Sequence record: MW349128.1
Direction: 5' to 3' (one strand)
Length of the DNA stretch: 64,000 bases
How positions within the stretch are numbered: the first letter of the stretch is position 1; each line of letters opens with the position of its first letter. Both the position numbers and the translations under genes were made by a program. Of the stretch, positions 1-64,000 are shown one piece after another. Under the pieces are notes generated by a model. It had not been told where the DNA came from. It saw only the letters and a list, made by a program, of their open reading frames with translations, and did no database searches.

Positions 1-122
1 GTAAGGGTGGCGGTTTAATTAATTTATTACATCTAATAGAAAGTGATGAAAATGATTTATTCAAAGAATTAACAGATGAAAAAGATATTAAAAATTTTAA
101 AGTCAAGAAAGGATTTTCATAA
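1..122 (+). CDS. 3' end of a hypothetical protein (partial), paralogue of the next two ORFs
   Basis: Frame from position 3 reads ...LFKELTDEKDIKNFKVKKGFS*; the stop overlaps the next ATG (TAATG). C-terminal motif matches those of 122..859 and 874..1734. Confidence 0.7.
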   Translation, partial: KGGGLINLLHLIESDENDLFKELTDEKDIKNFKVKKGFS

Positions 123-859
123 TGGAATATAATAATTATTATAGATATAAATTAGATGGAAAAATACTTCACTTTAATATGGATAGAACTGACTTGCGTA
201 GAGATATATTGGCTGAAATATTTACTAAAATGCAGATGGAATATATTTATAAAAATGAAGAAATGATCATCAGACCAAGAAACTTTAGACATCGATCTGT
301 ACTTTCTTTAGTTTATTCTCTTTTTAATGATAAAGTAGTTAAAATCGAACAAATTTCTAAAATATTAATTAAAGATCATGCAAGAGATTTATTAAAATAT
401 AATACGAATTTTAATTTAGAATTTAATTCTATTTTAGATAAAGGAATATTTAAAAAAGATTTTCCAAAGGAATCTTTTCATGACAAAACAGAAAGTAATA
501 TGAATGGATACTCAATTTTAAGTGATAATATAAGACATACTAGTGAAAATTTTGTTAATCTAGAAGATAGAGATCGTATTTTAAATTTTGGAGAAATAGA
601 ATTTCTAGTCAAAGAATTTAATAGAGCTCTTTTAAATTATCTTATGGATTTAGTGGAATATGGAGATTTAGAATTAAATGTTAAGAAATCAGAGTTAGCA
701 TATTTTATGACCGGAATATATACAAAAATGGAAGAACAAGAAGACAAATTATTTTCTATATTCGATTATAAATTTTTACTTAATGAATCTGGGTTATTTG
801 AAGAGGTTACAGATGAAAAAGTTATTAAAGAATATTTAGTGAAAAATAATTTTAAATAA
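122..859 (+). CDS. Hypothetical protein, tandem paralogue family
   Basis: 245-aa ORF; N-terminal YYRYKLDGK and C-terminal FEEVTDEKVIKEYLVKNNFK. Confidence 0.8.
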   Translation: MEYNNYYRYKLDGKILHFNMDRTDLRRDILAEIFTKMQMEYIYKNEEMIIRPRNFRHRSVLSLVYSLFNDKVVKIEQISKILIKDHARDLLKYNTNFNLEFNSILDKGIFKKDFPKESFHDKTESNMNGYSILSDNIRHTSENFVNLEDRDRILNFGEIEFLVKEFNRALLNYLMDLVEYGDLELNVKKSELAYFMTGIYTKMEEQEDKLFSIFDYKFLLNESGLFEEVTDEKVIKEYLVKNNFK

Positions 860-873
860 AGGAGGATTTTTCG

Positions 874-1734
874 TTGAATAAAAATAAAGATTATTATCTA
901 TATAAATTAGAAGACAAAATGTACACAGTTGAAAATGAAATTGAAGATTTATCGGATATAGGTATAAAGAATTTTATAACTCCAGAAATTAATACTTTAA
1001 GTCATATATTCTCAAATTTACAATTCTCACATAAAGAAAATAGAAACCCTGATAAATCTCCTTTTATGCTTTTTAATATTTTTAAAGAGGAACCAAGACA
1101 TATTAAAGGAGCTATTATAGATATAATGCCATTTCTACCTTTTTTAGCTTATAATATAAACGATTCAAAAATATTAAATAATTTTAGTATAAATTTAAAT
1201 TCAGATGTCAAATTTCATGAAAAAGGTGAATATAAAGATAAAGACGATAATGATATTTATGTACTTAAAAATGGCATTGATCTTAGTTTAGAATTGAGTA
1301 TTTCAAATCTTGGAACTGAATTAGACAAAAAATTATTTAATGAATCATGTGGAAATGTCTTTGAGTTTAAAGGAGAAAATAATACATTAGTATTTAAAAT
1401 AAATAAATTTATACCTGAAGAAGATCCAATTCAACTATATAATGCTTTAAAGAAAAATAATCTAGGTCATCATAGGATGTATAAATTTCTTCTAAATATA
1501 AATAATGAAATACTAACATTATTGAATAAAATAACCAATCATCTTAATATAAATTTTTATTTAAATGAAAGATATTTTTTAGAATTTAGCAAAGATGATT
1601 TAAAAATAAAAGAAGAAGATATTAAAGATAAATATGTAGAATTATTTAGTTATATAGATGAAACAGATACATTTGAGAAAATTAATGATGAAAAGATTAT
1701 AGCTAAATATAAAGTAAGAGATAATTTTAAATAA
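874..1734 (+). CDS. Hypothetical protein, tandem paralogue family
   Basis: 286-aa ORF, AAGGAGG RBS, TTG start; YYLYKLEDK ... FEKINDEKIIAKYKVRDNFK. Confidence 0.8.
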   Translation: MNKNKDYYLYKLEDKMYTVENEIEDLSDIGIKNFITPEINTLSHIFSNLQFSHKENRNPDKSPFMLFNIFKEEPRHIKGAIIDIMPFLPFLAYNINDSKILNNFSINLNSDVKFHEKGEYKDKDDNDIYVLKNGIDLSLELSISNLGTELDKKLFNESCGNVFEFKGENNTLVFKINKFIPEEDPIQLYNALKKNNLGHHRMYKFLLNINNEILTLLNKITNHLNINFYLNERYFLEFSKDDLKIKEEDIKDKYVELFSYIDETDTFEKINDEKIIAKYKVRDNFK

Positions 1735-1794
1735 AATTAAAATTCTATAATAACGGAAAATTATAGTAGTATAACTAGGAGATGAAATTAGATA

Positions 1795-4530
1795 ATGAAA
1801 ATTAAACGATTAAAGTTAGTTAACTTTATAGGTATATATGCTGGGACAGGTCTTAAAGAAATTGAGATAGACTTCAGTAAGAGTAAAAATAATATGATAA
1901 TGCTACTTGGAAATAACGGATCTAGTAAGACTGTGATACTTTCACAACTAAGTCCGTATAGAACTTCTAATGATAATCGTAAGACAATTACGATTGAAGG
2001 AGAAAAAGGAGTTAAAGAAATCGATTATATTAAAGGTAATGATGTATATAAAATTAAACATCATTATGGTAAAAATAGTTCTCAGAATAAATCATTTATT
2101 AAAAAGAATGATGAAGAATTAAATGAAAATGGTGGCATTAAACTGTTTAATGAAATAGTTGATAATGAATTAGACGTATCACAAGAATATTTCACAGTAG
2201 GTAGATTAGGAGATAATGTATCTAACTTTATAGACTATACTACAGGTGATCGTAAAACATATATTAACAAATTTGTACCTAATATTGATAAGTATTTAGA
2301 AGCTTATAAAGTTGCTAATGAAAAGAAAAAGCTTATTGATAAAGATCTTAAGTCATTAAGATTTGATTTAGATAAATATAAAGAATTTGATGAAATTAAG
2401 AAAGAAAAAGAAGTACTAGAAAATTTAATTAATGAAATTCAAGATGAATTAGATAATGCTAATAAAGAAAAGACTTCTAATGAGACCAAATTAAATTCTA
2501 TTATGGAAGAAAAGTATAATGAAATTCATCCAACTCAATTAAAAGAAAATTTAATTAATGAACTTCATGAACTTGAAAATGAATTAGAAAAAGAAAGAAA
2601 GTTAAAAGAATCTAATGAAAATCTAAATAATTATACATTAGAATCTGCTAATGAAAAGAAAGAAAAAGTATCTTCTATACTTAATGAAGTTCATACAAAT
2701 TTAACATCAACTAAAAAGGATAAAGAATCTAATCAAGATAAATTAGATGATTTAATTAGTAGAAAATCTAAAATTGAATCTAGAATGAATGCTATTAAGT
2801 TCAATGAAGATTATGATGCTTCACAGGAAATTGATGAAATTCTTCAATCATATAAAGATGATCTAACTGATTTAGATAATGATATAGATGTTGCTAGAGG
2901 ATCCTATTTCAATAACTTTAATATTAAAATTAAAGATAATATTGAAGTTAATACACTTAATTTATATATAGATAACCTATTAAATAAAGTTAATAAATTC
3001 AAGAGTCTAGTTAATGATAATAAATTTAAATATAATGATATTCATGGAGATTTTGAAACTGAAATTAAATCTAATAAAGAAAAAATTTCTATGAACCTAA
3101 ATGAAGCTAATGAACTTAATACAAGTCTTAATCAAATTAAAGGTAAATCAGATTTACTTAAAATATTAGAACAAAAAGATCATGAACATTATAAAGAATG
3201 TGTATTTGTACCTTTAGTAGTTGATTTTAAAGATAATGAATATGATTCAATTGATAAATTGGAAACTAGAGTTAATGAACTTTATGAAGAAAATAATCAG
3301 TTAGAAAATGATAATGAACTTCTTTCTAATCATATCGATATATTAAATCAATTTAATTATATTAAAGAAGATGTCGATTCATTAAACGAATATTTAGGTT
3401 TTGATATTATTACTATGGATAATATTAAAGAGATATTTATTAATAATAGCTCATTTACTAATGAAGAAAATAGCTTGAAATCATTATCAGATAATGTTAA
3501 TGAAATTAGAACATCTGAACGCAATAGAGATGAATTATCTAAAGAATTGGAAAGAAAAAGATATGCGTTTAAAGAAGATCATTCTAATCAAAAATTAATG
3601 AATCAATATAACGAAGATAAAGCTGAATTAGAAAAGCAGATTGAAGAAGTTAAAAGTAATAAAGATAATATCTTAGAGAATCTTAATGAACTTAATGCAA
3701 AGAAAGATAAAGGACAAAATACTTTAGACATTATTAATGAATTTATTAATTTAACAGAAAAGTCTGATGAAATTAAATCTAACATTAAAGATAAACAATC
3801 TAATATTGATGAAGTTGATAAAGATTTAAATAATTTAAGTAGATTATATGAACTTAATCAACAATCAGATAGTAAGATTAATTCTATTAAAGATAATTTA
3901 ACTATGAAGAAAAATGATTTAGAATCTACTAAAGAAAAATACTTTACAGTAAATACGATTATTAATAAGATTGATGATATTGAGAAAGTATTATGGAAAT
4001 ATTCATTAGTAGTCGATTCATTGAATCCTAAAAAAGATTCTATACCATTAATATTCATTACTAATTACCTTAAAGATATTGCAGTAAGTACTAATGAACT
4101 TCTTTCAGTGGCGTACAATAATTCATTCAAGATTGATTTTGATTTAACTGACAAGGATTTCTTTATTAATGTTTATAAAGGTAATGGTACTGAATTACAA
4201 GACATTAAAGAAGCTTCTCAAGGGGAAACAGCTTTAACTAATATTAGTTTATCATTATCATTATTAAATAAAGTTTCACAAGATTATAATATTCTTTATC
4301 TAGATGAAATGGATGCAACATTAGACTCTAATAATCGTAGAAGATTTGTTGATGTTATTGATAAGCAAATTGAATTAATGGGATTAGAACAAGTATTCTT
4401 AATTAGTCATAATGATGAATTTTATAGTTCTGATATTGATTTAATTTTGCTTAAAGGATATGAAAATAAGATTGATATTAATGATGAAGAAATGATGCAA
4501 GGTAAAAATGTATTGTTTAAATTAAATTAA
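1795..4530 (+). CDS. sbcC: SbcC/Rad50-like SMC-family ATPase
   Basis: Walker A GNNGSSKT, long coiled coil, signature SQGE, Walker B ILYLDEMD, D-loop ATLD, H-loop LISHN. Confidence 0.92.
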   Translation: MKIKRLKLVNFIGIYAGTGLKEIEIDFSKSKNNMIMLLGNNGSSKTVILSQLSPYRTSNDNRKTITIEGEKGVKEIDYIKGNDVYKIKHHYGKNSSQNKSFIKKNDEELNENGGIKLFNEIVDNELDVSQEYFTVGRLGDNVSNFIDYTTGDRKTYINKFVPNIDKYLEAYKVANEKKKLIDKDLKSLRFDLDKYKEFDEIKKEKEVLENLINEIQDELDNANKEKTSNETKLNSIMEEKYNEIHPTQLKENLINELHELENELEKERKLKESNENLNNYTLESANEKKEKVSSILNEVHTNLTSTKKDKESNQDKLDDLISRKSKIESRMNAIKFNEDYDASQEIDEILQSYKDDLTDLDNDIDVARGSYFNNFNIKIKDNIEVNTLNLYIDNLLNKVNKFKSLVNDNKFKYNDIHGDFETEIKSNKEKISMNLNEANELNTSLNQIKGKSDLLKILEQKDHEHYKECVFVPLVVDFKDNEYDSIDKLETRVNELYEENNQLENDNELLSNHIDILNQFNYIKEDVDSLNEYLGFDIITMDNIKEIFINNSSFTNEENSLKSLSDNVNEIRTSERNRDELSKELERKRYAFKEDHSNQKLMNQYNEDKAELEKQIEEVKSNKDNILENLNELNAKKDKGQNTLDIINEFINLTEKSDEIKSNIKDKQSNIDEVDKDLNNLSRLYELNQQSDSKINSIKDNLTMKKNDLESTKEKYFTVNTIINKIDDIEKVLWKYSLVVDSLNPKKDSIPLIFITNYLKDIAVSTNELLSVAYNNSFKIDFDLTDKDFFINVYKGNGTELQDIKEASQGETALTNISLSLSLLNKVSQDYNILYLDEMDATLDSNNRRRFVDVIDKQIELMGLEQVFLISHNDEFYSSDIDLILLKGYENKIDINDEEMMQGKNVLFKLN

Positions 4531-4551
4531 ATTTGAAAAGGATGTTTTAAA

Positions 4552-4695
4552 ATGAATAAAAAAAGACTATTAATATCTACTTTAATGACTATTGCAATTG
4601 CTTTACCACTTAACGTATTCTTTGAACATTTAAGAACTAGATATCAGCAAGATGATATAGACACAGTTGATACAGAGAAAGAATTATTCTTATAG
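4552..4695 (+). CDS. Small 47-aa membrane or secreted protein (not in the ORF track)
   Basis: RBS GAAAAGGA; MNKKRLLISTLMTIAIALPLNVFF..., basic N-terminus followed by a hydrophobic helix; terminator follows. Confidence 0.65.
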   Translation: MNKKRLLISTLMTIAIALPLNVFFEHLRTRYQQDDIDTVDTEKELFL

Positions 4696-4705
4696 TTAAT
4701 CAAAC

Positions 4706-4738
4706 ATGCCAAACGATTCTAATCGAGTCGTTTGGCAT
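4706..4738 (+). terminator. Intrinsic terminator
   Basis: ATGCCAAACGA/TCGTTTGGCAT inverted repeat followed by T-rich sequence. Confidence 0.75.
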
Positions 4739-4813
4739 TATATTTTTAATTTTTTACAAAATTGTAATAACTAGCAATTATGAAATAACTTGAATTAGGA
4801 GGAATTTTTAGTT

Positions 4814-7800
4814 ATGGGTCGTTTTATAAAATCAACATATTTGAATAAAAAAGAAACATCTAATAAAAAAGAGAAAGTAGTAATGGTTGTTAAGGAAGAA
4901 GATGGAACTAAGAAACATATGGAAATAGTAGATCCTATGATGCATTATTATGTAACTAAAGATGAACATTGGTTACCACCTAATATAGTTGTAGGTTCTA
5001 TGGCTAAAGAAAAAGTTAGAACTGTACACTGTAAACATAAAGATGTTATTAAATCTATAGTTAGAGAAGCAGGTAATGCTCAAGATAAATCAGAATACGA
5101 TAGAATATTATCTTCAGGTAATTATGAAGAGTTTAGAAAATTAAAAGATTTTCATTTAATGAATAATGTTCATGGATCTGATATTAATATTGAAGATTAT
5201 AATATTAATGAGTATATCAAACAAAACTTAGATAGTAAAGTTGGAATTGATATATGTCTATTTGATATAGAGGTAGATGGATCGCAAACAGTTGGGTTAA
5301 TTTAGGTAGCTCAATTAAAAAATTATTAATTGCTGAAAAGTTTAAAAATAATCAGCATCACTAATTTAGTGTTCAACGACTAAATATAATAATATAATTC
5401 AAATATACTTCCTTTATAAAAGGAGGAAAATAATGAAAGAAATATGGAAAGACATTAAAGATTTTGAAAATTACTATAAAATATCCAATACTGGTAAAGT
5501 TAAATCGGTTTCAAGATATGTATATAATGATTCTTTAAAAGGTAAAGATAAAAGAATGCTTATTAAAGAAAGAGTATTAAAAACAAGAATAAATAAAAAT
5601 GGTTATGAAGATGTTCAATTATATAGAAATAATAAGAAGCATACAAGAAGAATACACCGTTTAGTTGCAGAGAATTTTATCGAAAATAAAGATATTGATA
5701 AAAATGTAGTTAATCATATTGACGGTAATAAATTAAATAACAATTTATCTAATTTAGAATGGATGTCAGTATTAGAAAATAATTTACATGCTATAGAAAA
5801 TAATCTTCATAAAACTGATAAAATGGAAGAATCATTAAAAAAGAGAAGAAAACCAGTAGCACAAATAGATAAAGAAACAGATAAAATTATAAAAGAATAT
5901 GAAAGTGCTAAATTTGCAGCGGAAGAATTAAATATAGATAGAAAAGGAATACAAGCAGTTGCAAATGGTTATAGAAATAGTAAAACTTACAAAAATTTTA
6001 AATGGAAATATATTTGAATTTAAAAGATATAGTCTAATCTTTATACAATTGTATAAAGTTAATATAAATGTCCCTGAACCAGGAATGGCTGAAATTAATA
6101 TTATAACTGTAGTTGATTGGAGTAAACGTAAATGTTTAACATTTGCATTAAAATATGATACAGATAATTATAATGAAGTTATGACAGATAAAACTAAATT
6201 AATGGAAGATCTAAATAATATTTATAATAATAAAGATAGCGAGATTGGAGAAGATTTAGGTTTAGAATTTGAAATATATGAATTAGATACTGAAATGGAA
6301 ATTATTAAATCATTCTTATACTATATTAATGAAATTAGTAAGCCTGATATATGTACGGCTTGAGAAACACACTGGGTCGTGTAAAACCTTTTTAATTGCT
6401 GGAACGTCCTTATTGCTTAGTGAGCTACAACGTGACTGGTAACGGTGAGCGTGATATGCTTAAAAATCATTAAGATTGGATAATCAGCAGCGAAGACTCT
6501 ATAAATCCTTTTCAAGAAAGGATGATTAATATGAATTATAAACCGAAAAATAAAAAGAAAATAACCAATGAAGATTGGAAAGAAATTGTCAAAGAATTAG
6601 GTAATGATGAATATGAAGTATTAGGAGATTACCTGGGTACAAAAAACAAAATTGAAATGAAACATAAAATATGTGGAGAGACATTTTTTATGACACCAAA
6701 TAATTTTAAAATAAGTGAAAATCGTTGTCCTATCTGTTCTATAAAGAAAGTTTCAGAAAAACGTAGGAAGAAGACAAAGGAATTAAATGAAAAAATAAAA
6801 GAAGTTCTTGATGATTCTTATGAATTTAAATTGAACGGTAATGAAACTGTTCATAATAAAATAAAAGTAAAACATAAACAATGTGGAAACGAATACAGTG
6901 TTTTAATAAGACATATAATTTATGATAAAAATAAATGTAGTAAATGTCAAGATTTTGTTAATTCAAGAGATGAAAAAGAAATAAATAAATTCCTTATAGA
7001 AATGGGCGTAGATTTCGAAAGACAATATAAATTTGAAGATGACAAAGTAAAAAATCTTAGATTTGACTTTGCAGTTTTTAAAAATAACGAAATCAAACTT
7101 ATAGAATTTGATGGTGAATTTCATTTTAAAGAAAAATTTGGTGGACCAAAAGCATTTGAGAAAGTAGTATACAATGACTATCTCAAAAATAAATTTTGTT
7201 TTGACAATAACATAAAATTACTTAGAATACCTTATTGGGAAAGTAATAATAAAAAAGAAATAATAAAAAGGTTTATAGAGTAACGTTCAACGACTATCGA
7301 AAAGTGAGCATTATGTCGAGAGGACCTATTGCAATATAACTGAGTAGAGTACACTTTTAATTAAGTGGAAAAAGAAGGGTATGTAGAGTAACGTCTATAT
7401 ACAAGATATAGTCTATCTTTCAATAAAATATATTTTATTGAAATTTGTGGAATCTAGATTTTGACTTTGCAACTATATTTGAAAGAATTAAAGTTAATGG
7501 AGAAGATCCAGCTGATTATTTCTGTTCTAAAGATTTACAAGATAAAAAAGCTTATTATAGATTAGATAAAAACGCTACAGATGCAGCTAATAGATCATCT
7601 ACGTTCGAAACTAACTCATACACTAACTGGATTGACCAATTAGCTTTATATGCAAATGTAAATAAACCAAATGGTGTTATGGAATCAGTTAAGTTAAATG
7701 ATGTTGGTGAAAAAGAAACTGGTATTAAGAAAGATGTATATGAAGGATCTATCTCTGATTTACATTTTAGAGATTATTATACATTCATTCTTTATAACAT

Positions 7801-8389
7801 TAAAGATACTGTATTAACTGCTTTAATAGAAAAGAACACTAATATGTTTGATTTATTATTCTCTATTGTAGATATGACTAGAACTAGACCAAGTAAAGCA
7901 CTTAAGAAAACTATTTGTTTAAGAAATCGTAGTTCTGTCTTCTTTGAAAATCAAGGATATGTATTAAGTAATAATCACTCTAAAATACTATCTGATCCAA
8001 ATGCAGATAAAATACGTGGTGGATTTGTAGCTAATATGACATTAATAGAACGTATGGGTGATATTTTAGTTAAAGGTAGAGATATTAGATCTAATAGATT
8101 ATTTAGTAATGTTTGTGACTTTGACTTGAGTTCACTATATCCTTCTATTATTAGAGGATTTAATATAACACCTGAAGGGCATATAGGTAAAATTCAAATA
8201 CAAGATAAATCTACAATGACAGTTCCTAAGTATGAAGAAGACAAATTAAATTACGACTTTAATACTGAATTTATTAGTAAATTTAACAGTCAAGATAGTG
8301 TAGCATTTGCTCAAGAATTTCATGGTTTACCTCCATTGAATATTGCAGCTAAGAAAGTATCTGATAAAATAAAAAGTAAAGGAGCTTAA
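4814..8389 (+). CDS. polB: Family-B DNA polymerase, N-terminal subunit (3'-5' exonuclease plus motif A), three exons
   Basis: Exons 4814-5297, 6071-6360 and 7448-8389 join in frame (571 aa), giving DIEVDGSQTVG|FPEP (ExoI), PDICTA|WNLDFD (ExoII), YNIKD (ExoIII) and DFDLSSLYPS (motif A). Motifs B and C are absent. Confidence 0.9.
5298..6070 (+). mobile_element. Group I intron 1 of polB (773 nt), endonuclease ORF in the P8 loop
   Basis: Exon ends in U; P1 TTGGGT/GCTCAA with U-G; core TTGCTG..AATCAGCA, GTTCAACGACTA, AAGATATAGTCT; P8 5397-5407/6009-6019 brackets the ORF; terminal G6070. Confidence 0.9.
5433..6017 (+). CDS. Intron-encoded NUMOD4-HNH homing endonuclease
   Basis: EIWKDIKDFENYYKISNTGKVKS (NUMOD4), HRLVAENF...VNHIDGNKLNNNLSNLEW (HNH), C-terminal NUMOD1-like domain; GGAGG RBS. 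Confidence 0.92.
   Translation: MKEIWKDIKDFENYYKISNTGKVKSVSRYVYNDSLKGKDKRMLIKERVLKTRINKNGYEDVQLYRNNKKHTRRIHRLVAENFIENKDIDKNVVNHIDGNKLNNNLSNLEWMSVLENNLHAIENNLHKTDKMEESLKKRRKPVAQIDKETDKIIKEYESAKFAAEELNIDRKGIQAVANGYRNSKTYKNFKWKYI
6361..7447 (+). mobile_element. Group I intron 2 of polB (1087 nt), ORF in the P6 loop
   Basis: P1 ACGGCT/GGTCGT with U-G; TTGCTGG..AATCAGCAG; ORF bracketed by ACTCTATAAA/TTTATAGAGT; R element GTTCAACGACTA and S element AAGATATAGTCT; terminal G7447. Confidence 0.9.
6522..7283 (+). CDS. Intron-encoded endonuclease (two Cys/His Zn modules plus Vsr-like/EDxHD-type nuclease domain)
   Basis: HKICGETF..RCPIC and HKQCG..KCSKC; RFDF..EFDGEFHF..NDYLKNKFC..LLRIPY. Confidence 0.85.
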   Translation: MINMNYKPKNKKKITNEDWKEIVKELGNDEYEVLGDYLGTKNKIEMKHKICGETFFMTPNNFKISENRCPICSIKKVSEKRRKKTKELNEKIKEVLDDSYEFKLNGNETVHNKIKVKHKQCGNEYSVLIRHIIYDKNKCSKCQDFVNSRDEKEINKFLIEMGVDFERQYKFEDDKVKNLRFDFAVFKNNEIKLIEFDGEFHFKEKFGGPKAFEKVVYNDYLKNKFCFDNNIKLLRIPYWESNNKKEIIKRFIE

Positions 8390-8392
8390 CCT

Positions 8393-9178
8393 TTGAGTAT
8401 TTTAATTGAAGAAAGTAAAATAGTAAATAAATTAGTCATGACTTTTGAAGAAATTTCTAAATTATTTAATAATATTGAAAATGGAAGTAAATTGATAGAT
8501 TTCAAAAATAATGTATTTACTAATGGTTCTAATTTAGAAACTATACCTAATAATGTTAATGTACAAATTAAAGAAGATAATCCAATTTATGATTATCTTC
8601 TTCCAATTGAATATTGTAGCTTTAATGTAGAAGATTTTATACAGGTTAGAACTAATAAAGCTGATAAAATTATTAAAGTAGAATTCTTTAATGATGAAGA
8701 TAATAAAGGTATTAAGTTTACTAGAGAATCTGATTTAGAAACAATTATTGATGATAAAGATTATTATATTGAAGAGAATATTAATGAAGAATATAATTAT
8801 ACAGAGGATGCTATTAAATTTCTTAAAGAATCAGATCCTTTCTATTCTTTTAATTTAGATGAAAAATCTTTATTATATATTAAAGAATGTAAACCTTCTG
8901 AATTCTTTAAATGTATATTTACTGAAAATGAAATGTTTGTAAGAGAACCGTATTATATTTATAATGAAGATGATTATTTAATTGATTTTAGAACTTCAAA
9001 GAAATATCTATTAGGATTAAAATATAAAACTACAAAAGGAAATATTGTTTGTCCTGAAGTTCATGTAGATATCTTTGCTCCGGAAACAGATGTATATAGT
9101 GAATTTATCTTACTAAAATTTTCAATTTCTCAAGATAAATTTATAGCAAATTTAGATTTTTTGATTTATAATATATAA
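8393..9178 (+). CDS. Hypothetical protein, translationally adjacent to polB
   Basis: 261-aa acidic ORF starting 3 nt after the polB stop; no motif recognised. Confidence 0.75.
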   Translation: MSILIEESKIVNKLVMTFEEISKLFNNIENGSKLIDFKNNVFTNGSNLETIPNNVNVQIKEDNPIYDYLLPIEYCSFNVEDFIQVRTNKADKIIKVEFFNDEDNKGIKFTRESDLETIIDDKDYYIEENINEEYNYTEDAIKFLKESDPFYSFNLDEKSLLYIKECKPSEFFKCIFTENEMFVREPYYIYNEDDYLIDFRTSKKYLLGLKYKTTKGNIVCPEVHVDIFAPETDVYSEFILLKFSISQDKFIANLDFLIYNI

Positions 9179-9203
9179 TGTAAGGAAAAATTCTAAAAAG
9201 GAG

Positions 9204-11687
9204 ATGAAATGGAATTTGGCTGAAGAAAATAATAAAATAAATAATTCTTTTAATAATTTAGATAAAGACATTATTAAAAGTTTAGATCCTGAAGAAAATC
9301 CTAAAATACTAGGAAATAGTATTAACGATTTTAATAAAAGATTACCTAATATAAGAAGAAAAACTAGTCATAGAGATGAAAATGGTGGAGATTTATTATC
9401 TTTAGGTGCTAAAGTTACTGCCAAAGAAATGAGTAACAGTAGAAAGAATAAAACTGTATCTAAAGATGAGAGACAAAACTTTGTTAATGATTTTATTAAA
9501 GAGAATATAGATGATCAAGATTTTAGTACTGAAGTAGCTAGAATATCTAGATATGACGATTATCGTATTATAGATAAATTTATACCAGAAATTTCTGCTA
9601 GTATAGATGTATTCTCAACTTCAATTATAGCTCCTGATGATACTAGTAAGTTATCATTAATGTATAGATATAAATCTGACATTAATGAAAATAATGAAGA
9701 GAATAGAAAAGTTAAAAGAGAATTAGATCGTATTGTAGAAAAATACGATTTAAATAAATTAATATATCCTTCAGTAAGAGAAGGACTAATGTTAGGTGAT
9801 CTTTTCTATATTATTAAAGATACTAGAAAAGATTTTGAAGAAATACTTACTGAGAACGATGATGTTTTAGGTAGAGAAAGTTCTTCTGTTGATGATGCTA
9901 AAGTTATTAATGAATCATTTTTAGATGAAGAAATTAATAATGAAGACTTGGATATTTTGCTTAAGGAATTAAATAATCATATTGATGAAGGATCAATATA
10001 TAAAGATGAAAAGAATGTTAAATTACAAAAAGAAAATTTTAAAAATGAGATTCTTAAGAGTATTAATGAAAATGTAGAATTCTTTAAAAATTCTTCTGAA
10101 TTGCTTTCTGATGTTGGTAAATATAAAGGATCAAATGACCTTCAATCTTTCTTAGATAAAGCTCAAGGAAGTAACAGAGATAAAAAGATTAAAAGTGGAA
10201 CTACATACTTCCGTAATGTAAATCCTGAAGATATGATTAAATTAGAAGTTGATGGTTTATGTATTGGTTATCTTTATATTGAACCTGATTCTGGTACTGA
10301 TATTAGAGGAGGAGCAAATCCTTTATTAAGTGCTATGAACGGTATTATGGGAGATGGATATCAAAAACAATCCCAAATGGGTTCTATGCCAAATGGAATG
10401 GGAATAACTAATTTAGATCCTGTTACAGGTAATTCAGCTACAGGAGGAACAACTACTAATTCTAAAAATCCAAATGCTGGAATGAATGCTACATCAGGTT
10501 CTTACTTTGAAAATGGTAATACATTGATGGCTTATCAAGGTCTTGTAGACGTAATGGTTAAAGGTATCGCTCAAAAAATCGATATGGATTTTGTAAATAA
10601 AAATGATTCTTTTAAAGATGTTATATATCGTTTAATACGTAAAAATTATATTATTGAAAATGGTATTAAATTGACATACTTAGAACCTGAAGAAGTTGTA
10701 CATCATAAACTTGATAGTCAAAAGACATATGGAGTTTCAAGATTATATAAATCATTATTCTTTGCTAAATTATATTTAAGTACATTAATTACTACTATGA
10801 TGGTTAAAATAAATCAGTCAAGAGACAGACGTGTATTTAGAGTTAAATCTGGATTAGATGATGATTATGAAGGTACTGTAGAAGAAGTTATCCGTAATGT
10901 AAGATCTAGTGAAATGTCTTCTGGTATGTTTGGAGATGGAACATCAGTTCAAACAATGTTTAACCAAGTAGGTAATTTAGAGAACATGTACATTCCTGAG
11001 AATAAAGATGGTAATACACCTTTAGAAATAGATACCATTTCAGGTATTCAAATTGATATTAATGATGAATTCTTAGAATGGCTTAAGAAATCCGTTATTT
11101 CAGGTACAGGAGTACCTTTAAATTATATTGATTCTGAAGCTGAAACTGATTATGCAAGATCATTAGCAATGCAAAATAATGGATTTGTAAGAAAAGTAGT
11201 TAACTATCAAAATTCATTTGGAGATTTCTTTACTAAAGTATTAAGACGTTTATATTATTTAGAAAATAAAGAAACTAATAATGACAAAGATTATGAAGAA
11301 CTATTAGGAACTGTATCAGAAATAGAAGCATATTTCCCACCACCAGTATTTTTAAATTTAGGTAATTTAAATGAAGAAGTTGGTGCAGTAACACAAATGT
11401 TAGATTTCTTAGTTCCTTTATATACTCCAGAAACTGAAGACGAGACTGAAAATGATAAACTTAAGAGATTATTTAGGAAAGAATTAGTAACACAAGAATT
11501 TATGTCTAATTTATCTTATGATAGATTTGAAAATATTATTGAAAATGTTAAAAAAGATATAGAAAAAGATAATAAAGAAGATGAATTATCGAAAAAATCT
11601 GGCGATGATTCATTTGGTTCTGATGACAATGCAGGCGATGATTCATTTGGTTCTGATGATAATTCAGATGATAATAGTGATTTTTAA
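9204..11687 (+). CDS. Portal protein (T4 gp20-like)
   Basis: YDDYRIIDKFIPEISASID, YGVSRL, SRDRRVFRVKSG and EIDTISG resemble gp20-family blocks (RRVFYID, EIDTLPG). Confidence 0.7.
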   Translation: MKWNLAEENNKINNSFNNLDKDIIKSLDPEENPKILGNSINDFNKRLPNIRRKTSHRDENGGDLLSLGAKVTAKEMSNSRKNKTVSKDERQNFVNDFIKENIDDQDFSTEVARISRYDDYRIIDKFIPEISASIDVFSTSIIAPDDTSKLSLMYRYKSDINENNEENRKVKRELDRIVEKYDLNKLIYPSVREGLMLGDLFYIIKDTRKDFEEILTENDDVLGRESSSVDDAKVINESFLDEEINNEDLDILLKELNNHIDEGSIYKDEKNVKLQKENFKNEILKSINENVEFFKNSSELLSDVGKYKGSNDLQSFLDKAQGSNRDKKIKSGTTYFRNVNPEDMIKLEVDGLCIGYLYIEPDSGTDIRGGANPLLSAMNGIMGDGYQKQSQMGSMPNGMGITNLDPVTGNSATGGTTTNSKNPNAGMNATSGSYFENGNTLMAYQGLVDVMVKGIAQKIDMDFVNKNDSFKDVIYRLIRKNYIIENGIKLTYLEPEEVVHHKLDSQKTYGVSRLYKSLFFAKLYLSTLITTMMVKINQSRDRRVFRVKSGLDDDYEGTVEEVIRNVRSSEMSSGMFGDGTSVQTMFNQVGNLENMYIPENKDGNTPLEIDTISGIQIDINDEFLEWLKKSVISGTGVPLNYIDSEAETDYARSLAMQNNGFVRKVVNYQNSFGDFFTKVLRRLYYLENKETNNDKDYEELLGTVSEIEAYFPPPVFLNLGNLNEEVGAVTQMLDFLVPLYTPETEDETENDKLKRLFRKELVTQEFMSNLSYDRFENIIENVKKDIEKDNKEDELSKKSGDDSFGSDDNAGDDSFGSDDNSDDNSDF
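11601..11663 (+). repeat. 33-bp-period tandem duplication in the portal acidic tail
   Basis: GGCGATGATTCATTTGGTTCTGATGA occurs twice, encoding GDDSFGSDDN x2. Confidence 0.9.
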
Positions 11688-11735
11688 GATATAAAAATAA
11701 TTGAATAATGGTTTATTACAAATCATTATTCAATT

Positions 11736-11745
11736 ATATATTATA
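11736..11745 (+). promoter_or_regulatory. Early-type promoter motif ATATATTATA (representative)
   Basis: Also at 17526, 41413, 42609, 45734 and 62322; TATATTATA at 13751 and 54927; all intergenic and upstream of + strand non-structural units. Confidence 0.65.
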
Positions 11746-11793
11746 AACATGTAACAATATTTGATTTATTTATACTTAAGGAGAGATTAGGAT

Positions 11794-13710
11794 ATGAGTG
11801 AAGAAAAGTTAGTTTTGGATTTAAAATTGGGTAAATATAATAATTATTTACATTCAGATAATTATTATGAAATAATAGAAGAATTAAAGCAGGATATTAT
11901 TAATAACCCTAAAGATAGAATGAATGACTATTTTGAAGATAATATTTCTAAAAGTAATTATTTAACATTATTAATTTTAGGAAAACCTTTTAGAGAAATG
12001 AATAAGAAATTTACAGAAGAGTATTTAGTTAATCCAACTAATATTAATGAATACTATGATTATTTTGATAAAATTGTAGTGAACTTTATTAAAGAAGGAC
12101 ATGATCCTATTAAAATCAGTCAATCAATAGCTTATATCATTGATGAACTTACTATATTCTCAAATGAATATATTCTTCCTGTAGATGGACCTTCTATATC
12201 TTTATATGATATTATGAGATTAGCTAATGAAGATAAAGAAATTGAAAGATTAATTAATTTTGATAATGATGATATTGATCCTAATTTAACTTATCAACAA
12301 ATTATTAATGAAGTTCAAAAACCTAATATGGATAATCTTATTAAACATATTAAGATGGATAAAGAAAATGATTATAAAACTTTCTTAGAGTCAGGAACAG
12401 GTATAAATAAAATACAATTGAATGAGGTATTAAGTTTTGTAGGATTTAAACCTGATATTCGTGGAGATGTTGTTACTGATATTATTGATACTTCATTTAT
12501 GCGTGGATTAAAGAATACAACTCAATTTGCTATTGATGCAGAATCTTCTTTAAATGCATTAATGAACTCTAAGAATAAAGTTAGAGAATCAGGATACTTA
12601 AACCGTAAGATTACATTATTAACTTCAGATTTAAAACTATCAGATAATCATGATTGTGGTAGTAAGCATTTACTTTACTTTAATGTAGATAGTCAAGAAA
12701 AACTAGATCGTATTAATGATAGATATTATTATGATGATAACGATCAAGAATTTAAATTAATTGATAGTAGAAATGATGTTCATTTAATAGGGCAAATTGT
12801 ACCATTAAGATCTCCTATAACATGTGCTGAACCAAATGGTAAAATATGTCAAATGTGTTATGGAAGAAGACTATATGATATTAATAGAAATTTAGCAGTA
12901 GGTATCATAGCTACATTACAGTTAACAGAACCTATGACACAGAAATTACTTTCAACAAAGCATCTTCAAGCTGTTCAACTTTCTGAATTCTCATGGTCAG
13001 ATATATTTAATGAACACTTTGAATTCTCTGGTGATAATATTATTCCTCGTGATGAGAAAACTAAAGTTATTATAGATGATATGATTATTAATGAAGATAT
13101 TGATTATGGAAAATATAAAGCTAAATCATTTAAATTTAAAATAGGTACTAAAGTACATGAAGTTAAATCACCTGTTATTCTTAGAATACCGGATCAGAAA
13201 TTTGATTCAATTGAAAAATTCTACAATGAAGATGAAAATGCTTATGTATTTAATATGAAAGATTTAGGAGAGAATTTCTTATTTAATATTAAAATTAAAA
13301 ATGAAGGTGTCGCAGATCCACTTCTAAAAATTCGTTCTATATTAGAAAGAAGTAATTTTATTAAGAATGATTATGAAGAAAAAGATTATCAAAGAATGTT
13401 TAATGATGTAATGGATCTATTATTAAAATCAGGTACAGATGTTATGTCAGTTCATGTTGAGACTATTATTCGTAATATGGTATTCTTAAATGATACTATA
13501 TATAAAGATAGAGTGAAATATAAAGATCCTGACTTTAATCCTAAAATTACTTTACGTAATGTAGGTAACTCTATATTAAATTCACCTTCACCAGTACATT
13601 CATTGATATTTGAAAATGTTCGTGCTCAGCTTACTACAGATGAAACTAATGGATTCTTCAGTAAAGATGATGAATCTATGTTCGATCCGTTATTTGATTT
13701 TGATATTTAA
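11794..13710 (+). CDS. rpoC: Multisubunit RNA polymerase beta' C-terminal subunit, probably non-virion RNAP
   Basis: RESGYLNRKI (bridge helix), HDCG, LRSPITC..KICQMCYG (Zn site), VGIIATLQLTEPMTQ (trigger loop). The early-type motif upstream suggests non-virion RNAP (inference). Confidence 0.9.
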   Translation: MSEEKLVLDLKLGKYNNYLHSDNYYEIIEELKQDIINNPKDRMNDYFEDNISKSNYLTLLILGKPFREMNKKFTEEYLVNPTNINEYYDYFDKIVVNFIKEGHDPIKISQSIAYIIDELTIFSNEYILPVDGPSISLYDIMRLANEDKEIERLINFDNDDIDPNLTYQQIINEVQKPNMDNLIKHIKMDKENDYKTFLESGTGINKIQLNEVLSFVGFKPDIRGDVVTDIIDTSFMRGLKNTTQFAIDAESSLNALMNSKNKVRESGYLNRKITLLTSDLKLSDNHDCGSKHLLYFNVDSQEKLDRINDRYYYDDNDQEFKLIDSRNDVHLIGQIVPLRSPITCAEPNGKICQMCYGRRLYDINRNLAVGIIATLQLTEPMTQKLLSTKHLQAVQLSEFSWSDIFNEHFEFSGDNIIPRDEKTKVIIDDMIINEDIDYGKYKAKSFKFKIGTKVHEVKSPVILRIPDQKFDSIEKFYNEDENAYVFNMKDLGENFLFNIKIKNEGVADPLLKIRSILERSNFIKNDYEEKDYQRMFNDVMDLLLKSGTDVMSVHVETIIRNMVFLNDTIYKDRVKYKDPDFNPKITLRNVGNSILNSPSPVHSLIFENVRAQLTTDETNGFFSKDDESMFDPLFDFDI

Positions 13711-13721
13711 TAATTGATTTA

Positions 13722-13751
13722 ACCAAACTCTAATTAACTTTAGAGTTTGGT
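13722..13751 (+). terminator. Hairpin terminator
   Basis: ACCAAACTCTAA/TTAGAGTTTGGT inverted repeat after the rpoC stop. Confidence 0.7.
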
Positions 13752-13786
13752 ATATTATATAAAAATTACTAAGGAGGAATTTAAGT

Positions 13787-14080
13787 ATGATTAATGAAGA
13801 AAATATTTTTAATGATAATTTATTAGAGAAGTTTCATTATGATAAAGATGAATTACTAAAGGTGATATTTAAAAATTGTGATGTGGTATTTGACAATATT
13901 AATGACGATGGTGAACGAAATATATATTTAATTTCTGATGCTGATATTAATGATAAATATGTACTTTCATTCTTATTAACTAAAGATGATATACCTGTAT
14001 CTTCACATAGTTTTTCTATTGAAGATATTTATGAGTTTGAAGATTTAAATAAAAAGATAATTAGAGAAATTAATTCGTAA
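13787..14080 (+). CDS. Hypothetical protein
   Basis: 97 aa, AAGGAGG RBS. Confidence 0.8.
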   Translation: MINEENIFNDNLLEKFHYDKDELLKVIFKNCDVVFDNINDDGERNIYLISDADINDKYVLSFLLTKDDIPVSSHSFSIEDIYEFEDLNKKIIREINS

Positions 14081-14149
14081 AAAATTAAAAATTTATAATA
14101 ACTGATAGATATAAAATTTTAAAATTATATAGAATGGAGAATTTTCAAT

Positions 14150-14608
14150 ATGCTGAAAGTTACTAAATTAAAAGAATTAGAATACCCTAAAGAAGTTACA
14201 ATTGAGTTAAATACAGAAGATAAATACTTAAAAGAGATTAAAGATGCTTTTTTCAATTCAGAAAAAGGTACTTTTTCTATTACTAAATTAATTAATGAAA
14301 ATGTTGAAGATTATTTAAAATACTCAAAAGATGGTATTACATCTAAAGATATTTATAAATTAAATATTATTGTAGATAAAGAAGAAGATCAACAGATTAC
14401 TTTAATTAAAGCTGAAGAAAATAATCAATTCAAAGAAGGTTTATTCTATGTTGTTTCTGATATTTTATTCGGTCCTATGCCTGTATATGTTAATTTAGAA
14501 GATGAAAATGCTACATTTGATCTTTCAGGAATGTTTAAAGCTGATGGACCTGATATCTTTGAAACAATTAGCAACGTATTTTCTTCTACAATTGAAATTA
14601 ATAAATAA
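14150..14608 (+). CDS. Hypothetical protein
   Basis: 152 aa, GGAG RBS. Confidence 0.8.
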   Translation: MLKVTKLKELEYPKEVTIELNTEDKYLKEIKDAFFNSEKGTFSITKLINENVEDYLKYSKDGITSKDIYKLNIIVDKEEDQQITLIKAEENNQFKEGLFYVVSDILFGPMPVYVNLEDENATFDLSGMFKADGPDIFETISNVFSSTIEINK

Positions 14609-14616
14609 GAAAGTAG

Positions 14617-16173
14617 TTGAAAATTATGGTAGTTTTAAATAAAACAAGAAAAATAAAAGTGTCGGTTTATCCGACACGAATTCTTGTTGAAAATTATGAA
14701 CTAGGATATTGTTCAGCAATAGAGAAATATCTATCTGTATGGGATAAAATATACTTTAAACATACGTATAAAGCTTTCGTATATAATGAAGAAGAGAAAA
14801 CTATATCGTTTCCTGCTGGAATAAATATGAAGATACTAATTCAGTCATTACAAAATCATGGAGAAGTAGATTTTCAAGATTTTAGAAAAGTAGACAATTT
14901 ATATTTTAAACCTAAAAAGAATTATGATGTAGAAATGAATTTTAAACCAAGAGATTTATTACAAAAGAAATCTATTGAATTCTTAAACGCTTTTAGTATA
15001 TATGAAGCTTCAACTCAGAAATTTTTATCACTTAAAACTGGTGAAGGTAAAACTTTTTGTGCTTTAAAAAGTGTTATTGATCGTCAGTTAGTTCCTATGA
15101 TATTTGTCAATAATAATAAACTTAAAGAACAATGGTTTGATAAGATTAAAGAATATACCAATATTGATGATGAAAGAATATATATTATTCAAGGTAAATC
15201 AAGTATTAATAAATTATTTAAAATGAAGTCTGATGAACGTAATAAAATAGATTTCTATATAGTTATGTATAAGACATTAAATTCATTTATAGAAGACGAC
15301 ATTGAAAAACTACAAGAACTAATATTTAAAACTAAAGTATCTATTAAGATATTTGATGAAGCACATTTAGACTTTAGAAGTTTAACAAATATAGATATAC
15401 AAACAGATTTACCGTCTATATATCTCTCTGCAACTCCTGAAAGATCTGATAAATCAGAGAACTTTGTATTTAATAATATATTCTTAAATGTTCCTATATT
15501 TAGATCTGACAATTATGATAAACAAATAGCTTCTAATAGAAAGATACCATCTAAATATCATGATGTGTTCATTATACGCTACAATAGTGAACCTAGTGAA
15601 ACAGAGCTAGCAGATTTTGTTTCAGCATCAAGAAGAAATGGTCTTAATGTAAATCATTACAGTAAATATCTTATAGATAAAGATGAGAGAAAAGATAAAT
15701 ATTTTGATATGATATTTAATATCATTAATGAAGTTATTATGAAAAAAGAAATAAGAAAAACTGTCGTTATGTTTAAATTGAAAAATATGATAGATGAGTT
15801 TTATTACTATTTAGAAGAAAAATTAGGTAAAGAAGGATTAGAATTTCTAAACTGTATTCGCTACTATGATGGAATTGATAAAGAAGAAAAATCTAAAGTA
15901 TTAGAATCTAATCTAATAATTACTACAGATTTATCTTTAGGAACAGGTATAGACATACCTGATCTCAAAGCTGTCATTAATACAGTTCCATTATCTTCTG
16001 AAAGTAAAGTTATACAGATAATGGGAAGATTACGCTATATTGAAAATGAAAAATTGATGTATTTTGATTTTGTCGATCATGGTTTTAAAAAACTAGTAAC
16101 GCAAGCTAATAATAGATTAAAAAATGTATTTAAGAAAAAAGCTTTAAACGTTACTGATTTTAAGTTAAAATAA
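14617..16173 (+). CDS. Superfamily 2 helicase (UvsW/Rad25-like)
   Basis: TGEGKT, DEAH, SATP, GTGIDIP, QIMGRLR. Confidence 0.92.
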   Translation: MKIMVVLNKTRKIKVSVYPTRILVENYELGYCSAIEKYLSVWDKIYFKHTYKAFVYNEEEKTISFPAGINMKILIQSLQNHGEVDFQDFRKVDNLYFKPKKNYDVEMNFKPRDLLQKKSIEFLNAFSIYEASTQKFLSLKTGEGKTFCALKSVIDRQLVPMIFVNNNKLKEQWFDKIKEYTNIDDERIYIIQGKSSINKLFKMKSDERNKIDFYIVMYKTLNSFIEDDIEKLQELIFKTKVSIKIFDEAHLDFRSLTNIDIQTDLPSIYLSATPERSDKSENFVFNNIFLNVPIFRSDNYDKQIASNRKIPSKYHDVFIIRYNSEPSETELADFVSASRRNGLNVNHYSKYLIDKDERKDKYFDMIFNIINEVIMKKEIRKTVVMFKLKNMIDEFYYYLEEKLGKEGLEFLNCIRYYDGIDKEEKSKVLESNLIITTDLSLGTGIDIPDLKAVINTVPLSSESKVIQIMGRLRYIENEKLMYFDFVDHGFKKLVTQANNRLKNVFKKKALNVTDFKLK

Positions 16174-16193
16174 AGAAAGGTAGTTGAGGTATT

Positions 16194-16907
16194 GTGACAC
16201 GTATATCTCGTAAAGAGGCAATTGATAATTATCAATACCTCAACGAATTATTTATAAATGTAAGAAGAGATATTAATAAATTTCTATCAGATGAGATATT
16301 TAAAATTAATCATACTAGTTTTAAATCATCTATTATTAAAAATATTAAATCTAATTTTGATATAGTTGAAAATAAGAATAATATATCCCTTTTAATCTTA
16401 AACAAATTTATTGAATTTGATATTTACGAAGGTATTATATTCTTATATGACTTAGAAGAGAATATTGAATTTTTAAAAGAATCAATTAATAATCAAATAA
16501 ATATATTAGAAAATAAAATAGACACTAGAAAAAATACTATCGAAATTATGAATAGAAATAATAAAAAATATAATAGAGAATTAGAAGATAAGAATAATGA
16601 ATTAATTGAAAAAATTAAACTAGGTTCTTTATCTAATGCATTATTAAATCTAGTAGGTATGGATAATTCATTTAAAATTAAAAAAGAAATAAATGAATTA
16701 AAAGAGAGAATCTATAGTAATGAAGAGTTATTAGATAAGAATAATAAAGAATTAAACTCACTTCAAAAAGAAAAAGATACAATTAGTAAATATGACTTCA
16801 GATTTGCTAATAAAGATTTCATTATCAATAAGATAAATGGTTTCTTACAGTATTTTAGAAATGAATATGGTTTTGAATTTTACATTAAATATGAAGGTAG
16901 GTTATAA
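16194..16907 (+). CDS. Hypothetical coiled-coil protein
   Basis: 237 aa, heptad-rich C-terminal half. Confidence 0.75.
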   Translation: MTRISRKEAIDNYQYLNELFINVRRDINKFLSDEIFKINHTSFKSSIIKNIKSNFDIVENKNNISLLILNKFIEFDIYEGIIFLYDLEENIEFLKESINNQINILENKIDTRKNTIEIMNRNNKKYNRELEDKNNELIEKIKLGSLSNALLNLVGMDNSFKIKKEINELKERIYSNEELLDKNNKELNSLQKEKDTISKYDFRFANKDFIINKINGFLQYFRNEYGFEFYIKYEGRL

Positions 16908-16909
16908 GA

Positions 16910-17515
16910 TTGATAGAATTTGAAGAAAAATTGCCAGCGTTAAATATAATAGTTTCTGCAGTAACTACTTCACCTAAAACTAATACTGAATTTATCAATA
17001 TGACATTTATGGTAGATAGTCCTAAATTTAAAGACTTGTATTTAGAATTCTCAGATATAGATCTAAATGAAGTATTTAAAAATGAAATGCTTAAGGATGC
17101 ATATGAAAAAGGTCAATTGTCTGAATATACTAAGATTGATAAAACGTTAGATGATTATAACTTGAGATTAATTAAAGATGATACAGTTATTCAAGTTCAA
17201 CGTATTAGAGATTATTTTGAAGGTCTTTCTGAATATGCAGATAAATTAGTTTTCTGGATAGATGAAATAACTTTATGGAGTCAATTAATTGAATTGGTAT
17301 ACGGTGGATCTTCAGATAACACTTATGAATTTCCTTCATATATTGATTTCCAACCTATTGATGTGAAATCAGTAGTAAGAATGTCTAGTATTAAAGATGG
17401 TGATTATTCTTATGCAGAAGAATTAATGGGAACAAATGAATCTATGACTGATTCCTCATTATCAATTGCATCATTATTATTGTCATTCATTAAGAAAGCA
17501 AAAATTTTAGATTAA
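16910..17515 (+). CDS. Hypothetical protein, possibly a degenerate DEDDh (Rv2179c-like) exonuclease fold
   Basis: LYLEFSDID, W..LIEL.YG...FP..IDFQPIDVKS resemble that family, but the catalytic D-x-E and H..D are not visible. Confidence 0.45.
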   Translation: MIEFEEKLPALNIIVSAVTTSPKTNTEFINMTFMVDSPKFKDLYLEFSDIDLNEVFKNEMLKDAYEKGQLSEYTKIDKTLDDYNLRLIKDDTVIQVQRIRDYFEGLSEYADKLVFWIDEITLWSQLIELVYGGSSDNTYEFPSYIDFQPIDVKSVVRMSSIKDGDYSYAEELMGTNESMTDSSLSIASLLLSFIKKAKILD

Positions 17516-17580
17516 AAATTTAAATATATATTATATAAAAGTAGTAATACAAAAATTATTTTATTAGGAGAGATTTTATT

Positions 17581-18786
17581 ATGTTAACAAATTTCAAAGA
17601 CCATCTATACCGAGGACAAAATGTTTCAGTTTCAATTTACACACTATTTGCTAGAAAGAATAAAAACACTGGTAATGCTATTAATGGTGAATATATCAAT
17701 ACTTATAAATCAAGTCAATATAACAATATTCCATTTTTAAGTGAAATTGAAAATAACGGTAATCATTATATTTCATTCTCTTACAGTAAATTTCAACAAG
17801 GTCAAGCACCTATCTCAGAGGATGTATTAATTAGTTATCCACATTTACAAGAATTTAATAATTTCTTAAAAGCTACTTACAAGAGTATTGGTGAAAACTT
17901 TAATAGTATTTTCCAAAATAATCAAGTAACTGCTGAGTATCAAAATCATATTTGGCAATCACCTAGTTTAGTTTCAGGTAAAGGTATTGCTTTCGCTCCA
18001 ACTACAATTGTTAATAAACGTACTAATTCAACTGAAATTGGTTTTGCTATTATTGTAAATGATAATAATAAATATGATTTCATTTCAGCAAATGCTTTTA
18101 TTAGTTTAGTTAATTTATTAGTTAGAATTACTAATGATCCTTTAACATTTAGAAATCAATGTGTACAAGCTGAAATGCAAGCTAAAGAAATTGAGAATAA
18201 TCAATTACTTAAAGGATTATTAAGAGCACAAGGTTTACCAACTGATATGTCTAATCACCATATGGATGAGAAAGCTTCATACAATAATGCTCCAAGACAA
18301 CAAAATAACTCAGGTGGATTTAATCAACAAAATAATGGTTTTGGAAATTTCGGTAACAATAATGGAGGATTCAATCAACAACAGAATAATGCTCCTCAAC
18401 AATCAAATAACCAATTTGGTAATTTTAATCAACCTCAACAACAGCAACAATCAAATCCAAATCCTTTCGGTAATGTAAATAATACACCACAAAATCAACA
18501 ACAAAGTACTCCGGAAAATCCTTTTGGTGCAGTGGATAATATTTCTGATGACGATTTACCTTTTGCTGATAAAACAGAAACTAACAATCAACAAGATGAT
18601 AGACAAATTGATAAATCTACAATGTTTAAAGATGCAGATGTTAATAAAGAATCTGGATCTATGGAAGACTTATCAAATAATGTAAATGAAGAAAATGGTG
18701 AAGATCAAGGTAGATCACAATCATTATTAGATAAATTTACAAGTAAAAGTAAAGAATTAGATAAAGATGACGATTTAGGAATTTAA
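17581..18786 (+). CDS. Putative ssDNA-binding or SSB-tail-bearing protein with N/Q/G/F low-complexity region
   Basis: N/Q-rich linker followed by NPFGAVDNISDDDLPF, like the Firmicutes SSB C-terminus, then an acidic extension. Confidence 0.55.
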   Translation: MLTNFKDHLYRGQNVSVSIYTLFARKNKNTGNAINGEYINTYKSSQYNNIPFLSEIENNGNHYISFSYSKFQQGQAPISEDVLISYPHLQEFNNFLKATYKSIGENFNSIFQNNQVTAEYQNHIWQSPSLVSGKGIAFAPTTIVNKRTNSTEIGFAIIVNDNNKYDFISANAFISLVNLLVRITNDPLTFRNQCVQAEMQAKEIENNQLLKGLLRAQGLPTDMSNHHMDEKASYNNAPRQQNNSGGFNQQNNGFGNFGNNNGGFNQQQNNAPQQSNNQFGNFNQPQQQQQSNPNPFGNVNNTPQNQQQSTPENPFGAVDNISDDDLPFADKTETNNQQDDRQIDKSTMFKDADVNKESGSMEDLSNNVNEENGEDQGRSQSLLDKFTSKSKELDKDDDLGI

Positions 18787-18792
18787 TAAATA

Positions 18793-18822
18793 AGGTATAA
18801 TGTGATTAATTTCACATTATAC
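18793..18822 (+). terminator. Hairpin terminator
   Basis: GGTATAATGTGA/TCACATTATACC. Confidence 0.7.
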
Positions 18823-18866
18823 CAATATTATATTTATTTTTTATATACTGTAAGGAGATTATGTAA

Positions 18867-19715
18867 ATGAAAAACAATAGAGACGTTTCAGATGAATTAG
18901 AAAGAATTATATCTAATGTAGACGAAGTTGATGTTAAATCAGTATTTAAAGATGTCAGATATACTGAATTAAATGATGAAATGGAAGATCAAGAAGAGCA
19001 ATCAAATTCTTCAAAATATCATGGTAGTATACAAGGAATTGTTACTAAAGAAGAATATGATAAATTACCTTATTTAGGTAAAAAGGTAATCCAATTTATG
19101 GAAAATATTGTAGGCGATAAAGAAGGAATGACTTTCGAAGAATATTTTGAAAGATATGCTAAAGTATATGGTGAAGGTGAAATCGATTCATTTAAAAACA
19201 CTATGTATAGATTAAAGAGTAGTAAAGTATTTACTATACATTCATTAATTAGTATTTGTGAAGTAATCGGATATAAAGTTTCATTAGTTTCAGAAGAATT
19301 TAAAGATAAAGATGAATTAACTTTATATAATCCTAAAAGAAAAACTAAGACATCTAAATTTTCAGGTAAACTAGGATTTAAATTAATGCCGGATGTTTTA
19401 TATGAAGAATATATATTAGAATTTGTGGATTTCTTAGAAATATTAGGTAATGAAGGTTATACATTTGAAATGTTATTTGGTGAGCTAGAAAAGAATTCAG
19501 ATGAAGTTAATGTAGTAAGTAAATTAAAATCATCTTTAGATAAAATGATCAAACAAGGAAAATTAACTTGGAAGACTATGGAAACAGTCATCAATTCTTT
19601 AGGAATGAATTTAAAAATAGAATTCATTAAAGAAACAATAGATACAGATGAGATAAATAAAATGGATGCAAGTAATAAAATAGAACTTTCTGATGATGAT
19701 ATTATTAGAGGTTAA
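18867..19715 (+). CDS. Putative DNA-binding protein with two HTH (XRE-like) repeats
   Basis: Two similar blocks, MTFEEYF..TIHSLISICEVIGYKVSLV and YTFEMLF..TWKTMETVINSLGMNLKIEF. Confidence 0.5.
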   Translation: MKNNRDVSDELERIISNVDEVDVKSVFKDVRYTELNDEMEDQEEQSNSSKYHGSIQGIVTKEEYDKLPYLGKKVIQFMENIVGDKEGMTFEEYFERYAKVYGEGEIDSFKNTMYRLKSSKVFTIHSLISICEVIGYKVSLVSEEFKDKDELTLYNPKRKTKTSKFSGKLGFKLMPDVLYEEYILEFVDFLEILGNEGYTFEMLFGELEKNSDEVNVVSKLKSSLDKMIKQGKLTWKTMETVINSLGMNLKIEFIKETIDTDEINKMDASNKIELSDDDIIRG

Positions 19716-19723
19716 AAATATAA

Positions 19724-19755
19724 TCCCCAATACCTATTAATTTAGGTATTGGGGA
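19724..19755. terminator. Bidirectional palindromic terminator, CCCAATACCT family
   Basis: TCCCCAATACCT-N8-AGGTATTGGGGA between convergent genes. Confidence 0.85.
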
Positions 19756-19772
19756 AATTTTATTATTTTTTT

Positions 19773-21692
19773 TTATTCTAAAGATCCTTCATCAGTTGAC
19801 TCTGGAGATTCTTCTACTTGTGATGTAGAAATATTAACATTAATATCTTTACTTACACTATCAGAAACAACTTTAACTTTAGAAGTTCCTTCAGCTTTAG
19901 CAGTTACAAGACCGTTATTGTCAACTGAAGCAAATTCAGATCCTTCAGTAATAGAGTAACTTACAGGGTTTCCTTTAGGATCTGTAGTTACTGTTAATTG
20001 TTGAGTTTCATTATCTTTCATATCAACACTATCAGGAGTAACTGTTAGACTTTTAGTCTTTACTCTAGTTACATTAACGCTAACTGTCTTACTTACACTA
20101 TCAGAAACAACCTTAACTTTAGCAGTTCCTACAGCTTTAGCAGTTACAAGACCACTACTATTAACTGAAGCAAATTCAGATCCTTCAGTAATAGAATAGT
20201 TTACAGGGTTTCCTTTAGGATCTGTAGTTACTGTTAATTTTTGAGTTGATTCTGCATCTATGTTAATTGTTTGTGGATTAACATTTATGCTTTTAGTCTT
20301 TACTCTAGTTACATTAACATTAACTGTCTTACTAATAGAATCAGAACTTACTTTAATTTTAGCAGTTCCTACAGCTTTAGCAGTTACAAGACCGTTATTG
20401 TCAACTGAAACGTATTCAGAGCCTTCAGTAATAGAATAATTTACAGTATTTGTAGATGGTTGAATTTTAACGTCTAACTGTTGATATGATTCTGCATCTA
20501 TGTTAACTTCTTCTGGAGTAACAGTTAGACTTTTAGTCTTTAAACGACTTACATTAACCTTTACATCTTTAGAAACATTATCTGATTTAACTGTAACAGT
20601 TGCAGTTCCTTCAGAAATACCAGTAATATTTCCTTTATTATCTAATGAAGCAAATTCAGAACCGTCTTTTAATTCAAAGCTTACTTTTCTTCCTTCAGGT
20701 TCAGTAGTAACTTCTAATTGTTGAGTTCCTTCAGCTTCAATATTAACTGTTTCTGGAGTAACATTTATACTTTTAGTTTGATTAATGCTTTCAAATTTTC
20801 CATCTTTAGGATTATAAACAGAATATTCAAGTTTTTTATCAATTTCTTTTTGTGCAGTTTCTTCACTTAAAATACGTACATTAAAGTTAATGATATTGTC
20901 TTGAATGTTTCTTTCAATAACTTTAACAACTATTTTTCCTTCTTTACTATAGAAGAATAAGCGATTTTTATTACGTTCAAATTTAGCAAAGCTAGTATCA
21001 CTAACTTCAACTGATAATAATTGTAATAAATTCTCTTTACTTATAGGAGTTACTTCTTTAGAATCAAAGTCTTTATATCCTACAATTTTCTCTAAAGGTA
21101 ATACAGATTCTTTATATACATTAATATCTTGTTGTAATTGAACAAGACGACCTGTAATTTTACCATATTCTTTTACTTGAATAAATACTTCATCATGTAC
21201 TCTTTCAAAAAGATCTTTATGACCTTCAGAAATAGCAATGTCATAATTTTCATCTGCATCTTCAGGGAAGTATAATCTTAATTTGTATTCTTCATCAATT
21301 TCAAGATCAGAAGTAGGTATACTTAATATTTCATTTTTAATATCTTTAACATTATGTGTACTTACAACTGTTTTATCAGATAATTTGATTAAATCAAATT
21401 TAAGTAAACCAAATACATCACGAGCATCAACAGGATTTACATAGAAAGGAACATTAATAAATTTATCTTGTTCTCCTTCAGTTTTGAAATAAATAGTACG
21501 TCTATCATATTTAATTTTTCCAGTTTCAGGTAAAGGTGTAACATCAGTAATAGTCCAACCAGCTTGTTTTAAACTAGCTAAATCACTACCAGAAAGAATA
21601 ACATTTTCTCTAGGACCGTATTCTTTATAACCTAAAAATGGAATTATTTTTTCGTCTAATACTTTCACTTTATAAAAGTTAGTAGTTGCCAT
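19773..21692 (-). CDS. Virion surface protein with four Ig-like (Big_2) domains
   Basis: Four repeats of about 80 aa, KTKS.TVTP...QQL.V...YSITEGSEFASV.NNGLVTAKA.GT. Confidence 0.88.
   Translation of the reverse strand: MATTNFYKVKVLDEKIIPFLGYKEYGPRENVILSGSDLASLKQAGWTITDVTPLPETGKIKYDRRTIYFKTEGEQDKFINVPFYVNPVDARDVFGLLKFDLIKLSDKTVVSTHNVKDIKNEILSIPTSDLEIDEEYKLRLYFPEDADENYDIAISEGHKDLFERVHDEVFIQVKEYGKITGRLVQLQQDINVYKESVLPLEKIVGYKDFDSKEVTPISKENLLQLLSVEVSDTSFAKFERNKNRLFFYSKEGKIVVKVIERNIQDNIINFNVRILSEETAQKEIDKKLEYSVYNPKDGKFESINQTKSINVTPETVNIEAEGTQQLEVTTEPEGRKVSFELKDGSEFASLDNKGNITGISEGTATVTVKSDNVSKDVKVNVSRLKTKSLTVTPEEVNIDAESYQQLDVKIQPSTNTVNYSITEGSEYVSVDNNGLVTAKAVGTAKIKVSSDSISKTVNVNVTRVKTKSINVNPQTINIDAESTQKLTVTTDPKGNPVNYSITEGSEFASVNSSGLVTAKAVGTAKVKVVSDSVSKTVSVNVTRVKTKSLTVTPDSVDMKDNETQQLTVTTDPKGNPVSYSITEGSEFASVDNNGLVTAKAEGTSKVKVVSDSVSKDINVNISTSQVEESPESTDEGSLE
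19830..20780 (-). repeat. 240-bp-period tandem repeats encoding the Ig domains
   Basis: GTCTTTACTCTAGTTACATTAAC at about 20056 and 20296; TCAGATCCTTCAGTAATAGA recurs at the same period. Confidence 0.88.
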
Positions 21693-21712
21693 TATCAGTT
21701 AAACTTCCTTTC

Positions 21713-22237
21713 TTATTTTGAGTTTTCTTTTAATAATTCAATTAAATCTTTTTTACGTGCATTATTTGGATATTCAATGCCTTTTGAATCTAATTCATCT
21801 TTAAGTTCAGCAACAGTGAATTCATTTAAATCTTCTTCACTAATTTCTGATTCTTCTTTAGAATTATCTTCTTGAGGTTCATCTACTTTTTCATCAACTG
21901 ACTGTTCTTCATTACTTCCTTCAGAAACTTCGCTCTCTTCTTTGCTTTCTGAAGAGTCGCTTTCCTCATCTTTCTTTGTCTCAACTGTTGTATCATTATT
22001 TTCTTCAACATTGACTTCTTCATTCTTTTCAGCTTTTTCTTCTTTTTTATTATCTTTATCACTAGGATATTCATAATCTTCATCCACTACTGTTACTTGT
22101 AAACCTAAACGTCTATATAAACGAATTTGAGATCCTGTAGCAATAAATGGTTTAACAAAAGGTCCTTTACCTTTACCAGGAACAAATGCTTTTTCATTAA
22201 TAATAATGAAATTATTATCTTCATTGAAATTTAACAT
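21713..22237 (-). CDS. Small late protein with acidic linker and C-terminal HeH/LEM (Rho-N-like) domain
   Basis: LNEFTVAELKDELDSKGIEYPNNARKKDLIELLK; N-terminal module shared with 26034..27188. Confidence 0.75.
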   Translation of the reverse strand: MLNFNEDNNFIIINEKAFVPGKGKGPFVKPFIATGSQIRLYRRLGLQVTVVDEDYEYPSDKDNKKEEKAEKNEEVNVEENNDTTVETKKDEESDSSESKEESEVSEGSNEEQSVDEKVDEPQEDNSKEESEISEEDLNEFTVAELKDELDSKGIEYPNNARKKDLIELLKENSK

Positions 22238-22322
22238 ATAATTTTCTTTCCTTTCATCTTTATTATTTTATTATATAAAAAAGTTAAAAAGGGATTTTAT
22301 AAAAATCCCTTTAAGAACTTAA

Positions 22323-23120
22323 TTAACTAAATGTACCCCATGCAGCACCAATACGTTGTCCTTTACCATTTGATTTACCAATTGGTACATAAACATATTG
22401 ACCTTTAAAGTTACCTGATACCCAAATATGTCCATCGAAATCTTGAATTTCATCATATTTAATAGTATCACCTTTCTTCATAAATGGACCTTGAGCCCAT
22501 CCAGTCCATGGACCATTTTTACGAGTAATAATTCCTGAAGAAACATTACATGTGAATTTAGCTTTTTCAGTTTTCCATAGAATACCTGCTGAGTTGCGTT
22601 TCCAAGTATTAGTTGTAGACGCTTTCTTAGGAGCTGCTTTCTTAACTACTTTTTTCTTAGGAGCCGCTTTCTTAGGAGTTGCTTTCTTAGTAGCTGTACT
22701 ACCAAAAGCTGGACGAATTACTCCCCAGAAACCTGTATAATCATGAAATACTTTAGCTGCCGGTGAACCGTTACTTCCTGCATTAAACCAGTTTTGGTCA
22801 ACTGAATAGAAGTTATTTAAGTTAGCTGAAGTAATAATACCTGTATGACCATAAACATCATAAGGTGCATAAGCCCAAATAGCAATATCACCAGGTTGAG
22901 GTAAGAATGATGGAGTATTTTTAATTAATTTCCATCCAGCTGGCATTGTGTTGTCTTTAAGATTAATTGCATTACCCCAAGGACGGAAAGAACCACCTGA
23001 GATGTAATTACAGTAACCTATAGTTAAATCCATACACTGAGCTCCATACCAACCATCAAAATCTAGTCTACGACCAATGCGGTTGTTAACCCAATCAAGA
23101 GCTTGAGTTTTTGTTTTCAT
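22323..23120 (-). CDS. Peptidoglycan hydrolase, CHAP plus SH3b
   Basis: QCMDL, GHTGI, DQNW; K/A/P linker; lysostaphin-type SH3b (WKRN..GPWTG..YDE..DGHIWVS). Confidence 0.93.
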   Translation of the reverse strand: MKTKTQALDWVNNRIGRRLDFDGWYGAQCMDLTIGYCNYISGGSFRPWGNAINLKDNTMPAGWKLIKNTPSFLPQPGDIAIWAYAPYDVYGHTGIITSANLNNFYSVDQNWFNAGSNGSPAAKVFHDYTGFWGVIRPAFGSTATKKATPKKAAPKKKVVKKAAPKKASTTNTWKRNSAGILWKTEKAKFTCNVSSGIITRKNGPWTGWAQGPFMKKGDTIKYDEIQDFDGHIWVSGNFKGQYVYVPIGKSNGKGQRIGAAWGTFS

Positions 23121-23161
23121 ATAGAATTCAAATCCTTTCTTTATTCCATTTTATATATTTA

Positions 23162-23173
23162 TAATAACCTGTT
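23162..23173 (-). promoter_or_regulatory. Late promoter motif AACA-N6-TA (representative of 11 exact sites)
   Basis: Also at 24227, 27340, 30625, 33401, 39554, 45664, 54879 and 62264 (-) and at 39789, 55630 and 57290 (+ sites included in the finding); each lies just upstream of a late gene. Confidence 0.8.
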
Positions 23174-23189
23174 CTTCTATTAAAGAAAT

Positions 23190-23220
23190 AAGTCCTAACG
23201 CTCTATATGAACGTTAGGAC
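23190..23220 (-). terminator. Terminator between the two lysin genes
   Basis: GTCCTAACG/CGTTAGGAC inverted repeat. Confidence 0.65.
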
Positions 23221-23235
23221 AATTAAATTAATAAA

Positions 23236-24198
23236 TTAACTAAATGTACCCCATGCTGGCCCTACACGTTTACCATTTCCTGTTGATTTACCAACCGGTA
23301 CATAAACATATTGACCTTTAAAGTTACCTGATACCCAAATATAACCATCAAAATCTTGAATTTCATCATATTTAATAGTATCTCCTTTAGCCATAAATGG
23401 ACCTTGCGGCCATCCAGTCCATGGACCACCTTTACGAGTTTTAATACCTACTGAAACACCACATTTAAATGTAGCTTTTTCAGTTTTCCATAGAATACCT
23501 GCAGAATTACGTTTCCAAGTTTTAGAAGTTACAGTTGAAGTTTTAGCTGGTTTAGCTGGAGCTTTCTTAGCAACTTCTTCTTTAGTAGCAACTTTAGTTG
23601 TTTTACTGTCTTTTGCAGTCGAAGTAACACCAGATTTCATATAAGCTAATACTTTTTTATCTACATTAGAAACACTACGAGACATACCGCACGCAGCTAA
23701 TAAGTTACCTGGATCTTGTTTATCTGCCTGAATATCTTGATGTCCAGGCATATTTGTGCTAGCGTTAATCTTATATGTTTTACATAAATAAGCTAATACA
23801 CGACAGTAATTATCAAATGATTTTAATGAACGATTACGGTCTGAGAAGTAACATCCTTCTACACCGATAGCACCGTCATTAGCATCAATACCGTACCAAG
23901 AGTTATCAGTTGGTGTATTGTACATAACATGCCAAGCTTTTTCATCTAAAGGAACACAAATAATGCATTCTTTATCGTCAACAAAGATATGAGCTGATGC
24001 TGTGTAGTTCCAATCGATATTATATGAATTACGATAGTAATCAACATTATTTTGAGCCGTTGTATTCGGGTTTCCTGTGTCATGAGCAACAATAAATTTA
24101 GGTCCGTTAAGCTTATCTCCAGCTCTACGAGTACCTATTGGTAAAAAATCAGTATATACAGGAACACCGTTCCATGTACCGATATGTTTTTTAGCCAT
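23236..24198 (-). CDS. N-acetylmuramoyl-L-alanine amidase (Amidase_2) plus SH3b
   Basis: AHDTGN, SAHIFVD, AWH, GHQDI..KQDPG; SH3b nearly identical to that of the CHAP lysin. Confidence 0.93.
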   Translation of the reverse strand: MAKKHIGTWNGVPVYTDFLPIGTRRAGDKLNGPKFIVAHDTGNPNTTAQNNVDYYRNSYNIDWNYTASAHIFVDDKECIICVPLDEKAWHVMYNTPTDNSWYGIDANDGAIGVEGCYFSDRNRSLKSFDNYCRVLAYLCKTYKINASTNMPGHQDIQADKQDPGNLLAACGMSRSVSNVDKKVLAYMKSGVTSTAKDSKTTKVATKEEVAKKAPAKPAKTSTVTSKTWKRNSAGILWKTEKATFKCGVSVGIKTRKGGPWTGWPQGPFMAKGDTIKYDEIQDFDGYIWVSGNFKGQYVYVPVGKSTGNGKRVGPAWGTFS

Positions 24199-24239
24199 AA
24201 AAAATTTCCTCCATTTATTTTTATTATATTTACTTGTTC

Positions 24240-24473
24240 TTATTCTTCTTCTTTACTAGACCATTCTTCAGTATTCATAATATCTTGGGCTTCAGCTGCA
24301 TCAACAACTAAAACATTTTCTTCCTCTTGAATTCCATTATCTAAAATTTCAGCATATTCTAGATGACAAATAGTTTTATTTCCATCTACAGATTTTCTCC
24401 AATATTTAGTACTATATCCTAATTTCTCAAAAAATTCTACATTTGCAATTACAAATTTCATTACAAGTTCCAC
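24240..24473 (-). CDS. Small protein of the fibre/LamG cassette
   Basis: 77 aa, overlaps the stop of the upstream LamG gene. Confidence 0.7.
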   Translation of the reverse strand: MELVMKFVIANVEFFEKLGYSTKYWRKSVDGNKTICHLEYAEILDNGIQEEENVLVVDAAEAQDIMNTEEWSSKEEE

Positions 24474-25300
24474 CTTTCTTTTTCTAAATTATAGTTGTAC
24501 TGAATTTCTTGTTCAGTAAGCACTCTATCGTAAATTTTCATTGAATAGAGTTCATGTTCAAATCTTCTATAATAAGCTGTAGCATCTCCTTGACCTAAAA
24601 ATACTTTAAAATCTGTTTCTTGAGAAGTTGTAATTGTAATATCATTTAAAGGTTTCTCATCCTTTTTTACCCCATTTACATATAATGTAATTTTGTCGTT
24701 TTTATCAACTGTAGATACTAGATGAAATTCATCGCCATATTTATATCCTTCTGATTTACTAAATGAATAGGTACTTCTACCACCTTCAGCTCCATAGTAA
24801 GTAGAAGCAGAAATACTATATTCCTCAGAAGAAACTATATTATTGTCCTTTATAAACTGTAACCAAAATCTACCATATGTTTTACTGGTCATAAAAATTT
24901 CAGATCCTTTTTCTATAAGTTTATCTGACATTTTTAGTGTCATTTCAACTGAAAATTTTTGACCATTGTTAATTTTCTTCATATCTAACTGACTTACCGT
25001 TCCGTCAGGGTGTTTTGCCATAGGTATAATTCTATCATCAATACCATCAAATTTTAATCCTTTATTATAACCACTTTCAGAGTTATATAGGAAATTAAAA
25101 TGTTGTGCGTTTTCAGTAGATCTTCCAGTTAGGTCTTTGGTAACACCTTTATTAGTATCAATATTTTTCATACCATTAAAATCATACCATAAAACTAATC
25201 CATCTTTAATTGGGTTAGGGTATATTAATTTACTACCTTGATAAACAAAAGATATGGGATTATTGCCTAATCTAATTGTATTCATAATTATAACCCCCAT
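24461..25300 (-). CDS. LamG/concanavalin-A-like domain protein (putative receptor binding)
   Basis: DGLVLWYDF, LKFDGIDD, HLVSTV..ITLYVNG, MKIYDRVLTEQEI. Confidence 0.85.
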   Translation of the reverse strand: MGVIIMNTIRLGNNPISFVYQGSKLIYPNPIKDGLVLWYDFNGMKNIDTNKGVTKDLTGRSTENAQHFNFLYNSESGYNKGLKFDGIDDRIIPMAKHPDGTVSQLDMKKINNGQKFSVEMTLKMSDKLIEKGSEIFMTSKTYGRFWLQFIKDNNIVSSEEYSISASTYYGAEGGRSTYSFSKSEGYKYGDEFHLVSTVDKNDKITLYVNGVKKDEKPLNDITITTSQETDFKVFLGQGDATAYYRRFEHELYSMKIYDRVLTEQEIQYNYNLEKERWNL

Positions 25301-26028
25301 CTTTCTTTTTCTAACTGATAATTATGTTTGATTTCTTCTTCAGTAAGAGTTCTGTTATATATTCTAGTTGACATTAAACTTCCTTCTAAATCATTCATAA
25401 TCTCTATATCAAACATTTTTTCATATTGAGGTTTTATTTCTGTAGTGTTTGATCCGTTTTCTTTATAATCTCCATTAATATAACATTTAATTCCATTAGG
25501 ACTGAAAACTGCAGTAAAATGAAAAGCTTCTGAACCAACCTCGAATACATTTCTCGATAGGTAATTTCTATTCCATCCATCTTCCTTTAAAGAATTTTTC
25601 ATGCACAACATCAATTGATTTGAATCATGATAAGTTAAGGACCAACCCATATAATAACCACAATATATTATATGATTTGTTCCACTATTTTCAGTTGCAT
25701 TCATTTTTCCAGTCCATTCTACAGTTAAATTATCTAACATAAATCTACCATCAGAACCATCAACAATTATCTTGTCATCTATTCCGTCAAAATTAAGATT
25801 ATTATTACTATATCCACTTTCACTATTAAAAGCAAAATTATTTAATTTTCCATCATTATCAATATTTATCATATTTTTTGCAATACTTTTATTAGCACTA
25901 TCATTTTTCATGCTTGCAAAATCATACCATAGAATTAAACCATCTTTAATAGGATTCGGATAGATTAAATCTTTACCTTTATATAGAAAAGATGATTTAA
26001 GACTTCCTATATTTATCATTTTAGTCAT
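25288..26028 (-). CDS. LamG/concanavalin-A-like domain protein, paralogue of 24461..25300
   Basis: LIYPNPIKDGLILWYDF, LNFDGIDD, RIYNRTLTEEEI..NYQLEKERW. Confidence 0.85.
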   Translation of the reverse strand: MTKMINIGSLKSSFLYKGKDLIYPNPIKDGLILWYDFASMKNDSANKSIAKNMINIDNDGKLNNFAFNSESGYSNNNLNFDGIDDKIIVDGSDGRFMLDNLTVEWTGKMNATENSGTNHIIYCGYYMGWSLTYHDSNQLMLCMKNSLKEDGWNRNYLSRNVFEVGSEAFHFTAVFSPNGIKCYINGDYKENGSNTTEIKPQYEKMFDIEIMNDLEGSLMSTRIYNRTLTEEEIKHNYQLEKERWGL

Positions 26029-26033
26029 CCTTT

Positions 26034-27188
26034 CTATATAATAAAGTAAAGAGTATTAGGGTCTTTTTCTTCTAAAGTTTCATACTCTTCTCTAGTAAAA
26101 ACTTTAGGAGGAGCTGAATCACCTTTTTCACCTTTTAAGTTAGATAACTGTCCCTCAGTGAAATCAGAATATTTGAAGGGGTCGCCTTTTTCACCTTTTA
26201 ATTCTTCTTTATCTTTAGTAGTTAAATCATTAAAAGTTAATTTATCTCCTTTTTCACCTTTTAATTCATTTAACTGTTCTTCTGTAAAATCAGAATATTT
26301 GAAGGGGTCGCCTTTTTCACCTTTTAAGTTAGATAACTGTTCCTCTGTAAAATCAGAATATTTGAACGGTTCTCCTTGAGGGCCTTGAGGACCTTGATCA
26401 CCTTCATACATTTCAGCATTTTCTATCATATAATTTTTAAGATTCTCTTTATAATCTAATAAATTATTTTCAAAATCGTTTATTCTATTATTAAATGATT
26501 CTTGTGAAGATTTTAATTCTTCAGATTTATCTTTTATAAGGTTTAATTTTTCTTCAACTTTAATTACACTATTTTCCATATCCTTAATATAATTTGCAGT
26601 TTCACTTAAACTTTGCATTTCATCATTAAGACTCATTGTATTGTTATAATTACTATTGAACTGTTCTTTGACTTTTTCAAAATCAGATAAAGTGGCTTTC
26701 ATATCATTCAACTTAGTATTCATATCTTCTATTGTTGAAATCACATCTTCTTTTTCAGATTGAAGATCTGATTTTTTATTTTCTATGCTGTTTTTAAATT
26801 CATCAAGATCACTTAAGTATGCATCAAGATTATCAGTGTCAATTGAATTTTCTTTAACTTTGTTAAATTTATCTTCCATTTCTTTATTAATCTTTTCACT
26901 GTCATTAGACATAATCTTTATTTGTTTAAGTATTTCATTAACTTGTAGATACTTTAGTTCAATAAATTCTTCTACCGATTTTATTTCTTCAACTTCGTAT
27001 TTCCCATCTTCATTTATATCTACATAATCATATTCAGTTATTCTCTTATATTGTATATTCATTAAGTCATATAATTTTAAAATATCTTTATCAACATAAA
27101 AAGGTTTATTTATTGGTCCCATTCCTTTATTAGGTATATATGTTTTATGGGGAACCGTTATTAAAACTTTACCATCTTCTTTATTCAA
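26034..27188 (-). CDS. Fibre-like protein (coiled coil plus collagen-like repeats)
   Basis: Heptad region; GDQGPQGPQG; repeats of LKGEKGD(PFKYSDFTEEQL); C-terminal FTREEYETLEEKDPNTLYFI, typical of fibre ends. Confidence 0.8.
   Translation of the reverse strand: MNKEDGKVLITVPHKTYIPNKGMGPINKPFYVDKDILKLYDLMNIQYKRITEYDYVDINEDGKYEVEEIKSVEEFIELKYLQVNEILKQIKIMSNDSEKINKEMEDKFNKVKENSIDTDNLDAYLSDLDEFKNSIENKKSDLQSEKEDVISTIEDMNTKLNDMKATLSDFEKVKEQFNSNYNNTMSLNDEMQSLSETANYIKDMENSVIKVEEKLNLIKDKSEELKSSQESFNNRINDFENNLLDYKENLKNYMIENAEMYEGDQGPQGPQGEPFKYSDFTEEQLSNLKGEKGDPFKYSDFTEEQLNELKGEKGDKLTFNDLTTKDKEELKGEKGDPFKYSDFTEGQLSNLKGEKGDSAPPKVFTREEYETLEEKDPNTLYFII
26110..26405 (-). repeat. About 57-bp-period repeats encoding LKGEKGD-PFKYSDFT units
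   Basis: AAATCAGAATATTTGAA three times and TTTTCACCTTTTAA four times. Confidence 0.85.
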
Positions 27189-27359
27189 AAGGTTTCTCCT
27201 ACTTTCTGTTTAAATTTTTTCAAATAAATCCCCCTAATACACTTTATAAATCGATGATTGTCTCTTATTTTTAAATTGGCTCATCGTTTAGTAATGTATT
27301 AGGGTATTTATTCAAAACAGCGAAAAATAATTAATATTATATAATAATGTTATAAAATT

Positions 27360-29276
27360 CTAACCATTAATAATTTTAAAAATATTTTCGTTCAATAGAT
27401 TTTGTTCTAATCTATCTTCATTCATTAGCATTTCTTTTAATTCTTTTTCACTTTTATCTTCAAAATCAATAGTTTTTCCATTGATAATTAATGATGATTC
27501 ACTAACTTTAATTTCTTTATTGATATTAAGATCATTGATATTTTCACTTAAAGCTTTTTTGAATTTTTCTTCATCTTTATTAGGTACATTTTCATAAGCT
27601 TCAAAAACAATATCTTCATAGAATTCTTCTAAAGACTCTTGATGACCTTCATATAATACTTCATCTTTATTTTTCATTTCAGCATTAATTGATTCTTCTA
27701 ATTGTTCTAGATCAACTTCATTATTATTAAGTTCCTCTTTTACACTATGATCAACTTCATCTAAAGGATTTAAAAAGTTTTCTAAAATTCCATTTAGTGA
27801 TTCATTAGTGACACGTTGTAATAATTGAGTATTGAATTCTTCTTTAAGTGAATCAAAATCAATTTCATTACTAGTGTAAAGTTCTTTAAGTAATTTATTT
27901 CCTTTAGGAGCTACAACAATTACTTTCTTAAATCCTTTACCAAAGTCAACTTTATCTACAAGTAAAGAAGATGGATTATATACAGAAGGAGTTTGTGAAT
28001 AAGATTCTTTAGATACAACTATATCTACACGTTTACCTAATGATTCGGAAATTGTAGTTGCATATCTTAATAAATCTTTAGGTGAAAATTCTTCATTAGT
28101 TTCAAATTCATTAATAACTTTAGTTTTAAATTCAACATCATCAGAACCACAATTTTCACAAACTAATTCAGCTTCATTAACGTTAGGGTCAACTTCTTCT
28201 TGAACACCACACTCATTACAGATAACTTCTCCAATTTCTTTTTCTTGTTTAATCGCTTCATTCATATCTTTGCTACAATTTTCACAGATTAATTCATTGG
28301 ATTCATTAAGAGAAAGTTTACTACCACAATCTTCACAAATTTGTTGACCGTTTTTAATTTTTCCAGTTTCATTTAATAATCCACGCATAGTTTCAATTGA
28401 TTCATTAGTAACAAAAATTTGTTTTCTACTTTTAGATTCTAATTTAAAAGTATTTAAAATGGATTCACTAATTTTCTTAACTTCACCATTAAAAGCTTTT
28501 ACAATAGCAGTATCGTAATTTTCATTTACTTTAACAAAAGGAAATGCTTTATTTTCCTCATCTACGTAAGTTTCATTCGCAACAATATTTTTACTTTGAT
28601 TTTTTACTTCACTAGATTCAGGTGTACCTATTGTATATCCTACTTCGGCATCAGTATCTAACAAAGCATTTTTTAAATCTACAAAAGTAAATTCAGGTTT
28701 AGGGTCTTTATCGTATAAATAAGTTTCAGTAACTGCTCCTCCAACACTAGCTGTACCGTTAGCTGTTGACATTCCTCCATCACTAACAGAAGGTGCTGAA
28801 GTACTTGCACTAGATGTATTAACTCCATAAGTTGAATGAGGACCAAAAGTAGTAGGAACTACCATTTGAGAATCTAAGAATTTAGCTCTTAATTCAGTAT
28901 AACCAGGTTGTGTTTCTTCTTCATCTTCTTTATCATCTTCATTAAATAAAAGATTTTCTTGAACGTCATTATTTGCAGTATCAACATCAATTACTTCATC
29001 TTTATCTAAGATAATAGGATTATCGTATTCAGGATCATCAGAATCAATAATTTTTACATTATCTTCTTCTTCAGCATCTTCTATTTCATCAAGATCATCA
29101 GATTCCTCATCATCAATTTCTTCTTCATTGATTAATTTATTGAAAGTTTCTTCAATTTCTTCATCATCTTCAGGAATATCTCTTTTTAATTCCTCATCAT
29201 TACTATCTAAATCATTTCCTTCATATAAAAACATATCTTCTTCATTTAAATCTGTTTTATTTATTTTTTTAGACAT
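27360..29276 (-). CDS. Probable virion (head) protein with acidic N-terminus and Zn-ribbon motifs
   Basis: CEDCG..CENC and CNECG..CENCG; many (I/L/V)-N-E motifs; AACT-N6-TA motif upstream. Confidence 0.65.
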   Translation of the reverse strand: MSKKINKTDLNEEDMFLYEGNDLDSNDEELKRDIPEDDEEIEETFNKLINEEEIDDEESDDLDEIEDAEEEDNVKIIDSDDPEYDNPIILDKDEVIDVDTANNDVQENLLFNEDDKEDEEETQPGYTELRAKFLDSQMVVPTTFGPHSTYGVNTSSASTSAPSVSDGGMSTANGTASVGGAVTETYLYDKDPKPEFTFVDLKNALLDTDAEVGYTIGTPESSEVKNQSKNIVANETYVDEENKAFPFVKVNENYDTAIVKAFNGEVKKISESILNTFKLESKSRKQIFVTNESIETMRGLLNETGKIKNGQQICEDCGSKLSLNESNELICENCSKDMNEAIKQEKEIGEVICNECGVQEEVDPNVNEAELVCENCGSDDVEFKTKVINEFETNEEFSPKDLLRYATTISESLGKRVDIVVSKESYSQTPSVYNPSSLLVDKVDFGKGFKKVIVVAPKGNKLLKELYTSNEIDFDSLKEEFNTQLLQRVTNESLNGILENFLNPLDEVDHSVKEELNNNEVDLEQLEESINAEMKNKDEVLYEGHQESLEEFYEDIVFEAYENVPNKDEEKFKKALSENINDLNINKEIKVSESSLIINGKTIDFEDKSEKELKEMLMNEDRLEQNLLNENIFKIING

Positions 29277-29314
29277 ATTAAAATTCTCCTTTATTTTCTG
29301 TATTTTACAGTTTA

Positions 29315-30583
29315 TTATTTTTTAAATTTAGATTCAATATTATTTTTTATAATAAATAATATGCATGGTAATAATATATAATCTTCCATATCTAATTCAA
29401 ACTTATCATCATAATACTTAAATATTTTATCAAGAATTTTTTCATCAATATTATCTTTTTGTAAATAAAGTACAATTAATTTATAACGTTCATCAAGATC
29501 AGTTAAACTATTTACACCTTGATAATCTTCATTAATTCTATTAATCTTACTTATATTAGATAATTCGGTGAAATCATTCATATCATTTAATATTTTTGTA
29601 TCATGAAGAACTTTATTCATAAAGTTAATCTCCAAATATTTCTCTCTAAACATCTTTAAAAAGTTATCTTTAGTTTCATTTAAAGTTATTATATTAGGTA
29701 ATTCTTTTCTATCTTTCAATCTTTCATATAAAGAATATTTATAATTCTTTTGGTTTATTCTTTCATTTTTAGGATTTTTATCTTTATAAGGCATTATGTT
29801 TGATAAGTAGGTACTAGACTTTACTAATAAATTATTATCGTATATAAATCTAGATAAATTTAAATCTATATATTTTATATTTGCTACTGCACTAATTTCA
29901 TCTTCATAATAAATGAATGTATTTAATGAAGAATTATAGAAATTATCAATAATTAACGCAGATATTTCATCGGAGTATTTAATACTATTATTAACTTGAT
30001 AGAAATCTTCTTCTAATATTAATGATTTATTATCTGTACCAATATTAGAAAATACAGTTCTATAAGTATTAGAAACTTGTCTTTCAATATCTTCTGTATT
30101 TACATTAAAATTCTGGTAACTTATTTTATAATATGATGAATTTTCTAATGAACTCATTTCTACATTATTTACTCTATATATTCTACTAGTTGCATTTTCT
30201 TTAGATTGATACTGAAATACAATAAAATCATCTGGAAGAGGTTCAATAGTTCCAGGTAATATTACAGCTTCACTTTCTAAATCTTTTTCAGTTCCCCACT
30301 CTTCATCCCATTCTATAGTAGGATTCATTTCAGTAACAGAATATATAGGAAAATCTTTTAATTTATTATATTTAAGTGGAGAATTATCTCCAACAATTTC
30401 TTCAACATTATCTAATGATCTATCTGAGGTTGAGTTCTCATGATCTTTACTGTAATAAGTAACAAAACTAGGAGCTCCAGCTTGGAATTTACTATACTTT
30501 TCAGTACCTGAAAGATATGAAGATACATAACTATTTACAATATCTTTCGGTTGAAGATCATCATTACTAATAAAATAACCCAT
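29315..30583 (-). CDS. Late-transcribed hypothetical protein, probably structural
   Basis: 422 aa; AACA-N6-TA upstream; no decisive motif. Confidence 0.7.
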   Translation of the reverse strand: MGYFISNDDLQPKDIVNSYVSSYLSGTEKYSKFQAGAPSFVTYYSKDHENSTSDRSLDNVEEIVGDNSPLKYNKLKDFPIYSVTEMNPTIEWDEEWGTEKDLESEAVILPGTIEPLPDDFIVFQYQSKENATSRIYRVNNVEMSSLENSSYYKISYQNFNVNTEDIERQVSNTYRTVFSNIGTDNKSLILEEDFYQVNNSIKYSDEISALIIDNFYNSSLNTFIYYEDEISAVANIKYIDLNLSRFIYDNNLLVKSSTYLSNIMPYKDKNPKNERINQKNYKYSLYERLKDRKELPNIITLNETKDNFLKMFREKYLEINFMNKVLHDTKILNDMNDFTELSNISKINRINEDYQGVNSLTDLDERYKLIVLYLQKDNIDEKILDKIFKYYDDKFELDMEDYILLPCILFIIKNNIESKFKK

Positions 30584-30668
30584 TAATTTTCCTCACTTTC
30601 TTATTATTATTATTATTTATACGATATGTTAATGTTAACATTAAATTTATATAAAAAATAATAATAAA

Positions 30669-31667
30669 ATGAGGGAAGATACTATGTTAGAGATGAAAGA
30701 ATATGAAATAGATTTTGTTAAAGAATCAATTTCTTTTTATGAAGTAATTAATGAAGAAGAATCTTCAAATAAAAATAAAAAGAGTGTATTAGAAAAGATT
30801 AAGAAAATGCTTTTAAAAATTAAAAATTTCTTAGTAAATATTTATAAGAAATTCAAGAAATTTATAGTTAATCTAATTAATAAAATTAAAGATTATTCTA
30901 AGAAAGAGGAAGCATATATAGCTGAAATAGATAAAGTTAAAAAAGAAAATGAAAAAATTAAAAAAGCAAATTCAAGTAATTATATTATTCATGCTTCAGA
31001 GAAAAAAGAAATTAATGATAAAATAATGTCTAAGAAAAAAGCTTTAAGTGAAATTAAAATAAGAGATGGTTATGAAGGATTAATCGAAAAAGGTAATATA
31101 GGATTATTAAAAGAACTTTATACATTAACTGAAATTAAATATTTCTTTATGTCATTAAAAGGTGAAGTTGATATAAACAGTTCAGAAAAAGAAGTTAAAA
31201 AAAGTGTAAAACACTTAGATGAATTAATATCTGATTATAGAAATTATAAGAGTTCTTTAAAAACTATTTCAGCTGAAGAAGCAATTAATGAAACTAATGC
31301 TAGTGATATTAAATATTATAGTATGAAAAAAATTGATAGCTTCACAAATGAATTAAAATTATTCTCTAAAGATATGGATAAAATTTATAAAGAAGTTGAA
31401 GGAGAACTTAATGAGGATTTAGAAAGAGCAGAGTATTGTATTAAAGCAGTTAAGAATCCAGAATCAATTATAACTAAAGAAGACATAGATGAACTTAATA
31501 TGTTTATTGCATCAAATAGAAAGAAATTAACTTATATTAATTTCTTAAATACTGAGATTTCTTATATTATTCCTACAATTGTAACTGAAAGAAAAAATAT
31601 TCTTAAAGCAGTCAAACTAGGTATAGAAATTGAAACGTTACAAAATAAATTAAAATTAATTAAATAA
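30669..31667 (+). CDS. Inner-head/ejection protein family member
   Basis: Acidic propeptide ending VINEEE, then the amphipathic block LEKIKKMLLKIKNFLVNIYKKFKKF shared with the 58.5-60.9 kb genes. Confidence 0.6.
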   Translation: MREDTMLEMKEYEIDFVKESISFYEVINEEESSNKNKKSVLEKIKKMLLKIKNFLVNIYKKFKKFIVNLINKIKDYSKKEEAYIAEIDKVKKENEKIKKANSSNYIIHASEKKEINDKIMSKKKALSEIKIRDGYEGLIEKGNIGLLKELYTLTEIKYFFMSLKGEVDINSSEKEVKKSVKHLDELISDYRNYKSSLKTISAEEAINETNASDIKYYSMKKIDSFTNELKLFSKDMDKIYKEVEGELNEDLERAEYCIKAVKNPESIITKEDIDELNMFIASNRKKLTYINFLNTEISYIIPTIVTERKNILKAVKLGIEIETLQNKLKLIK

Positions 31668-31674
31668 TAATAAT

Positions 31675-31706
31675 ATCCCAATACCTATTAATTTAGGTAT
31701 TGGGAT
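31675..31706. terminator. Bidirectional terminator, CCCAATACCT family
   Basis: ATCCCAATACCT-ATTAATTT-AGGTATTGGGAT; core identical to 19724..19755. Confidence 0.85.
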
Positions 31707-31711
31707 AATTT

Positions 31712-32302
31712 TTATAAACCGAATTCTTTATCTAAAGATTCTTCTAAAGAATCTAATTCTTTTTTATTATCATTTTCTTCTTTATTTTCTTCAGATAAAA
31801 TTTGCTCTGTAACGCCTTCTAAATATTCAAATAATTTGTCTTCAAAATCTTCATTAATACCTAATTCTTCCATACTTTCATTAACTGATTTAGATTTCTT
31901 AGGTTTTTTATCTGCTTTAGTTGTTTTAAATATTTTTAATAAATCTTTTCCATGTTTATTTTGGAATGATACAGCTTCTTGCATTGTTCCGAAACGATTA
32001 TAAATAAAAACGCTTCTATCAAAGAAACTCTGCTTACCATTAGGTTTAGTAAAAGAAAATACTAAACTTAATTCGTAATCTATAGTATGAGAATCCTTAC
32101 GTGTAGTAGCATGTGTAAATAATTTAGCGTCAGAATAATTTATCTTATAGCCTTTTTTAACTTCAATACTGTATTTCTTTTTAGCTACACGTACAGCAAA
32201 TTTTTCTTTAATTTCTTCAGGAGTTAATCCTATAAAAATTTTTCTAGCTACTTTTTTAGCTTTATCTAATTTTTTACCTTCTTGAATGTAAATATCTTCC
32301 AT
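31712..32302 (-). CDS. Probable head protein, paralogous to the C-terminal half of 32340..33383
   Basis: IQEG start, IFK..(A)DKKPK, ends LDSLEESLDKEFGL. Confidence 0.65.
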   Translation of the reverse strand: MEDIYIQEGKKLDKAKKVARKIFIGLTPEEIKEKFAVRVAKKKYSIEVKKGYKINYSDAKLFTHATTRKDSHTIDYELSLVFSFTKPNGKQSFFDRSVFIYNRFGTMQEAVSFQNKHGKDLLKIFKTTKADKKPKKSKSVNESMEELGINEDFEDKLFEYLEGVTEQILSEENKEENDNKKELDSLEESLDKEFGL

Positions 32303-32339
32303 AATTTATTTCCTACCTTTTTTTTATTTTTAATAATTA

Positions 32340-33383
32340 TTAGTTTAAAAAGAATTCTTCATTCAATTTATTTTCTAATTCTTCTACCACTTTATCATCT
32401 TCATCAATTTTAGGTTTTTTATCGGGAGCTTTCTTAAAGATAGAAATAAATTTATTTCCATTACTTTGAGCCCATTTTTGTGCTTCTTTGAAACGGTCTG
32501 CAACTATTCCAATAGGTATTCTTCTAATTTTATCTTTACCTTTATATTTAATAGGTACCTCTAAAGCGGCATTTTTACCACCAGTACGTTTGGCTACAAC
32601 TACAGCATTACCTGAATCAATTCTAATGCCTTTACTTTTAGCTTTTATTTTAAAATTCATACAAGCTTTAGCAAAATCCGCTTCAAGAGTATCAGGTTCA
32701 ACAATTCCTTCTTGAACTGCAACATCGGAAGTGTTACCACATTCTTCGCATACTAATTGACCTGATTCATTTGGAGACATTTTAGACCCACATTCTTCAC
32801 AAATAGGTTCTTCTTTATCAGTATCAATATCACGATTTAATTCTTCATTTAATTTTTTCTTACTATTTTTCAATTTTTCTTTATATTCTTTAAGCTTTCT
32901 TTTTTTCTCTTTTCTATCTTTAGTATTTCTAATATCCTCAATATCTTTTTGAAGTTCTAGTTTTAATTTATCTTTCTTAATTCTACTTTCAGCAGCTTTT
33001 TTAGCTTCATCTGAAGGTTTCATTTTTTTAAGTTCAGGGAATACAGATGATTTATTTCTATTCATTAAGCTTTCATATTGTCCGCCAGATGCAATATTTC
33101 TATTAACTCTAATTACAGCAAAGTCTCTTTCTGTGTTTTCTCCACTAACTAGGTTTTTACATTTTACTTCTAAGTTTATATTAACTCCCGCATAAACAAA
33201 TTTACTAGGTTGAAAGTTAGCATAACCTTGTTTAGTTAATCTATCAATTCCTTTTTGATATTGATTTATAATAACGCCTTTTAAATCATTAAAAAGGTTT
33301 TGTTCTGGGTTTTCATTAACTAATCCAAATTCTTTATCTAAAGATTCTTCTAAAGATTTTAAATTCATATTTAATTTCCTCAT
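32340..33383 (-). CDS. Probable head protein with Zn ribbon
   Basis: Starts LKSLEESLDKEFGLVNE; ICEECGSKMSPNESGQLVCEECG; late promoter upstream. Confidence 0.65.
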   Translation of the reverse strand: MRKLNMNLKSLEESLDKEFGLVNENPEQNLFNDLKGVIINQYQKGIDRLTKQGYANFQPSKFVYAGVNINLEVKCKNLVSGENTERDFAVIRVNRNIASGGQYESLMNRNKSSVFPELKKMKPSDEAKKAAESRIKKDKLKLELQKDIEDIRNTKDRKEKKRKLKEYKEKLKNSKKKLNEELNRDIDTDKEEPICEECGSKMSPNESGQLVCEECGNTSDVAVQEGIVEPDTLEADFAKACMNFKIKAKSKGIRIDSGNAVVVAKRTGGKNAALEVPIKYKGKDKIRRIPIGIVADRFKEAQKWAQSNGNKFISIFKKAPDKKPKIDEDDKVVEELENKLNEEFFLN

Positions 33384-33420
33384 TTCTTTAATATTTATAA
33401 TAATATTGTGTTAAATAATA

Positions 33421-33453
33421 ATATCCCAATGATCAATATAATCATTGGGATAT
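33421..33453 (-). terminator. Terminator of the RNAP beta gene
   Basis: ATATCCCAATGAT/ATCATTGGGATAT. Confidence 0.75.
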
Positions 33454-33458
33454 GTGAA

Positions 33459-36400
33459 TTAAATCATATCTTTTACTTTACGTTTTAATTCTATTAAAGC
33501 TTTATTTGTGAATAGCATCATATAAATATCAACTGTCATACGAGAGACAATACTTAATGGAGAGAATACAGCTTCGATTTCCTCATCAGGTCTATATTCC
33601 GCATAAGGAGATTCATTTGGAGGAGTTACATCAGCAACTACAGTTTTACAAGCTCCATAGAAACTAATTTTATCTCCAACACTCATATCATCTTCATACT
33701 CAGTGAAGATTTCAATAAGAACTCCATCAACTTTTTCTCCTTTAATTTTCTCTGTATTAATTTTATCAACTGCAGCGATATCTACATCAATACCAGGTAA
33801 AGTTTCTTTATTATTTTTAATTCCAGATTTATACTCTTTATATTTATCATTTGATTTTTTAATGTAATTATTAACTAATTTAGCTAAACTATCAGTCATA
33901 TTTTCAATATCATCATTATAATAAATATTAATCTTTTTAATATTACCTGTATATTTACTTCTAACAGCTCGGTTAGCTATATCTTGAATATCTTGTTCAA
34001 ATTCACTACCAATTTTATCTAATAAAGAACCAATACCTTCTTCATCGAATGAAGTTTCAAATATCATTAAAGGATCTCCTGTACGTACTTTCTGACCTTC
34101 TTTAACTATATATTGAATATTTGTGTTTGATGGAATATTTACTGTTTTCTTCATAGTAACTTTAGTAGACATTGCTTCAGACATACTACTAGAAATAATA
34201 GAACTATCTTCATAAGTCATTTATATTAGCTATTATATTTTTATAATAGATTAGACTATATCAAATTCATTAGTATTAATGAATAATCATATTTAGTCGT
34301 TGAACTCTATAAATGTAGAGATGCTGATTAATTTAATATTTCTCAGCAATTAATAATTTTTTGACATTACATTACTATAATGAAAGGCATTTATAATACC
34401 ATATGAGCTAGCTACAGATACTTTAGATAATTTACCTGAAGTGAATTGAATATCATTATTTTTACCAGATCCAGCAAAGAAATTATTATTTTTAGCAAGT
34501 ATTTGACCTTTATTAAAAGTGTCATCTACATTAAATTGTGGATCAAGTTTATTAGATTGATAAAAACCTGAGTTAGAGTTTTTGGCTAATTTTTCAGATA
34601 TATCAACAATATCTTTTTCACCATTGATATATTCCACTGTCATTAAACCAGTTTTCTCGTTAATTTTTAATACTTTACCATCTTGTTTAGCTTTAAAAGC
34701 AAATGTATCTGATAATTGATAAGCTAAAGATTTATCAACACCAGATCCAACTAATGGTTTACTATTAGTTTTTGTTGGAATTACGTGCTTGGCTTGAGTC
34801 AGATTATCTTAATACACTTTGTTTATTGTGTATTAGTTCTTAATGAACTTCTTTAAAATAAATTAAAGCTGAGACTATATCAAATACCATTTAGGTATAA
34901 TCTTATTTAGTCGTTGAACAATTTGATTGATGCTGATTAATTTAATTATTATTTTCTCAGCAATTAAAGATTTTTCTATTATTATATTACTATAATAAAG
35001 GGCATTCATATACCAGTCATTCCTATACGTGGACTATCTGCATGTTTTGAGCTGAATGGGTTGAGCAATTCTAATGGAGTGTATAGAGATGTATCACTCG
35101 CATCTTTCTTACCGCCATCTGTATAACCTCTAGTGGATTTAATTAGTGAATCATATGAAAGCTGTCTGACCACTCCTCAAATATCTTCAATAATGGGCGT
35201 TAACCATTACCAGTTCTCTTATGAACTTCTTTAGGATTTCCCTAAAAGTTGAGACTATATCAAATACCATCAATTAATGGTATAGTTCTTTTTCCACTCA
35301 CTTGAGTGTACTCTACTTCATCAAATATATCTTTGAAATAATTTTTATTAAAATCAGTGTAATAATCTTTTTCATTTAATATTTTTTTATTTCTTATAAT
35401 GAGTATATTTGATTTTTCGATAGTCGTTGAACTATTTAAAATATCATGAAAGTTATCTAAAAAGAAATTGATATTATTTTTATTTATACGAATTAAAGTT
35501 AAATTATTTTTTAAACAAAAGTCATTTTTTATGTGGTCTTTTAGTGCATTTTCTTTGACATTTTCTAATTTTTGATATTTAGAATTATTTCTATACTTAA
35601 AATGTTGAACCCCATCAAATTCCAAAAGTATATTTTCGTTATTTAATGTAAATAAGAAATCAAATCTAAATCTATTAGTATTTTTAGAATAATAAAAATC
35701 ATTAAAAGACTTTTCTCTTTCATAATTTATATTATTTTCATCAAAGAATTTTCTAATTGATATTTCACCATTAGACTTAATAGCACAAATAGGACATCTG
35801 TGCCCTGCACTTACAAAACTGTTTGCACGCATCTCAAATACTTTACCACACTTATGATGTAATATTTTCATTTTAGTGAATAGATTAGTATATGTTTGTC
35901 CATCAATAAGAGAGTATTCATTTTTGCCTAAATATTCTATTTCTTTTTTAAAACTTTCAATTGTTCTTTTTTTTATATTTAGAACATTTAGGACACTTCT
36001 TATAATATAACAAATTATTTGGAGTGGATTTAAATGTTTCATTGCATAGTGTATGTCTAAAATTTATTTTTATTTTACTCCCTTTATATCTTTCTAAAGG
36101 TATAAACAAATCATAGATATTCTCATTTTTTAAACTATAAATAAAATCTTCATGATTTTTATTTATACCGCCTACACATTTGACACATTTATTTTTTCCT
36201 TCAAACATTTGTTTAGGTTTTCGTTTAAATTTAAAACCACAATTATGTTTTAAATTTATTTCAGTATCATAGTCTACGTATTCTTCATAAAAAATTTCGT
36301 ATTCTTTAAATTTCTCATAATTATCATTTACTTTCTTTTTAAAACTTTCTTTATCAATTTTTCTCACATTATCACCCCAGATTATAATAAAATTATGTTA

Positions 36401-39400
36401 AAGGGGAATGTGATAAAAATAATATTTTAAACAGCTGCTGATTGTCCAATCTTAATGATTTTTAAGCATATCACGCTTACTGTTGCCAGTTACGTTGTAG
36501 CTCATTAAGCTCTAAGGATCTCCCAGCAATTAAGAACTTTTCGACATTACATCACTGTAATGAAGGGCAGTATTATTTACCTTGTTTGAGTCAGGCGTGC
36601 TTATTCCTAATACACCTTGCATACTTTCACTGTATGAACGAATATCAGGTTCATATGATTGTTCATTATTACGTCCAGCAGGACCTTTAAATGTAACAGA
36701 AGTCATCTTATCAATCTCTAAAGATGGATTAAGATCAGATACTTCATCTACAGTAGGTTGTTCCATTATAGTTTTGATTAATTGGTCTTGCTTAACAGAA
36801 ATATTCTTAGGATTCTTATTATTGTAAGAGTCTGAATATTCTTTATATGCGTTTGCAATCATTTTATATATTAAAGCATTAACTTGTTCTGGACCACGTA
36901 CACGATATATTCCCATGTCATTGTGTTCTCTAGCAGTTACATCTTCTAGCATAGTATTAGCTAAGAGTAATAATTCCACCATAGTTTCCGGTAATTTTAA
37001 ATCTCTTAATACATCTTCTGTAATTGGATCCATTGCTAAATCTAATGCATTTTTAATTCCTTTACCAACATTACGACTATAGAATTTATCATTAAAGTAT
37101 TCTAAGTAAGGTGTCTCACTATTAAATTCTTCAAAGTCATATTGTGAAGTAGGAATAGTATTTAATCCTGATAATAATAAATCATATCTTAATTTATCTG
37201 TTGAATAAATAAGATAACCATCTTGGAATTTAATTTTATTCTTCTTATCTTTAATAGTTATTCTTTCATTTTCTTTAACAAACTTATAATCAACTTCATA
37301 GAGATCAAGAATACTAGTTAAACCTTTATAGAAACCTAATAACACTATTGTAGGGATTAATTTATTAGTAATTTTAACACGAGAGAATGCCATTGTTTTA
37401 CTAGCTTGAATATTTTTACTGAATTTTTTATCTATTAGACTAAAATCAATATTATCTTCAAGTTGTTCAATAATATAATCTGTGATATTAATATTCATAG
37501 ATTCTATATTACTTTTAGTAGCTTTAAAAATAATAGATTCTGTAGTATTTGATAATATTAATTTAGATTTGTTTGAATTATAACCGATAGGATAGTATTT
37601 ATCTTTATCGTAATCAATCTCACTTAAAGTTTTACTTTCTGAAATAACTTTTTTAAGATTTCTTTGATTAAAATCAATTATCAAATCATCTTTAGAGAAT
37701 CTTAATATATTTTTAGATAAATTATTATACAACACAGAAGTTAAATATTCTTTATTAATTAAAGATGAATTACCTTTTTGAATACTAATATCATTTTTAT
37801 CTTTAATGTATTCTAGTACTTGTTTATCTTCAATAACTTTTTTAAGCCATTCAGTTTCAGAATTTTCTTTGCTACCAAATTTTTCAATGATGAATTTATT
37901 ATAGTTAGTTGTAATCCAAACTGTATCCGGTCTATATTTAACAATAGGATACATCATTAATTGTTTAGTTAGTACCTTTTTACCACCATTTAATTTTAAA
38001 TATTTACCATCAATAATTTTAGGTACATCAAATTTTACATTATGATTAATCCCATCAGGACTCTTAAATTGAACTTTTACAGTATTCTTTAATGATTGAG
38101 AATCTGAATTATCTTCTACATTCATTTTGCTAATGAATACAGGTATTTCTTCATTATCATTAAAACTCTTCATAATATTTACAAAGTCTTTATTAAATGT
38201 CTTTTTCATATAAGATAAGTCAAAATCATTCGAAGATACATTGTTAATTGCTTCATCATTAATACTATTAACATTTTCATTAATTTCTCTATCAATAACA
38301 TTATCTTCAGAAAAACTAAAATCTTCTAATTTTTCAAGATATTCATCTTGATTTTTAGCTAATGATAATATCTTTTTAGAATTCTTTAATGCAGTGTCTC
38401 CAATATATGATTTATTTTTAATATCTCTTTTAATTGATTTAAATGAATCATTCTTATCAAGTACATCATTATATAATGTATCTTCATCAATATCAATAAG
38501 ATCATTATTATCATTTAATTCTTTTTCAATTATCATTGCAATATTGTATTCATCATTAATATCCATATCAATATTATCATTAGATTTAATATATCTTAAT
38601 GTATCATCTATTTTCTTAGATATTTTTTCCATCTTAGAATCTTCAATGTCTTGATTAATTTCATCTTTATCATTATCTTGTAATTCAACTGGATCAATAT
38701 CTTTAACATTATTAAATGATTTCTTTTTAATAGTTGAATCTATAGCTTCTGTATTATCATCATCTTCAACATTAGAAATTTCATCTGTATCCATTTGTTG
38801 AGTATTTAAATCAATAGCTCTTCTTAATCTTTGTCTTAATCTATTATTCAATTTATTATAATCTTTAAAATCAAATTTAAACATTATACCGTTCTCAATA
38901 GAAACAAATAAAGCTACTACATTTTGATTTTCTTTGTGAGGTAATTCTTCCTGATTCTTAATCATCATAAATAAACTTGACATAAAATCTTTTGTATTTG
39001 GTCTAATAGCTTCTTGAGAAGATTTATTGTATCCATCTACATTAATTACATATAATAAATTTTCATATTCTTCTGGATTATTTAAATTATTATAAGTATT
39101 TTTAATTGAATCTAATACAGTTTTAAAATTCTTAGTCATTAACGATTTATTTTCAAGATTGATAAATTTACTTGAATCAACTATATAATTTCTACCTTTA
39201 AATAATTTCTCATTTCTTTCTACTCTATAAGATTTAATTGATTTACTTTTAATTTCTTGTTGATAATCTGAAATATTAGTAATTAATCTTGATTTTCTAT
39301 TTGTTGTTCTATATATTCTAGGAGTATAAATATTCTTGAAATTTTGATAATATAATATACCACTATTTAAGAATTCTATAAATGAATTTTCTTTAAAACC

Positions 39401-39517
39401 TTTATAAATTATTAATTGGTTTTTCTTTTGATCCTTAATATTTTCATCTATAGCTTTAATCTTATATCCTGAAATTGAATAGAATTTTAAATTCTTTAAT
39501 CTATTAAGATACTTCAC
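33459..39517 (-). CDS. rpoB: RNA polymerase beta-like subunit, probably virion RNAP; four exons, 1421 aa
   Basis: Exons 39517-36579, 35177-35012, 34799-34398 and 34217-33459 join in frame: STPDSNKV|GVVRQL, SPRIGMTG|TQAKH, SSYG|TYEDSSII, GDKISFYGACK. Late promoter upstream supports virion RNAP (inference). Confidence 0.92.
34218..34397 (-). mobile_element. ORF-less group I mini-intron C (180 nt) in rpoB
   Basis: GGT|ATTATAAATGCC P1; TTGCTGAG..AATCAGCA; GTTCAACGACTA; TGATATAGTCT; terminal G34218; removal restores YG|TYEDS. Confidence 0.9.
34800..35011 (-). mobile_element. ORF-less group I mini-intron B (212 nt) in rpoB
   Basis: GGT|ATATGAATGCC P1; same core motifs; terminal G34800; removal restores GMTG|TQAKH. 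Confidence 0.9.
35260..36042 (-). CDS. Intron-encoded endonuclease, C-terminal part (Zn module plus Vsr-like/EDxHD-type domain)
   Basis: HHKCGKVF..RCPIC; FRFDF..EFDGVQHF..DHIKNDFC; paralogue of 6522..7283. Confidence 0.8.
   Translation of the reverse strand: MKHLNPLQIICYIIRSVLNVLNIKKRTIESFKKEIEYLGKNEYSLIDGQTYTNLFTKMKILHHKCGKVFEMRANSFVSAGHRCPICAIKSNGEISIRKFFDENNINYEREKSFNDFYYSKNTNRFRFDFLFTLNNENILLEFDGVQHFKYRNNSKYQKLENVKENALKDHIKNDFCLKNNLTLIRINKNNINFFLDNFHDILNSSTTIEKSNILIIRNKKILNEKDYYTDFNKNYFKDIFDEVEYTQVSGKRTIPLIDGI
35957..36367 (-). CDS. Intron-encoded endonuclease, N-terminal part (two Zn modules), out of frame with the C-terminal part
   Basis: HNCGFKF..KCVKC and HTLCNETF..KCPKC; ends just after an A8 run. 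Confidence 0.75.
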   Translation of the reverse strand: MRKIDKESFKKKVNDNYEKFKEYEIFYEEYVDYDTEINLKHNCGFKFKRKPKQMFEGKNKCVKCVGGINKNHEDFIYSLKNENIYDLFIPLERYKGSKIKINFRHTLCNETFKSTPNNLLYYKKCPKCSKYKKKNN

Positions 39518-39833
39518 TTATTATTCAATTCCTTTCATTTAATAAATTTTATATATGTACTTGTTTTCTTTATCTTTTTTATGTAATTTAAGGAGAAATA
39601 ATTTATTAGATTTTGATATAATCAAAATCTAAATATACCCCCTCTAATATTATATTTTTTATATATTAAAATATTTTATATTTTAATATATTATAATAAT
39701 TATATTATTATATAAATATAATATTCCGGAGGTTTTCAAATTTTTTACGAGATATTTTTATAAATTACAAAAATATAAAATTGATGATAACATTCAAATA
39801 TTACAAATAATATATGAAAGAAGTGAAACTAAA

Positions 39834-41387
39834 TTGGTTAATATGATTTATGATAAAAAAGATTTATCTGAGAAAGAAGTATCAACTTTATTAAGTATAA
39901 AAAAAGAAGATATTACTCTTGATAAACTTAAAGAATTATTTGCATTTAGACAAAATACACAACCAATGTTTAACCCTAGCGATAGATTTAAACTTAAAAA
40001 AGATTTAGTTTATAATAGTAAAGATGAGAGAACAACAGTTGGAAGATATATATTTAATAAATTTATATTAGACAATAAAATAGGACCTATTATAGGATAT
40101 ATGAATAAAGATATGGGAGGATCAGGTGTAGGAAATCTACAATCTGAACTATCTAGTTTATTACTTAATGATGTTATTACAACTAAAGATATGAATATGT
40201 ATATTGATAAACTTCAATGGCTCGGTTTCTCCATAGCAGGATTTATTAATTCTAGCTTAACAACTACAATGATGGTTGCTCCCGATAAAGTTAAACAAAA
40301 GAAAGAAGAATTACTAGAGAAATATGGTAAAGCATTAAATACTCCTGGTGAAGAATTGAATGCTATTAGTGCTATTGAAAAAGAATTAATTAAGTTAAGT
40401 AAGGAAGAATTAGAAGGTTTAGCAGATCTTGATATTTATGATAGTGGATCAAGAGGTAGTTTTGGAAATAACTTCAAGTTAACAGCTCTTATTCGTGGAG
40501 CAAATAAAAACTTTGCTGATCCTAGTAAAATACGTATTGCTAAGAGTTCTTTAGCTGATGGAATTGATCCAGAAGAATTATATATGTTTGGTGATATTAT
40601 GACAGCTGGTTCAGCTGGACGTGCTTTAGGTATATGAATGCCCTTTATTATAGTAATATAATAATAGAAAAATTATTAATTGCTGAGAAGATATAAACTT
40701 AATCAGCATCAATCAGAATGATTGTTCAACGACTAAATATAATTAAACTCATAAAGAGTTTTTGATATAGTCTGATCTATATTAAATTAATATAGATTAA
40801 CATAAATGACTCAAGAAGGTGGGTAAATTAGATGCTCACAATAAATTCTATTAATTGCTAGAATGTTAAAACTAACTAGCATCAACTTTATTAAGTTGTT
40901 CAACGACTAAATATAGAAATGATTAAATTCATAAGATATAGTCTAATCTATAATAAAATATAGATAATAAAATGATCAAGCTAAAAAACTTATGTCCGCT
41001 TTCCAAACAACTGTATTAGATAAACAAGGTTCTGATTGTAGAACAAAACATACATTAAAATTAACATTAACTAAAGATAATGCGAGTCTTTTATTATATA
41101 GATATTTTGAAGATACTTCAGGAAGAAAAGGTCAATTAATACTATTAACGCCTGAAAATGTGGATGAACACATGGGTAAAGTATTGAACTTCAGAAGTCC
41201 TATGTATTGTGCAAGTGAAGATATTTGTAGTAAATGTGCAGGAGAACTCCCTTACAAACTAGGTATAGAAAATATTGGACTATTGGTTAACCAAGTGGCT
41301 CAAGCAATTGTAACAAGCTCCATGAAGTCTTTCCATGATATGACAATTAAACAAAATGAAATAGATATCGAAGATTATATTTATTAA
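39834..41387 (+). CDS. rpoC: RNA polymerase beta' C-terminal-like subunit, probably virion RNAP; three exons, 408 aa
   Basis: Exons 39834-40631, 40809-40824 and 40975-41387 give GRALG|TQEGG(Y)|QAKKL (bridge helix; cf. TANSGYLTRRL); SGSRGS, DC, FRSPMYC..ICSKCAG. Confidence 0.92.
40632..40808 (+). mobile_element. ORF-less group I mini-intron D (177 nt)
   Basis: GGT|ATATGAATGCC; TTGCTGAG..AATCAGCA; GTTCAACGACTA; TGATATAGTCT; P9 ATCTATAT/ATATAGAT; terminal G40808. Confidence 0.9.
40825..40974 (+). mobile_element. ORF-less group I mini-intron E (150 nt)
   Basis: P1 GTGGGT/GCTCAC; P3 TTCTAT/ATAGAA; P4 TGCTAG/CTAGCA; P6 CAAC/GTTG; P7 GACTA/TAGTC; P8 ATGA/TCAT; P9; terminal G40974; no P2. Confidence 0.88.
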
Positions 41388-41434
41388 AAGCGTAATATAT
41401 TGAAATATAAACATATATTATAATAATGAAGAAA

Positions 41435-41504
41435 GTTTATCTAGCTCAGTTGGTAGAGCAATGATTTTCATCATGTGTCCGGGGTTCGATCCCTCGGATA
41501 AGCT
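41435..41504 (+). tRNA. tRNA-like gene with a shrunken anticodon loop (pseudo-tRNA)
   Basis: Acceptor GTTTATC/GATAAGC, D arm GCTC/GAGC, T arm CGGGG-TTCGATC-CCTCG; anticodon arm is only 14 nt (ATGAT-TTTC-ATCAT). Confidence 0.8.
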
Positions 41505-41857
41505 TTTTTTGGTCTAAAATTCTTATTTATTAAAAAATTTTATTTAAAAATATTAATTAACTATATAGTATAAATCTATAATGATCCTCGTCAAATTATT
41601 ATAGATTTTTTTTTTAGTTTTTGATTTAACTAAAAAATATAATAGATTAAATTCTATTATAACTTACTTTGTCGTTTGTTGTTGCTTTAAAAATGTTCCT
41701 TTGATTTCTTGTTTCTATTTTTAATATGTCATGGTTTTAAATAGAAATCCATACGCCTCCTTACGTATAATTAAAAATGAATAGATATTATTATATATTT
41801 ATTTACTTAAAAGAGTGCATAGATGATAAATGTACTCTTTTATTTTTTTTTTATTAA

Positions 41858-41929
41858 TGCTCTATAATTCAATGGTAGAATGCTTGACTGTTAATCAAGA
41901 GGTTGTTTGTTCGAATCAAACTAGAGCAG
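41858..41929 (+). tRNA. trnN: tRNA-Asn(GUU)
   Basis: Full cloverleaf: TGCTCTA/TAGAGCA; CTTGA-CTGTTAA-TCAAG; GTTTG-TTCGAAT-CAAAC; CCA not encoded. Confidence 0.93.
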
Positions 41930-41936
41930 TTTCTAT

Positions 41937-42039
41937 GTTCCTATAGCTCAATGGTCAGAGCGTACGGATTTCATGAATTATACCTGGATAGGATAATTTA
42001 TGGATCTGTAGGTTATGAGTTCGAATCTCATTAGGAACA
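41937..42039 (+). tRNA. tRNA-like gene whose anticodon arm is an extended hairpin of about 21 bp
   Basis: Acceptor GTTCCTA/TAGGAAC, D arm GCTC/GAGC, T arm ATGAG-TTCGAAT-CTCAT; 38 nt lie between the TACGG/CTGTA stem halves. Confidence 0.8.
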
Positions 42040-42554
42040 ACCCTATAGGATTAATCATCCTTATAGCTTGGCTGCAGACTTGCTATAAATAAAATATAAA
42101 TTGAGTGATATGCCAAACTTAATTTATTAGATTCAACTAAAGTTAAGGCATATCTTTAGTTGTAAAAAAAATAGCACATATATTTAATCTGTCAAATTAA
42201 ATATATGTATCACAACAATCATTACAGTTTTAGGTCTAATTTACGTTTAGTTATTAGATCGGAGTATTAAAGAGGACTTATTTTACATTAATTTGTGATA
42301 AGTATCTGACTTTAATACATTTTAGGTTTTCTAGTTTCTTAGTCCCTAATATAAGAAAAACTAGACTATTAAATCGCTACAAGATTCCTAATATGTTCCA
42401 TGCATATATTGGTTTCTTTAATCCTTCTTATGCTTTATGGGATATAAAAAATTATTAAAGCAACTTTATACTTTTTTCGTAAAAGTAACTATAACCCTAA
42501 CCTACAGATTGATTCCAAATTAGTCGAAGAGGTTAGGGTTATTTTATACATATT

Positions 42555-42584
42555 TCCCAATATCTAATTTAATAGATATTGGGA
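42555..42584 (+). terminator. Terminator, CCCAATACCT-family variant
   Basis: TCCCAATATCTA/TAGATATTGGGA followed by T-rich sequence. Confidence 0.8.
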
Positions 42585-42673
42585 TTATTTTTATTTTACG
42601 TTTTAAATATATATTATAAATTTGAGATTATTAAAATATAATCTTAATATTATAATATGGAGATGAATGCGAT

Positions 42674-44878
42674 ATGCTAGGTAAAAAATTAAGAGAAAGT
42701 TTTAAAGAAAAATTAGGTAATGACTATACATTTAATATAGATAATGATAAAGATTATCAAATAAATGAAGACAAAGTAAAAGTAACTTATAAAGGAAAAA
42801 TATCTGAAGAATTTAAGATAAGAATGATTAAATATACTAAAAGCAAAGAATGGCTTGATAATTATTTTGAAAGCTGTTTAAGAATAATTGACTCAGGAGA
42901 AAATGAAAATAAAGTTAACGCTGAGAAATTTTTAAAAAATAAAGAAAGAACTAAGAGACTTGAATCTCCTATGGTAGAAAACGCTAATGAATCTTTAGAA
43001 CCTTATACATTTTTCTTAAATAGCTCTACTAAAATGAAAGATAAAGTTAGATATTTAAAGAATAAAAGTAAAGAAGAAAAATATTTATTCTTCTATAATG
43101 CTACAATAGCTAAATATGGACTATATTCTCCTTATGATGTATCTAATTTTAAACCGAATAGTATAAATACTAAACAAAATATAGTATGTGAAAAACATGG
43201 TAGCTTTAAAAGTTCAGTTAAAAATTTTCTTATGAATGATCTTGATGGTTGTCCAGGTTGTAAGAAAGATGGAGAAGTGGCAACTACTGAAGATATCTTT
43301 AATAATTTAAAAGATATAGATCCTGATTTATTTTTAGAATTGACTAAAGATTACACAGAAGATGAAAAAGATCATATTTATGATTTAGCTCTAAATAAAG
43401 CTAATAATACAAACTATGATTTTTCTAAATTTAGACCCATTAACGAAAAAGATATTCAACCAATTATATGTGAAAAACATGGTGAATTTAAAACATCTAT
43501 ACATGAAATGTTATTTGATAAAAAATTAGCTTGTCCTAAATGTGAAGAAGAAAAACTTAGTATAGATAAAGACTGGGAAAAGATTGTAGAAAATAATAAA
43601 AAGAAACGTGAAGAAGAAACTGAGAAATTACTTAAGGGTATAAAGAAAACACCAAAAGCTAAAAAGAATATGAAGAAAGAAAGTATAGAAAGAGAAATTT
43701 CTAATAATTTTAATATTGATCAAGTTAATAATGTTATTAAAAGTTCAAATAAAGAACAAAAAGAAATAATTCCAGAACCAATACCAAAAATAAAGAATAA
43801 GAGAAAATATTCAGTTCAAGAATTAAAAGAGTATAAACGTATAAAGTCACTTAATACTAAGATTAAAAATCTTAATAACTTTGATTATACTGAAGAAGAA
43901 AAGACTGAAGTATATCAAACACTTGCAAATATTAAACATGGTAAAGATAAATATAATATGAGTAAATTTAGACCTAGCGATAAATATGAAAAATCAATAG
44001 TAATATGTAAAGACCATGGTGAATTTAAAATAAATGCAAATGAATTAATAGAAAAAGGTATTAATTGTCCGTCATGTAGTAATGGAAAATCATCTATTGC
44101 TGAATCAAAAGTATCTGATGAAATGAAATATTTAGGTTTTGAAATAGAAAGACAGAATAGAGATTTGTTAGATGGTAAAGAAATTGATATACTCTCTGAA
44201 GAACATAAATTGGCTATTGAAGTTAATGGAGTTAAATATCATTCTAATGAAACTAAATCTGATATAAATGCTAAGTATCATCAACTTAAGAAATACAATG
44301 AACTTAAAGAAAAGGGATACCATCTTCTTAATTTATTTGATGATGATATTCGTAATGAAACTAAAAGAATTGATGGTAAGAATTATGCTAAATTCTTACA
44401 TCAATTGTTACTATTTAAAGATGATTATTCCGTATTAGACTATGGTGGTATAAAAATTAAATCTATGGGATTCTTTACATTTAAAGATTTCTTTGAAAAT
44501 CATTCAACAGAAGACTTTTATGGAAAAGATTCTGACTTCTTCGCTCTTTATTATAAAGGTTATATTATTTGTGCATTTTCTTTTAATAATAAGACTAATG
44601 TATCACATAATTTTATTTCACTTTTAAATACAGACGCAGATTTAATTAAAATTAAGAAGGTATTTCCAGGTTTAACTTTTAACGTAAAATCTGATTCATA
44701 TACATGTTATAAATTTGAAAAATTTGGAATGTATAAAGTAGGTAATGAATTACCTATTGAAAAGACTTTCTTAAAAGGTACAAGTAATGATAGCTATATA
44801 AGAAATAAGATTGATAAAAATAAAACTTATATAAATAAAGTATATGATACAGGTTCGACTAATTTTATATTTGAATGA
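42674..44878 (+). CDS. Free-standing putative homing endonuclease (Hef-like: repeated C-x-x-HG..CPxC modules plus PD-(D/E)xK-like domain)
   Basis: Three modules: CEKHGSF..CPGC, CEKHGEF..CPKC, CKDHGEF..CPSC; EIDILSEEHKLAIEVNGVKYHS. Confidence 0.75.
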   Translation: MLGKKLRESFKEKLGNDYTFNIDNDKDYQINEDKVKVTYKGKISEEFKIRMIKYTKSKEWLDNYFESCLRIIDSGENENKVNAEKFLKNKERTKRLESPMVENANESLEPYTFFLNSSTKMKDKVRYLKNKSKEEKYLFFYNATIAKYGLYSPYDVSNFKPNSINTKQNIVCEKHGSFKSSVKNFLMNDLDGCPGCKKDGEVATTEDIFNNLKDIDPDLFLELTKDYTEDEKDHIYDLALNKANNTNYDFSKFRPINEKDIQPIICEKHGEFKTSIHEMLFDKKLACPKCEEEKLSIDKDWEKIVENNKKKREEETEKLLKGIKKTPKAKKNMKKESIEREISNNFNIDQVNNVIKSSNKEQKEIIPEPIPKIKNKRKYSVQELKEYKRIKSLNTKIKNLNNFDYTEEEKTEVYQTLANIKHGKDKYNMSKFRPSDKYEKSIVICKDHGEFKINANELIEKGINCPSCSNGKSSIAESKVSDEMKYLGFEIERQNRDLLDGKEIDILSEEHKLAIEVNGVKYHSNETKSDINAKYHQLKKYNELKEKGYHLLNLFDDDIRNETKRIDGKNYAKFLHQLLLFKDDYSVLDYGGIKIKSMGFFTFKDFFENHSTEDFYGKDSDFFALYYKGYIICAFSFNNKTNVSHNFISLLNTDADLIKIKKVFPGLTFNVKSDSYTCYKFEKFGMYKVGNELPIEKTFLKGTSNDSYIRNKIDKNKTYINKVYDTGSTNFIFE

Positions 44879-44888
44879 TTAAAAATAT

Positions 44889-44918
44889 ATCCCCTAACCT
44901 AAATTAATAGGTTAGGGG
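44889..44918. terminator. Bidirectional terminator, family variant
   Basis: TCCCCTAACCTA/TAGGTTAGGGGA between convergent genes. Confidence 0.85.
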
Positions 44919-44935
44919 AATTTTATTATTTTTTT

Positions 44936-45628
44936 TTATTGTATTATCTTATTTGGTTTAACTTCATTCTTCATCTTGATTTCAGTTTTAACTTTATCAA
45001 GAACTTCTGATTCATATAAAGAAGGATCTTCTTCATATTTCTTAGTCATTTTCTTAACTGCTTCTATTTTATTTTCTAAAGGAGCTTCTAACTCAATTTG
45101 ATTAAAAAGACCTTCAAAATTACCAAAAACAAATTCTTCATTTAATGGAATAAATAGATCACCATTATGAGCTAGTTCATGTGCAGTATATGATAATGGT
45201 ACAATACCTATATTACCTTCAAAATGCATTTTAATAACATCTTCAGCTACAGTAAAACTTTCATATGATTTTTTATATTCATAATTAGTTTTTAATTTTT
45301 CACGATAGCTAGAAACGATATCATACAATGATAGTGGATAGTGGTGCATCTCAATAGTAAGTTTTTTATCATCATTAATATCAACTTCTGGTATAAACTT
45401 ACATTTAGTTAGATCCATTTCAGTTTTCAAAGCTTTAATAAATGATTTGTATTCATATGAGCTTCTAATTATTTTTTCTACATATTTATTAAAAGTCTCT
45501 TCAGACTTGATTTCGTCTTCAGTATTGTACATATCAAATTTTTTAGTTTCATCTACATTTAACTCTATTGTTTCTATTAATTTTGGCAGGTCTTTTTTAT
45601 CTACTTTTGGCATTTGCATAGATTTCAT
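44936..45628 (-). CDS. Late-transcribed protein with a possible HNH-like fold
   Basis: TKCKF..IEMHHYP..IVPLSYTAHELAHNG; AACA-N6-TA upstream. Confidence 0.55.
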   Translation of the reverse strand: MKSMQMPKVDKKDLPKLIETIELNVDETKKFDMYNTEDEIKSEETFNKYVEKIIRSSYEYKSFIKALKTEMDLTKCKFIPEVDINDDKKLTIEMHHYPLSLYDIVSSYREKLKTNYEYKKSYESFTVAEDVIKMHFEGNIGIVPLSYTAHELAHNGDLFIPLNEEFVFGNFEGLFNQIELEAPLENKIEAVKKMTKKYEEDPSLYESEVLDKVKTEIKMKNEVKPNKIIQ

Positions 45629-45806
45629 GACCTTCTTTCCGAATAATTTTGTTTACATTATTATAATAATATGTTACCATAATATTTTAAACTATATGAA
45701 TTTCATATTACCGTTTTATATCAATTTTTAAATATATATTATAAAAGTGAAGTACTAATTGGCTAATAGTATTTCATAAAAATTATACTAGGAGAGTGAA
45801 TCGGAT

Positions 45807-47879
45807 ATGAGTAGAATAATACTAAAGAAAAACAATTTGTCAGAAGGTAATATCAGTTTAAAGGAAGTTAAACGTTGGTTTAAGAAAGAAATAGATGTTA
45901 ATCAACCATCTAAAATGGTAAATGATAAAGATTATGTAAATAATGTAAATAATCTTTTTGATGGTGTTATTAACATTATGAAAGATAATAAAATAACAGA
46001 TACAATGTTTAGATTTATTTCTAATGATAATAATGAAGAATCTAGAAATATTTTTATCGTTTATTCAATTGATAGTATTCCTTTTGTTACTAGGGTATAC
46101 GGTCCAAAAATGAATATTAAAGATAAACACAGCGATGTAAATGTAGATGCATTATTAAAATTTGTCAAATCAAGTATAATTGACAATTTAATGATTTATA
46201 AATTTTATAAAACTGGAAATTTTAGTTTCCATAAAAAACTAAGCAGTTTTGGTAATTATGAAAGAAATACATTATACGATTTAATTGCTGAAATTAATAA
46301 AGATTCTATTATGACAGCGTATAAAGAATTAAGTGTAGACAATTTAGGTAGTTATTTAATCTCACTAAACAGTGAGGAACTATTAAATAAATCTTATGAC
46401 GCAATTAATTATTTTGATTTACTAATGGATGCTAACCTAAATGTTAGAAGTAAAGAAGGTAAATTAATTGAAAAGATTGAAAGAAATGATATATTTTCAC
46501 AGAGAACATATTCTGAAGTGTTTACATTTAGTCAACGCTCAGATTATTATTTCGCTAGCAATCCATTATTCAATATTCCAAAAGTAAGCGATGTAAGAGA
46601 TGATACTAGAGTAGATTTATTTATATGCACAAATGGAAAAGAACAAAAGATAAGAGATACAAGTATCTTAACTAGAGAAAATTTGTATTTCAATCCATTT
46701 AGACAACGTTTCTTATCAGTTAGTTATGACCATCCTATTAGAGAGACATTGATATATGATTTATTCTTAAGTTTCTTAGGTATAGAAAATATTGAAAATA
46801 CTTTAAAGAGATTTACTTTTGAACTTCTTCAAGGGGTTTATTCAGGAATATATTCTAAAGGTAATGTTAATGAATTCACATCAAAATCATATTTATTGAA
46901 TTCAGAAAATAAACGTGGTTATATTAAGAAGAAGAAAAATGAGTATCCATTAAAAATGAATATATTAGAAACATCAAGTACTAGCACTCATATAGTAGGT
47001 TATACTTTATTCAATAACTTCTTATTTGAATATATACAGTCAAGTAATCAAACTATAAAACTTGATGATTTCAATGTTATAAAATTAATGAAATTCATTA
47101 CTTTTGAAAATAATAACACTGATTTTAATGAAGATATTAAAGATGTCTTCACTTCAAGAAAAGATATATTTGATAGTAGTAAACGTATTAAAACATCTTC
47201 AACTAGATATACAAATCTAAAACTAAGTTTAGAATCTTCATTAAAGGCAATATTCAATGAAGATAAAAATTACGTTGATGCATTTACCAATCAATATCGA
47301 AATATAATTGAAGAAAAATATGCAATTTCTAAACCTGAAAAAGAAAGTATTATTGAAATTAATAATGAAGATGAATTAAAACAAGTACAGGAAGAAATTA
47401 AATCAAAAGAAACTACTTTAGAATATGTAAAAGAAACTAAAAATGATAACAAAGAGGAGAAATTAAATATGACATACCAAATTATTAAAGAAAATAAATT
47501 CACTAAGGATGTATCATTTAAATATGCAGGAGCTACACATAGAATTGATAAAATTCGTAAAGGTGATATTGAATTAGAAATTGCTAAACGTAAATTATTT
47601 ATCAACAAGTTAATTAATGATAATACTAAATTTGCTTTTGTAGATAGTGTAGAGTTCTCTGATAGTCACACTATTAAAGTTACTAATATTGATGGTGAAG
47701 TTCAATTTGTTAGTGATTATATTGATGTTCTTGAAGGAACAGATACTTTAGAAGATATCAGAATTAAAGTTACTAATAAAGATTTAGATAGTGATGAAGA
47801 TTTAGTAAATTTAATTGCTGGTGAGAAAACTGATATCAATTCTTTAGATGAAGAAGTTTTAGATTCATTTATGGTTTAA
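45807..47879 (+). CDS. Large hypothetical protein with an early-type promoter
   Basis: 690-aa ORF, AGGAG RBS; no motif recognised. Confidence 0.8.
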   Translation: MSRIILKKNNLSEGNISLKEVKRWFKKEIDVNQPSKMVNDKDYVNNVNNLFDGVINIMKDNKITDTMFRFISNDNNEESRNIFIVYSIDSIPFVTRVYGPKMNIKDKHSDVNVDALLKFVKSSIIDNLMIYKFYKTGNFSFHKKLSSFGNYERNTLYDLIAEINKDSIMTAYKELSVDNLGSYLISLNSEELLNKSYDAINYFDLLMDANLNVRSKEGKLIEKIERNDIFSQRTYSEVFTFSQRSDYYFASNPLFNIPKVSDVRDDTRVDLFICTNGKEQKIRDTSILTRENLYFNPFRQRFLSVSYDHPIRETLIYDLFLSFLGIENIENTLKRFTFELLQGVYSGIYSKGNVNEFTSKSYLLNSENKRGYIKKKKNEYPLKMNILETSSTSTHIVGYTLFNNFLFEYIQSSNQTIKLDDFNVIKLMKFITFENNNTDFNEDIKDVFTSRKDIFDSSKRIKTSSTRYTNLKLSLESSLKAIFNEDKNYVDAFTNQYRNIIEEKYAISKPEKESIIEINNEDELKQVQEEIKSKETTLEYVKETKNDNKEEKLNMTYQIIKENKFTKDVSFKYAGATHRIDKIRKGDIELEIAKRKLFINKLINDNTKFAFVDSVEFSDSHTIKVTNIDGEVQFVSDYIDVLEGTDTLEDIRIKVTNKDLDSDEDLVNLIAGEKTDINSLDEEVLDSFMV

Positions 47880-47979
47880 TAAAATTAATAAATGATGAAA
47901 ACTTTTTAATTATATAAAGGATGAAGAGAGATCTAATCTCTCTTCATTTATTTTTTTTTTATAAATTCTAGGACGGTGT

Positions 47980-48591
47980 ATGAATTTGATAGACTTTAAG
48001 AAATATTTAAATGAAAATAGTGATAAAGTAACAATATATTGTGATGGTGCAATAAAAGGTGTTAAATCTAAAGGAACTAAATATGGTGGACTAGGTATAT
48101 ATTTACCTGAAGAAAATAGACCTTTTGAGTCTATGGGAATACCGGTAATGGATGAAAAATTAACTAATAACAATTTAGAAATACTATCATTTATATTTTC
48201 TGCTCTATTTGCTATAGAAACTTATAAGGGTGATAGAAAATTGAATATAAATATTAAAACTGATTCTAGATATGTTGTTGATGGTTTTAATGAATATCTC
48301 TTAAAATGGTCAGAAAATGGTTGGTTAACAAATACAGGAACTCCTATAAAAAATAAAGAATTATGGTTATTAGTGGATGATATAAAACATAATTTAGGAA
48401 TGAAGTTTAATATAAATTTATCATGGACAAAAGGACATAATAAATCAATTGATCAAGATTCAAAATATAATGAAATAGCTGATGAATATGCAAATAAAGG
48501 AAAATTACTTGCTTATGAAAATAATGATGAAGCTTATTCATATGATTATATTATAGAGAAAATAACTGAATTTGTTAATAATTTAAAATAA
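47980..48591 (+). CDS. rnhA: Ribonuclease HI
   Basis: IYCDGA, TNNNLE, TDSRYV, W..NGW...G.PIKNKELW, WTKGH, NEIADEYA. Confidence 0.93.
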   Translation: MNLIDFKKYLNENSDKVTIYCDGAIKGVKSKGTKYGGLGIYLPEENRPFESMGIPVMDEKLTNNNLEILSFIFSALFAIETYKGDRKLNINIKTDSRYVVDGFNEYLLKWSENGWLTNTGTPIKNKELWLLVDDIKHNLGMKFNINLSWTKGHNKSIDQDSKYNEIADEYANKGKLLAYENNDEAYSYDYIIEKITEFVNNLK

Positions 48592-48600
48592 AAGGAGAAT

Positions 48601-49155
48601 ATGGATTTAATTATGACTACAAAAATAGATTTTAATGATAATGAATTTAATAATTTTTATGAAATTAGTAAATGGAACATATTATGTATGAAATACTGTA
48701 AAGAAGCTTCTGAGTTAAGTAAATGTGCAGCTAAAAAAGTTAGTGCAATTATTGCAGATAATTCTTCAATATATTCTATAGGAGTAAATGGATCATTTCC
48801 TGGTAAAGTTAATTGTAATGAAATATTTAAGAAAAAAGATAATATTTGGTATGAAATTAATGGAGATGAGTTAATAGAATGCAAAGATCAAGAATTACAT
48901 CATAAATGGTCATTACTTAATGAAGTTCATGCAGAAATAAATGCATTGACTAAGATGAGTAAAAAAGGAATATCTACAGAAGGACTTGATTTATATTGCA
49001 CACATTCACCATGTTACAATTGTGCTAAGAATATCATAGCTTCAGGAATAAAAACAGTTTACTTTAATGAACTCTATGATGATTATGAACCTGTTATGGA
49101 TTTATTAATAGAGAATAATGTTAATTTCATTAGAATTAAGGATGATGAACTGTAA
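48601..49155 (+). CDS. dCMP deaminase
   Basis: SKCAAKKVSA, HAEINAL, THSPCYNCAK. Confidence 0.92.
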   Translation: MDLIMTTKIDFNDNEFNNFYEISKWNILCMKYCKEASELSKCAAKKVSAIIADNSSIYSIGVNGSFPGKVNCNEIFKKKDNIWYEINGDELIECKDQELHHKWSLLNEVHAEINALTKMSKKGISTEGLDLYCTHSPCYNCAKNIIASGIKTVYFNELYDDYEPVMDLLIENNVNFIRIKDDEL

Positions 49156-49310
49156 TGATTTATATTGTAACGGTTTTCATAATAAGTTTATTATTATTTA
49201 TATTACCAACTCTTTTATATGATATTCCTAAAAAAGAATATAATGAAAAAATTAAAATTAGGAATAAAAGAAAAAGATTTAATAATTTAAGAAGAATAAA
49301 AAGGAAGTGA
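49155..49310 (+). CDS. Small 51-aa membrane protein (not in the ORF track)
   Basis: TAATG coupling to the deaminase stop; MIYIVTVFIISLLLFILPTLLY followed by a very basic tail. Confidence 0.65.
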   Translation: MIYIVTVFIISLLLFILPTLLYDIPKKEYNEKIKIRNKRKRFNNLRRIKRK

Positions 49311-49319
49311 AATGAATAA

Positions 49320-49790
49320 ATGTGGTTTTTAGTTACAGCTTTAATATTTATATGTGTACTTCTAGGTATATTCATAGGACATTATTATTATAAATATAAG
49401 CAAAGCTTAAAGAATATTAATCAACTTCAATATAAAGTAAAAGATATGGAAGACAAATTTGATGGTAAAAGTATCATTGATGATTTAGATTATTCTATTG
49501 ATAACTTCTTAAAACCTACTTATGATATAACAATAGAAGAAATATATCTAGATGTATATTTAGAAAATCCATCTATGAAATTTTCTAATGTAAGTATTAC
49601 GGAACAAAGAAAGAATACAATATTAGAAGATGTTTATAATAGATACATGAATTATATATCTGAAGATTTTAAGAAAAAACTCTATAAAGTTTATGACAAT
49701 GAAGAATTACCAAATATCATATTAGATATAATGTACTACAAATTAACACTATATGTAAAAGAAAGAAATGACTATCAAAAATCTATTTAA
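49320..49790 (+). CDS. Membrane-anchored hypothetical protein
   Basis: N-terminal transmembrane helix MWFLVTALIFICVLLGIFIG. Confidence 0.75.
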   Translation: MWFLVTALIFICVLLGIFIGHYYYKYKQSLKNINQLQYKVKDMEDKFDGKSIIDDLDYSIDNFLKPTYDITIEEIYLDVYLENPSMKFSNVSITEQRKNTILEDVYNRYMNYISEDFKKKLYKVYDNEELPNIILDIMYYKLTLYVKERNDYQKSI

Positions 49791-49798
49791 AAATATAA

Positions 49799-49830
49799 TC
49801 CCCAATACCTAAATTAATAGGTATTGGGGA
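49799..49830. terminator. Bidirectional terminator, CCCAATACCT family
   Basis: TCCCCAATACCTA/TAGGTATTGGGGA. Confidence 0.85.
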
Positions 49831-49849
49831 AATTTTATTATTTTTTTTT

Positions 49850-50830
49850 TTATTCTTCGTTTAATTGAACTTTTCCTGATTTTGGTTTATTTTCATTATC
49901 TCTAACTCTAGGTTTTACACCATCACCAGATGGTTTAGTAGAACCATTCTCAGGATTTACTTTAGAAGATTGAGATGTATTAACTTTCAATGATCCATTT
50001 TTAATAGATTTTTGAACTTCTGACATATCAAATGTGCTTAATTTAGCTGTATGAACTAATTCCATAATAGTATAGTCTAAAACAGCTTCAGTTAACGCAT
50101 TCATATTAACTTCTTCAGCAGAAATTTCTTCTTTAAGATATTCTTCATTATTTACAATATCATTAATTGCCATTTCATGTAATGTACGGAAAAATGTTTT
50201 ACTTTGTTTTTTATGAGTATCAGCAATACCTTCATTTAATTTTTCACGTACTTCAACTAGTTCTGATTCTCTGATTACTGCAGATTCAATTTTCTTAGCA
50301 ACTACATTTACTAAGTAGTCAAATTCAGTACTACCTTTTTTATAAACTACTTTAGCTCCTTTAATTGAGTCTTTAGGATCAATAACTCCATGAGCATCTT
50401 TAGCATAAGCTGCAGCATTGAATTTTGCATTTTTAAATACTTCACTACCTTGATAATCAGCTAATTCAGCATCAATTGCTTCATTAAAGAAAACACGACT
50501 CTTACTTACAATATGGTCACGTAATTTACTTTTATCAGCAATTTTGTTAGGGAAAGTATTAAATACTAATGCTGAGAATAAAGTAGTCATGATAGTTTGA
50601 GTGTTTAATGATAATAAATCTCTATCATTTTTATTTTTAGCGTTATCTATAGCTCTTTTATTTGTAGCCTTGATTTGGTTATTTCTTCCTGAAATTAAAT
50701 CTTTTTCTTTCGAAACTTGTAATTCTTCATTAACCATATCGTTGTATTTCTTTTGTTCTAAAGCTTTATTAGCTTTTTTATTTAAGTCAGCTTGACTTTG
50801 ACGATATTTTGAGATGAATGGTTTAGACAT
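49850..50830 (-). CDS. Hypothetical protein, probably virion
   Basis: 326 aa, last gene of the late baseplate operon; VNE/LNE motifs. Confidence 0.7.
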   Translation of the reverse strand: MSKPFISKYRQSQADLNKKANKALEQKKYNDMVNEELQVSKEKDLISGRNNQIKATNKRAIDNAKNKNDRDLLSLNTQTIMTTLFSALVFNTFPNKIADKSKLRDHIVSKSRVFFNEAIDAELADYQGSEVFKNAKFNAAAYAKDAHGVIDPKDSIKGAKVVYKKGSTEFDYLVNVVAKKIESAVIRESELVEVREKLNEGIADTHKKQSKTFFRTLHEMAINDIVNNEEYLKEEISAEEVNMNALTEAVLDYTIMELVHTAKLSTFDMSEVQKSIKNGSLKVNTSQSSKVNPENGSTKPSGDGVKPRVRDNENKPKSGKVQLNEE

Positions 50831-50858
50831 AAGTTTAAATTCTCCTTTTTATTTTATA

Positions 50859-53849
50859 TTAAGAAACTGAATAAGTAACATTTACAACATCATCATAAGT
50901 TAATCCTAAATCTATAACTGTAGTTCCTGTTGAATTATCTTCATTTTCAATTTCTACTTTATTTTCTCTAAGATTCTTTTTAATATTTATATATTCTGGA
51001 ACATATTCGATAATTTCTTGTTTATTTAGATCATTATAACCTAAATTAGTGTTAAGAAGTTTTTGATAGTGATTATCAACTTTCTCTGCATATTTACCTG
51101 AAATTCCATTAAATACAATATATTTAATAATATCAAAATTTTGTTCTAATAATCTTATTAAATTAGATATAGGTATAATACCATTTTCATTACATGCTTC
51201 AATAAAATCTGATATATATCTTTTAATTTCTTTATCTAAGAAATCATTAATTGGAGCATATAATGTTATATTTAGATCTAGTAATATATCAGTTCTAGAG
51301 ATATATTTATTTTCTACATTATCATCATTTAATTTAGTATCTAAATAATAATTATTAGAAGGACCTTTTGTATTATACAGTTTCATATCTATACTAGTAT
51401 TATTTTGTAATCTAGGAATAGCATCTTCTAGTATACCTTTATAACCATCTAATACTTTATATACTTCTTCATAATTATTCATAAAGTAACCTAATGAAAA
51501 CATTGGTATTAATTCTACTCTACATTTAGAATCATCCATGGATATTGTACTATTCATTACATTTGACATATCTTTATAGATAGATACACCTTCAAAAGTT
51601 TCCATAGAACAAGCTAATGTATAATCATTAATTTCATTATCTTCATGATTAGGAAAAGCATCTTTAAAGAAATTCATTTCATCAGAATAATCTAATTCAT
51701 TAAAATATCTCATATCTTCATCTTTATACATAATTCCAATTTTGACTACAAATTTCTCATCTATAAATACATTATCTTGTACAATACCTTTTGAATCATA
51801 TAATGAATCTGTGATTGCTAGTTTTCCTTCATGGAAAGATCTATTTGTAGATATCATACCTGTATATAGTGAAGATTTATCAACACTACTATCACTGTCA
51901 TCAATAATATTATTTTCAGATTCAATATTTTCTTCTGGTTTTAATTCAAAGTAACCATACTTCTCTCCAGTTTCTTGAGATAATAGAACTGCTCTAACAC
52001 TTAATAAATCTTTCATTTCTTGTAATGATGTATCCATACCAATTTCTACACTAAATTTAAATGTATCTGACTCTAATGTATTTTTGAAATCATTTAATTT
52101 TTCTACATATAAATCAGTTGTAGTTATATTACTAGGTATTAAATCATTAATGTATTTATATTCAGTTGAGAATAAATCATTTACATGAAGTTTATAATAG
52201 TTGGAAGATAAGAAAGGATACTTATTAATCTTGATTAAGAAAGGATTTACATAATATAAAGAATCCTTATCTTTTTCAAATTTTTCTTTTTCATCTTTAT
52301 CATCTAAACCATCAGGTATATGGATATATTCTTTTTCTTCATGATCGTATTTAAATAGACTATTTTCTGGAATAACATAACCGTCTTCTTCATTTCCTAG
52401 AGATGTATTTCCAATAAAATAGTCTTTAGGGAAATCTAAATAAGGTGCAGTGTTTGTAGGCATAACCTTATTATCACTATCTCTTAATAATAAGAATGCA
52501 TTGTACATACGTGTATATAGATCATTACGTTTCTTAACGAAATTAATAAATGAATTATTAATATTATTACTATCATTAACTTCATTAAAATAATTTTTAA
52601 TATCAAAATCTGTAATAATATTATCTCTAGTTATAGCTTTATTAATAATACGTCTTTTCTCTGAGTTTACTGTAGGTTTATTTCTACCGTTAACAGAATT
52701 TCCTTTAGGTAATACTGTAACAGGTATTTTTTCAAATGTACTAACTCCAGATTCTAATGATACATTTAATGTATCATTATAATTAAAGTTACCTTGTTCA
52801 CCTCTAGTAGTTAAAGTTTCAATTATAACTCTACTATTTGCTTTAGGTCTAAATGAATTAGCAATATTAGAGAAAGATATTTCTAGTTTATTTTCCTCTT
52901 TAAAATTATAATAACAGAAAGGATTATCTGTATCTGGAGTAAATGTATTATTGAAATAAGTTTCCATAGGGATTCTTTCACCCATATATTCATAAAATAC
53001 ATTAAACCCGGCTAATTGACCTTCATAACTACTATCTAGATAAATATTTTCTGCAATATCATTACTTGTAATATTAAATTCTTTTTCAACTCTATCAATT
53101 TGATATAGATCTAGACTAAAGAATAAATAATCTATTCCATTAGAAATATTTTTAGTTACTTTAACATTATTGTCTAGTATAGATGAGAATTTAAATAAGT
53201 TGTTATCTATATTATAATTAGCTGATATTTTATAATCAATTAATTCTTTACCATCTTTAGTAACTGGATATTGTTTTAATATAATAGAAACATCATAAGG
53301 TAAGCTATATTTAAAGTTACCTATAGTGAAATCTTGTTTTTTAGATATAGTTGCTTCATATGTTTTTAAAGATTTTTCTTTATCAATAGTTTTAGTGGAT
53401 ATAATCTCTTTAGTTGGAAGTTTTAATATATCCTCTTTTCTAACTACTAAATCTACTTTAAAATTAGCAGGAGTAGCCATTTGAATAGGTACGTTATATA
53501 ATTTAGCAAAGTTATAAATTGACATCGGTATTGATGCTGTATTTAAGAATAATTCATCATACAAAACATTTCTGTGATAAATAGCATTTTTAACTTCATG
53601 AGAATTAATTTCATTAATATAACCAAATAAGCCTGCTTTAAGCAAACTAATAAGTTCTTCATTTTCATTATCATCAATAGGAGTATTTTCAGTATCAATT
53701 TCAAAGAATTTACTAGCCATATTAAACCATTTTTCTTTAACATCATATGAAGTACTTCCTATTTTAATAACACTATCCGTATCTATCTTAGCATTATTTA
53801 AAAAATCTAATTTCTCTTGTTCGTTAGAGAAATACTGTGTTATAGCCAT
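50859..53849 (-). CDS. Baseplate wedge protein (T4 gp6-like)
   Basis: LYDELFLNTASIPMSIYNFAKLYN resembles gp6 NExFLxxAxxxxSVxxxAK; ITRDNIITDFDIKNYF resembles RAVTxxDY. Confidence 0.65.
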   Translation of the reverse strand: MAITQYFSNEQEKLDFLNNAKIDTDSVIKIGSTSYDVKEKWFNMASKFFEIDTENTPIDDNENEELISLLKAGLFGYINEINSHEVKNAIYHRNVLYDELFLNTASIPMSIYNFAKLYNVPIQMATPANFKVDLVVRKEDILKLPTKEIISTKTIDKEKSLKTYEATISKKQDFTIGNFKYSLPYDVSIILKQYPVTKDGKELIDYKISANYNIDNNLFKFSSILDNNVKVTKNISNGIDYLFFSLDLYQIDRVEKEFNITSNDIAENIYLDSSYEGQLAGFNVFYEYMGERIPMETYFNNTFTPDTDNPFCYYNFKEENKLEISFSNIANSFRPKANSRVIIETLTTRGEQGNFNYNDTLNVSLESGVSTFEKIPVTVLPKGNSVNGRNKPTVNSEKRRIINKAITRDNIITDFDIKNYFNEVNDSNNINNSFINFVKKRNDLYTRMYNAFLLLRDSDNKVMPTNTAPYLDFPKDYFIGNTSLGNEEDGYVIPENSLFKYDHEEKEYIHIPDGLDDKDEKEKFEKDKDSLYYVNPFLIKINKYPFLSSNYYKLHVNDLFSTEYKYINDLIPSNITTTDLYVEKLNDFKNTLESDTFKFSVEIGMDTSLQEMKDLLSVRAVLLSQETGEKYGYFELKPEENIESENNIIDDSDSSVDKSSLYTGMISTNRSFHEGKLAITDSLYDSKGIVQDNVFIDEKFVVKIGIMYKDEDMRYFNELDYSDEMNFFKDAFPNHEDNEINDYTLACSMETFEGVSIYKDMSNVMNSTISMDDSKCRVELIPMFSLGYFMNNYEEVYKVLDGYKGILEDAIPRLQNNTSIDMKLYNTKGPSNNYYLDTKLNDDNVENKYISRTDILLDLNITLYAPINDFLDKEIKRYISDFIEACNENGIIPISNLIRLLEQNFDIIKYIVFNGISGKYAEKVDNHYQKLLNTNLGYNDLNKQEIIEYVPEYINIKKNLRENKVEIENEDNSTGTTVIDLGLTYDDVVNVTYSVS

Positions 53850-53872
53850 TTTATTAATTTCAACTCACTTTC

Positions 53873-54862
53873 TTATAAAAATCTTAATCTATATTTATTT
53901 TGTGATCCGTCTTCACTTCTTGATCCCATCGCAATATAAGGATTACCTGTATTAATAGGATACATTTCATCGTATTTAAGTTTAACACCCATTGTTACTG
54001 CATTTATATTAGCTCTTATAGGAGAAGCACCTGAAGCATTTGTAACTGAACTTCCCATTGTTGATACTGTATTAAAATCAACTAAAGTATCTGGATTCAT
54101 ATCTTCTTTATACGAATAAGCAAAGTTAACTGATACATGTGGAACGTCTACATCTTCACCAACATTTTGAGAAAAAATATCATATGGTACATTAATAGGG
54201 AAACATCCTGTGTATTTAGAATAATGTAAAACAGTTTCTCCATCAAAATCTAGTAAGAAATAATAAATAGAACTAGTATAATCTATATATCTTTTACTTT
54301 TCGCATCGTCTGAAGGATACATGTAACCTCTAGTAACACCTTCAATATATTCGCTCCAAGCTTTTATTAAATGTATAATATCTATATTTTTATTTTCTTC
54401 AAAGTCAACAGCAATTTCCCCACCAGCAATTGAATTAACTGTTCCTACCGGTAAGTGTTGTTTATATCCGTAGAATGTTTCATGGAATTCTTTCATTGTA
54501 GTTTGTGTATCAGGTATAGATATACCCATAAATCTATTTGAAAGGATTGGAATAAAAGGTTTACCTGAACTTATAGCATTTAAATTACTAAAATTTAAAG
54601 TTTCTAATAATTTTGGTTTAACACTTTTAAGATATGAAAAGAAACTATCTCTATTTATATTACCATCTACTAAATTTAAACGAGGAGCAGTAAAGAAAAT
54701 ATAAGGTAATCCTTTATTAAATATTTCTGAATTTTTATCCTTCATTCTATAAGGGTTAAAGGATTCTATTTCTTTTACATTACCTTCTTTTTTAAGTTCT
54801 TCCTTAAAAGAAGTTTCTAAGCTTTTATCATCTTCAGCCAATCTTTCTTCACCACCATTCAT
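53873..54862 (-). CDS. Tail-tube-fold baseplate or tube-initiator protein (gp48/gp54/gp19-like)
   Basis: F.ENK..DII.L..AW.EYI..DYTSSIYYFLLDFDG..KYTGCFP.NVP pattern; first gene of the late baseplate operon. Confidence 0.55.
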   Translation of the reverse strand: MNGGEERLAEDDKSLETSFKEELKKEGNVKEIESFNPYRMKDKNSEIFNKGLPYIFFTAPRLNLVDGNINRDSFFSYLKSVKPKLLETLNFSNLNAISSGKPFIPILSNRFMGISIPDTQTTMKEFHETFYGYKQHLPVGTVNSIAGGEIAVDFEENKNIDIIHLIKAWSEYIEGVTRGYMYPSDDAKSKRYIDYTSSIYYFLLDFDGETVLHYSKYTGCFPINVPYDIFSQNVGEDVDVPHVSVNFAYSYKEDMNPDTLVDFNTVSTMGSSVTNASGASPIRANINAVTMGVKLKYDEMYPINTGNPYIAMGSRSEDGSQNKYRLRFL

Positions 54863-55233
54863 TTTCTTAAAATTTTAATAAGTACATGTTAAAGCACATT
54901 TATTATTTTAATTTAATTTTTAAATTTATATTATAATAATGGAAGAGAGAATGTCATCTTTCTTCGCTCTTATAACTAGTCTATAAATATGCCTGACTCT
55001 TTAATTCACCCTTATAATTAAAGAGCAGAAGGTCTGGGACCTCCCAGTTATCGAATAGGAAATAAATGCTAATTGTAGACAAAATGAGTTAAATAAAAAA
55101 GATTATTAATTAAAATCAAAAAGTCGTACTGTTATATTTGGGTGTATTGATCTTATTATAAGATTAATATAGTCTACACATATTTATAAGATAGCGTAAG
55201 AGATATGCTGCTCGTATAGGGGAATAAAAATAA

Positions 55234-55377
55234 ATGACATTAGAAGAAATAATAAAGAAGGAAGAAAATTATAAAAAAGAAAATATATATCAAGATAATG
55301 GCAAAAGAAATAAAGAAAAGTGTATGAATTTAAATGATTTCATTTTAAATGAAGTGTTGTATACACCAAAAATATAG
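55234..55377 (+). CDS. Possible 47-aa ORF inside the ncRNA candidate
   Basis: AGGGGA about 10 nt upstream; MTLEEIIKKEENYKKENIYQDNG...TPKI*. Confidence 0.35.
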   Translation: MTLEEIIKKEENYKKENIYQDNGKRNKEKCMNLNDFILNEVLYTPKI

Positions 55378-55550
55378 AAACTCAGTAATTAATAAAAATA
55401 GAAATAAATTTAATGAACGGAACTGTATCGGAAAACAGGAAAGTAGTCATATACGTATTTTATCGCTTCTAGTATATGGCAGGCGAAAGCCTAAAGCGAT
55501 AACCTTCTTAAATATAACAGTACTTAAAAAACAACTCATTTCATATTATG

Positions 55551-55600
55551 ATAATCATTGTCGATCTCTTTAATTAGAGATCGATGATGGTTATTTTTTT
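55551..55600 (+). terminator. Strong intrinsic terminator
   Basis: ATAATCATTGTCGATCTCT/AGAGATCGATGATGGTTAT followed by a T-run. Confidence 0.85.
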
Positions 55601-55671
55601 TTTACTTTTTTTACTAAAAATCATCATCAAACATAATTTTATAAAAATCTTAATAAAAATAAGGAAAGGCA

Positions 55672-57219
55672 GTGAAAGTTTTGGTTAAAAAATTAAATAT
55701 ACTTTCAGATGTTATTGATTTACTTAAGGATTCCACTACAGGTAATGTAAAAAATAACTATAAAAATAACAGTAGACGTAAAAGACCATTCGATAGAACA
55801 CTAAGAGGAAAAGCTGGAGATTTTATTTTACAATTTCCATTAGTGACTTCTGATGCTTTAGATAATGATACTGTAGAATTAATGAGAAATCAATTAGAAT
55901 TAGAAAGAGCATATGAATTTGAATATATTTTAACAAATACTCCAATTCAAGAATATAATCCAAAAGATCCAAATTCATTTATGGGAGACTTACATCAAAA
56001 TATTAATTTTAATGAAAGTACTAAGCAAGATATTAAACGTGTTAATGATTATTTAACTGAGTCACCAGACGAAAAATTTAATAAAACTTCAATTAATGAT
56101 ATGTCAATTACTAAAGAAGAAATGGATTTATTAAATGAAGAAACAATTGATTTTGAGGATTCAAGAAAGATTAAAGGTTATATTGAATTTGACGTTAAAG
56201 AATTCTTAAAGGCTAATAATCCTGATACTAAGGATACTTATACTGCAACAGTATATATAATTAAACCGAATTCTAACGGTGAACAACTGGAATTTTTATT
56301 TAATAATTTGAAAGAGGTTAAATATAGAGGTGGAGAAGATAATTCAAGATCGTTATATGATATCTTGAAAACATCAAGTAATGAAGGAACTTTATCTGAT
56401 AATGGTATGAAATTCTTATATGGTTCTATGGAAATTGCTGAAGCATTTAGTTCATATATTAAAAATATTATAGGAGTAAAACCTGATATACAAACGAATC
56501 AATATGATAATTATGGAACTACTACTACAATTCAAAAAGATAAATTAAATTCATCTATACCAACTATGGTTAATACGAATGTTACTTTCTTAATTACAGA
56601 TTCTAAAGGTGAACCAGTTTCAGGAATTAATCATCCTAGTAAACCAGTTAAATTTGGTGTAAAAACTGTAGTACATCCTGTTAAAACAGAAGATGTAGTA
56701 TTCTATTTATCTGATAAATCTAGAAAATCTAATCTTGTAACTAAATTAGTTAAATTTACTACAGGTGAATTAAGATTATTTAGAGATTTATTATTAGATA
56801 CAGAAAGAACTAAGAAAATTGCTAGAGATTCTAAAAAAGGACGTACAGGTGCTATTTGGAATAAATTAAATTCTATTTATACTGTAGATAGAGCTGGTAG
56901 TATTACTAGATCTAAATCCGGAAATTATATTCCTACAACAGCTTTAATGATTAGCATTGATGAAACTCAAGAAGTTAAACGTAAAACTGGCGTTGATTTA
57001 TTAAATGATAGACGTGCTGTAGATAAAGTTTATAAAGAATTCTTCTTATTAGAATTTATTGTAATTGATGAAGCTAGAGAATTGGTTTACAAATATCTTC
57101 CAGAACATCGCAAATTTGAAATTATAAAACAAAATAAATTAGGTGCTTTGAAAGTAAGCAGTGATAGTAAAAAAGGTGACATTGATTCTAAAGATTTAGC
57201 TAAATTATTAAAACGATAA
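55672..57219 (+). CDS. Late, probably virion structural protein
   Basis: 515 aa, AACA-N6-TA upstream, internal LNEE/FNES motifs. Confidence 0.7.
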   Translation: MKVLVKKLNILSDVIDLLKDSTTGNVKNNYKNNSRRKRPFDRTLRGKAGDFILQFPLVTSDALDNDTVELMRNQLELERAYEFEYILTNTPIQEYNPKDPNSFMGDLHQNINFNESTKQDIKRVNDYLTESPDEKFNKTSINDMSITKEEMDLLNEETIDFEDSRKIKGYIEFDVKEFLKANNPDTKDTYTATVYIIKPNSNGEQLEFLFNNLKEVKYRGGEDNSRSLYDILKTSSNEGTLSDNGMKFLYGSMEIAEAFSSYIKNIIGVKPDIQTNQYDNYGTTTTIQKDKLNSSIPTMVNTNVTFLITDSKGEPVSGINHPSKPVKFGVKTVVHPVKTEDVVFYLSDKSRKSNLVTKLVKFTTGELRLFRDLLLDTERTKKIARDSKKGRTGAIWNKLNSIYTVDRAGSITRSKSGNYIPTTALMISIDETQEVKRKTGVDLLNDRRAVDKVYKEFFLLEFIVIDEARELVYKYLPEHRKFEIIKQNKLGALKVSSDSKKGDIDSKDLAKLLKR

Positions 57220-57360
57220 TTTAGAAACTTTTAGTTATAATGTATATATAAAATCTTAAGATGAAGAAAATTAAGGTTTATTTAATTTAAACATTTATTT
57301 ATAAAATATAAAATTAGAAAAATTATATTAGCGTGTAGTGATTCTATATTTTTATTTTAT

Positions 57361-58449
57361 TTGTATATTAACTCTAGAAAGGAAGTGGAATTCTCTGTGG
57401 AACTTGAACGTAAACATCTTTTAAATGAAGATGCAATGTCTCAAAAAGTTTTACAGGAATTCTCTTTACCCTTCAGACCTTTTAAACGTTTATCACCTGA
57501 AGAGCAAGTGGAAGCTCTTGGTTTAAGCGTAGCTAAAATGTCTGATAAACTGTTGAAAAAATCTGGAAATAAAAACTTAAAATCAATTCTTTCTAGTAAG
57601 GGTGATTTTAAGAAAATCAAAGCGTATAAAGATTTTGAGAAAACTTTTAATTACATAAAAGCTCAAAAATCTAAAGGCTTTGACAAAACACTTATTTTCG
57701 CTTTTGACACTATTGAGAATTCTGTAAAATTGCTTGAAAAAGAAAAACAAAATTTTAAAAAATGTTTTACAAATGATAATGAAGTAGGTCAATTGACTTA
57801 TACAACTATAGCTGCTTCTGTTATGTCAGCTACAGTACAACTTTTCTTCTTAGGATTTGAAAAAGATCTTAATGGAAATTTAAAATTCACTGATAAAAAA
57901 TTAAGTAAAAAAGATTCAATAGAGCTTAAAACTTTAGATAATCTTTTAAAAACATATAAAGCTGGAAAACTAAAAGAAATTTTTAAAATTGATGGCTCAT
58001 TTGTTTCTACAAATGAAGAATTTGATTTTAAAAAACTTGCAGACGATGCTAGTGAAGCATATAAAGATGGTGCTTTAGGAACTATCATGAATAAATTAAA
58101 ATCATTAAATAAAGGAACTAAAGTGGCTGCAGGTGGAATACTTGTTATTGCCTTAGCTCCAATGGTATTATTAATGATTAAACAAGCTTATATTTATTTT
58201 ATTAAAAAACGTTCAGATTTTGCTGAATATTTACGTGATGCTGTTAGTATTATTGAAGGTGAAAAAGATAATGATATTAGTGATTCAGCACGTAAGAAAC
58301 AGGAAAAAATGGCTGAAAGATTAAATAAATTAGCTGATAAAATAGATATTGAAGATGGTGTAGCTGAAGTTCAGTCTAGATCAGAATCAGAATCTATTGA
58401 CGTTGAAATTGGAAAAGAATTAGAAAATGATTTTAATATTAGATTCTAA
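57361..58449 (+). CDS. Late, probably virion protein (start codon uncertain)
   Basis: 362 aa, AACA-N6-TA upstream, LLNED/TNEE motifs, hydrophobic segment near the C-terminus. Confidence 0.7.
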   Translation: MYINSRKEVEFSVELERKHLLNEDAMSQKVLQEFSLPFRPFKRLSPEEQVEALGLSVAKMSDKLLKKSGNKNLKSILSSKGDFKKIKAYKDFEKTFNYIKAQKSKGFDKTLIFAFDTIENSVKLLEKEKQNFKKCFTNDNEVGQLTYTTIAASVMSATVQLFFLGFEKDLNGNLKFTDKKLSKKDSIELKTLDNLLKTYKAGKLKEIFKIDGSFVSTNEEFDFKKLADDASEAYKDGALGTIMNKLKSLNKGTKVAAGGILVIALAPMVLLMIKQAYIYFIKKRSDFAEYLRDAVSIIEGEKDNDISDSARKKQEKMAERLNKLADKIDIEDGVAEVQSRSESESIDVEIGKELENDFNIRF

Positions 58450-58488
58450 ATATTAAAATAAATTAAAAATAAATGGAGGAAAAATATA

Positions 58489-59280
58489 ATGTTGCAAAAT
58501 CAATCATTTGAAATGTCTTTCTTACAAGAAGAACTTTCTGCATCTCAAACAGAACTTTTTGTTTTAGAAAGTGTTAATGCTTTAAACGAAGCTGATGAAG
58601 AAGAAAAAGGAGCTTCAAAAGCAGGAGAACTTGCTAAGAAAGCTAAAGATTTCTTTATTAAAATTGCTAAAGCTGTTGCAGAAGCATTTAAAAAATTCAC
58701 TACTTTCTTTGTAGAAATGTATAAAAAATTAGAATCTCGTGTAGTTAACGTTCAAAAATATATTAGTGGAGTTAAATCTAGTGCTAAATTAAGTGAAGCT
58801 AGAGAATATTCTTTATTAGCTCCAAGTGCTTTGAAAAACTTACAAGAATTAGCTAAAGCTGATAGTCCTAATTTTGATCGTGGATTTGAACGTGCTAAGT
58901 CTGGTCTTAATGATGAGAAAAATATTGTAAAAGGTTCAATTAAAACAATCTCTGAAGCTGATAAGGCTGCTAAATCTGCTGCCGGTTCAGTTAAACAAGT
59001 TAAGGCTGCAGCTAGCGTAGTTTCTCAAACTAATAAATCTGCTCAACAAGCTGCTAAAGATGGTGTATCTGCTTCTGCTAAAGGAGATAAAGAAGCTATT
59101 AATGAGAAAAAACGTGTAGCATCTAATGCTAGTAAAGCTAACTCATTATCTCGTACAGCTGTATCTAAATCAATTAAACTTTCTAACCAAACTTTAGCTA
59201 CTGCATTTTCTGCTGCTAAAGCTATCAATGCTGCTGGGAAAAAAAGTGATAAAAAAGCACCTAAACCAGCAAATGCATAA
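58489..59280 (+). CDS. Inner-head/ejection protein family member (Ala/Lys-rich)
   Basis: Propeptide SFLQEE..VLES..LNEA, then AKDFFIKIAKAVAEAFKKFTTFF. Confidence 0.7.
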   Translation: MLQNQSFEMSFLQEELSASQTELFVLESVNALNEADEEEKGASKAGELAKKAKDFFIKIAKAVAEAFKKFTTFFVEMYKKLESRVVNVQKYISGVKSSAKLSEAREYSLLAPSALKNLQELAKADSPNFDRGFERAKSGLNDEKNIVKGSIKTISEADKAAKSAAGSVKQVKAAASVVSQTNKSAQQAAKDGVSASAKGDKEAINEKKRVASNASKANSLSRTAVSKSIKLSNQTLATAFSAAKAINAAGKKSDKKAPKPANA

Positions 59281-59291
59281 TAAATAATTTT

Positions 59292-59330
59292 TATTGACCT
59301 AATACCTTTAAATTGGGTATTAGGTCAATA
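59292..59330 (+). terminator. Terminator, family variant
   Basis: TATTGACCTAATACC/GGTATTAGGTCAATA. Confidence 0.8.
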
Positions 59331-59356
59331 TATTTTTATAAGAAAGGGGTATTAAA

Positions 59357-60094
59357 ATTTTATTATCTAATAAAAATTATAAGGAAGATATTCTTAAAGA
59401 AGAAATTAATATAGTTAATGAATCAATATTATTTAATGAAAATATAAATTCTTTAAACGAATCCCCTGTTGGTAATTTCTTTGAAATGGTTAAAGAATTC
59501 TTTCTAAATATACTATCACTTATTAAGAATGCACTAGTTAAATTTATGAAATTCTTTAATACGCATTTTAATAGAACTACACTAAAAACAAAAAGTATAC
59601 TTAAGAAAATAGAAAAGAATAAAGAAAATATAAATGTTGCAATGAGTAATTTATCTGGTTCAGCATCTATATTTTATATATGGAAAGCTAAAGATCTTAA
59701 GAAATACGAAGATGTATTAAAACATGCAGGTAAGACTAGTTTTGATTTAAAATACAAAGAATTTGAAATGGATCTAAATGAGAATAATCATTATTTAGAA
59801 ATACCTTTAACAATGTCATTAGATTTAAAATATGTAGTTGAAAAATCATTTGAACAGTTTAATGCTTCAAAGAATTTCGCTAAATCTTTTAAAATATCTT
59901 CAGACACTATGAAAGGTGCTTCCGAAACTTCAATTAAATTTGCTACTAAAGAAATTGAAGCTGAGAAGATAAAAGAAAATCAAAGACTTGTTAATGACTT
60001 GAACAAATTAAATATACTATATAGAAAAGTCATTAATAATTCATTAAAAAGTCATAATGAATTATTAAATAAAGTTGAAGAATATATAAAATAA
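59357..60094 (+). CDS. Inner-head protein family member with a probable ATT start
   Basis: Frame is open from 59342 with no ATG/GTG/TTG until 59486; RBS AGAAAGGGG at 59341-59349; the extension encodes the family propeptide. Confidence 0.65.
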   Translation: MLLSNKNYKEDILKEEINIVNESILFNENINSLNESPVGNFFEMVKEFFLNILSLIKNALVKFMKFFNTHFNRTTLKTKSILKKIEKNKENINVAMSNLSGSASIFYIWKAKDLKKYEDVLKHAGKTSFDLKYKEFEMDLNENNHYLEIPLTMSLDLKYVVEKSFEQFNASKNFAKSFKISSDTMKGASETSIKFATKEIEAEKIKENQRLVNDLNKLNILYRKVINNSLKSHNELLNKVEEYIK

Positions 60095-60113
60095 AAAAGG
60101 GTGGAAATATAAA

Positions 60114-60935
60114 ATGATTGAAAATATCAGTATTGAAGAAAGTTTTTTAAATGAAGAATTAGAAATCGTTACAGAAGCAATTTCTATGAATGAAGCAGTT
60201 CAAGAAGTTGTTAAAGATAAGAAAGATTCTAATATTAAGAAAACAGTTAAAAAATTAAAAGAATTCTTTGTTAAGATTGTTAGAGCAATCCAAGAAGCTA
60301 TGAAAAAATTCTCTACTTTCTTTGTAGCAAATTTTGGTAAAGTGACTAAATTACATGATTTAGCTGCAACAGTTCTAGCTAAACTTAAAAAAGATAAAAA
60401 ATTAATTGCAGATTTTGTCGCATCTAGAGCAGAAATGAAGATACCTGTTGGTAAATTAGCTAAATCAGAAAATTATAAAAAATTAGCTGATTTAAGAAAT
60501 AAGATCTATTCAGATGATTTTGACAAAGAATACGGTGAATTAAGAAGTAACAGTGCGAGTGAAGCAGATGATCGCATCGCTTTAGGTAATTTAGCAAATG
60601 TTGAAACATTATTGAAACAAAGTGAACAACTTGTAAAATTCTCTAAAGAATCTGCTAGATCATGTAAACAATTAAAAGATGATATCCAAAAAGATAGTAA
60701 AACTGCTATTAGTGAAATCAAAGAATTAGAAAAAGGAAAAACTGACAGAAAAGAAAAAATAAACGAACAAAAAACTTACGTTACTAGAGCAAATAAACTA
60801 TTCAGTATGAATCGTCAAGCTTCAACACAATTCTTAAAACAAGACTACATTCTAAGTAACATTATTGTTAACTTTGGCGTAAGTGTAAAATTAGTAGAAA
60901 CTGAAAATGCTCAAAGAAATAAAGCGTTTCAATAA
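60114..60935 (+). CDS. Inner-head/ejection protein family member
   Basis: SFLNEE..VTEA..MNEA propeptide, then KLKEFFVKIVRAIQEAMKKFSTFF. Confidence 0.7.
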   Translation: MIENISIEESFLNEELEIVTEAISMNEAVQEVVKDKKDSNIKKTVKKLKEFFVKIVRAIQEAMKKFSTFFVANFGKVTKLHDLAATVLAKLKKDKKLIADFVASRAEMKIPVGKLAKSENYKKLADLRNKIYSDDFDKEYGELRSNSASEADDRIALGNLANVETLLKQSEQLVKFSKESARSCKQLKDDIQKDSKTAISEIKELEKGKTDRKEKINEQKTYVTRANKLFSMNRQASTQFLKQDYILSNIIVNFGVSVKLVETENAQRNKAFQ

Positions 60936-60939
60936 TTTA

Positions 60940-60977
60940 AATCCCAATACCTTTAATTAAAATTAGGTATTGGGATT
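60940..60977. terminator. Bidirectional terminator, CCCAATACCT family
   Basis: AATCCCAATACCT/AGGTATTGGGATT. Confidence 0.85.
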
Positions 60978-62255
60978 ATTTTTTGTAAAAGAATGATCTG
61001 ATACTTTTCTTAAAGTTATAAAGCTACTTAAGACTAATGCTTTACTAGCATTTTTAAACTCTTGATTAATTCCAAGAAGTTCATATATTCCATTATAGTG
61101 TTTATAGTAATCATTGAAGAATTCTATGTCAAATTGTTTAAATGTATCGTCTAATGTTATGTCTACATCATTTAATTGCATTCTTAATATTATATCTTTA
61201 CTATTATTAAATTCTTTCTTTAAACTGTAATCGTTATCAAATATATCATCATATACTTTAACTTTATTAATTTCTCCATTACGATCTTCTATTTTTCTTC
61301 TGTATGTAGATAACTTTGTTCCTTCATTTTCATTATCTATTCCAAACAGATTTATTTCAGATCCAACTAGTTCATTAAATAATCTTGTATTATCTACTAA
61401 ACTAACATTATTAATTTTAGTTATTATATTTTTATTTCTTATAGTATCATCTAATTGATTTATCTGTTCGTAACTACCCTCTATTATTTCTTCATCAGTT
61501 TGATTTGATGGAAACCTAACTTGTATATTAACTTTACCAATTGTATTAGGATCAAATCCTGACATGGGTAATATATTTAAACCTGTATGGTGATTAAATA
61601 ATTTTATTTCTCTGTCATATATTCCATAAACATCATCTATGAATTTAAGATTATCATATATATTTGCAGGTAATAACATTATCTGTTCATATATTTTATT
61701 ATTATCAACTTCATGAAAATATATATCTCTATTATTAAATTGAGATAACAAATCAGTAACTACTTCACTTACAGTACAATTATTGTATATACCAGATACT
61801 ATAGGTTTATTTGTTTTTAATATCTCTTCTGATATTGCAACCATTTCATATCTATCAAATAGATTTTTACGATTATCATCATCTTTAGTAATTCTATCAT
61901 CATAATCAATAATATTATTTAAATCCATTAAGGGTTTTAAAATTATTTCTTCATGAAAAGGAACATCTAATTTAACGTCTTCTGTATCATTAGTTGTCAT
62001 ATTAGAACTAAATGAAAATACAACTTTTTCTCTATCCGTATTTATTTTTATAATAGTCTCTTTAGGAGGTCTTAATATAAATCTATAATAAGGCATAATA
62101 TATTCTTGGAAGTTCATTTCAATTCTAGAACGTTTAACATATTGAGAAATATCTTCAGTTGTTCCATCAGAATATAATGCTATAAGTTTTATATTAAACA
62201 ATTTCTTACTTACTAAACTTTCTATCAACTCTTTTTCACCGACTTTCTTCTTCAT
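60963..62255 (-). CDS. Late protein, possibly baseplate hub (gp27/GpD-like)
   Basis: AACA-N6-TA upstream; SGIYNNCTVSEVVTDLL..NLKFIDDVYG pattern; assignment tentative. Confidence 0.45.
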   Translation of the reverse strand: MKKKVGEKELIESLVSKKLFNIKLIALYSDGTTEDISQYVKRSRIEMNFQEYIMPYYRFILRPPKETIIKINTDREKVVFSFSSNMTTNDTEDVKLDVPFHEEIILKPLMDLNNIIDYDDRITKDDDNRKNLFDRYEMVAISEEILKTNKPIVSGIYNNCTVSEVVTDLLSQFNNRDIYFHEVDNNKIYEQIMLLPANIYDNLKFIDDVYGIYDREIKLFNHHTGLNILPMSGFDPNTIGKVNIQVRFPSNQTDEEIIEGSYEQINQLDDTIRNKNIITKINNVSLVDNTRLFNELVGSEINLFGIDNENEGTKLSTYRRKIEDRNGEINKVKVYDDIFDNDYSLKKEFNNSKDIILRMQLNDVDITLDDTFKQFDIEFFNDYYKHYNGIYELLGINQEFKNASKALVLSSFITLRKVSDHSFTKNNPNT

Positions 62256-62355
62256 ATCATTAATAAAATGATGTTATTGCTATACATGGATTTTTATAAA
62301 TTTACAAATGAATAATTAATTATATATTATAATACTGAAAGGATGTAGATAATCA

Positions 62356-63498
62356 ATGGATGTAGAAATAATTGAAAGAATAATAAATTCTAAAAAATTA
62401 AATTACAATAAAATGACGGAATTGGTTAGACCTTATATAGAGGGAGGAAGATTTAGAGGAAATACTAATAATAATAATGTAACCATTTATATAGACATTA
62501 ATAACGTTATTAAGCAATTATATTCACCTCAAGTTTCAGAGAATTTTACTCATTTAAAAACTAAAAATAGATTGAATTTAGTTGTTGAATTAGTAAATAT
62601 TATAGGACATTATAGACATTTCTTTGCAAGTAGATTAAATATGCATTCTAGATTCTTTTTATTCTATTCAGATAAAGAATCAATATATCACACTTCAGTT
62701 GATCCTGATTATAAAAAAGAATATTACAAGAAAATGAATGAAGATAATATAACTTATAGAGATATAAATAAGACTATATCAATAACATTAGAATTAGTTA
62801 AAACAATCGTAAAGTATATACCTAATGCATATTATATTGATACTTATAAAATAGAACCTACTATATTACCTTATTATATTATGGAAAAAACAACTATAGA
62901 TAATGAAAATGATTATTCTTTAATTGTAAGTAATGATAAAATATATAGACAATTATTAGATTATAAAGATAGACTACTACTTTTAGAATTAAGAGGATCT
63001 GAGAAGAGTAAAGTTATTTCCAAAGAAAATATAAAAGGAGAAATATTTAGTTCTAGCACAAAGAAAGATATTAATGATTTTATGAATATTGATTCTGGGA
63101 TCATAGATATTTTTAACTTATTTTCAGATCATAAGGATCAAGAATACAAATCTATATCTGGATATGGACCAGTAACTACAATTAAACTATTAGATAGAAT
63201 GATAGAAGATACAAAATTATCTCCTTTAAAAGAATATAATAATGAAACACTGTTAAGAGATACTTTTAAAGATTATTTAAAAGAAGAAAAATTAGAAGAG
63301 TTAATCAAACGCTTTAAGTTATTTGATCAAAAACACATTGTTGATGAAATTGATGGAAGTAAGATACAAAATATTTTATCTTCTCAAATAATAGATTTTA
63401 ATGACCCTTTAGAAATAAAAAGACTTAATGATGAATTATTTATAAATTCATTTATAAATATAGATTATTTATTTGAAGGAGAAATTAATAGAAACTAA
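62356..63498 (+). CDS. 5' nuclease of the T4 RNase H/FEN (PIN) superfamily, possibly degenerate
   Basis: IYIDINN, LFYSD, IEP, IVSND, H3TH-like SISGYGPVTTIKLL. Confidence 0.6.
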   Translation: MDVEIIERIINSKKLNYNKMTELVRPYIEGGRFRGNTNNNNVTIYIDINNVIKQLYSPQVSENFTHLKTKNRLNLVVELVNIIGHYRHFFASRLNMHSRFFLFYSDKESIYHTSVDPDYKKEYYKKMNEDNITYRDINKTISITLELVKTIVKYIPNAYYIDTYKIEPTILPYYIMEKTTIDNENDYSLIVSNDKIYRQLLDYKDRLLLLELRGSEKSKVISKENIKGEIFSSSTKKDINDFMNIDSGIIDIFNLFSDHKDQEYKSISGYGPVTTIKLLDRMIEDTKLSPLKEYNNETLLRDTFKDYLKEEKLEELIKRFKLFDQKHIVDEIDGSKIQNILSSQIIDFNDPLEIKRLNDELFINSFINIDYLFEGEINRN

Positions 63499-63514
63499 AA
63501 AAAAAAACAAAAAT

Positions 63515-63547
63515 ATCCCATACACTCAATTATAGAGTGTATGGGAT
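63515..63547. terminator. Bidirectional terminator, family variant
   Basis: ATCCCATACACTC/GAGTGTATGGGAT. Confidence 0.8.
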
Positions 63548-63567
63548 TTAAAATTATTTTTTTTTTT

Positions 63568-64000
63568 TTAATAATTTGATATAAATTGTGATACTTCAGA
63601 AATGAAATATTTTTTATCAATATCAGCAATTACTTCTTCTTCAGAATTTAAATCTTCAGGAGTATAACTAAACTTGTAACCATTAACTAATGCAATTCTT
63701 AATATGAAATTATCTTTTTCAGTAATATCATTAATAAATTTATATTTATCCCAAGCAGATACATAGTATTTGTCCGCAATAACATCTAATGATAATTTAC
63801 CCACATTCTTAGCTTTAGTTCCAGAAACTACTTTTGAAGCAACTATCTTACCTAAAGTATCCATATTATTTTCAATTAATTCTTTAGACATGATTGCTAA
63901 TAAAGATACAATACTCTTTCTATCATTTGTATTAACATCAAAATGCTCAGCAAAATAAACTTTAATTAAATGAGATTGTAAATCATTTATATAATCAAAT
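63568..64000 (-). CDS. 3' part of a hypothetical protein extending beyond the window
   Basis: Frame stays open upstream of the ATG at 63891 to the window edge (FDYINDLQSHLIKVYFAEHF...). Confidence 0.75.
   Translation of the reverse strand, partial: FDYINDLQSHLIKVYFAEHFDVNTNDRKSIVSLLAIMSKELIENNMDTLGKIVASKVVSGTKAKNVGKLSLDVIADKYYVSAWDKYKFINDITEKDNFILRIALVNGYKFSYTPEDLNSEEEVIADIDKKYFISEVSQFISNY

Follow-up and report, generated by a model that had tools for sequence, protein, structure and literature searches.

The locus described here raises the question of how two introns with the same 5' end came to split the same ten nucleotides in two unrelated genes. How group I introns arrive at new sites is a long-standing question. 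Both introns lie in a 64,000-nucleotide window of the jumbo phage Staphylococcus phage Machias (MW349128.1), within genes encoding the RNA polymerase of the virion (RNAP). Intron boundaries were set by spliced alignment against the intron-free genes of phage S6. A strict U...G rule for automatic boundary calls was unsuccessful in several introns, and these were curated by protein-level comparison with S6. The features of the locus are given below in window coordinates; a caret marks the insertion point.

33459..39517, minus strand: virion RNAP beta C-terminal gene, four exons (39517-36579, 35177-35012, 34799-34398 and 34217-33459)
34218..34397, minus strand: intron C, 180 nt, same GGT/GCC subfamily as B and D, in GGT^ACTTATG at S6 nt 3495
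34793..34799, minus strand: 3' exon ACTCAAG following intron B; +1 and +3 to +5 pair with the L1 guide (P10)
34800..35011, minus strand: intron B, 212 nt, group I, without endonuclease gene, in the beta C-terminal gene at S6 nt 3093
35012..35014, minus strand: 5' exon GGT preceding intron B; forms P1 with the internal-guide bases GCC (U.G at the splice site)
35178..36578, minus strand: intron A, 1401 nt, same GGT/GCC subfamily as B and D, two ORFs, in AAGGT^AGGAGTGG at S6 nt 2927
35260-36042 and 35957-36367, minus strand: two overlapping ORFs within intron A, labelled homing endonuclease and hypothetical protein in GenBank
39843..41387, plus strand: virion RNAP beta-prime mid-domain gene, three exons (39843-40631, 40809-40824 and 40975-41387)
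40629..40631, plus strand: 5' exon GGT preceding intron D, P1 partner by alignment and fold
40632..40808, plus strand: intron D, 177 nt, group I, without endonuclease gene, in the beta-prime mid-domain gene at S6 nt 798 (bridge helix)
40809..40824, plus strand: micro-exon ACTCAAGAAGGTGGGT, 16 nt, separating introns D and E by spliced alignment
40825..40974, plus strand: intron E, 150 nt, group I without P2, at S6 nt 814; P1 is GTGGGT/GCTCAC

Once the inserts are removed, uninterrupted alignment to intron-free homologues is restored across conserved RNAP motifs. The intron census thereby corrects gene models, adding micro-exons of 6-20 nt and missed exons; the GenBank join of the beta-prime mid-domain gene has only two pieces against the three exons found here. 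The first 7 nt of micro-exon ACTCAAGAAGGTGGGT are the 3' target of D, and its last 6 nt belong to the P1 of E.

Introns B and D share a 5' end and a target

Comparison of introns B and D demonstrated complete identity over positions 1-42. Together with the preceding GGT, this head forms a 45-nt perfect inverted repeat, which extends to 75 nt at 91% identity, and it is located in the variable P1-P2 region, outside the invariant core. Downstream of the head the similarity is a mosaic (62% in P3-P6, 59% in P8 and 35% in the 3' domain), resulting in an overall identity of 72%. Both introns split GGT^ACTCAAG in contexts that are not homologous (in beta, GMTG^TQAK; in the bridge helix of beta-prime, ALG^TQEG), and the exon flanks beyond these 10 nt (-3 to +7) are unrelated, with 2 of 12 matches upstream and none of 12 downstream. 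The 42-nt identity, the common target and the non-homology of the two sites had been noticed in a sequence-only reading of the window and were borne out by the alignments, as was the lack of an encoded endonuclease, since both introns are too short and the only ORF is one of 44 aa in B. The description of the introns as near-identical holds for their 5' ends but not for their full lengths. With an overall identity of just 72%, the event that separated the copies was either not recent or has been overwritten since.

Among all 528 pairs of the 33 Machias introns, B and D top both rankings, by contiguous target identity (10 nt) and by identity over the first 50 nt (0.96). The shared 10-mer is expected 0.12 times genome-wide, and the Machias genome holds no uninterrupted copy of it. 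Chance is excluded as the source of the B/D likeness. The target identity ends exactly where the amino-acid identity ends (G-T-Q plus one base), so the length of the recognised target cannot be read from the shared 10-mer; P1 and P10 pair seven of its ten bases (-3 to -1, +1 and +3 to +5). A second such pair, gyrB_1 and nvBpN_2, has 13 of 14 target bases in common (14 of 15 in the spliced context), and the phage group has at least two intron pairs at matching targets in unrelated genes. These results support B and D as paralogous copies of one lineage at two non-homologous, guide-matched sites, and very probably an ectopic colonisation took place in which that lineage reached a second, unrelated site.

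Pairing between intron guides and exon targets

In P1 the exon GGU pairs with GCC of the internal guide, its final U forming a U.G wobble at the splice site, and for B and D the helix reads GGU^AU with AUGCC. The loop directly upstream of the guide, AUAUGAAU in both B and D, pairs with A.UCA of the 3' exon to form P10. In intron C the corresponding loop is AUUAUAAAU, which pairs with ACUUAUGA in GGT^ACTTATG; the matched change of guide and target that had been proposed for this intron is therefore confirmed as P10 covariation. The exon base at -1 is U in 31 of the 33 family introns, terL_3 being ambiguous with G at this position. For the 33 introns, complementarity to their own exons in P1 and P10 was higher than in any of 3000 permutations, and similarity of intron heads correlated with similarity of targets, a real but weak relationship (Mantel r = 0.16, p = 0.01). 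The sequence-only reading had depended on a target-sequence bias among the other introns of the clade, and such a bias was found across the family. Splicing out of an essential gene itself needs a P1/P10 match, however, so matching is imposed on an insertion that arrives by any route.

Filled and empty sites in related phages

Both sites are empty with perfect targets in phage PB50, while AH12 and Machias are filled. The flanks of the D-containing Machias allele and the D-lacking PB50 allele are identical from -121 to +107, and those of the B-containing AH12 allele and the B-lacking PB50 allele from -46 to +113; these identical flanks contain no nearby markers open to conversion. Unlike the B and D alleles, intron A is flanked by dense substitutions from -23 to +9. 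PB50 retains intron E 16 nt from its empty D site and intron B3069 24 nt from its empty B site. The survival of these close neighbours favours gain over cDNA-mediated loss, so PB50 is unlikely to have lost B and D by way of a cDNA of spliced mRNA.

The beta-prime bridge-helix site reads GGTACTCAAG in eight of ten related phages, intron-free ones included, while MarsHill and Madawaska carry GGA at -1. At the beta site the shared 10-mer results purely from synonymous codon usage in the Machias clade (and SA1). Because the D-site 10-mer is so widespread and the beta site varies at synonymous positions, we infer that the D site was occupied first and the rpoB site was entered later. None of the introns found here is present in S6, SA1 or DC4, and PALS_2 contains a single, unrelated intron with an endonuclease gene.

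Possible routes of spread

The account that best explains these observations combines spread from D to B, an RNA route and later behaviour as DNA repeats, and we put its probability at roughly one half. The intron lineage would recognise its exon context through its own RNA, the GCC guide contacting GGU in P1 and AUAUGAAU contacting A.UCA in P10. The excised D intron, whose RNA target for reverse splicing would be GGUACUCAAG, would insert itself at the junction in the rpoB message that P1 and P10 match. The product would be turned into DNA by a reverse transcriptase acting in trans, and the DNA copy would be fixed through phage homologous recombination. Later, the copies would act as ordinary DNA repeats that swap modules with other family members at invariant core blocks, and homologous recombination between phages in a co-infected cell would transfer introns, leaving co-conversion tracts that are very short.

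The precise boundaries, the lack of exon similarity beyond -3 to +7, the identical flanks of filled and empty alleles and the presence of a reverse transcriptase all fit reverse splicing. A phage reverse transcriptase, which the sequence-only reading had suggested seeking elsewhere in the genome, was found as CPT_Machias_216 (RVT_1 domain, E = 7e-21), and a UvsX-like recombinase is annotated as well. The family of the reverse transcriptase is array-associated, with a locus and repeat array of its own, and members of the same family occur in PALS_2 and in S6, SA1 and DC4, which lack these introns. Its link to the introns is one of co-occurrence in the genome. Counted against the RNA route are the exon-guide P1 of B and D, which comprises just 3 bp, and 22 GGTA.TCA sites without an intron. 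The earlier proposal of guide-directed reverse splicing is thus supported in part, as regards ectopic paralogues at guide-matched targets, while the visible events are at the DNA level; judged from sequence comparison, reverse splicing is a tentative choice for the colonisation that relates B and D. It is rather unlikely, on the same kind of evidence, that Machias-like phages would host an actively transposing family of mini-introns employing the full RNA route, including their own reverse transcriptase, in a uracil-DNA genome. If true, RNA-mediated group I mobility would for the first time be open to demonstration in a natural system, and an orphan phage reverse transcriptase would gain a role.

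Spread at the DNA level by ectopic homing is possible but appears unlikely. A nuclease acting in trans would cut at or near one of the sites, and the break would be repaired from the other intron copy through the short shared flanks; precise, splice-competent products alone would survive in essential genes. Candidate nucleases include free-standing HNH or homing endonucleases, of which at least 10 genes are annotated in Machias, and an enzyme from an adjacent intron; one example is the intron with an ORF that PALS_2 and MarsHill carry at rpoB nt 3086. This intron fills one of three insertion sites in a hot spot at rpoB nt 3069-3093, and co-conversion-like tracts flank A, B3069 and C. In phage LY01, +6 A and -4 T track intron B although neither is paired with the guide, and the target bases common to gyrB_1 and nvBpN_2 exceed those that P1 and P10 can pair. 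Illegitimate repair with limited exon homology is also a described route of transposition (PMC3984707). Yet the shared homology of 3 nt plus 7 nt is very short for templated repair, donor exon sequence was not carried along and, as described above, the flanks of alleles with and without B or D are identical. Across 55 phage records, the D site never holds an intron with an endonuclease gene. The ORFs of intron A showed no endonuclease domain in a Pfam search, their sole match being a weak treble-clef zinc finger, so the GenBank label is the one basis for their putative activity.

Exchange of modules among family members

The P3-P6 segment of D is 91% identical to that of the gyrB intron, and the P3-P6 segment of the LY01 intron D is 88% identical to that of the LY01 intron A. 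The 3' domain of B resembles that of A (direct repeat D1, 96%), and in LY01, B and D also have the same P9 tail. Short co-conversion tracts lie beside LY01 introns, covering -12 to +6 or marked at -4, -1 and +6. Cores of B and D sort according to site, not phage (7 site-specific versus 3 phage-specific informative positions). That B and D evolve in concert inside each phage was considered and rejected, as a single 3-site patch in P2 stands against the 7 site-specific positions; the support is better for family-wide exchange of modules. The directly visible signatures of mobility, module exchange and short co-conversion tracts, are all at the DNA level.

These exchanges, together with cores that sort by site, lend some weight to a history in which B and D did not transpose at all. 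Unrelated family members would already have been in place, the P1-P2 head and the LY01 P9 tail would have been acquired by gene conversion, and the likeness of the targets would reflect convergent use of G-T-Q codons, GGT, ACT and CAA being favoured codons in this AT-rich genome. Each intron would nevertheless have made one entry that needed a guide for the same 10-mer, and two independent insertions on the same 10 nt are very improbable at the genome-wide expectation given above. B and D are also the extreme pair on both measures, and the conversion tract would have had to end exactly at the exon boundary. We consider this history improbable and retain colonisation of a second site by one lineage.

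Intron family and group I classification

The Machias family comprises 33 group I introns, mostly miniature (142-212 nt); the majority carry no endonuclease gene. Each of the 33 curated introns has the terminal G (omega G) at its 3' end. Within the group I core, 85.9% of cells are paired compared with 71.1% in shuffled alignments, and in 31 pairs both partners have changed. Pairing in P3 reaches 96.8%, with compensatory changes in four of its five pairs, while P7 is invariant; compensatory changes support the core including the P3/P7 pseudoknot. Alignment, covariation and folding divide intron B into P1, P2, a P3-P8 core and an enlarged 3' domain with three hairpins, and the fold of D recovers P1, P2, P4-P6, P7/P8 and P9 (z = -4.3). 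The P1 wobble, the omega G and the covarying core support B and D as group I introns, with self-splicing as the predicted activity.

An Rfam scan for group I introns gave no match, whether the gathering score or an E limit of 10 was applied. Because the structural evidence supports group I, this reads as insensitivity of the model to AT-rich introns of 150-210 nt, and the scan demonstrates that the Rfam group I model misses such small introns. The Rfam result and the long invariant core blocks common to all family members could suggest that the inserts are not introns, or that the sequence shared by B and D is a family consensus, but an artefact or chance likeness of this kind is extremely improbable given the alignment restored by insert removal, the covariation and the position of the 42-nt identity outside those blocks. 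The exact B/D head had no match in IMG/VR and JGI metagenome contigs; the core R/S motifs alone matched at least 119 viral loci and are too unspecific.

Relation to other intron systems

Staphylococcus phages Twort and K and Bacillus phage AR9 (in its RNAP genes) contain multiple related group I introns. As in Machias, several introns of the self-splicing class interrupt polymerase, terminase and nucleotide-metabolism genes, and their positions vary among relatives. The Machias introns differ in that most of the 33 are 142-212 nt long and lack an endonuclease gene. To our knowledge, their number is far above that described for Twort, K and AR9, and we know of no description of target sharing between non-homologous genes for introns of this type. 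A preprint by Korn et al. (10.1101/2020.12.14.422802) cites the introns of those phages; its exon predictions came from protein alignments alone.

Reverse splicing is the inferred means by which nuclear rDNA group I introns came to occupy further sites (Bhattacharya et al. 2005, PMC1299323; review PMC3984707). Like the rDNA introns, B and D are related copies at non-homologous, guide-matched sites without an endonuclease gene, and in both cases the evidence is circumstantial. Unlike them, B and D reside in protein-coding genes of a DNA phage, share a full 10-mer including the P10 partner and occur in a phage that encodes a reverse transcriptase, with empty and filled alleles in cultivable relatives. 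Group II introns retrotranspose to ectopic sites where only the IBS motifs are conserved (Tourasse and Kolsto 2008, PMC2504315). Restriction of target similarity to the bases contacted by the intron RNA is taken there as a signature of RNA-guided insertion, and in B and D seven of the ten shared target bases are paired in P1 and P10, but group II introns are another ribozyme class that uses its own reverse transcriptase and inserts into DNA, neither of which is true of B and D. Endonuclease-encoding group I introns spread by homing, and free-standing endonucleases allow collaborative homing (review PMC3984707). B and D resemble homing introns in their insertion into highly conserved catalytic motifs, and the flanks of A, C and B3069 show co-conversion, yet B and D are protein-less, their sites are non-homologous and no cutting enzyme is known.

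The phage group offers protein-coding targets and about 30 copies with comparable guides and targets, and its cultivable close relatives differ only in the presence of B and D, PB50 being empty and AH12 and Machias filled. With these copies, a reverse transcriptase and empty and filled relatives available, the route could be tested by ordinary co-infection crosses. Domain shuffling among the td, nrdB and sunY introns of phage T4 was reportedly described by Bryk and Belfort in 1990. As in T4, recombination at the conserved core between copies in one genome yields mosaic introns in the Machias group; unlike the T4 laboratory recombinants, the exchange seen here is natural polymorphism, involves about 30 copies and also occurs between phages.

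Host genes and intron positions

The window matches MW349128.1 at record positions 124001-188000 (100% identity), and its source, the Staphylococcus phage Machias, is an AR9-like jumbo phage of 274 kb. For its rpoB and rpoC genes, beta and beta-prime chains of bacteria give matches that are weak but properly positioned, which backs both identities. Intron junctions were curated from an alignment of ten related phages (Machias, AH12, LY01, PB50, Madawaska, MarsHill, S6, DC4, SA1 and PALS_2) to rpoB and rpoC of S6; both genes run without interruption in S6, SA1 and DC4.

33459-39517, minus strand: rpoB, C-terminal part of the virion RNA polymerase beta subunit (annotation)
36578..35178, minus strand: intron A of rpoB, 1401 nt, with ORFs inside
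35011..34800, minus strand: intron B of rpoB, 212 nt
34397..34218, minus strand: intron C of rpoB, 180 nt
39843-41387, plus strand: rpoC, beta-prime mid-domain (annotation)
40632..40808, plus strand: intron D of rpoC, 177 nt
40809-40824, plus strand: rpoC micro-exon between D and E, 16 nt
40825..40974, plus strand: intron E of rpoC, 150 nt

GenBank joins rpoC from two pieces and we curate three, so the micro-exon appears to have been overlooked. In rpoB, three intron sites (S6 nt 3069, 3086 and 3093; window about 34800-35040) fall within 25 nt at the beta EHDDANR..MQRQ motif, and the set of phages, among the ten, that fill a site differs from one site to the next. For the 3069 intron, guide and exon covary (GCCGAT with GTCGGC, GCGGAT with GTTCGC). 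An Alicyclobacillus phage and unrelated Staphylococcus epidermidis phages of 85-93 kb contain 95-nt stretches that match the 5' part of intron A (36436-36531) at 83-88% identity. Downstream of rpoC, ARAGORN reports a tRNA-like gene with an abnormal anticodon loop (41434-41505), which GenBank lists, with tRNA-Asn (41858-41929), as a pseudo-tRNA; unlike ARAGORN, Rfam also reports a tRNA match of 103 nt at 41937-42039.

Introns B and D share a head and a target

The sequence-only reading held that B and D are near-identical introns lying in one 10-nt target in two different genes. Their first 42 positions are indeed exact, and both split GGT|ACTCAAG. The sites are non-homologous, B lying at GMTG|TQAK, within the beta motif aligned to EHDDANRxLMGxNMQRQ, and D at ALG|TQEG in the beta-prime bridge helix, with exons unrelated beyond the ten bases. 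GGT and the 42 nt together make a 45-nt perfect inverted repeat, which extends to 75 nt at 91%. The description as near-identical suits P1-P2 (100%) but not the introns overall (72%), whose P3-P6, P8 and 3' domain are 62%, 59% and 35% identical respectively; the LY01 copies of B and D reach 93% in the 3' domain. Intron C, in GGT|ACTTATG, carries the reported guide change: the loop AUUAUAAAU, standing where B and D have AUAUGAAU, is paired to the 3' exon, a compensatory change in P10 (the guide loop/3' exon pairing). Neither B nor D could encode a protein of useful size, and neither carries an endonuclease.

Of the 528 family pairs, B/D comes first on two measures, the unbroken match spanning the junction (10 nt) and the identity over intron positions 1-50 (0.96). 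The expected number of copies of the 10-mer in the Machias genome is 0.12, and no uninterrupted copy is present. A second pair of the same guide class occupies nearly the same target in unrelated genes, the GyrB intron at GCCGAT|GATGATGG (L014:43496-43672; L011-L015 are other pieces of the Machias genome) and intron 2 of the non-virion beta-prime N-terminal gene at GCCGAT|TATGATGG (L011:2987-3166), with position +1 covarying with the guide. The B/D observation is real and significant, and ectopic colonisation, by one lineage present at two unrelated sites with the same guide-complementary sequence, is thus well supported. Introns terL_1 and vBpN_3 have GAGAGT|G in common.

Group I identity

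A search of Rfam for group I introns returned no match at E values up to 10. Base pairs of a P2-P9 structure drawn by hand, the P3/P7 pseudoknot included, were tallied over an alignment of 32 short members. Paired cells amounted to 85.9%, against 71.1% in shuffles and 30-50% when partners were slid, and 31 pairs had changed on both sides, compensatory changes being plentiful in P3, P6, P8 and P9; one P3 pair is T-A in D, C-G in B and A-T in LY01 B. Thermodynamic folding of D and B recovered P1 (GGUAU/AUGCC), P2, P4-P6, P7/P8 and P9, with z-scores of -4.3 and -2.8 respectively. All 33 introns end in G and 31 of them follow U. The structural evidence indicates that B, D and their relatives are group I introns, despite the silence of Rfam. 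Of the two introns not preceded by U, vBpN_2 (L013:16342-16491) has C at -1 facing a guide A and splits the catalytic motif ADFDG|D, and terL_3 (L012:9684-9854), whose boundary is uncertain, apparently has G at -1.

The intron family across Machias

The census took in the rest of the Machias genome, with the S6 genome as the intron-poor reference. The 33 curated group I introns form one broad family and occupy 15.5 kb (5.6% of the genome); most are 142-212 nt long without an ORF, and they interrupt both RNA polymerases, DNA polymerase, terminase (TerL), NrdE, GyrB, the prohead protease and two structural genes. A distant BLAST search with D found matching places in Machias (30), AH12 (30), LY01 (32), PB50 (20), Madawaska (11) and MarsHill (8), and none in S6, DC4, SA1 or PALS_2. 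Guides pair with their own 5' exon over a mean of 4.73 bp (3.35 when permuted) and with their own 3' exon over 2.70 (1.54), both above all 3000 permutations. The guide classes (GGT/GCC, CGAT/GTCG, GAGT/GCTC, GGGT/GCTYA and GGAT/GTCC) each occur at several sites with the matching exon end. The clade thus has the target-sequence bias that the proposed guide-directed spread demanded. Like the rpoC micro-exon, four further ones separate tandem introns:

L011:2981-2986: 6 nt (GCCGAT), non-virion beta-prime, DxDGD motif
L012:1932-1942: 11 nt, prohead protease
L015:6592-6609: 18 nt, virion beta N-terminal
L015:23798-23817: 20 nt, non-virion beta C-terminal

All bases of the 6-nt exon are used by P1 of the downstream intron. 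GenBank models seem incomplete at L011:2799-3430, L014:40360-40400 and window 39843-41387: the non-virion beta-prime N-terminal model (CDS_002) stops within an intron and lacks two introns and the downstream exon, and the gyrB model omits the first exon, located upstream of a TnpB intron. Such introns of about 1650 nt (L012:28316-29957, minus strand; L014:18026-19678; L014:40400-42052; LY01 L005:5364-7013) follow ...GAT within protein-coding genes, open with a group I ribozyme and bear a TnpB gene (OrfB_IS605 and Cas12f1-like TNB domains), an arrangement that looks like an IStron in a phage.

Presence, absence and direction of transfer

Mapping across relatives, as had been suggested, places B and D together in Machias, AH12 and LY01 and neither in the other seven of the ten phages. 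In rpoB/rpoC, PB50 shares about 97% identity with Machias and AH12; both of its sites are empty and both targets perfect. Exon flanks are identical from -121 to +107 between D-bearing Machias and PB50, and from -46 to +113 between B-bearing AH12 and PB50; intron A, with ORFs annotated as endonuclease, has a dense substitution cluster from -23 to +9. Loss from PB50 through cDNA of spliced mRNA should also have deleted neighbouring introns, yet PB50 retains E and the 3069 intron, which lie 16 nt and 24 nt from the empty D and B sites respectively; clean gain of B and D is thus the simpler reading. The rpoC site reads GGTACTCAAG in eight of the ten phages, intron-free ones included, with GGA at -1 in MarsHill and Madawaska. 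Intron-free rpoB alleles read GGTACCCAAG, GGAACTCAGG or GGTACTCAGG, the exact 10-mer occurring in SA1 and PB50, without intron, and in the three intron-bearing alleles. From these alleles we infer that D probably marks the older site and that synonymous drift would have made the rpoB site a target.

Mosaicism and co-conversion

In the P3-P6 module, D shares 91% identity with the GyrB intron, located at a distance of 66 kb, and LY01 D shares 88% with LY01 A. The 3' domain of Machias B (34800-34890), comprising the 3' strand of P8, P7' and the initial 3' hairpin, resembles that of adjacent A (35178-35270), with 26 nt at 96%, so B seems to be a chimera whose head is D-like and whose tail is A-like. 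Such patterns indicate that the introns are mosaics, pointing to a DNA-level process with the invariant core blocks as obvious crossover points. LY01 belongs to the S6 clade, and its rpoB and rpoC exons (L005) are S6-like save for short Machias-type tracts adjoining C (a run from -12 to +6), B (-4, -1 and +6) and E (-5 and +5). Since several of these bases are not guide-paired, the tracts, of about 10-20 nt, are best read as co-conversion by donors that carried the introns.

Route of the ectopic step

The sequence-only reading attributed the spread to guide-directed reverse splicing. Its lineage at two guide-matched sites stands, and the reverse transcriptase sought elsewhere in the genome was found as an RVT_1-domain gene, accompanied by a UvsX-like recombinase; the route itself is the leading candidate, at a probability of roughly 0.45. 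In its favour, intron boundaries are precise, filled and empty alleles are otherwise identical, every copy is sense-oriented within genes, and exon similarity ends at ten bases, although protein identity stops there as well (G-T-Q and the first base of A/E), so the length of the recognised target is not readable from it. In an essential gene, moreover, any insertion route must match P1 (the guide/5' exon pairing) and P10 for splicing. Against reverse splicing, P1 with the exon is just 3 bp, 22 GGTA.TCA sites are unoccupied, and the reverse transcriptase, a member of an array-associated family that was described recently and has a repeat locus of its own, also occurs in S6, SA1, DC4 and PALS_2, which have few or none of these introns. 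The two mobility processes directly visible, mosaicism and exon-flank conversion at homologous sites, are both DNA-level. A trans-acting endonuclease or illegitimate repair, acting on DNA, is a less probable route; many HNH and homing endonuclease genes are annotated in Machias, and the rpoB 3069-3093 hot spot holds an ORF-bearing intron in PALS_2 and MarsHill. That introns inserted independently were later given a common head or tail by conversion is improbable.

Comparison with published data

Korn et al., working from protein alignments, recognised that introns disrupt genes of these phages and remarked on the reverse transcriptase; they neither classified the introns nor compared their sites. 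A review of bacterial group I introns describes the reverse-splicing pathway as without direct evidence, with rDNA introns the best circumstantial case, and Tourasse and Kolsto made the same argument as ours, conservation confined to RNA-pairing motifs, for group II introns. Beyond the B/D pair, Machias and its relatives offer a 33-member miniature family, guide-matched sites, module exchange, micro-exons and natural filled/empty alleles. In a set of 50,697 phage records, four phages alone have the B/D head, namely Machias, AH12, LY01 and PB50 (in PB50 through C only), and it was absent from the IMG/VR and JGI metagenome contigs searched; among 55 records the beta-prime mid gene is interrupted in the same four phages only. 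At least 119 viral contigs (IMG/VR, loci L022-L101), 200-400-kb phage contigs and giant-virus bins among them, contain the paired core motifs GTTCAACGACTAAAT ... ATATAGTCT together with a short P8, so small introns of this type may be widely missed.

What the first reader, a model, noticed from the sequence alone, without database searches (positions are those of the whole stretch)
41937..42039. tRNA-like RNA whose anticodon arm is a long, nearly perfect hairpin
Seen: TACGGAT/ATCTGTA continues into TCATGAATTAT/ATAATTTATGG and CCT-GGAT-AGG, about 21 bp capped by a tetraloop with no anticodon loop. It starts 7 nt after a normal tRNA-Asn. The insert is too short for a group I or II intron. Together with the 41435 element, two of three tRNA genes have independently lost a readable anticodon. 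Inference: a class of anticodon-less tRNA mimics (anti-defence or translation modulators), or a tRNA with an unknown removable insert.
Basis: partly seen in the sequence, partly recalled or inferred. Interest (0 to 1): 0.75.

Follow-up and report, generated by a model that had tools for sequence, protein, structure and literature searches.

The report
tRNA-shaped head of phage ncRNA
The odd "tRNA" is real, but it is not a decoder: it is the tRNA-shaped front end of a conserved, so far unannotated, structured non-coding RNA found in all ten known Staphylococcus jumbo phages of this group. The long hairpin is a lineage-specific lengthening of an arm that no member uses as an anticodon loop.

Summary
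Window 41937-42039 (Staphylococcus jumbo phage Machias) scores 54.7 bits on the Rfam tRNA model. Its anticodon arm is a 48-nt, 21-bp hairpin capped by GGAU, and it starts 7 nt after tRNA-Asn.

Comparison changes the interpretation. An orthologous tRNA-shaped element sits at the same place in all 10 related Staphylococcus jumbo phages, whereas the genuine tRNA-Asn survives in only 5. No member has a normal 7-nt anticodon loop: the arms are 7 bp with a 5-nt loop, 6 bp with a 6-nt loop, 30 nt, or 48 nt. The acceptor, anticodon and T stems keep pairing through compensatory changes.

The element is always fused to a conserved four-hairpin RNA (42047-42162). This RNA has invariant loops, two of which are 7-nt complementary. 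Across the whole structure, 23 of 62 pairs covary.

The element is therefore neither a decaying tRNA nor an intron-bearing tRNA. It is the non-decoding tRNA-like domain of a new phage ncRNA. Its most likely role, which is inferred, is as an RNase P/RNase Z processing, folding and end-protection module. The anticodon arm would then be a peripheral helix free to change length. Function is untested, and a decoy role is not excluded.

The parts
41858..41929 (+). Genuine tRNA-Asn(GUU), 7 nt upstream of the tRNA-like domain. It is present in only 5 of the 10 related phages.
   Evidence: ARAGORN and Rfam at 72.1 bits. Presence/absence in relatives.
41937..42039 (+). tRNA-like domain. Acceptor stem 41937-41943 with 42032-42038, D arm 41946-41961, anticodon arm 41963-42010, T arm 42015-42031, discriminator A42039. 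No CCA is encoded.
   Evidence: Rfam RF00005 at 54.7 bits and cloverleaf MFE with z -5.0. Orthologues occur in all 10 phages, with compensatory changes in the acceptor (3 pairs), anticodon (4 pairs) and T (1 pair) stems.
41963..42010 (+). Extended anticodon arm: 21 bp, two 1-nt bulges (both on the 5' strand), GGAU loop at 41986-41989. Only Machias and PB50 have this length. AH12 has a 30-nt arm and the other 7 phages have 18-19-nt arms.
   Evidence: (z -5.7) and alignment A1. The sequence is unique in the window and in the phage collection.
42047..42061 (+). Hairpin P1: 5 bp with a 5-nt loop. Stem and loop are identical in all 10 phages.
42062..42087 (+). Hairpin P2: an 8-9-bp stem with 6 covarying pairs. 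The invariant 8-nt loop (42071-42078) contains a 6-nt palindrome.
42096..42127 (+). Hairpin P3: an 11-bp stem with 5 covarying pairs and a 10-nt loop at 42107-42116.
42134..42162 (+). Hairpin P4: a 9-bp stem with 4 covarying pairs and an 11-nt loop at 42143-42153.
42108..42153 (+). Loop-loop complementarity: 42108-42114 (P3 loop) is the exact complement of 42147-42153 (P4 loop), 7 nt. It is invariant apart from one A-U to G-U change in SA1. It could form a kissing interaction within one molecule or between molecules.
   Evidence: helix 8: 6 of 7 pairs never vary, 1 varies on one side, 100% paired. Chance of a complement of 7 nt or more between two such loops is 0.002-0.004.
42327..42366 (+). 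A further hairpin whose stem sequence is shared by all 10 phages. It lies between P4 and the terminator.
   Evidence: Alignment. No formal covariation test was done.
42495..42597 (+). End of the non-coding unit. The first terminator-like hairpin (42495-42503 with 42530-42538, plus a U-rich tail to 42547) is shared with the S6 group. A second one (42555-42584 plus a T-run) is specific to the Machias lineage.
   Evidence: The next gene has its own early-promoter 13-mer at 42605-42617, identical to the early promoter annotated in AR9.

Best explanation
41937-42039 is the non-decoding, tRNA-shaped 5' domain of a conserved structured non-coding RNA of the MarsHill/S6-type Staphylococcus jumbo phages. 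SHOWN: the domain keeps what makes a tRNA an L-shaped object. It has a 7-bp acceptor stem, a 5-bp anticodon stem, a T arm with a standard T loop, GG in the D loop, U8 and A14, a U just before the first base, and an A discriminator. No family member keeps a 7-nt anticodon loop. The domain is always followed, 6-8 nt later, by the same four hairpins (P1-P4). SHOWN: in the Machias/PB50 lineage the arm is 48 nt. Compared with AH12, the extra bases lie on both strands and pair with each other, so the helix was lengthened, not interrupted. INFERRED: the tRNA shape serves as a handle for the host's tRNA end-processing enzymes and as a stable folded end. RNase P would cut at G41937, freeing the RNA from tRNA-Asn or the leader. 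RNase Z might or might not cut after A42039, so the four-hairpin RNA would either be released with a defined 5' end or keep a tRNA-shaped, exonuclease-resistant cap. Those enzymes read the acceptor/T-arm stack and the elbow, not the anticodon loop. That would explain why exactly this loop is free to shrink or grow. The 21-bp hairpin itself would then have no codon-related role. It is long enough to be a double-strand-specific RNase substrate, but that is speculation.
For: The window is phage Machias. An orthologous element is present in 10 of 10 related phages, against 5 of 10 for tRNA-Asn. The structure is 97.3% paired, and 23 of 62 pairs have changes on both sides. Slid controls give 31-40% paired and 0-4 such pairs, and 0 of 500 shuffles reach the observed values. 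RNAalifold finds the same cloverleaf plus P1-P4 on its own. There are 23 G.U cells against 3 A.C cells, so the RNA is read from the + strand. The non-coding segment is 77-83% identical between clades. That equals the virion RNA polymerase gene next door (80-84%) and exceeds the downstream gene (about 70%). Anticodon arms differ in every clade. The base at -1 is T in all 10 phages. There is no conserved ORF on either strand. There is one copy per genome, unannotated. The unit has its own terminator, and the next gene has its own promoter. From my knowledge of the families: RNase P, RNase Z and the CCA-adding enzyme recognise the acceptor/T-arm half of tRNA.
Against: No transcript data exist for any of these phages, so neither the RNA nor its ends are shown. 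The anticodon stem itself is conserved with covariation, which a pure RNase P/Z handle would not need. No promoter could be placed with confidence. In several phages a terminator-like hairpin lies a few nt upstream of the element. The base after the discriminator is A or C, often followed by C. From memory of Bacillus work, that is not the context RNase Z prefers. Only three clades exist, so the number of independent covariation events is small.
Confidence: 0.5

Rival explanations
1. Stand-alone tRNA mimic or decoy. The tRNA-shaped RNA, processed free of its neighbours, would bind and titrate a host factor that recognises tRNA shape. Candidates are a defence nuclease, a modification or repair enzyme, or a Ro-like protein. 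The anticodon arm would vary because it is the contact surface in an arms race.
For: The full L-shape, including the anticodon stem, is conserved, while the arm tip differs in each clade. A second, unrelated anticodon-less element of tRNA-Lys type has its own promoter-like 13-mer and T-run in the same three phages. Phage tRNAs are known to interact with tRNA-targeting defences (PMC10264068, listed; title and abstract only).
Against: An anticodon nuclease decoy should display an anticodon-like loop, but here the loop is closed or replaced by a helix. The constant fusion to P1-P4 is not explained. No Ro/TROVE, RNA ligase or similar partner appears in the published gene tables. The Rfam YrlA model scores 18.5 bits against a threshold of 69.
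Confidence: 0.2
2. Neutral decay: a phage tRNA gene that has lost its function and is drifting. This is the published view of tRNA genes in these phages (bioRxiv 10.1101/2020.12.14.422802). The DC4 paper lists the orthologue as a 'pseudo-tRNA Leu' (PMC10638138).
For: Searches give the published statements. The S6-group orthologue no longer reaches the Rfam tRNA threshold, even at E<=1. Arm length varies. The surrounding locus is indel-rich.
Against: The element is retained in 10 of 10 genomes, while the intact tRNA-Asn beside it was lost in 5. Compensatory changes occur in three stems. Its identity between clades equals that of an essential polymerase gene. All 4 substitutions at paired positions that separate Machias from PB50 keep a standard pair.
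Confidence: 0.1
3. A working tRNA with a short removable insert (an unknown intron type) that is spliced to give a normal anticodon loop.
For: The first seven bases after the 5-bp stem look like an anticodon loop with U at position 33. The insert sits inside the loop.
Against: There is no bulge-helix-bulge motif: the only bulges are two 1-nt bulges on the same strand, 10 bp apart. The 31-34-nt insert is far too small for a group I or II intron, and no Rfam intron hit exists here. Positions 34-36 read UUC, UUU and UUA in three phages that are 93-99% identical here. Orthologues without the insert have 5-, 6- or 8-nt loops and G or A at position 33. From my knowledge, bacteria have no tRNA splicing endonuclease.
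Confidence: 0.03
4. A DNA-level signal rather than an RNA: promoter, operator or packaging/replication site. For example, the late-promoter pattern AACA(N6)TW overlaps the 3' end of the element.
For: The AACA-N6-TA pattern fits at 42035-42046 in 8 of 10 phages (motif quoted). The region contains many inverted repeats.
Against: G.U pairs outnumber A.C by 23 to 3, which a double-stranded DNA signal would not favour. The cloverleaf has tRNA tertiary-contact bases. The spacing of the promoter-like pattern is off by one in 2 phages. A 6-base pattern is expected often by chance in 25% GC DNA.
Confidence: 0.05

Closest known systems
tRNA-like processing modules attached to longer non-coding RNAs: the mascRNA element of vertebrate MALAT1/MEN-beta, and the tRNA-like/hairpin units (TMERs) of a murine gammaherpesvirus (from my knowledge, not tested here)
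   Same: A cloverleaf with good acceptor and T arms but no conserved anticodon loop. It directly abuts other conserved structured RNA. It is thought to work as a handle for RNase P and/or RNase Z and is not charged.
   Different: Those are eukaryotic or eukaryotic-virus RNAs. In MALAT1 the tRNA-like part is at the 3' end. In TMERs it also carries a polymerase III promoter and the hairpins feed the microRNA pathway. Here the host is a bacterium, the module is at the 5' end, and processing is not shown.
GOLLD and ROOL: large structured RNAs of phages and prophages
   Same: They are phage-encoded, unannotated by gene callers and typically next to tRNA genes. Their conserved loop-loop (kissing) contacts build multimers (bioRxiv 10.1101/2024.12.08.627333). 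Long non-coding RNAs next to tRNA genes have also been reported in Staphylococcus phage K (PMC9241854).
   Different: There is no Rfam match to either family at gathering threshold or at E<=10. The conserved core here is only about 230 nt. The tRNA-like part is an integral, co-varying domain, not a neighbouring gene. Multimerisation is only suggested by loop sequences.
YrlA / bacterial Y RNAs (tRNA-mimicking partner of Ro/Rsr)
   Same: A tRNA mimic in which a long helix takes the place of the anticodon loop. It also occurs in some phages (PMC7824862).
   Different: The topology is permuted: in YrlA the RNA ends are in the long helix, here they are in the acceptor stem (from my knowledge). Rfam YrlA scores 18.5 bits against a threshold of 69. 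No Ro/TROVE gene is reported for these phages.
Ordinary phage tRNA genes and 'pseudo-tRNAs'
   Same: It passes the Rfam tRNA threshold at 54.7 bits. It sits in a tRNA cluster. Orthologues were annotated as tRNA-Ser (SA1) and pseudo-tRNA-Leu (DC4).
   Different: No member has a usable anticodon loop. It is more conserved than the real tRNA next to it, and it is fused to P1-P4.
Intron-containing tRNAs (archaeal/eukaryal bulge-helix-bulge type; bacterial group I type)
   Same: Extra sequence inside the anticodon loop that pairs with the loop bases.
   Different: There is no bulge-helix-bulge motif and no group I core. The host lacks the splicing enzyme. Insert-free relatives have no normal loop either.

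Membership tests
tRNA (Rfam RF00005), as a fold | Cloverleaf with a 7-bp acceptor stem, D arm, T arm with a standard T loop, and elbow bases | tested here: met
   54.7 bits against a gathering score of 29. Cloverleaf MFE. Stems covary. Note that the S6-group orthologues do not reach the threshold.
tRNA, as a decoder | 7-nt anticodon loop with U33 and a readable, conserved anticodon | tested here: not met
   The loop is replaced by a 21-bp helix with a 4-nt loop. ARAGORN does not call it. Orthologues have 5-, 6- or 8-nt loops, and positions 34-36 differ among near-identical phages.
tRNA, as a decoder | CCA addition and aminoacylation | not testable with these tools
   No CCA is encoded. There is no G3:U70 pair, no long variable arm and no extra 5' G that would allow anticodon-independent charging (read, interpreted from my knowledge of identity rules).
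tRNA with a bulge-helix-bulge intron | Two 3-nt bulges separated by a 4-bp helix at the junctions | tested here: not met
   The only bulges are two 1-nt bulges, on the same strand and 10 bp apart.
tRNA with a bulge-helix-bulge intron | Insert-free relatives carry a normal anticodon loop | tested here: not met
tRNA with a group I intron | Intron of about 200 nt or more with a P1-P9 catalytic core | tested here: not met
   The insert is 31-34 nt and there is no Rfam intron hit at 41380-42700 at E<=10.
YrlA / Y RNA | Match to the family model | tested here: not met
   18.5 bits against a gathering score of 69. The match spans tRNA-Asn and half of the element.
YrlA / Y RNA | Ro/Rsr (TROVE) partner gene in the genome | tested here: inconclusive
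   It is not mentioned in the genome papers' texts or gene tables. The full genome was not scanned.
GOLLD / ROOL | Match to the family models | tested here: not met
   No hit at gathering score over the window or at E<=10 over the locus.
GOLLD / ROOL | Phage-encoded, next to tRNA genes, with conserved loop-loop contacts | tested here: met
   This is a resemblance in context only.
tmRNA | tRNA-like ends plus a tag reading frame | tested here: not met
   ARAGORN finds no tmRNA and Rfam gives no hit.
tRNA-like processing handle linked to an ncRNA (mascRNA/TMER type) | tRNA-like fold without a conserved anticodon loop, directly abutting conserved structured RNA | tested here: met
tRNA-like processing handle linked to an ncRNA (mascRNA/TMER type) | Cleavage by RNase P and/or RNase Z at the tRNA-like borders | not testable with these tools
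   Only indirect evidence: U at -1 in 10 of 10 phages, G1-C72, an A discriminator and no encoded CCA.

The most novel reading that the evidence does not exclude
The tRNA-shaped domain heads a previously undescribed phage RNA that self-assembles. Assembly would use its invariant palindromic P2 loop and the 7-nt complementary P3/P4 loops, as GOLLD, ROOL and OLE do. The resulting multimer would display several tRNA-shaped modules that capture or titrate a host tRNA-binding factor during infection. The variable anticodon arm would be the outward-facing spoke.
Probability: 0.1. Interest if true: 0.8.

Novelty: new variant of a known kind. Interest (0 to 1): 0.55.

Why it matters
These phages were reported to have 'degenerating' tRNA genes. 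The comparison shows the opposite for this element. It is the best-kept non-coding sequence of the locus and part of a structured RNA that no annotation, paper or Rfam family covers. It adds a bacterial-virus example to the short list of tRNA-shaped modules used for something other than decoding. It also provides a compact RNA (about 230 nt) with strong covariation and predicted loop-loop contacts, suitable for structural study. In practical terms, it warns that 'tRNA-Ser', 'pseudo-tRNA-Leu' and 'no tRNA' in the ten genome records all refer to one orthologous non-decoding element.

Tried and rejected
- **Mobile or repeated insert.** The arm sequence is unique in the window and in 50,697 phage records apart from Machias and PB50.
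- **More relatives by DNA pattern.** Two conserved motifs gave no hits in IMG/VR. One motif gave 30 metagenome and 23 GTDB hits, all chance matches lacking the neighbouring motifs.
- **More relatives through the neighbouring polymerase gene.** IMG/VR gave nothing. The protein database gave a 70% relative on a 24.5-kb contig and two short contigs. My covariance model R1 finds only a real tRNA-Asn there, upstream of the gene, and no P1-P4.
- **Syntenic site in distant relatives.** AR9 and BpSp have only short spacers (about 100 and 136 nt) after the orthologous polymerase gene. LPJP1 has an ORF-less group II intron there. The full AR9, PBS1 and LPJP1 genomes were not scanned with R1.
- **tRNA identity of the body.** The 3' piece and the SA1 orthologue were searched separately, and the insert was not cut out. 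Both hit a mix of Arg, Lys, Leu and Gly tRNAs, so no identity can be assigned.
- **Ro/TROVE, RNA ligase or CCA-enzyme partner.** None appears in the published descriptions. The LPJP1 'ribonuclease BN' is a metallo-beta-lactamase-fold hydrolase shared with SPO1-like phages and is not informative.
- **Promoter assignment.** Sigma-70-like matches are no more frequent than in shuffles. The 8-mer early motif is not enriched in the window. I could not place the start of the unit.
- **DC4 'tRNA-Phe' as a second long-armed tRNA.** The 94-nt feature lies in protein-like sequence and has no Rfam tRNA hit, so it is probably a false call.

Full report
**Source and context.** The window is 100% identical to Staphylococcus phage Machias (MW349128.1, 274 kb). 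Window position 1 corresponds to about record position 124,001. Machias is an AR9/PBS1-like jumbo phage with two multisubunit RNA polymerases and about 25% GC.

The finding lies in a 1.3-kb non-coding stretch. On one side is the gene for the middle part of the virion RNA polymerase beta' subunit, annotated in two exons and ending at 41387. On the other is a gene at 42674-44878. That gene shares a zinc-finger plus endonuclease region with the Hef-like homing endonuclease at the same place in AR9 (35% over 120 residues).

The GenBank record marks 41434-41505 and 41858-41929 as pseudo 'tRNA-Asn' and leaves 41937-42039 unannotated.

**The observation.** It is correct in every detail.
- The Rfam tRNA model matches 41937-42039 over its full length at 54.7 bits (threshold 29), with a 34-nt insertion in the anticodon loop. 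ARAGORN misses it.
- The minimum-energy fold is a cloverleaf. Its anticodon arm (41963-42010) has 21 base pairs, two one-base bulges on the 5' strand and a GGAU loop.
- The z-score is -5.0 for the element and -5.7 for the arm alone.
- A normal tRNA-Asn(GUU) ends 7 nt upstream.

**What comparison shows.** Ten Staphylococcus jumbo phages in the phage collection share this locus: Machias, PB50, AH12, SA1, Madawaska, MarsHill, PALS_2, DC4, S6 and LY01.

Every one has a tRNA-shaped element at the same position. The true tRNA-Asn is present in only five of them, and in the others it is cleanly absent.

Anticodon arms by lineage:

| Phages | Anticodon arm | Previous label |
|---|---|---|
| S6 group (6 phages) | 7 bp with a 5-nt loop, or 5 bp with a 7-nt loop having G or A at position 33 | 'pseudo-tRNA Leu' in the DC4 paper (PMC10638138); below the Rfam tRNA threshold |
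| SA1 | 6 bp with a 6-nt loop | 'tRNA-Ser' |
| AH12 | 30 nt | unannotated |
| Machias, PB50 | 48 nt | unannotated |

So no member has a canonical anticodon loop. Counting from the 5-bp stem, positions 34-36 read UUC in Machias, UUU in PB50 and UUA in AH12. These three phages are 93-99% identical here. A decoder would not behave that way.

Relative to AH12, the extra bases of Machias lie on both strands of the arm and pair with each other. The helix has been lengthened, not interrupted.

The arm sequence is unique in the window and in the collection, so it is not a mobile insert.

**Conservation of the tRNA shape.** In an alignment of the nine distinct sequences (A1):
- The acceptor stem has 3 pairs with changes on both sides, the anticodon stem has 4, and the T stem has 1.
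- U8, A14, the GG of the D loop and the T-loop bases are kept.
- The base before the first nucleotide is T in all ten phages.

**A larger RNA.** Six to eight nucleotides after the discriminator, all ten phages carry the same four hairpins (window coordinates):
- P1, 42047-42061: stem and loop invariant.
- P2, 42062-42087: 6 covarying pairs and an invariant 8-nt loop containing a 6-nt palindrome.
- P3, 42096-42127: 5 covarying pairs.
- P4, 42134-42162: 4 covarying pairs.

Seven bases of the P3 loop are the exact complement of seven bases of the P4 loop. All 7 pairs are kept in every sequence, with a single A-U to G-U change in SA1. The chance of such a complement is 0.002-0.004.

Over the whole structure:
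- 97.3% of cells are paired, and 23 of 62 pairs have changes on both sides.
- Slid controls give 31-40% paired and 0-4 such pairs. No shuffle out of 500 reaches the observed values.
- RNAalifold, given only the alignment, predicts the same cloverleaf plus P1-P4.
- G.U pairs outnumber A.C by 23 to 3, which fits an RNA read from the + strand.

Between clades this segment is 77-83% identical. That matches the polymerase gene beside it (80-84%) and exceeds the downstream gene (about 70%).

There is no conserved ORF on either strand. No Rfam family other than tRNA matches. There is one copy per genome.

Further conserved hairpins follow (for example 42327-42366). The unit ends at a terminator-like hairpin shared with the S6 group (stem 42495-42503 with 42530-42538). 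After that comes a 13-mer identical to the early promoter annotated in AR9, which serves the next gene.

**Interpretation.** The element is the non-decoding tRNA-like 5' domain of a conserved, undescribed phage non-coding RNA. That much rests on tool results.

How it works is inference. The parts that are kept (acceptor/T-arm stack, elbow, U at -1, A discriminator, no encoded CCA) are what RNase P, RNase Z and the CCA-adding enzyme read. The part that varies is the one they ignore. I therefore think the tRNA shape acts as a processing handle and a stable folded end for the attached RNA.

In this model RNase P would separate it from tRNA-Asn or the leader at 41937. Whether RNase Z also cuts after 42039 is open. 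On this reading the 21-bp hairpin of Machias has no codon-related role. It is a peripheral helix that tolerates length change.

Three weak points remain:
- There are no transcript data.
- The anticodon stem is conserved beyond what a pure handle needs.
- I could not place the promoter. In several phages a terminator-like hairpin lies just upstream.

**Rivals.**
It does not explain the fusion to P1-P4 or the closed loop.
- *Neutral decay.* This is the published view (bioRxiv 10.1101/2020.12.14.422802). It is contradicted by retention in 10 of 10 genomes and by the covariation.
- *Removable insert.* This is contradicted by the absence of a bulge-helix-bulge motif, the small size, the changing bases at positions 34-36, and the abnormal loops of insert-free relatives.
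- *DNA-level signal.* The late-promoter pattern AACA(N6)TW fits at 42035-42046 in 8 of 10 phages. This is weak because of the G.U excess and the tRNA tertiary bases.

**Distribution.** The family is confined, as far as I could see, to these ten phages.
- Motif scans of IMG/VR, JGI metagenomes and GTDB genomes gave nothing or chance hits.
- Searching through the neighbouring polymerase gene found a 70% relative in which a real tRNA-Asn lies upstream of that gene, with no P1-P4.
- AR9, BpSp and LPJP1 lack the element at the syntenic site.

**Comparison with known systems.** In mode of action the closest are tRNA-like handles attached to longer non-coding RNAs (mascRNA of MALAT1, and the tRNA-like/hairpin units of a murine gammaherpesvirus). 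Both comparisons come from my knowledge.

In context it recalls GOLLD and ROOL. These are phage RNAs found near tRNA genes that multimerise through kissing loops (bioRxiv 10.1101/2024.12.08.627333).

It is a member of none of these. Rfam gives no hit to GOLLD or ROOL, and YrlA scores 18.5 bits against a threshold of 69.

I rate it a new variant of a known kind, with moderate interest. The conserved RNA behind it is the real finding.

Noticed in passing
window 41435-41505 (+): A second anticodon-less element, with a tRNA-Lys(UUU)-type body. Its D and T arms are nearly identical to a mycobacteriophage tRNA-Lys, but its anticodon arm is 14 nt instead of 17 (5 bp with a 4-nt loop). It is 100% identical in Machias, PB50 and AH12 and absent from the other seven phages. 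It has a 12/13 match to the AR9 early-promoter 13-mer at about 41409-41421 and a T-run directly after it. It is unrelated to the 41937 element (21 bits on model R1).
   Followed up: partly
window 41751-41768 (+), and the S6-group loci about 120 nt upstream of their tRNA-Asn: A small hairpin whose loop reads CCUCCU. It is kept between the Machias and S6 groups with a different stem sequence and is followed by a conserved TATAAT-like hexamer. On the other strand the same bases would be a ribosome-binding-site-like AGGAGG, but no conserved ORF follows.
   Followed up: no
window 41988-41997 versus 42045-42055: The tip of the extended anticodon arm repeats, with one 1-nt gap, the 11 bases that form the 5' side of hairpin P1. 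This could be chance, a trace of how the arm grew, or an alternative pairing partner for the 3' side of P1.
   Followed up: no
window 42035-42046 (+): The AR9 late-promoter pattern AACA(N6)TW fits across the 3' end of the tRNA-like domain in 8 of 10 phages. Transcripts would then start at the foot of P1. It is a short pattern and may well be chance.
   Followed up: partly
window 39834-41387 (+): The virion RNA polymerase beta'-mid gene is split into two ORFs (39834-40637 and 40992-41387), annotated as two exons. The gap gives only sub-threshold Rfam group I intron hits (24.9 and 23.8 bits, threshold 50). In Listeria phage LPJP1 the orthologous gene carries an ORF-less group II intron instead (L064 about 5227-5822, 66 bits on domain V/VI).
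   Followed up: partly
loci L003, L004, L006, L008, L010 versus L001, L002, L005, L007, L009: tRNA-Asn is present in some phages and cleanly absent in others. In DC4 a Hef-like homing endonuclease gene has been inserted immediately upstream of the tRNA-like domain. The locus is an indel hot spot around an unchanging RNA.
   Followed up: partly
L006 1421-1531 (-), MarsHill gp163: An annotated 36-residue hypothetical protein lies antisense to the tRNA-like domain. The ORF is not conserved in the other phages, because arm-length differences shift the frame. It is probably a spurious call.
   Followed up: partly
L067 1144-1237 (-), DC4 'tRNA-Phe': The 94-nt tRNA-Phe reported for DC4 lies in sequence that reads like a protein-coding region and has no Rfam tRNA hit at E<=0.1. 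It is probably a false positive.
   Followed up: yes
L070 4754-4934 (+), ENA contig k141_8599: In an unnamed metagenomic relative (polymerase protein 70% identical), a tRNA-Asn(GUU) lies upstream of the beta'-mid gene instead of downstream. It is followed by unrelated hairpins and a terminator.
   Followed up: partly
window 42210-42320 (+): Between P4 and the conserved hairpin at 42327 lie two more hairpin blocks. One shows compensatory changes between Machias and SA1. They are present in most phages, but Madawaska lacks both and AH12 lacks the first, so they look like optional modules of the same RNA.
   Followed up: no

Follow-up and report, generated by a model that had tools for sequence, protein, structure and literature searches.

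An early transcript for a small gene of Staphylococcus jumbo phage Machias is predicted to be an elaborately folded mRNA with conserved leader-trailer pairing

The interval between the late genes gp183 and gp185 of Staphylococcus jumbo phage Machias raises the question of whether the RNA made there is a large non-coding RNA or the messenger of a small protein. The initial annotation of the window (the 64,000-nt stretch of record MW349128.1 analyzed here) described, between two divergent late operons, an ornate non-coding RNA of about 650 nt with its own promoter and terminator. The positions and strands of gp183 and gp185 agree with that location, and we found that the interval holds an independent early transcription unit (Table 1). 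We favor, with a probability of about 0.55, the reading that this is an early monocistronic unit for the small gene gp184 whose mRNA has an elaborate folded architecture. The transcription unit, the coding ORF, and the helices are established or strongly supported by the comparisons below, and the most likely role of the fold is to control how stable the gp184 mRNA is and how it is translated.

An exact-motif search placed the early promoter motif AAATTTATATTAT at 54922-34, where an early-type motif had been noticed at about 54927. It agrees at 12 of 13 positions, with one mismatch, with the AR9 early-promoter consensus AAATATATATTAT-(6N)-G; the copies in the S6 clade agree at 13 of 13, and the motif is present in 10/10 Staphylococcus phages. 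The consensus and the rule that transcription starts at the G were defined experimentally in AR9 by dRNA-seq, which also detected the syntenic AR9 early start 181724, upstream of g214; an early transcript, appearing within minutes and without new protein synthesis, was shown for this syntenic AR9 start site only (PMC5312081). Because AAATTTATATTAT fits the AR9 consensus and spacing, the predicted transcription start is G54941. At the other end, the strong terminator previously placed at 55551-55600 was recovered as a 20-pair stem followed by a T-run; both in AH12 and in the S6 clade, compensatory changes have rewritten this stem. With start and termination inferred from AR9, the Machias RNA would thus be 663 nt long, from G54941 to the terminator, with a leader of 293 nt and a trailer of 226 nt; the leaders at other early promoters in the window are 19 to 58 nt. 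Early promoters of Machias also serve non-coding genes, the tRNAs at 41409. In AR9, a late start site lies 26 to 29 nt upstream of g213, the homologue of gp183, and another lies 53 nt upstream of g214, past the terminator, g214 itself being late. A motif scan of the minus strand inside the unit for the phage early- and late-type promoter motifs found neither.

Table 1. Features of the gp183-gp185 interval of phage Machias (positions in the window)
Feature	Position	Strand	Description or basis
gp183	53873-54862	minus	Divergent late gene bordering the unit
Late-promoter-type motif AACA-N6-TA for gp183	54879-54890	minus	Motif scan; outside the RNA
Early promoter AAATTTATATTAT + 6 nt + G	54922-54941	plus	Exact-motif search
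P1, 5'-terminal hairpin	54942-54965	plus	9 bp, loop AUGUCA, begins at +2; MFE fold
Helix Pa	54982-54991 UAUAAAUAUG / 55179-55188	plus	10/10 pairs in 10/10 phages
P2 hairpin, C-rich loop CACCCUUAU (S6 clade AUCCCCUAUA)	54994-55027	plus	Conserved loop
Machias-clade-only insert with hairpin CUGGGACCUCCCAG (55034-47)	55028-55073	plus	Hairpin in MFE fold
Helix H	55074-55080 UGUAGAC / 55172-55178	plus	7/7 pairs in 10/10 phages
Helix LR1	55082-55090 AAAUGAGUU / 55533-55541 AACUCAUUU	plus	Arms ~450 nt apart; RNAalifold; MFE fold
Helix LR2	55126-55142 GUACUGUUAUAUUUGGG / 55507-55523	plus	RNAalifold; best match in unbiased helix scan
Variable hairpin	55145-55169	plus	MFE fold; Machias and PB50 form
Ribosome-binding site GGGGA	55219-55223	plus	GenBank-annotated; kept in 10/10 phages
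gp184, 47-aa ORF (QQO92561.1)	55234-55377	plus	With ribosome-binding site; GenBank-annotated
Machias-clade-only 3' insert	55405-55505	plus	Candidate H-type pseudoknot and GGC-GAAA-GCC hairpin (55482-91)
Intrinsic terminator	55550-55603	plus	20-pair stem (55550-95), loop, T10/U-run; GenBank-annotated
Late-promoter-type motif AACAUAAUUUUA for gp185	55630-55641	plus	Motif scan; outside the RNA
gp185	55672-57219	plus	Divergent late gene bordering the unit, downstream side

The gp184 ORF and its ribosome-binding site (together 55219-55377) had been overlooked in the initial annotation. We found that the frame is uninterrupted in 10/10 related Staphylococcus phages, at lengths of 43 to 52 aa, and that the probability of its being open after shuffling was 0.001 to 0.004 for each of six diverged versions. 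Between S6 and LY01, 5 of the 6 differences fall at codon position 3, the indels that separate versions (3 and 12 nt) are in-frame, and the codon score of +0.30 to +0.48 is gene-like. On these sequence comparisons, gp184 is strongly supported as a protein-coding small gene. Its predicted product is small, charged, hydrophilic, and fast-evolving, the versions having in common the motif [DN]F..[ND]..[IL]L..Y at the C terminus, and Pfam, PHROGs, and a search of 5.8 billion proteins gave no family or homologue outside its own cluster. We rejected a 74-aa ORF (55349-55573) over the 3' domain, which has no ribosome-binding site and a codon score of −0.13, where real genes score 0.65 ± 0.18; in its frame, both AH12 substitutions are synonymous.

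The conserved open frame, third-position changes, gene-like codons, and ribosome-binding site of gp184 contradict the earlier description of the RNA as non-coding. A purely non-coding, large ornate RNA, such as a ROOL/GOLLD-like cage, a ribozyme, or a template for a reverse transcriptase (RT), would account for the size of ~660 nt, the strong fold, and the crossing helices, but it would require the conserved, coding ORF to be spurious, and we consider it very improbable. Rfam searches of the window gave no gathering-score match in this region (ROOL, GOLLD, RNAIII, riboswitches, group I/II introns, RNase P, and tmRNA included), matches at E values up to 10 were at chance level and fell on the terminator only, and searches of 11 related loci returned nothing. 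ARAGORN found no tmRNA- or tRNA-like domain or tag ORF. These results fit the initial view that the RNA is undescribed and carries no RNase P, tmRNA, SRP, or intron signature, and they speak against its suggestion of a ROOL/GOLLD-like scaffold or ribozyme. ROOL and GOLLD resemble the gp184 RNA in size class, phage association, and complex folds, but they have no translated ORF, and their covariance models do not match it. Nor did we find evidence for the suggested RT template: a 2026 preprint links the RT of these phages to an array RNA that is encoded elsewhere, immediately upstream of the RT gene, and the RT gene is absent from the gp183-gp185 locus.

An early transcript of defined fold that lies between divergent operons would also suit the role of an origin primer or R-loop RNA in replication, comparable to ColE1 RNA II or T4 ori transcripts. 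A strong terminator and a translated ORF are unexpected for a primer RNA, and the GC skew is unremarkable here; since it simply tracks gene orientation, we dropped it as an origin signal in the window. We regard an origin primer as the most improbable of the explanations considered.

Comparison of the ten phages identified a set of conserved helices, some within the leader and others joining it to the trailer. Changes in Pa are limited to U-A to U-G, and Pa is present in the MFE fold of Madawaska. This invariant helix takes the same 3' bases as a helix proposed initially at 54966-75/55184-95, which is not conserved. In helix H, which had been proposed as such, both members of two pairs are altered (UGUAGAC/GUCUACA to UGUGAAC/GUUCACA), DC4 and LY01 have G-U intermediates, and the 3' arms of H and Pa abut. 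LR1 contains two compensatory pairs, A-U in Machias and PB50 versus G-C in the S6 clade. The 14 aligned pairs of LR2 are 95% paired and include one compensatory pair and six pairs with G-U/A-U changes, because of which the LR2 signal is strand-specific. Taken jointly, 97.7% of the cells of Pa, H, LR1, and LR2 are paired in the ten phages, compared to 28 to 54% when the partner is slid. Together, H, LR1, and LR2 have five pairs changed on both sides in addition to many G-U changes, and 0/200 column shuffles yielded a helix of ≥7 pairs with a compensatory change. Independent covariation events are few, because the covariation rests chiefly on one deep split (the Machias clade versus the S6 clade) and a few within-clade changes. 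The helix arms are 53 to 100% identical between clades, with five of six arm blocks at 67 to 100%, against a between-clade background of 66% identity at gp183 third codon positions and 14 to 50% in the remainder of the unit. Blocks conserved between Machias and AH12 were dropped as a sign of selection, as the background identity of this pair is already 97 to 98%.

The initial annotation had proposed both long-range helices and their crossing of the 55074/55178 helix, and had suggested collecting homologues and examining covariation; the long-range helices are borne out by covariation, RNAalifold, and shuffles, the crossing stands, and compensatory changes were found in H, LR1, and LR2. Since LR1 and LR2 cross Pa and H, the RNA either forms a large pseudoknot or switches between two folds. 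The RNA of this unit is a real, undescribed structured RNA with conserved long-range pairing of pseudoknot type. A candidate third long-range helix (55027-33/55501-07) and a possible extension of Pa were noticed by eye only.

Folding of the plus strand yields −145.7 kcal/mol (z = −6.1 versus shuffles), better than the −118.7 kcal/mol of the minus strand. All four local hairpins drawn in the initial annotation (54942-50/54957-65, 54997-55024, 55034-47, and 55145-69) are in the minimum-energy fold. Phages of the S6 clade carry another hairpin at the P1 site, of 10 bp and capped by a GAAA loop. In AH12 and the S6 clade, compensatory changes have altered the P2 stem but left the C-run of its loop in place. 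The GGGG of the ribosome-binding site is the top partner of the P2 loop in 6/7 sequences, although in the S6 clade this pairing spans only 5 bp, and there is hardly any other G-run with which the loop could pair. In partition-function calculations with a nested model, accessibility of the ribosome-binding site trends in opposite directions in the two clades. The 55028-55073 insert is missing from the seven S6-clade phages, and the 55145-69 hairpin is shorter with a GAAA loop in AH12 and missing in the S6 clade.

The 3' insert of ~100 nt is found in three near-identical phages. The stems of the candidate H-type pseudoknot that had been proposed initially (55446-54/55472-80 and 55460-68/55494-502) lie in this insert and are complementary, at −9.0 and −9.5 kcal/mol, in three near-identical copies only, and the nested fold of the insert has a z value of −1.2. 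One of its three substitutions is pairing-compatible (U-A to U-G). Two of the three fall in the GNRA hairpin, where GAAA becomes GAAC in PB50 and the closing A-U pair is broken in AH12; the mutated loop in PB50 is a further point against a purely non-coding RNA. Pairing between the two Machias-specific inserts was not significant (P = 0.14).

Infection by AR9/PBS1-group phages begins with an injected RNA polymerase. If gp184 is expressed from an early folded mRNA, the injected virion polymerase would start at G54941 and stop at the terminator to yield the 663-nt RNA. In its leader, P1 would come first, followed by a domain that contains P2 and is closed by Pa and H; through LR1 and LR2, two segments within this domain would then pair with trailer sequences that immediately precede the terminator. 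As a result of this leader-trailer pairing, the ribosome-binding site, the ORF, and the 100-nt 3' domain of Machias would be looped out. Such closure could shield the mRNA from host 5' and 3' RNases and could set the timing and amount of the small protein, with the C-rich P2 loop as the likely gate on the ribosome-binding site. The ribosome-binding site lies outside the arms of LR1 and LR2, which counts against translation control by these helices.

In the icaR mRNA of Staphylococcus aureus, the 3' UTR reportedly pairs with the 5' UTR of that transcript (Ruiz de los Mozos et al., 2013). The icaR and gp184 mRNAs are alike in host genus, in 5'-3' UTR pairing, and in having a C-rich motif complementary to the ribosome-binding site. 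They differ in that the C-rich anti-SD motif is in the 3' UTR of icaR but in a 5'-UTR hairpin loop of the gp184 mRNA, and in that the icaR duplex itself covers the ribosome-binding site, whereas LR1 and LR2 are upstream of it. RNase III cleaves the icaR UTR duplex and also processes early mRNAs of Bacillus phage SP82, and comparable long-range stems flank rRNA. The long, conserved leader-trailer duplex of the gp184 RNA could therefore be read as an RNase III module, in which putative cutting of LR2 (17 bp) and LR1 (9 bp) would free the 5' domain from a gp184 mRNA capped by a stem. We consider this unlikely as the principal role, since the duplex is A-U rich with G-U pairs and the equivalent helix in AR9 relatives is only ~12 bp. 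Such processing is compatible with the early folded gp184 mRNA as a sub-mechanism.

Messengers of the hok type are also highly structured and probably stable, with a small ORF, 5'/3' pairing, and possible alternative folds. Unlike gp184, which is hydrophilic and charged, the hok-type toxin is a membrane peptide; hok/sok has an antisense RNA, whereas no antisense promoter motif of the early or late type was found in the gp184 unit; and hok is a plasmid or chromosomal addiction module, whereas the gp184 unit is carried by a lytic phage.

We also found counterparts of this unit in the AR9 family. Five AR9-family units at the same locus have a closed 5' domain and a leader-to-trailer helix around a small ORF, with covarying sequences, and their C-rich loop pairs near the 3' end, also with covariation. 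The AR9 unit upstream of g214 and its relatives (BpSp and metagenomic loci) occupy, as in Machias, the slot between the g213 and g214 homologues. They share with Machias the same early motif, a terminator of their own, a late promoter beyond it that serves the virion gene downstream, a ribosome-binding site for the small ORF, and a C-rich-loop hairpin. In contrast to the Machias unit, the AR9 unit is ~260 nt long and encodes a hydrophobic peptide of 14 to 16 aa; the partner of its C-rich loop is the tail immediately ahead of the U-run, while the best partner of the Machias loop is the ribosome-binding site, and the two units have no BLAST-detectable nucleotide similarity. The AR9 start site is listed merely as that of a 340-nt leader of g214 (PMC5312081). 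The metagenomic relative L026 has its ribosome-binding site and AUG paired to the 5' end, and Listeria phage LPJP1 has a structured unit in the same genomic slot; in a crude duplex test, leader-trailer pairing was not significant for LPJP1 or L026. A DNA pattern scan of IMG/VR for Staphylococcus-type homologues gave only chance matches in coding DNA, a three-block pattern scan of metagenomes found nothing, and protein-guided scans with gp185 and a gp183 alignment returned distant AR9-like loci only.

Because the ORF differs between the Staphylococcus and AR9 families while the RNA design is kept, a role for the RNA itself fits equally well with these data as control in cis. A dual-function RNA could act in trans, with the folded RNA as the main product and the ORF as a secondary one; its C-rich loop might bind host or phage ribosome-binding sites, as the C-rich loops of S. 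aureus RNAIII and Rsa RNAs bind those of mRNAs, or the RNA might act on a host factor (RNA-binding protein, RNase, or defense sensor) as its decoy or scaffold. In its favor, the RNA design, and not the peptide, is common to the Staphylococcus, Bacillus, and metagenomic relatives, the P2 C-run is kept though its stem is rewritten, the clade-specific inserts resemble expansion domains, and the tRNAs under an early promoter are likewise non-coding genes. RNAIII and the gp184-type RNAs (500 to 660 nt) share a long-range 5'-3' helix, many hairpins, a C-rich loop, and an embedded small ORF; they differ in that there is no sequence or Rfam match between them and that the gp184 RNA is phage-encoded and early, any trans targets of it being putative. 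Since any target or partner is only putative, the C-rich loop of the AR9 family has a clear intramolecular partner, and the gp184 ORF is under coding constraint, we view action in trans as possible but doubtful.

To our knowledge, almost nothing is known of RNA-level control in AR9/PBS1-group jumbo phages. The unit studied here had been taken to be a 47-aa hypothetical gene or, for AR9, a late-gene leader. We suggest, very tentatively, that it represents an undescribed class of early closed-loop RNAs in AR9-like Bacillus and Staphylococcus jumbo phages, and possibly in Listeria phage LPJP1, in which long-range pseudoknot helices with covariation connect a folded 5' domain to the 3' end, enclosing a mini-ORF, and the RNA itself acts in host takeover. 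If so, the C-rich loop would bind ribosome-binding sites or the RNA would trap a host RNase or defense factor, and the peptide would be a secondary or coupled output. The small, fast-evolving gp184 protein is a typical candidate for a host-takeover or anti-defense factor. The unit makes mRNA closure concretely testable in a Gram-positive phage, represents a new RNA family suitable for inclusion in databases, and is a candidate regulatory or stabilizing RNA module for phage engineering.

The whole early unit of Machias (MW349128, in which the record coordinate is the window coordinate + 124000) lies in the 809-bp gap between gp183 and gp185. Its early-promoter motif, AAATTTATATTAT, is 1 base off the AR9 consensus AAATATATATTAT-(6N)-G, which comes from dRNA-seq and primer extension and marks promoters served by the injected virion RNA polymerase (PMC5312081). 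Exact motif matches number only four in the window, and one of these is the promoter of the tRNA cluster. By the AR9 start rule, transcription is predicted to begin at G54941, and with a terminator consisting of a 20-pair hairpin and T-run the transcript would be 663 nt long. AR9 has the same arrangement by experiment: g213 and g214, the homologues of the flanking genes, have an early start (181724) between them. There, g214 has a separate late start 53 nt upstream and is expressed late only (0.69, 20.7, and 1427 at 5, 20, and 40 min), and g213 likewise has a late start. Because the promoter motif, terminator, flanking late motifs, and AR9 layout agree, the claim of the initial annotation that this region, between divergent late operons, has a promoter and a terminator to itself holds by analogy with AR9. 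A role as an origin primer RNA, on which GC skew is uninformative, is the least probable of the functions we considered.

Coordinates of features in and around the early unit (window positions)
Feature	Position	Strand	Remarks
gp183	53873-54862	minus	virion structural protein
Late-type motif AACA-N6-TA, gp183	54890 to 54879	minus	just outside unit
Early-promoter motif	54922-34	plus
P1	54942-65		5'-terminal leader hairpin, from +2
Pa	54982-91/55179-88		helix closing leader domain; pair count over 10 units
P2	54994-55027		leader hairpin
H	55074-80/55172-78		helix closing leader domain; pair count over 10 units
LR1	55082-90/55533-41		long-range leader-trailer helix
LR2 core	55129-42/55507-20		long-range leader-trailer helix
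gp184	55234-55377	plus	hypothetical 47-aa gene; GenBank annotation, with ribosome-binding site; terminator annotated too
Unit end	~55603
Late-type motif AACA-N6-TA, gp185	55630	plus	just outside unit
gp185	55672-57219	plus

A minus-strand, host sigma-70-type near-consensus promoter directed at gp183 (54930-54957; ATGACA-16-TATAAT, 11/12) overlaps the early promoter; in such A+T-rich DNA these matches show no excess (15 found versus 18 expected from shuffles). Elsewhere, the early-type promoter AAACATATATTAT (1 mismatch) lies immediately upstream of the tRNA cluster (window 41409-42039). Rfam places three tRNAs in this cluster (41435-504, 41858-929, and an insertion-bearing one of 103 nt at 41937-42039) and ARAGORN only two, one of them without an assigned anticodon, while the MarsHill/Machias genome paper mentions two pseudo-tRNAs.

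By BLAST, the entire unit is present in PB50 (99.6%) and AH12 (83%), which form a clade with Machias. By synteny and alignment, we also found it in a second (S6) clade, comprising Madawaska, MarsHill, SA1, S6, PALS_2, DC4, and LY01, which is without two inserts of the Machias clade (55028-73 and 55405-505). IMG/VR and metagenome scans gave no further close relatives. Since flanking genes are already 97-98% identical between Machias and AH12, near-identical blocks shared by these two phages are uninformative on constraint, and we rejected them as a sign of it. Comparison of one clade with the other is what informs on constraint; across this split, gp183 has 66% identity at third codon positions.

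The Machias-AH12 alignment also changes, from 97-98% identity in gp182-gp183 to a fine mosaic at ~55000-58400 with patches of 46-80% identity. Within the unit, the diverged patches fall on hairpin stems (compensated rewrites), the ORF body, and the terminator, and the divergence far exceeds the neutral divergence of neighboring genes; either micro-recombination or diversifying selection would explain it. The S6 clade (e.g., Madawaska L003:3349-4448) carries ~1-1.6 kb extra between gp183 and the unit, with a second early-promoter copy and a terminator as well as small K/E-rich genes, one to three in number. The Machias promoter version is that of this upstream copy, and Madawaska gp189 and gp188 share an identical N-terminal start, MLNKIKEI.

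The 5' untranslated region is 293 nt long, compared to 19-58 nt at other early promoters of the window, and the folding energy is -145.7 kcal/mol for the plus-strand RNA (z = -6.1) versus -118.7 for the minus strand. Across the 10 units, RNAalifold predicted LR1 and the LR2 core. In Pa, H, LR1, and LR2 together, 97.7% of cells are paired, a value that falls to 28-54% when the partner is slid by 1-3 columns. H, LR2, and Pa were also the top helices of an unbiased scan, paired in 10/10 sequences, and LR1 was missed solely owing to misalignment of the AH12 trailer; shuffling of alignment columns yielded essentially no such helices. Both-sided pair changes number five in the ten phages (two each in H and LR1 and one in LR2), and H and the two long-range helices described in the initial annotation are upheld. 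All nine one-sided changes pass via G-U, and therefore the signal comes from plus-strand RNA. Identity between clades is 53-100% in the arm blocks (67-100% for five of six) versus 14-50% in the remainder of the unit. In contrast, conservation is lacking for a proposed helix at 54966-75/55184-95, a competitor of the invariant Pa. Both long-range helices cross Pa and H, and the minimum free energy fold contains LR1/LR2 in Machias and Pa/H in Madawaska. The two sets are competitive and under selection, which leaves two options for the RNA, a large pseudoknot or a switch with two states. We regard the independence of the unit and its four conserved helices with crossing topology as strongly supported. 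RNase III processing at LR2/LR1 would be compatible with our main model of message protection and translational gating by leader-trailer closure, but we consider it improbable.

A different hairpin occupies the place of P1 in the other clade, and the P2 stem is rewritten with compensation in AH12 and the S6 clade. The P2 loop retains a C-run within an RNA of 26% G+C, and in 6/7 sequences it finds its best partner elsewhere in the RNA in the GGGG of the ribosome-binding site (Machias clade, 7-8 bp; S6 clade, 5 bp). The stems of the H-type pseudoknot proposed in the 3' insert are complementary (-9.0 and -9.5 kcal/mol), in an insert carried by three near-identical phages only and with an unremarkable nested fold (z = -1.2). 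The GNRA hairpin proposed there bears two of the insert's three substitutions: in PB50, A55488 is replaced by C, so that GAAA reads GAAC, and in AH12, T55492 to C disrupts the closing pair. The third retains its pair as G-U. This Machias-only domain also contains a late-promoter-type motif, AACAGGAAAGTA (55434-55445, plus strand), which if active would give a ~160-nt late RNA that includes the 3' arm of both LR2 and LR1; with such motifs occurring at 0.78 per kb per strand, it is likely a chance match.

The initial annotation took the RNA to be non-coding. However, an ORF of 43-52 aa follows a GGGGA ribosome-binding site in 10/10 phages, and its chance of staying open on shuffling is 0.1-0.4% for each of six diverged versions. 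Indels of 3 and 12 nt keep the frame, third codon positions hold 5/6 differences between S6 and LY01, and the codon-usage score is +0.30 to +0.48 (real genes, 0.65 ± 0.18; off-frames, -1.27). The proteins are highly divergent with a common C-terminal motif, [DN]F..[ND]..[IL]L..Y, and have no Pfam or PHROG family match and no homologue beyond their own cluster. That the RNA is an mRNA with a small coding ORF is thus strongly supported. A 74-aa ORF over the 3' insert was dismissed because it lacks a ribosome-binding site and has a non-coding score (-0.13). Rfam searches gave no family match for the unit at any threshold in the window and related loci, and ARAGORN found nothing in it. Nothing marks the RNA as a reverse transcriptase template, as had been proposed, since the enzyme of these phages has been linked to a repeat-array RNA directly upstream of its own gene. 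A purely non-coding ornate RNA, ribozyme, or such template is accordingly very unlikely.

We infer, with a probability of roughly 0.55, that leader-trailer closure protects the message and gates translation: closure would shield it from 5' and 3' decay, and the P2 loop is a candidate anti-ribosome-binding-site element. Thermodynamic models of ribosome-binding-site exposure disagree between clades, and therefore any control may act in either direction. That the RNA is itself active, as an RNAIII-like RNA or a decoy, is a possible but doubtful alternative. The RNA is undescribed in the MarsHill/Machias genome, AR9 transcriptome, DC4, and SA1 papers; in the AR9 paper, the early start is merely entered under g214, with a leader of 340 nt (PMC5312081). 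It is neither a categorically new class nor a pure non-coding RNA and is best placed among structured mRNAs or dual-function RNAs with 5'-3' pairing.

A ~250-nt early unit whose 5' domain is closed by an outer helix occupies this locus in AR9, BpSp, and three metagenomic relatives. A second helix, varying in sequence among them, joins the leader to the segment just past a small ORF (P ≤ 0.003 in each), which encodes a 14-16-aa hydrophobic peptide behind a strong ribosome-binding site. The 16 nt preceding the U-run pair best with a C-rich hairpin loop, with covarying loop/tail pairs AACCACCU/AGGUGGUU, AACCGCCUU/AAGGCGGUU, AAUCACCCA/UGGGUGAUU, and AACCACAU/AUGUGGUU. The G-rich partner segment sits between the terminator hairpin and the U-run, abutting the Us (L011:2545-2800 in AR9, L035:359-604 in BpSp, L027, L028, and L030), and therefore a long-range pseudoknot lies at the usual end of the terminator stem, where it may bear on termination or 3'-end protection. 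In a further relative, L026, a leader of 279 nt precedes a 44-aa ORF, and the 5' end of this leader pairs with both the ribosome-binding site and the AUG. The structured unit of Listeria phage LPJP1 (470 nt; z = -6.2) contains a 25-aa ORF only. This syntenic, unannotated ORF (L010:2595-2672; MNKKKKYDLEKTVIILLSIINKILY) has a TTG start like the S6-clade ORFs (TTG AAT AAA) and an end (..IL.Y) like the AR9-family peptides and the Machias C terminus, and from its sequence it may link the peptide families. The common design begins with an early promoter and ends with a terminator; between them, a closed 5' domain is paired to the 3' region on the far side of a small ORF. Although no nucleotide homology is demonstrable, this design predates the Staphylococcus family.
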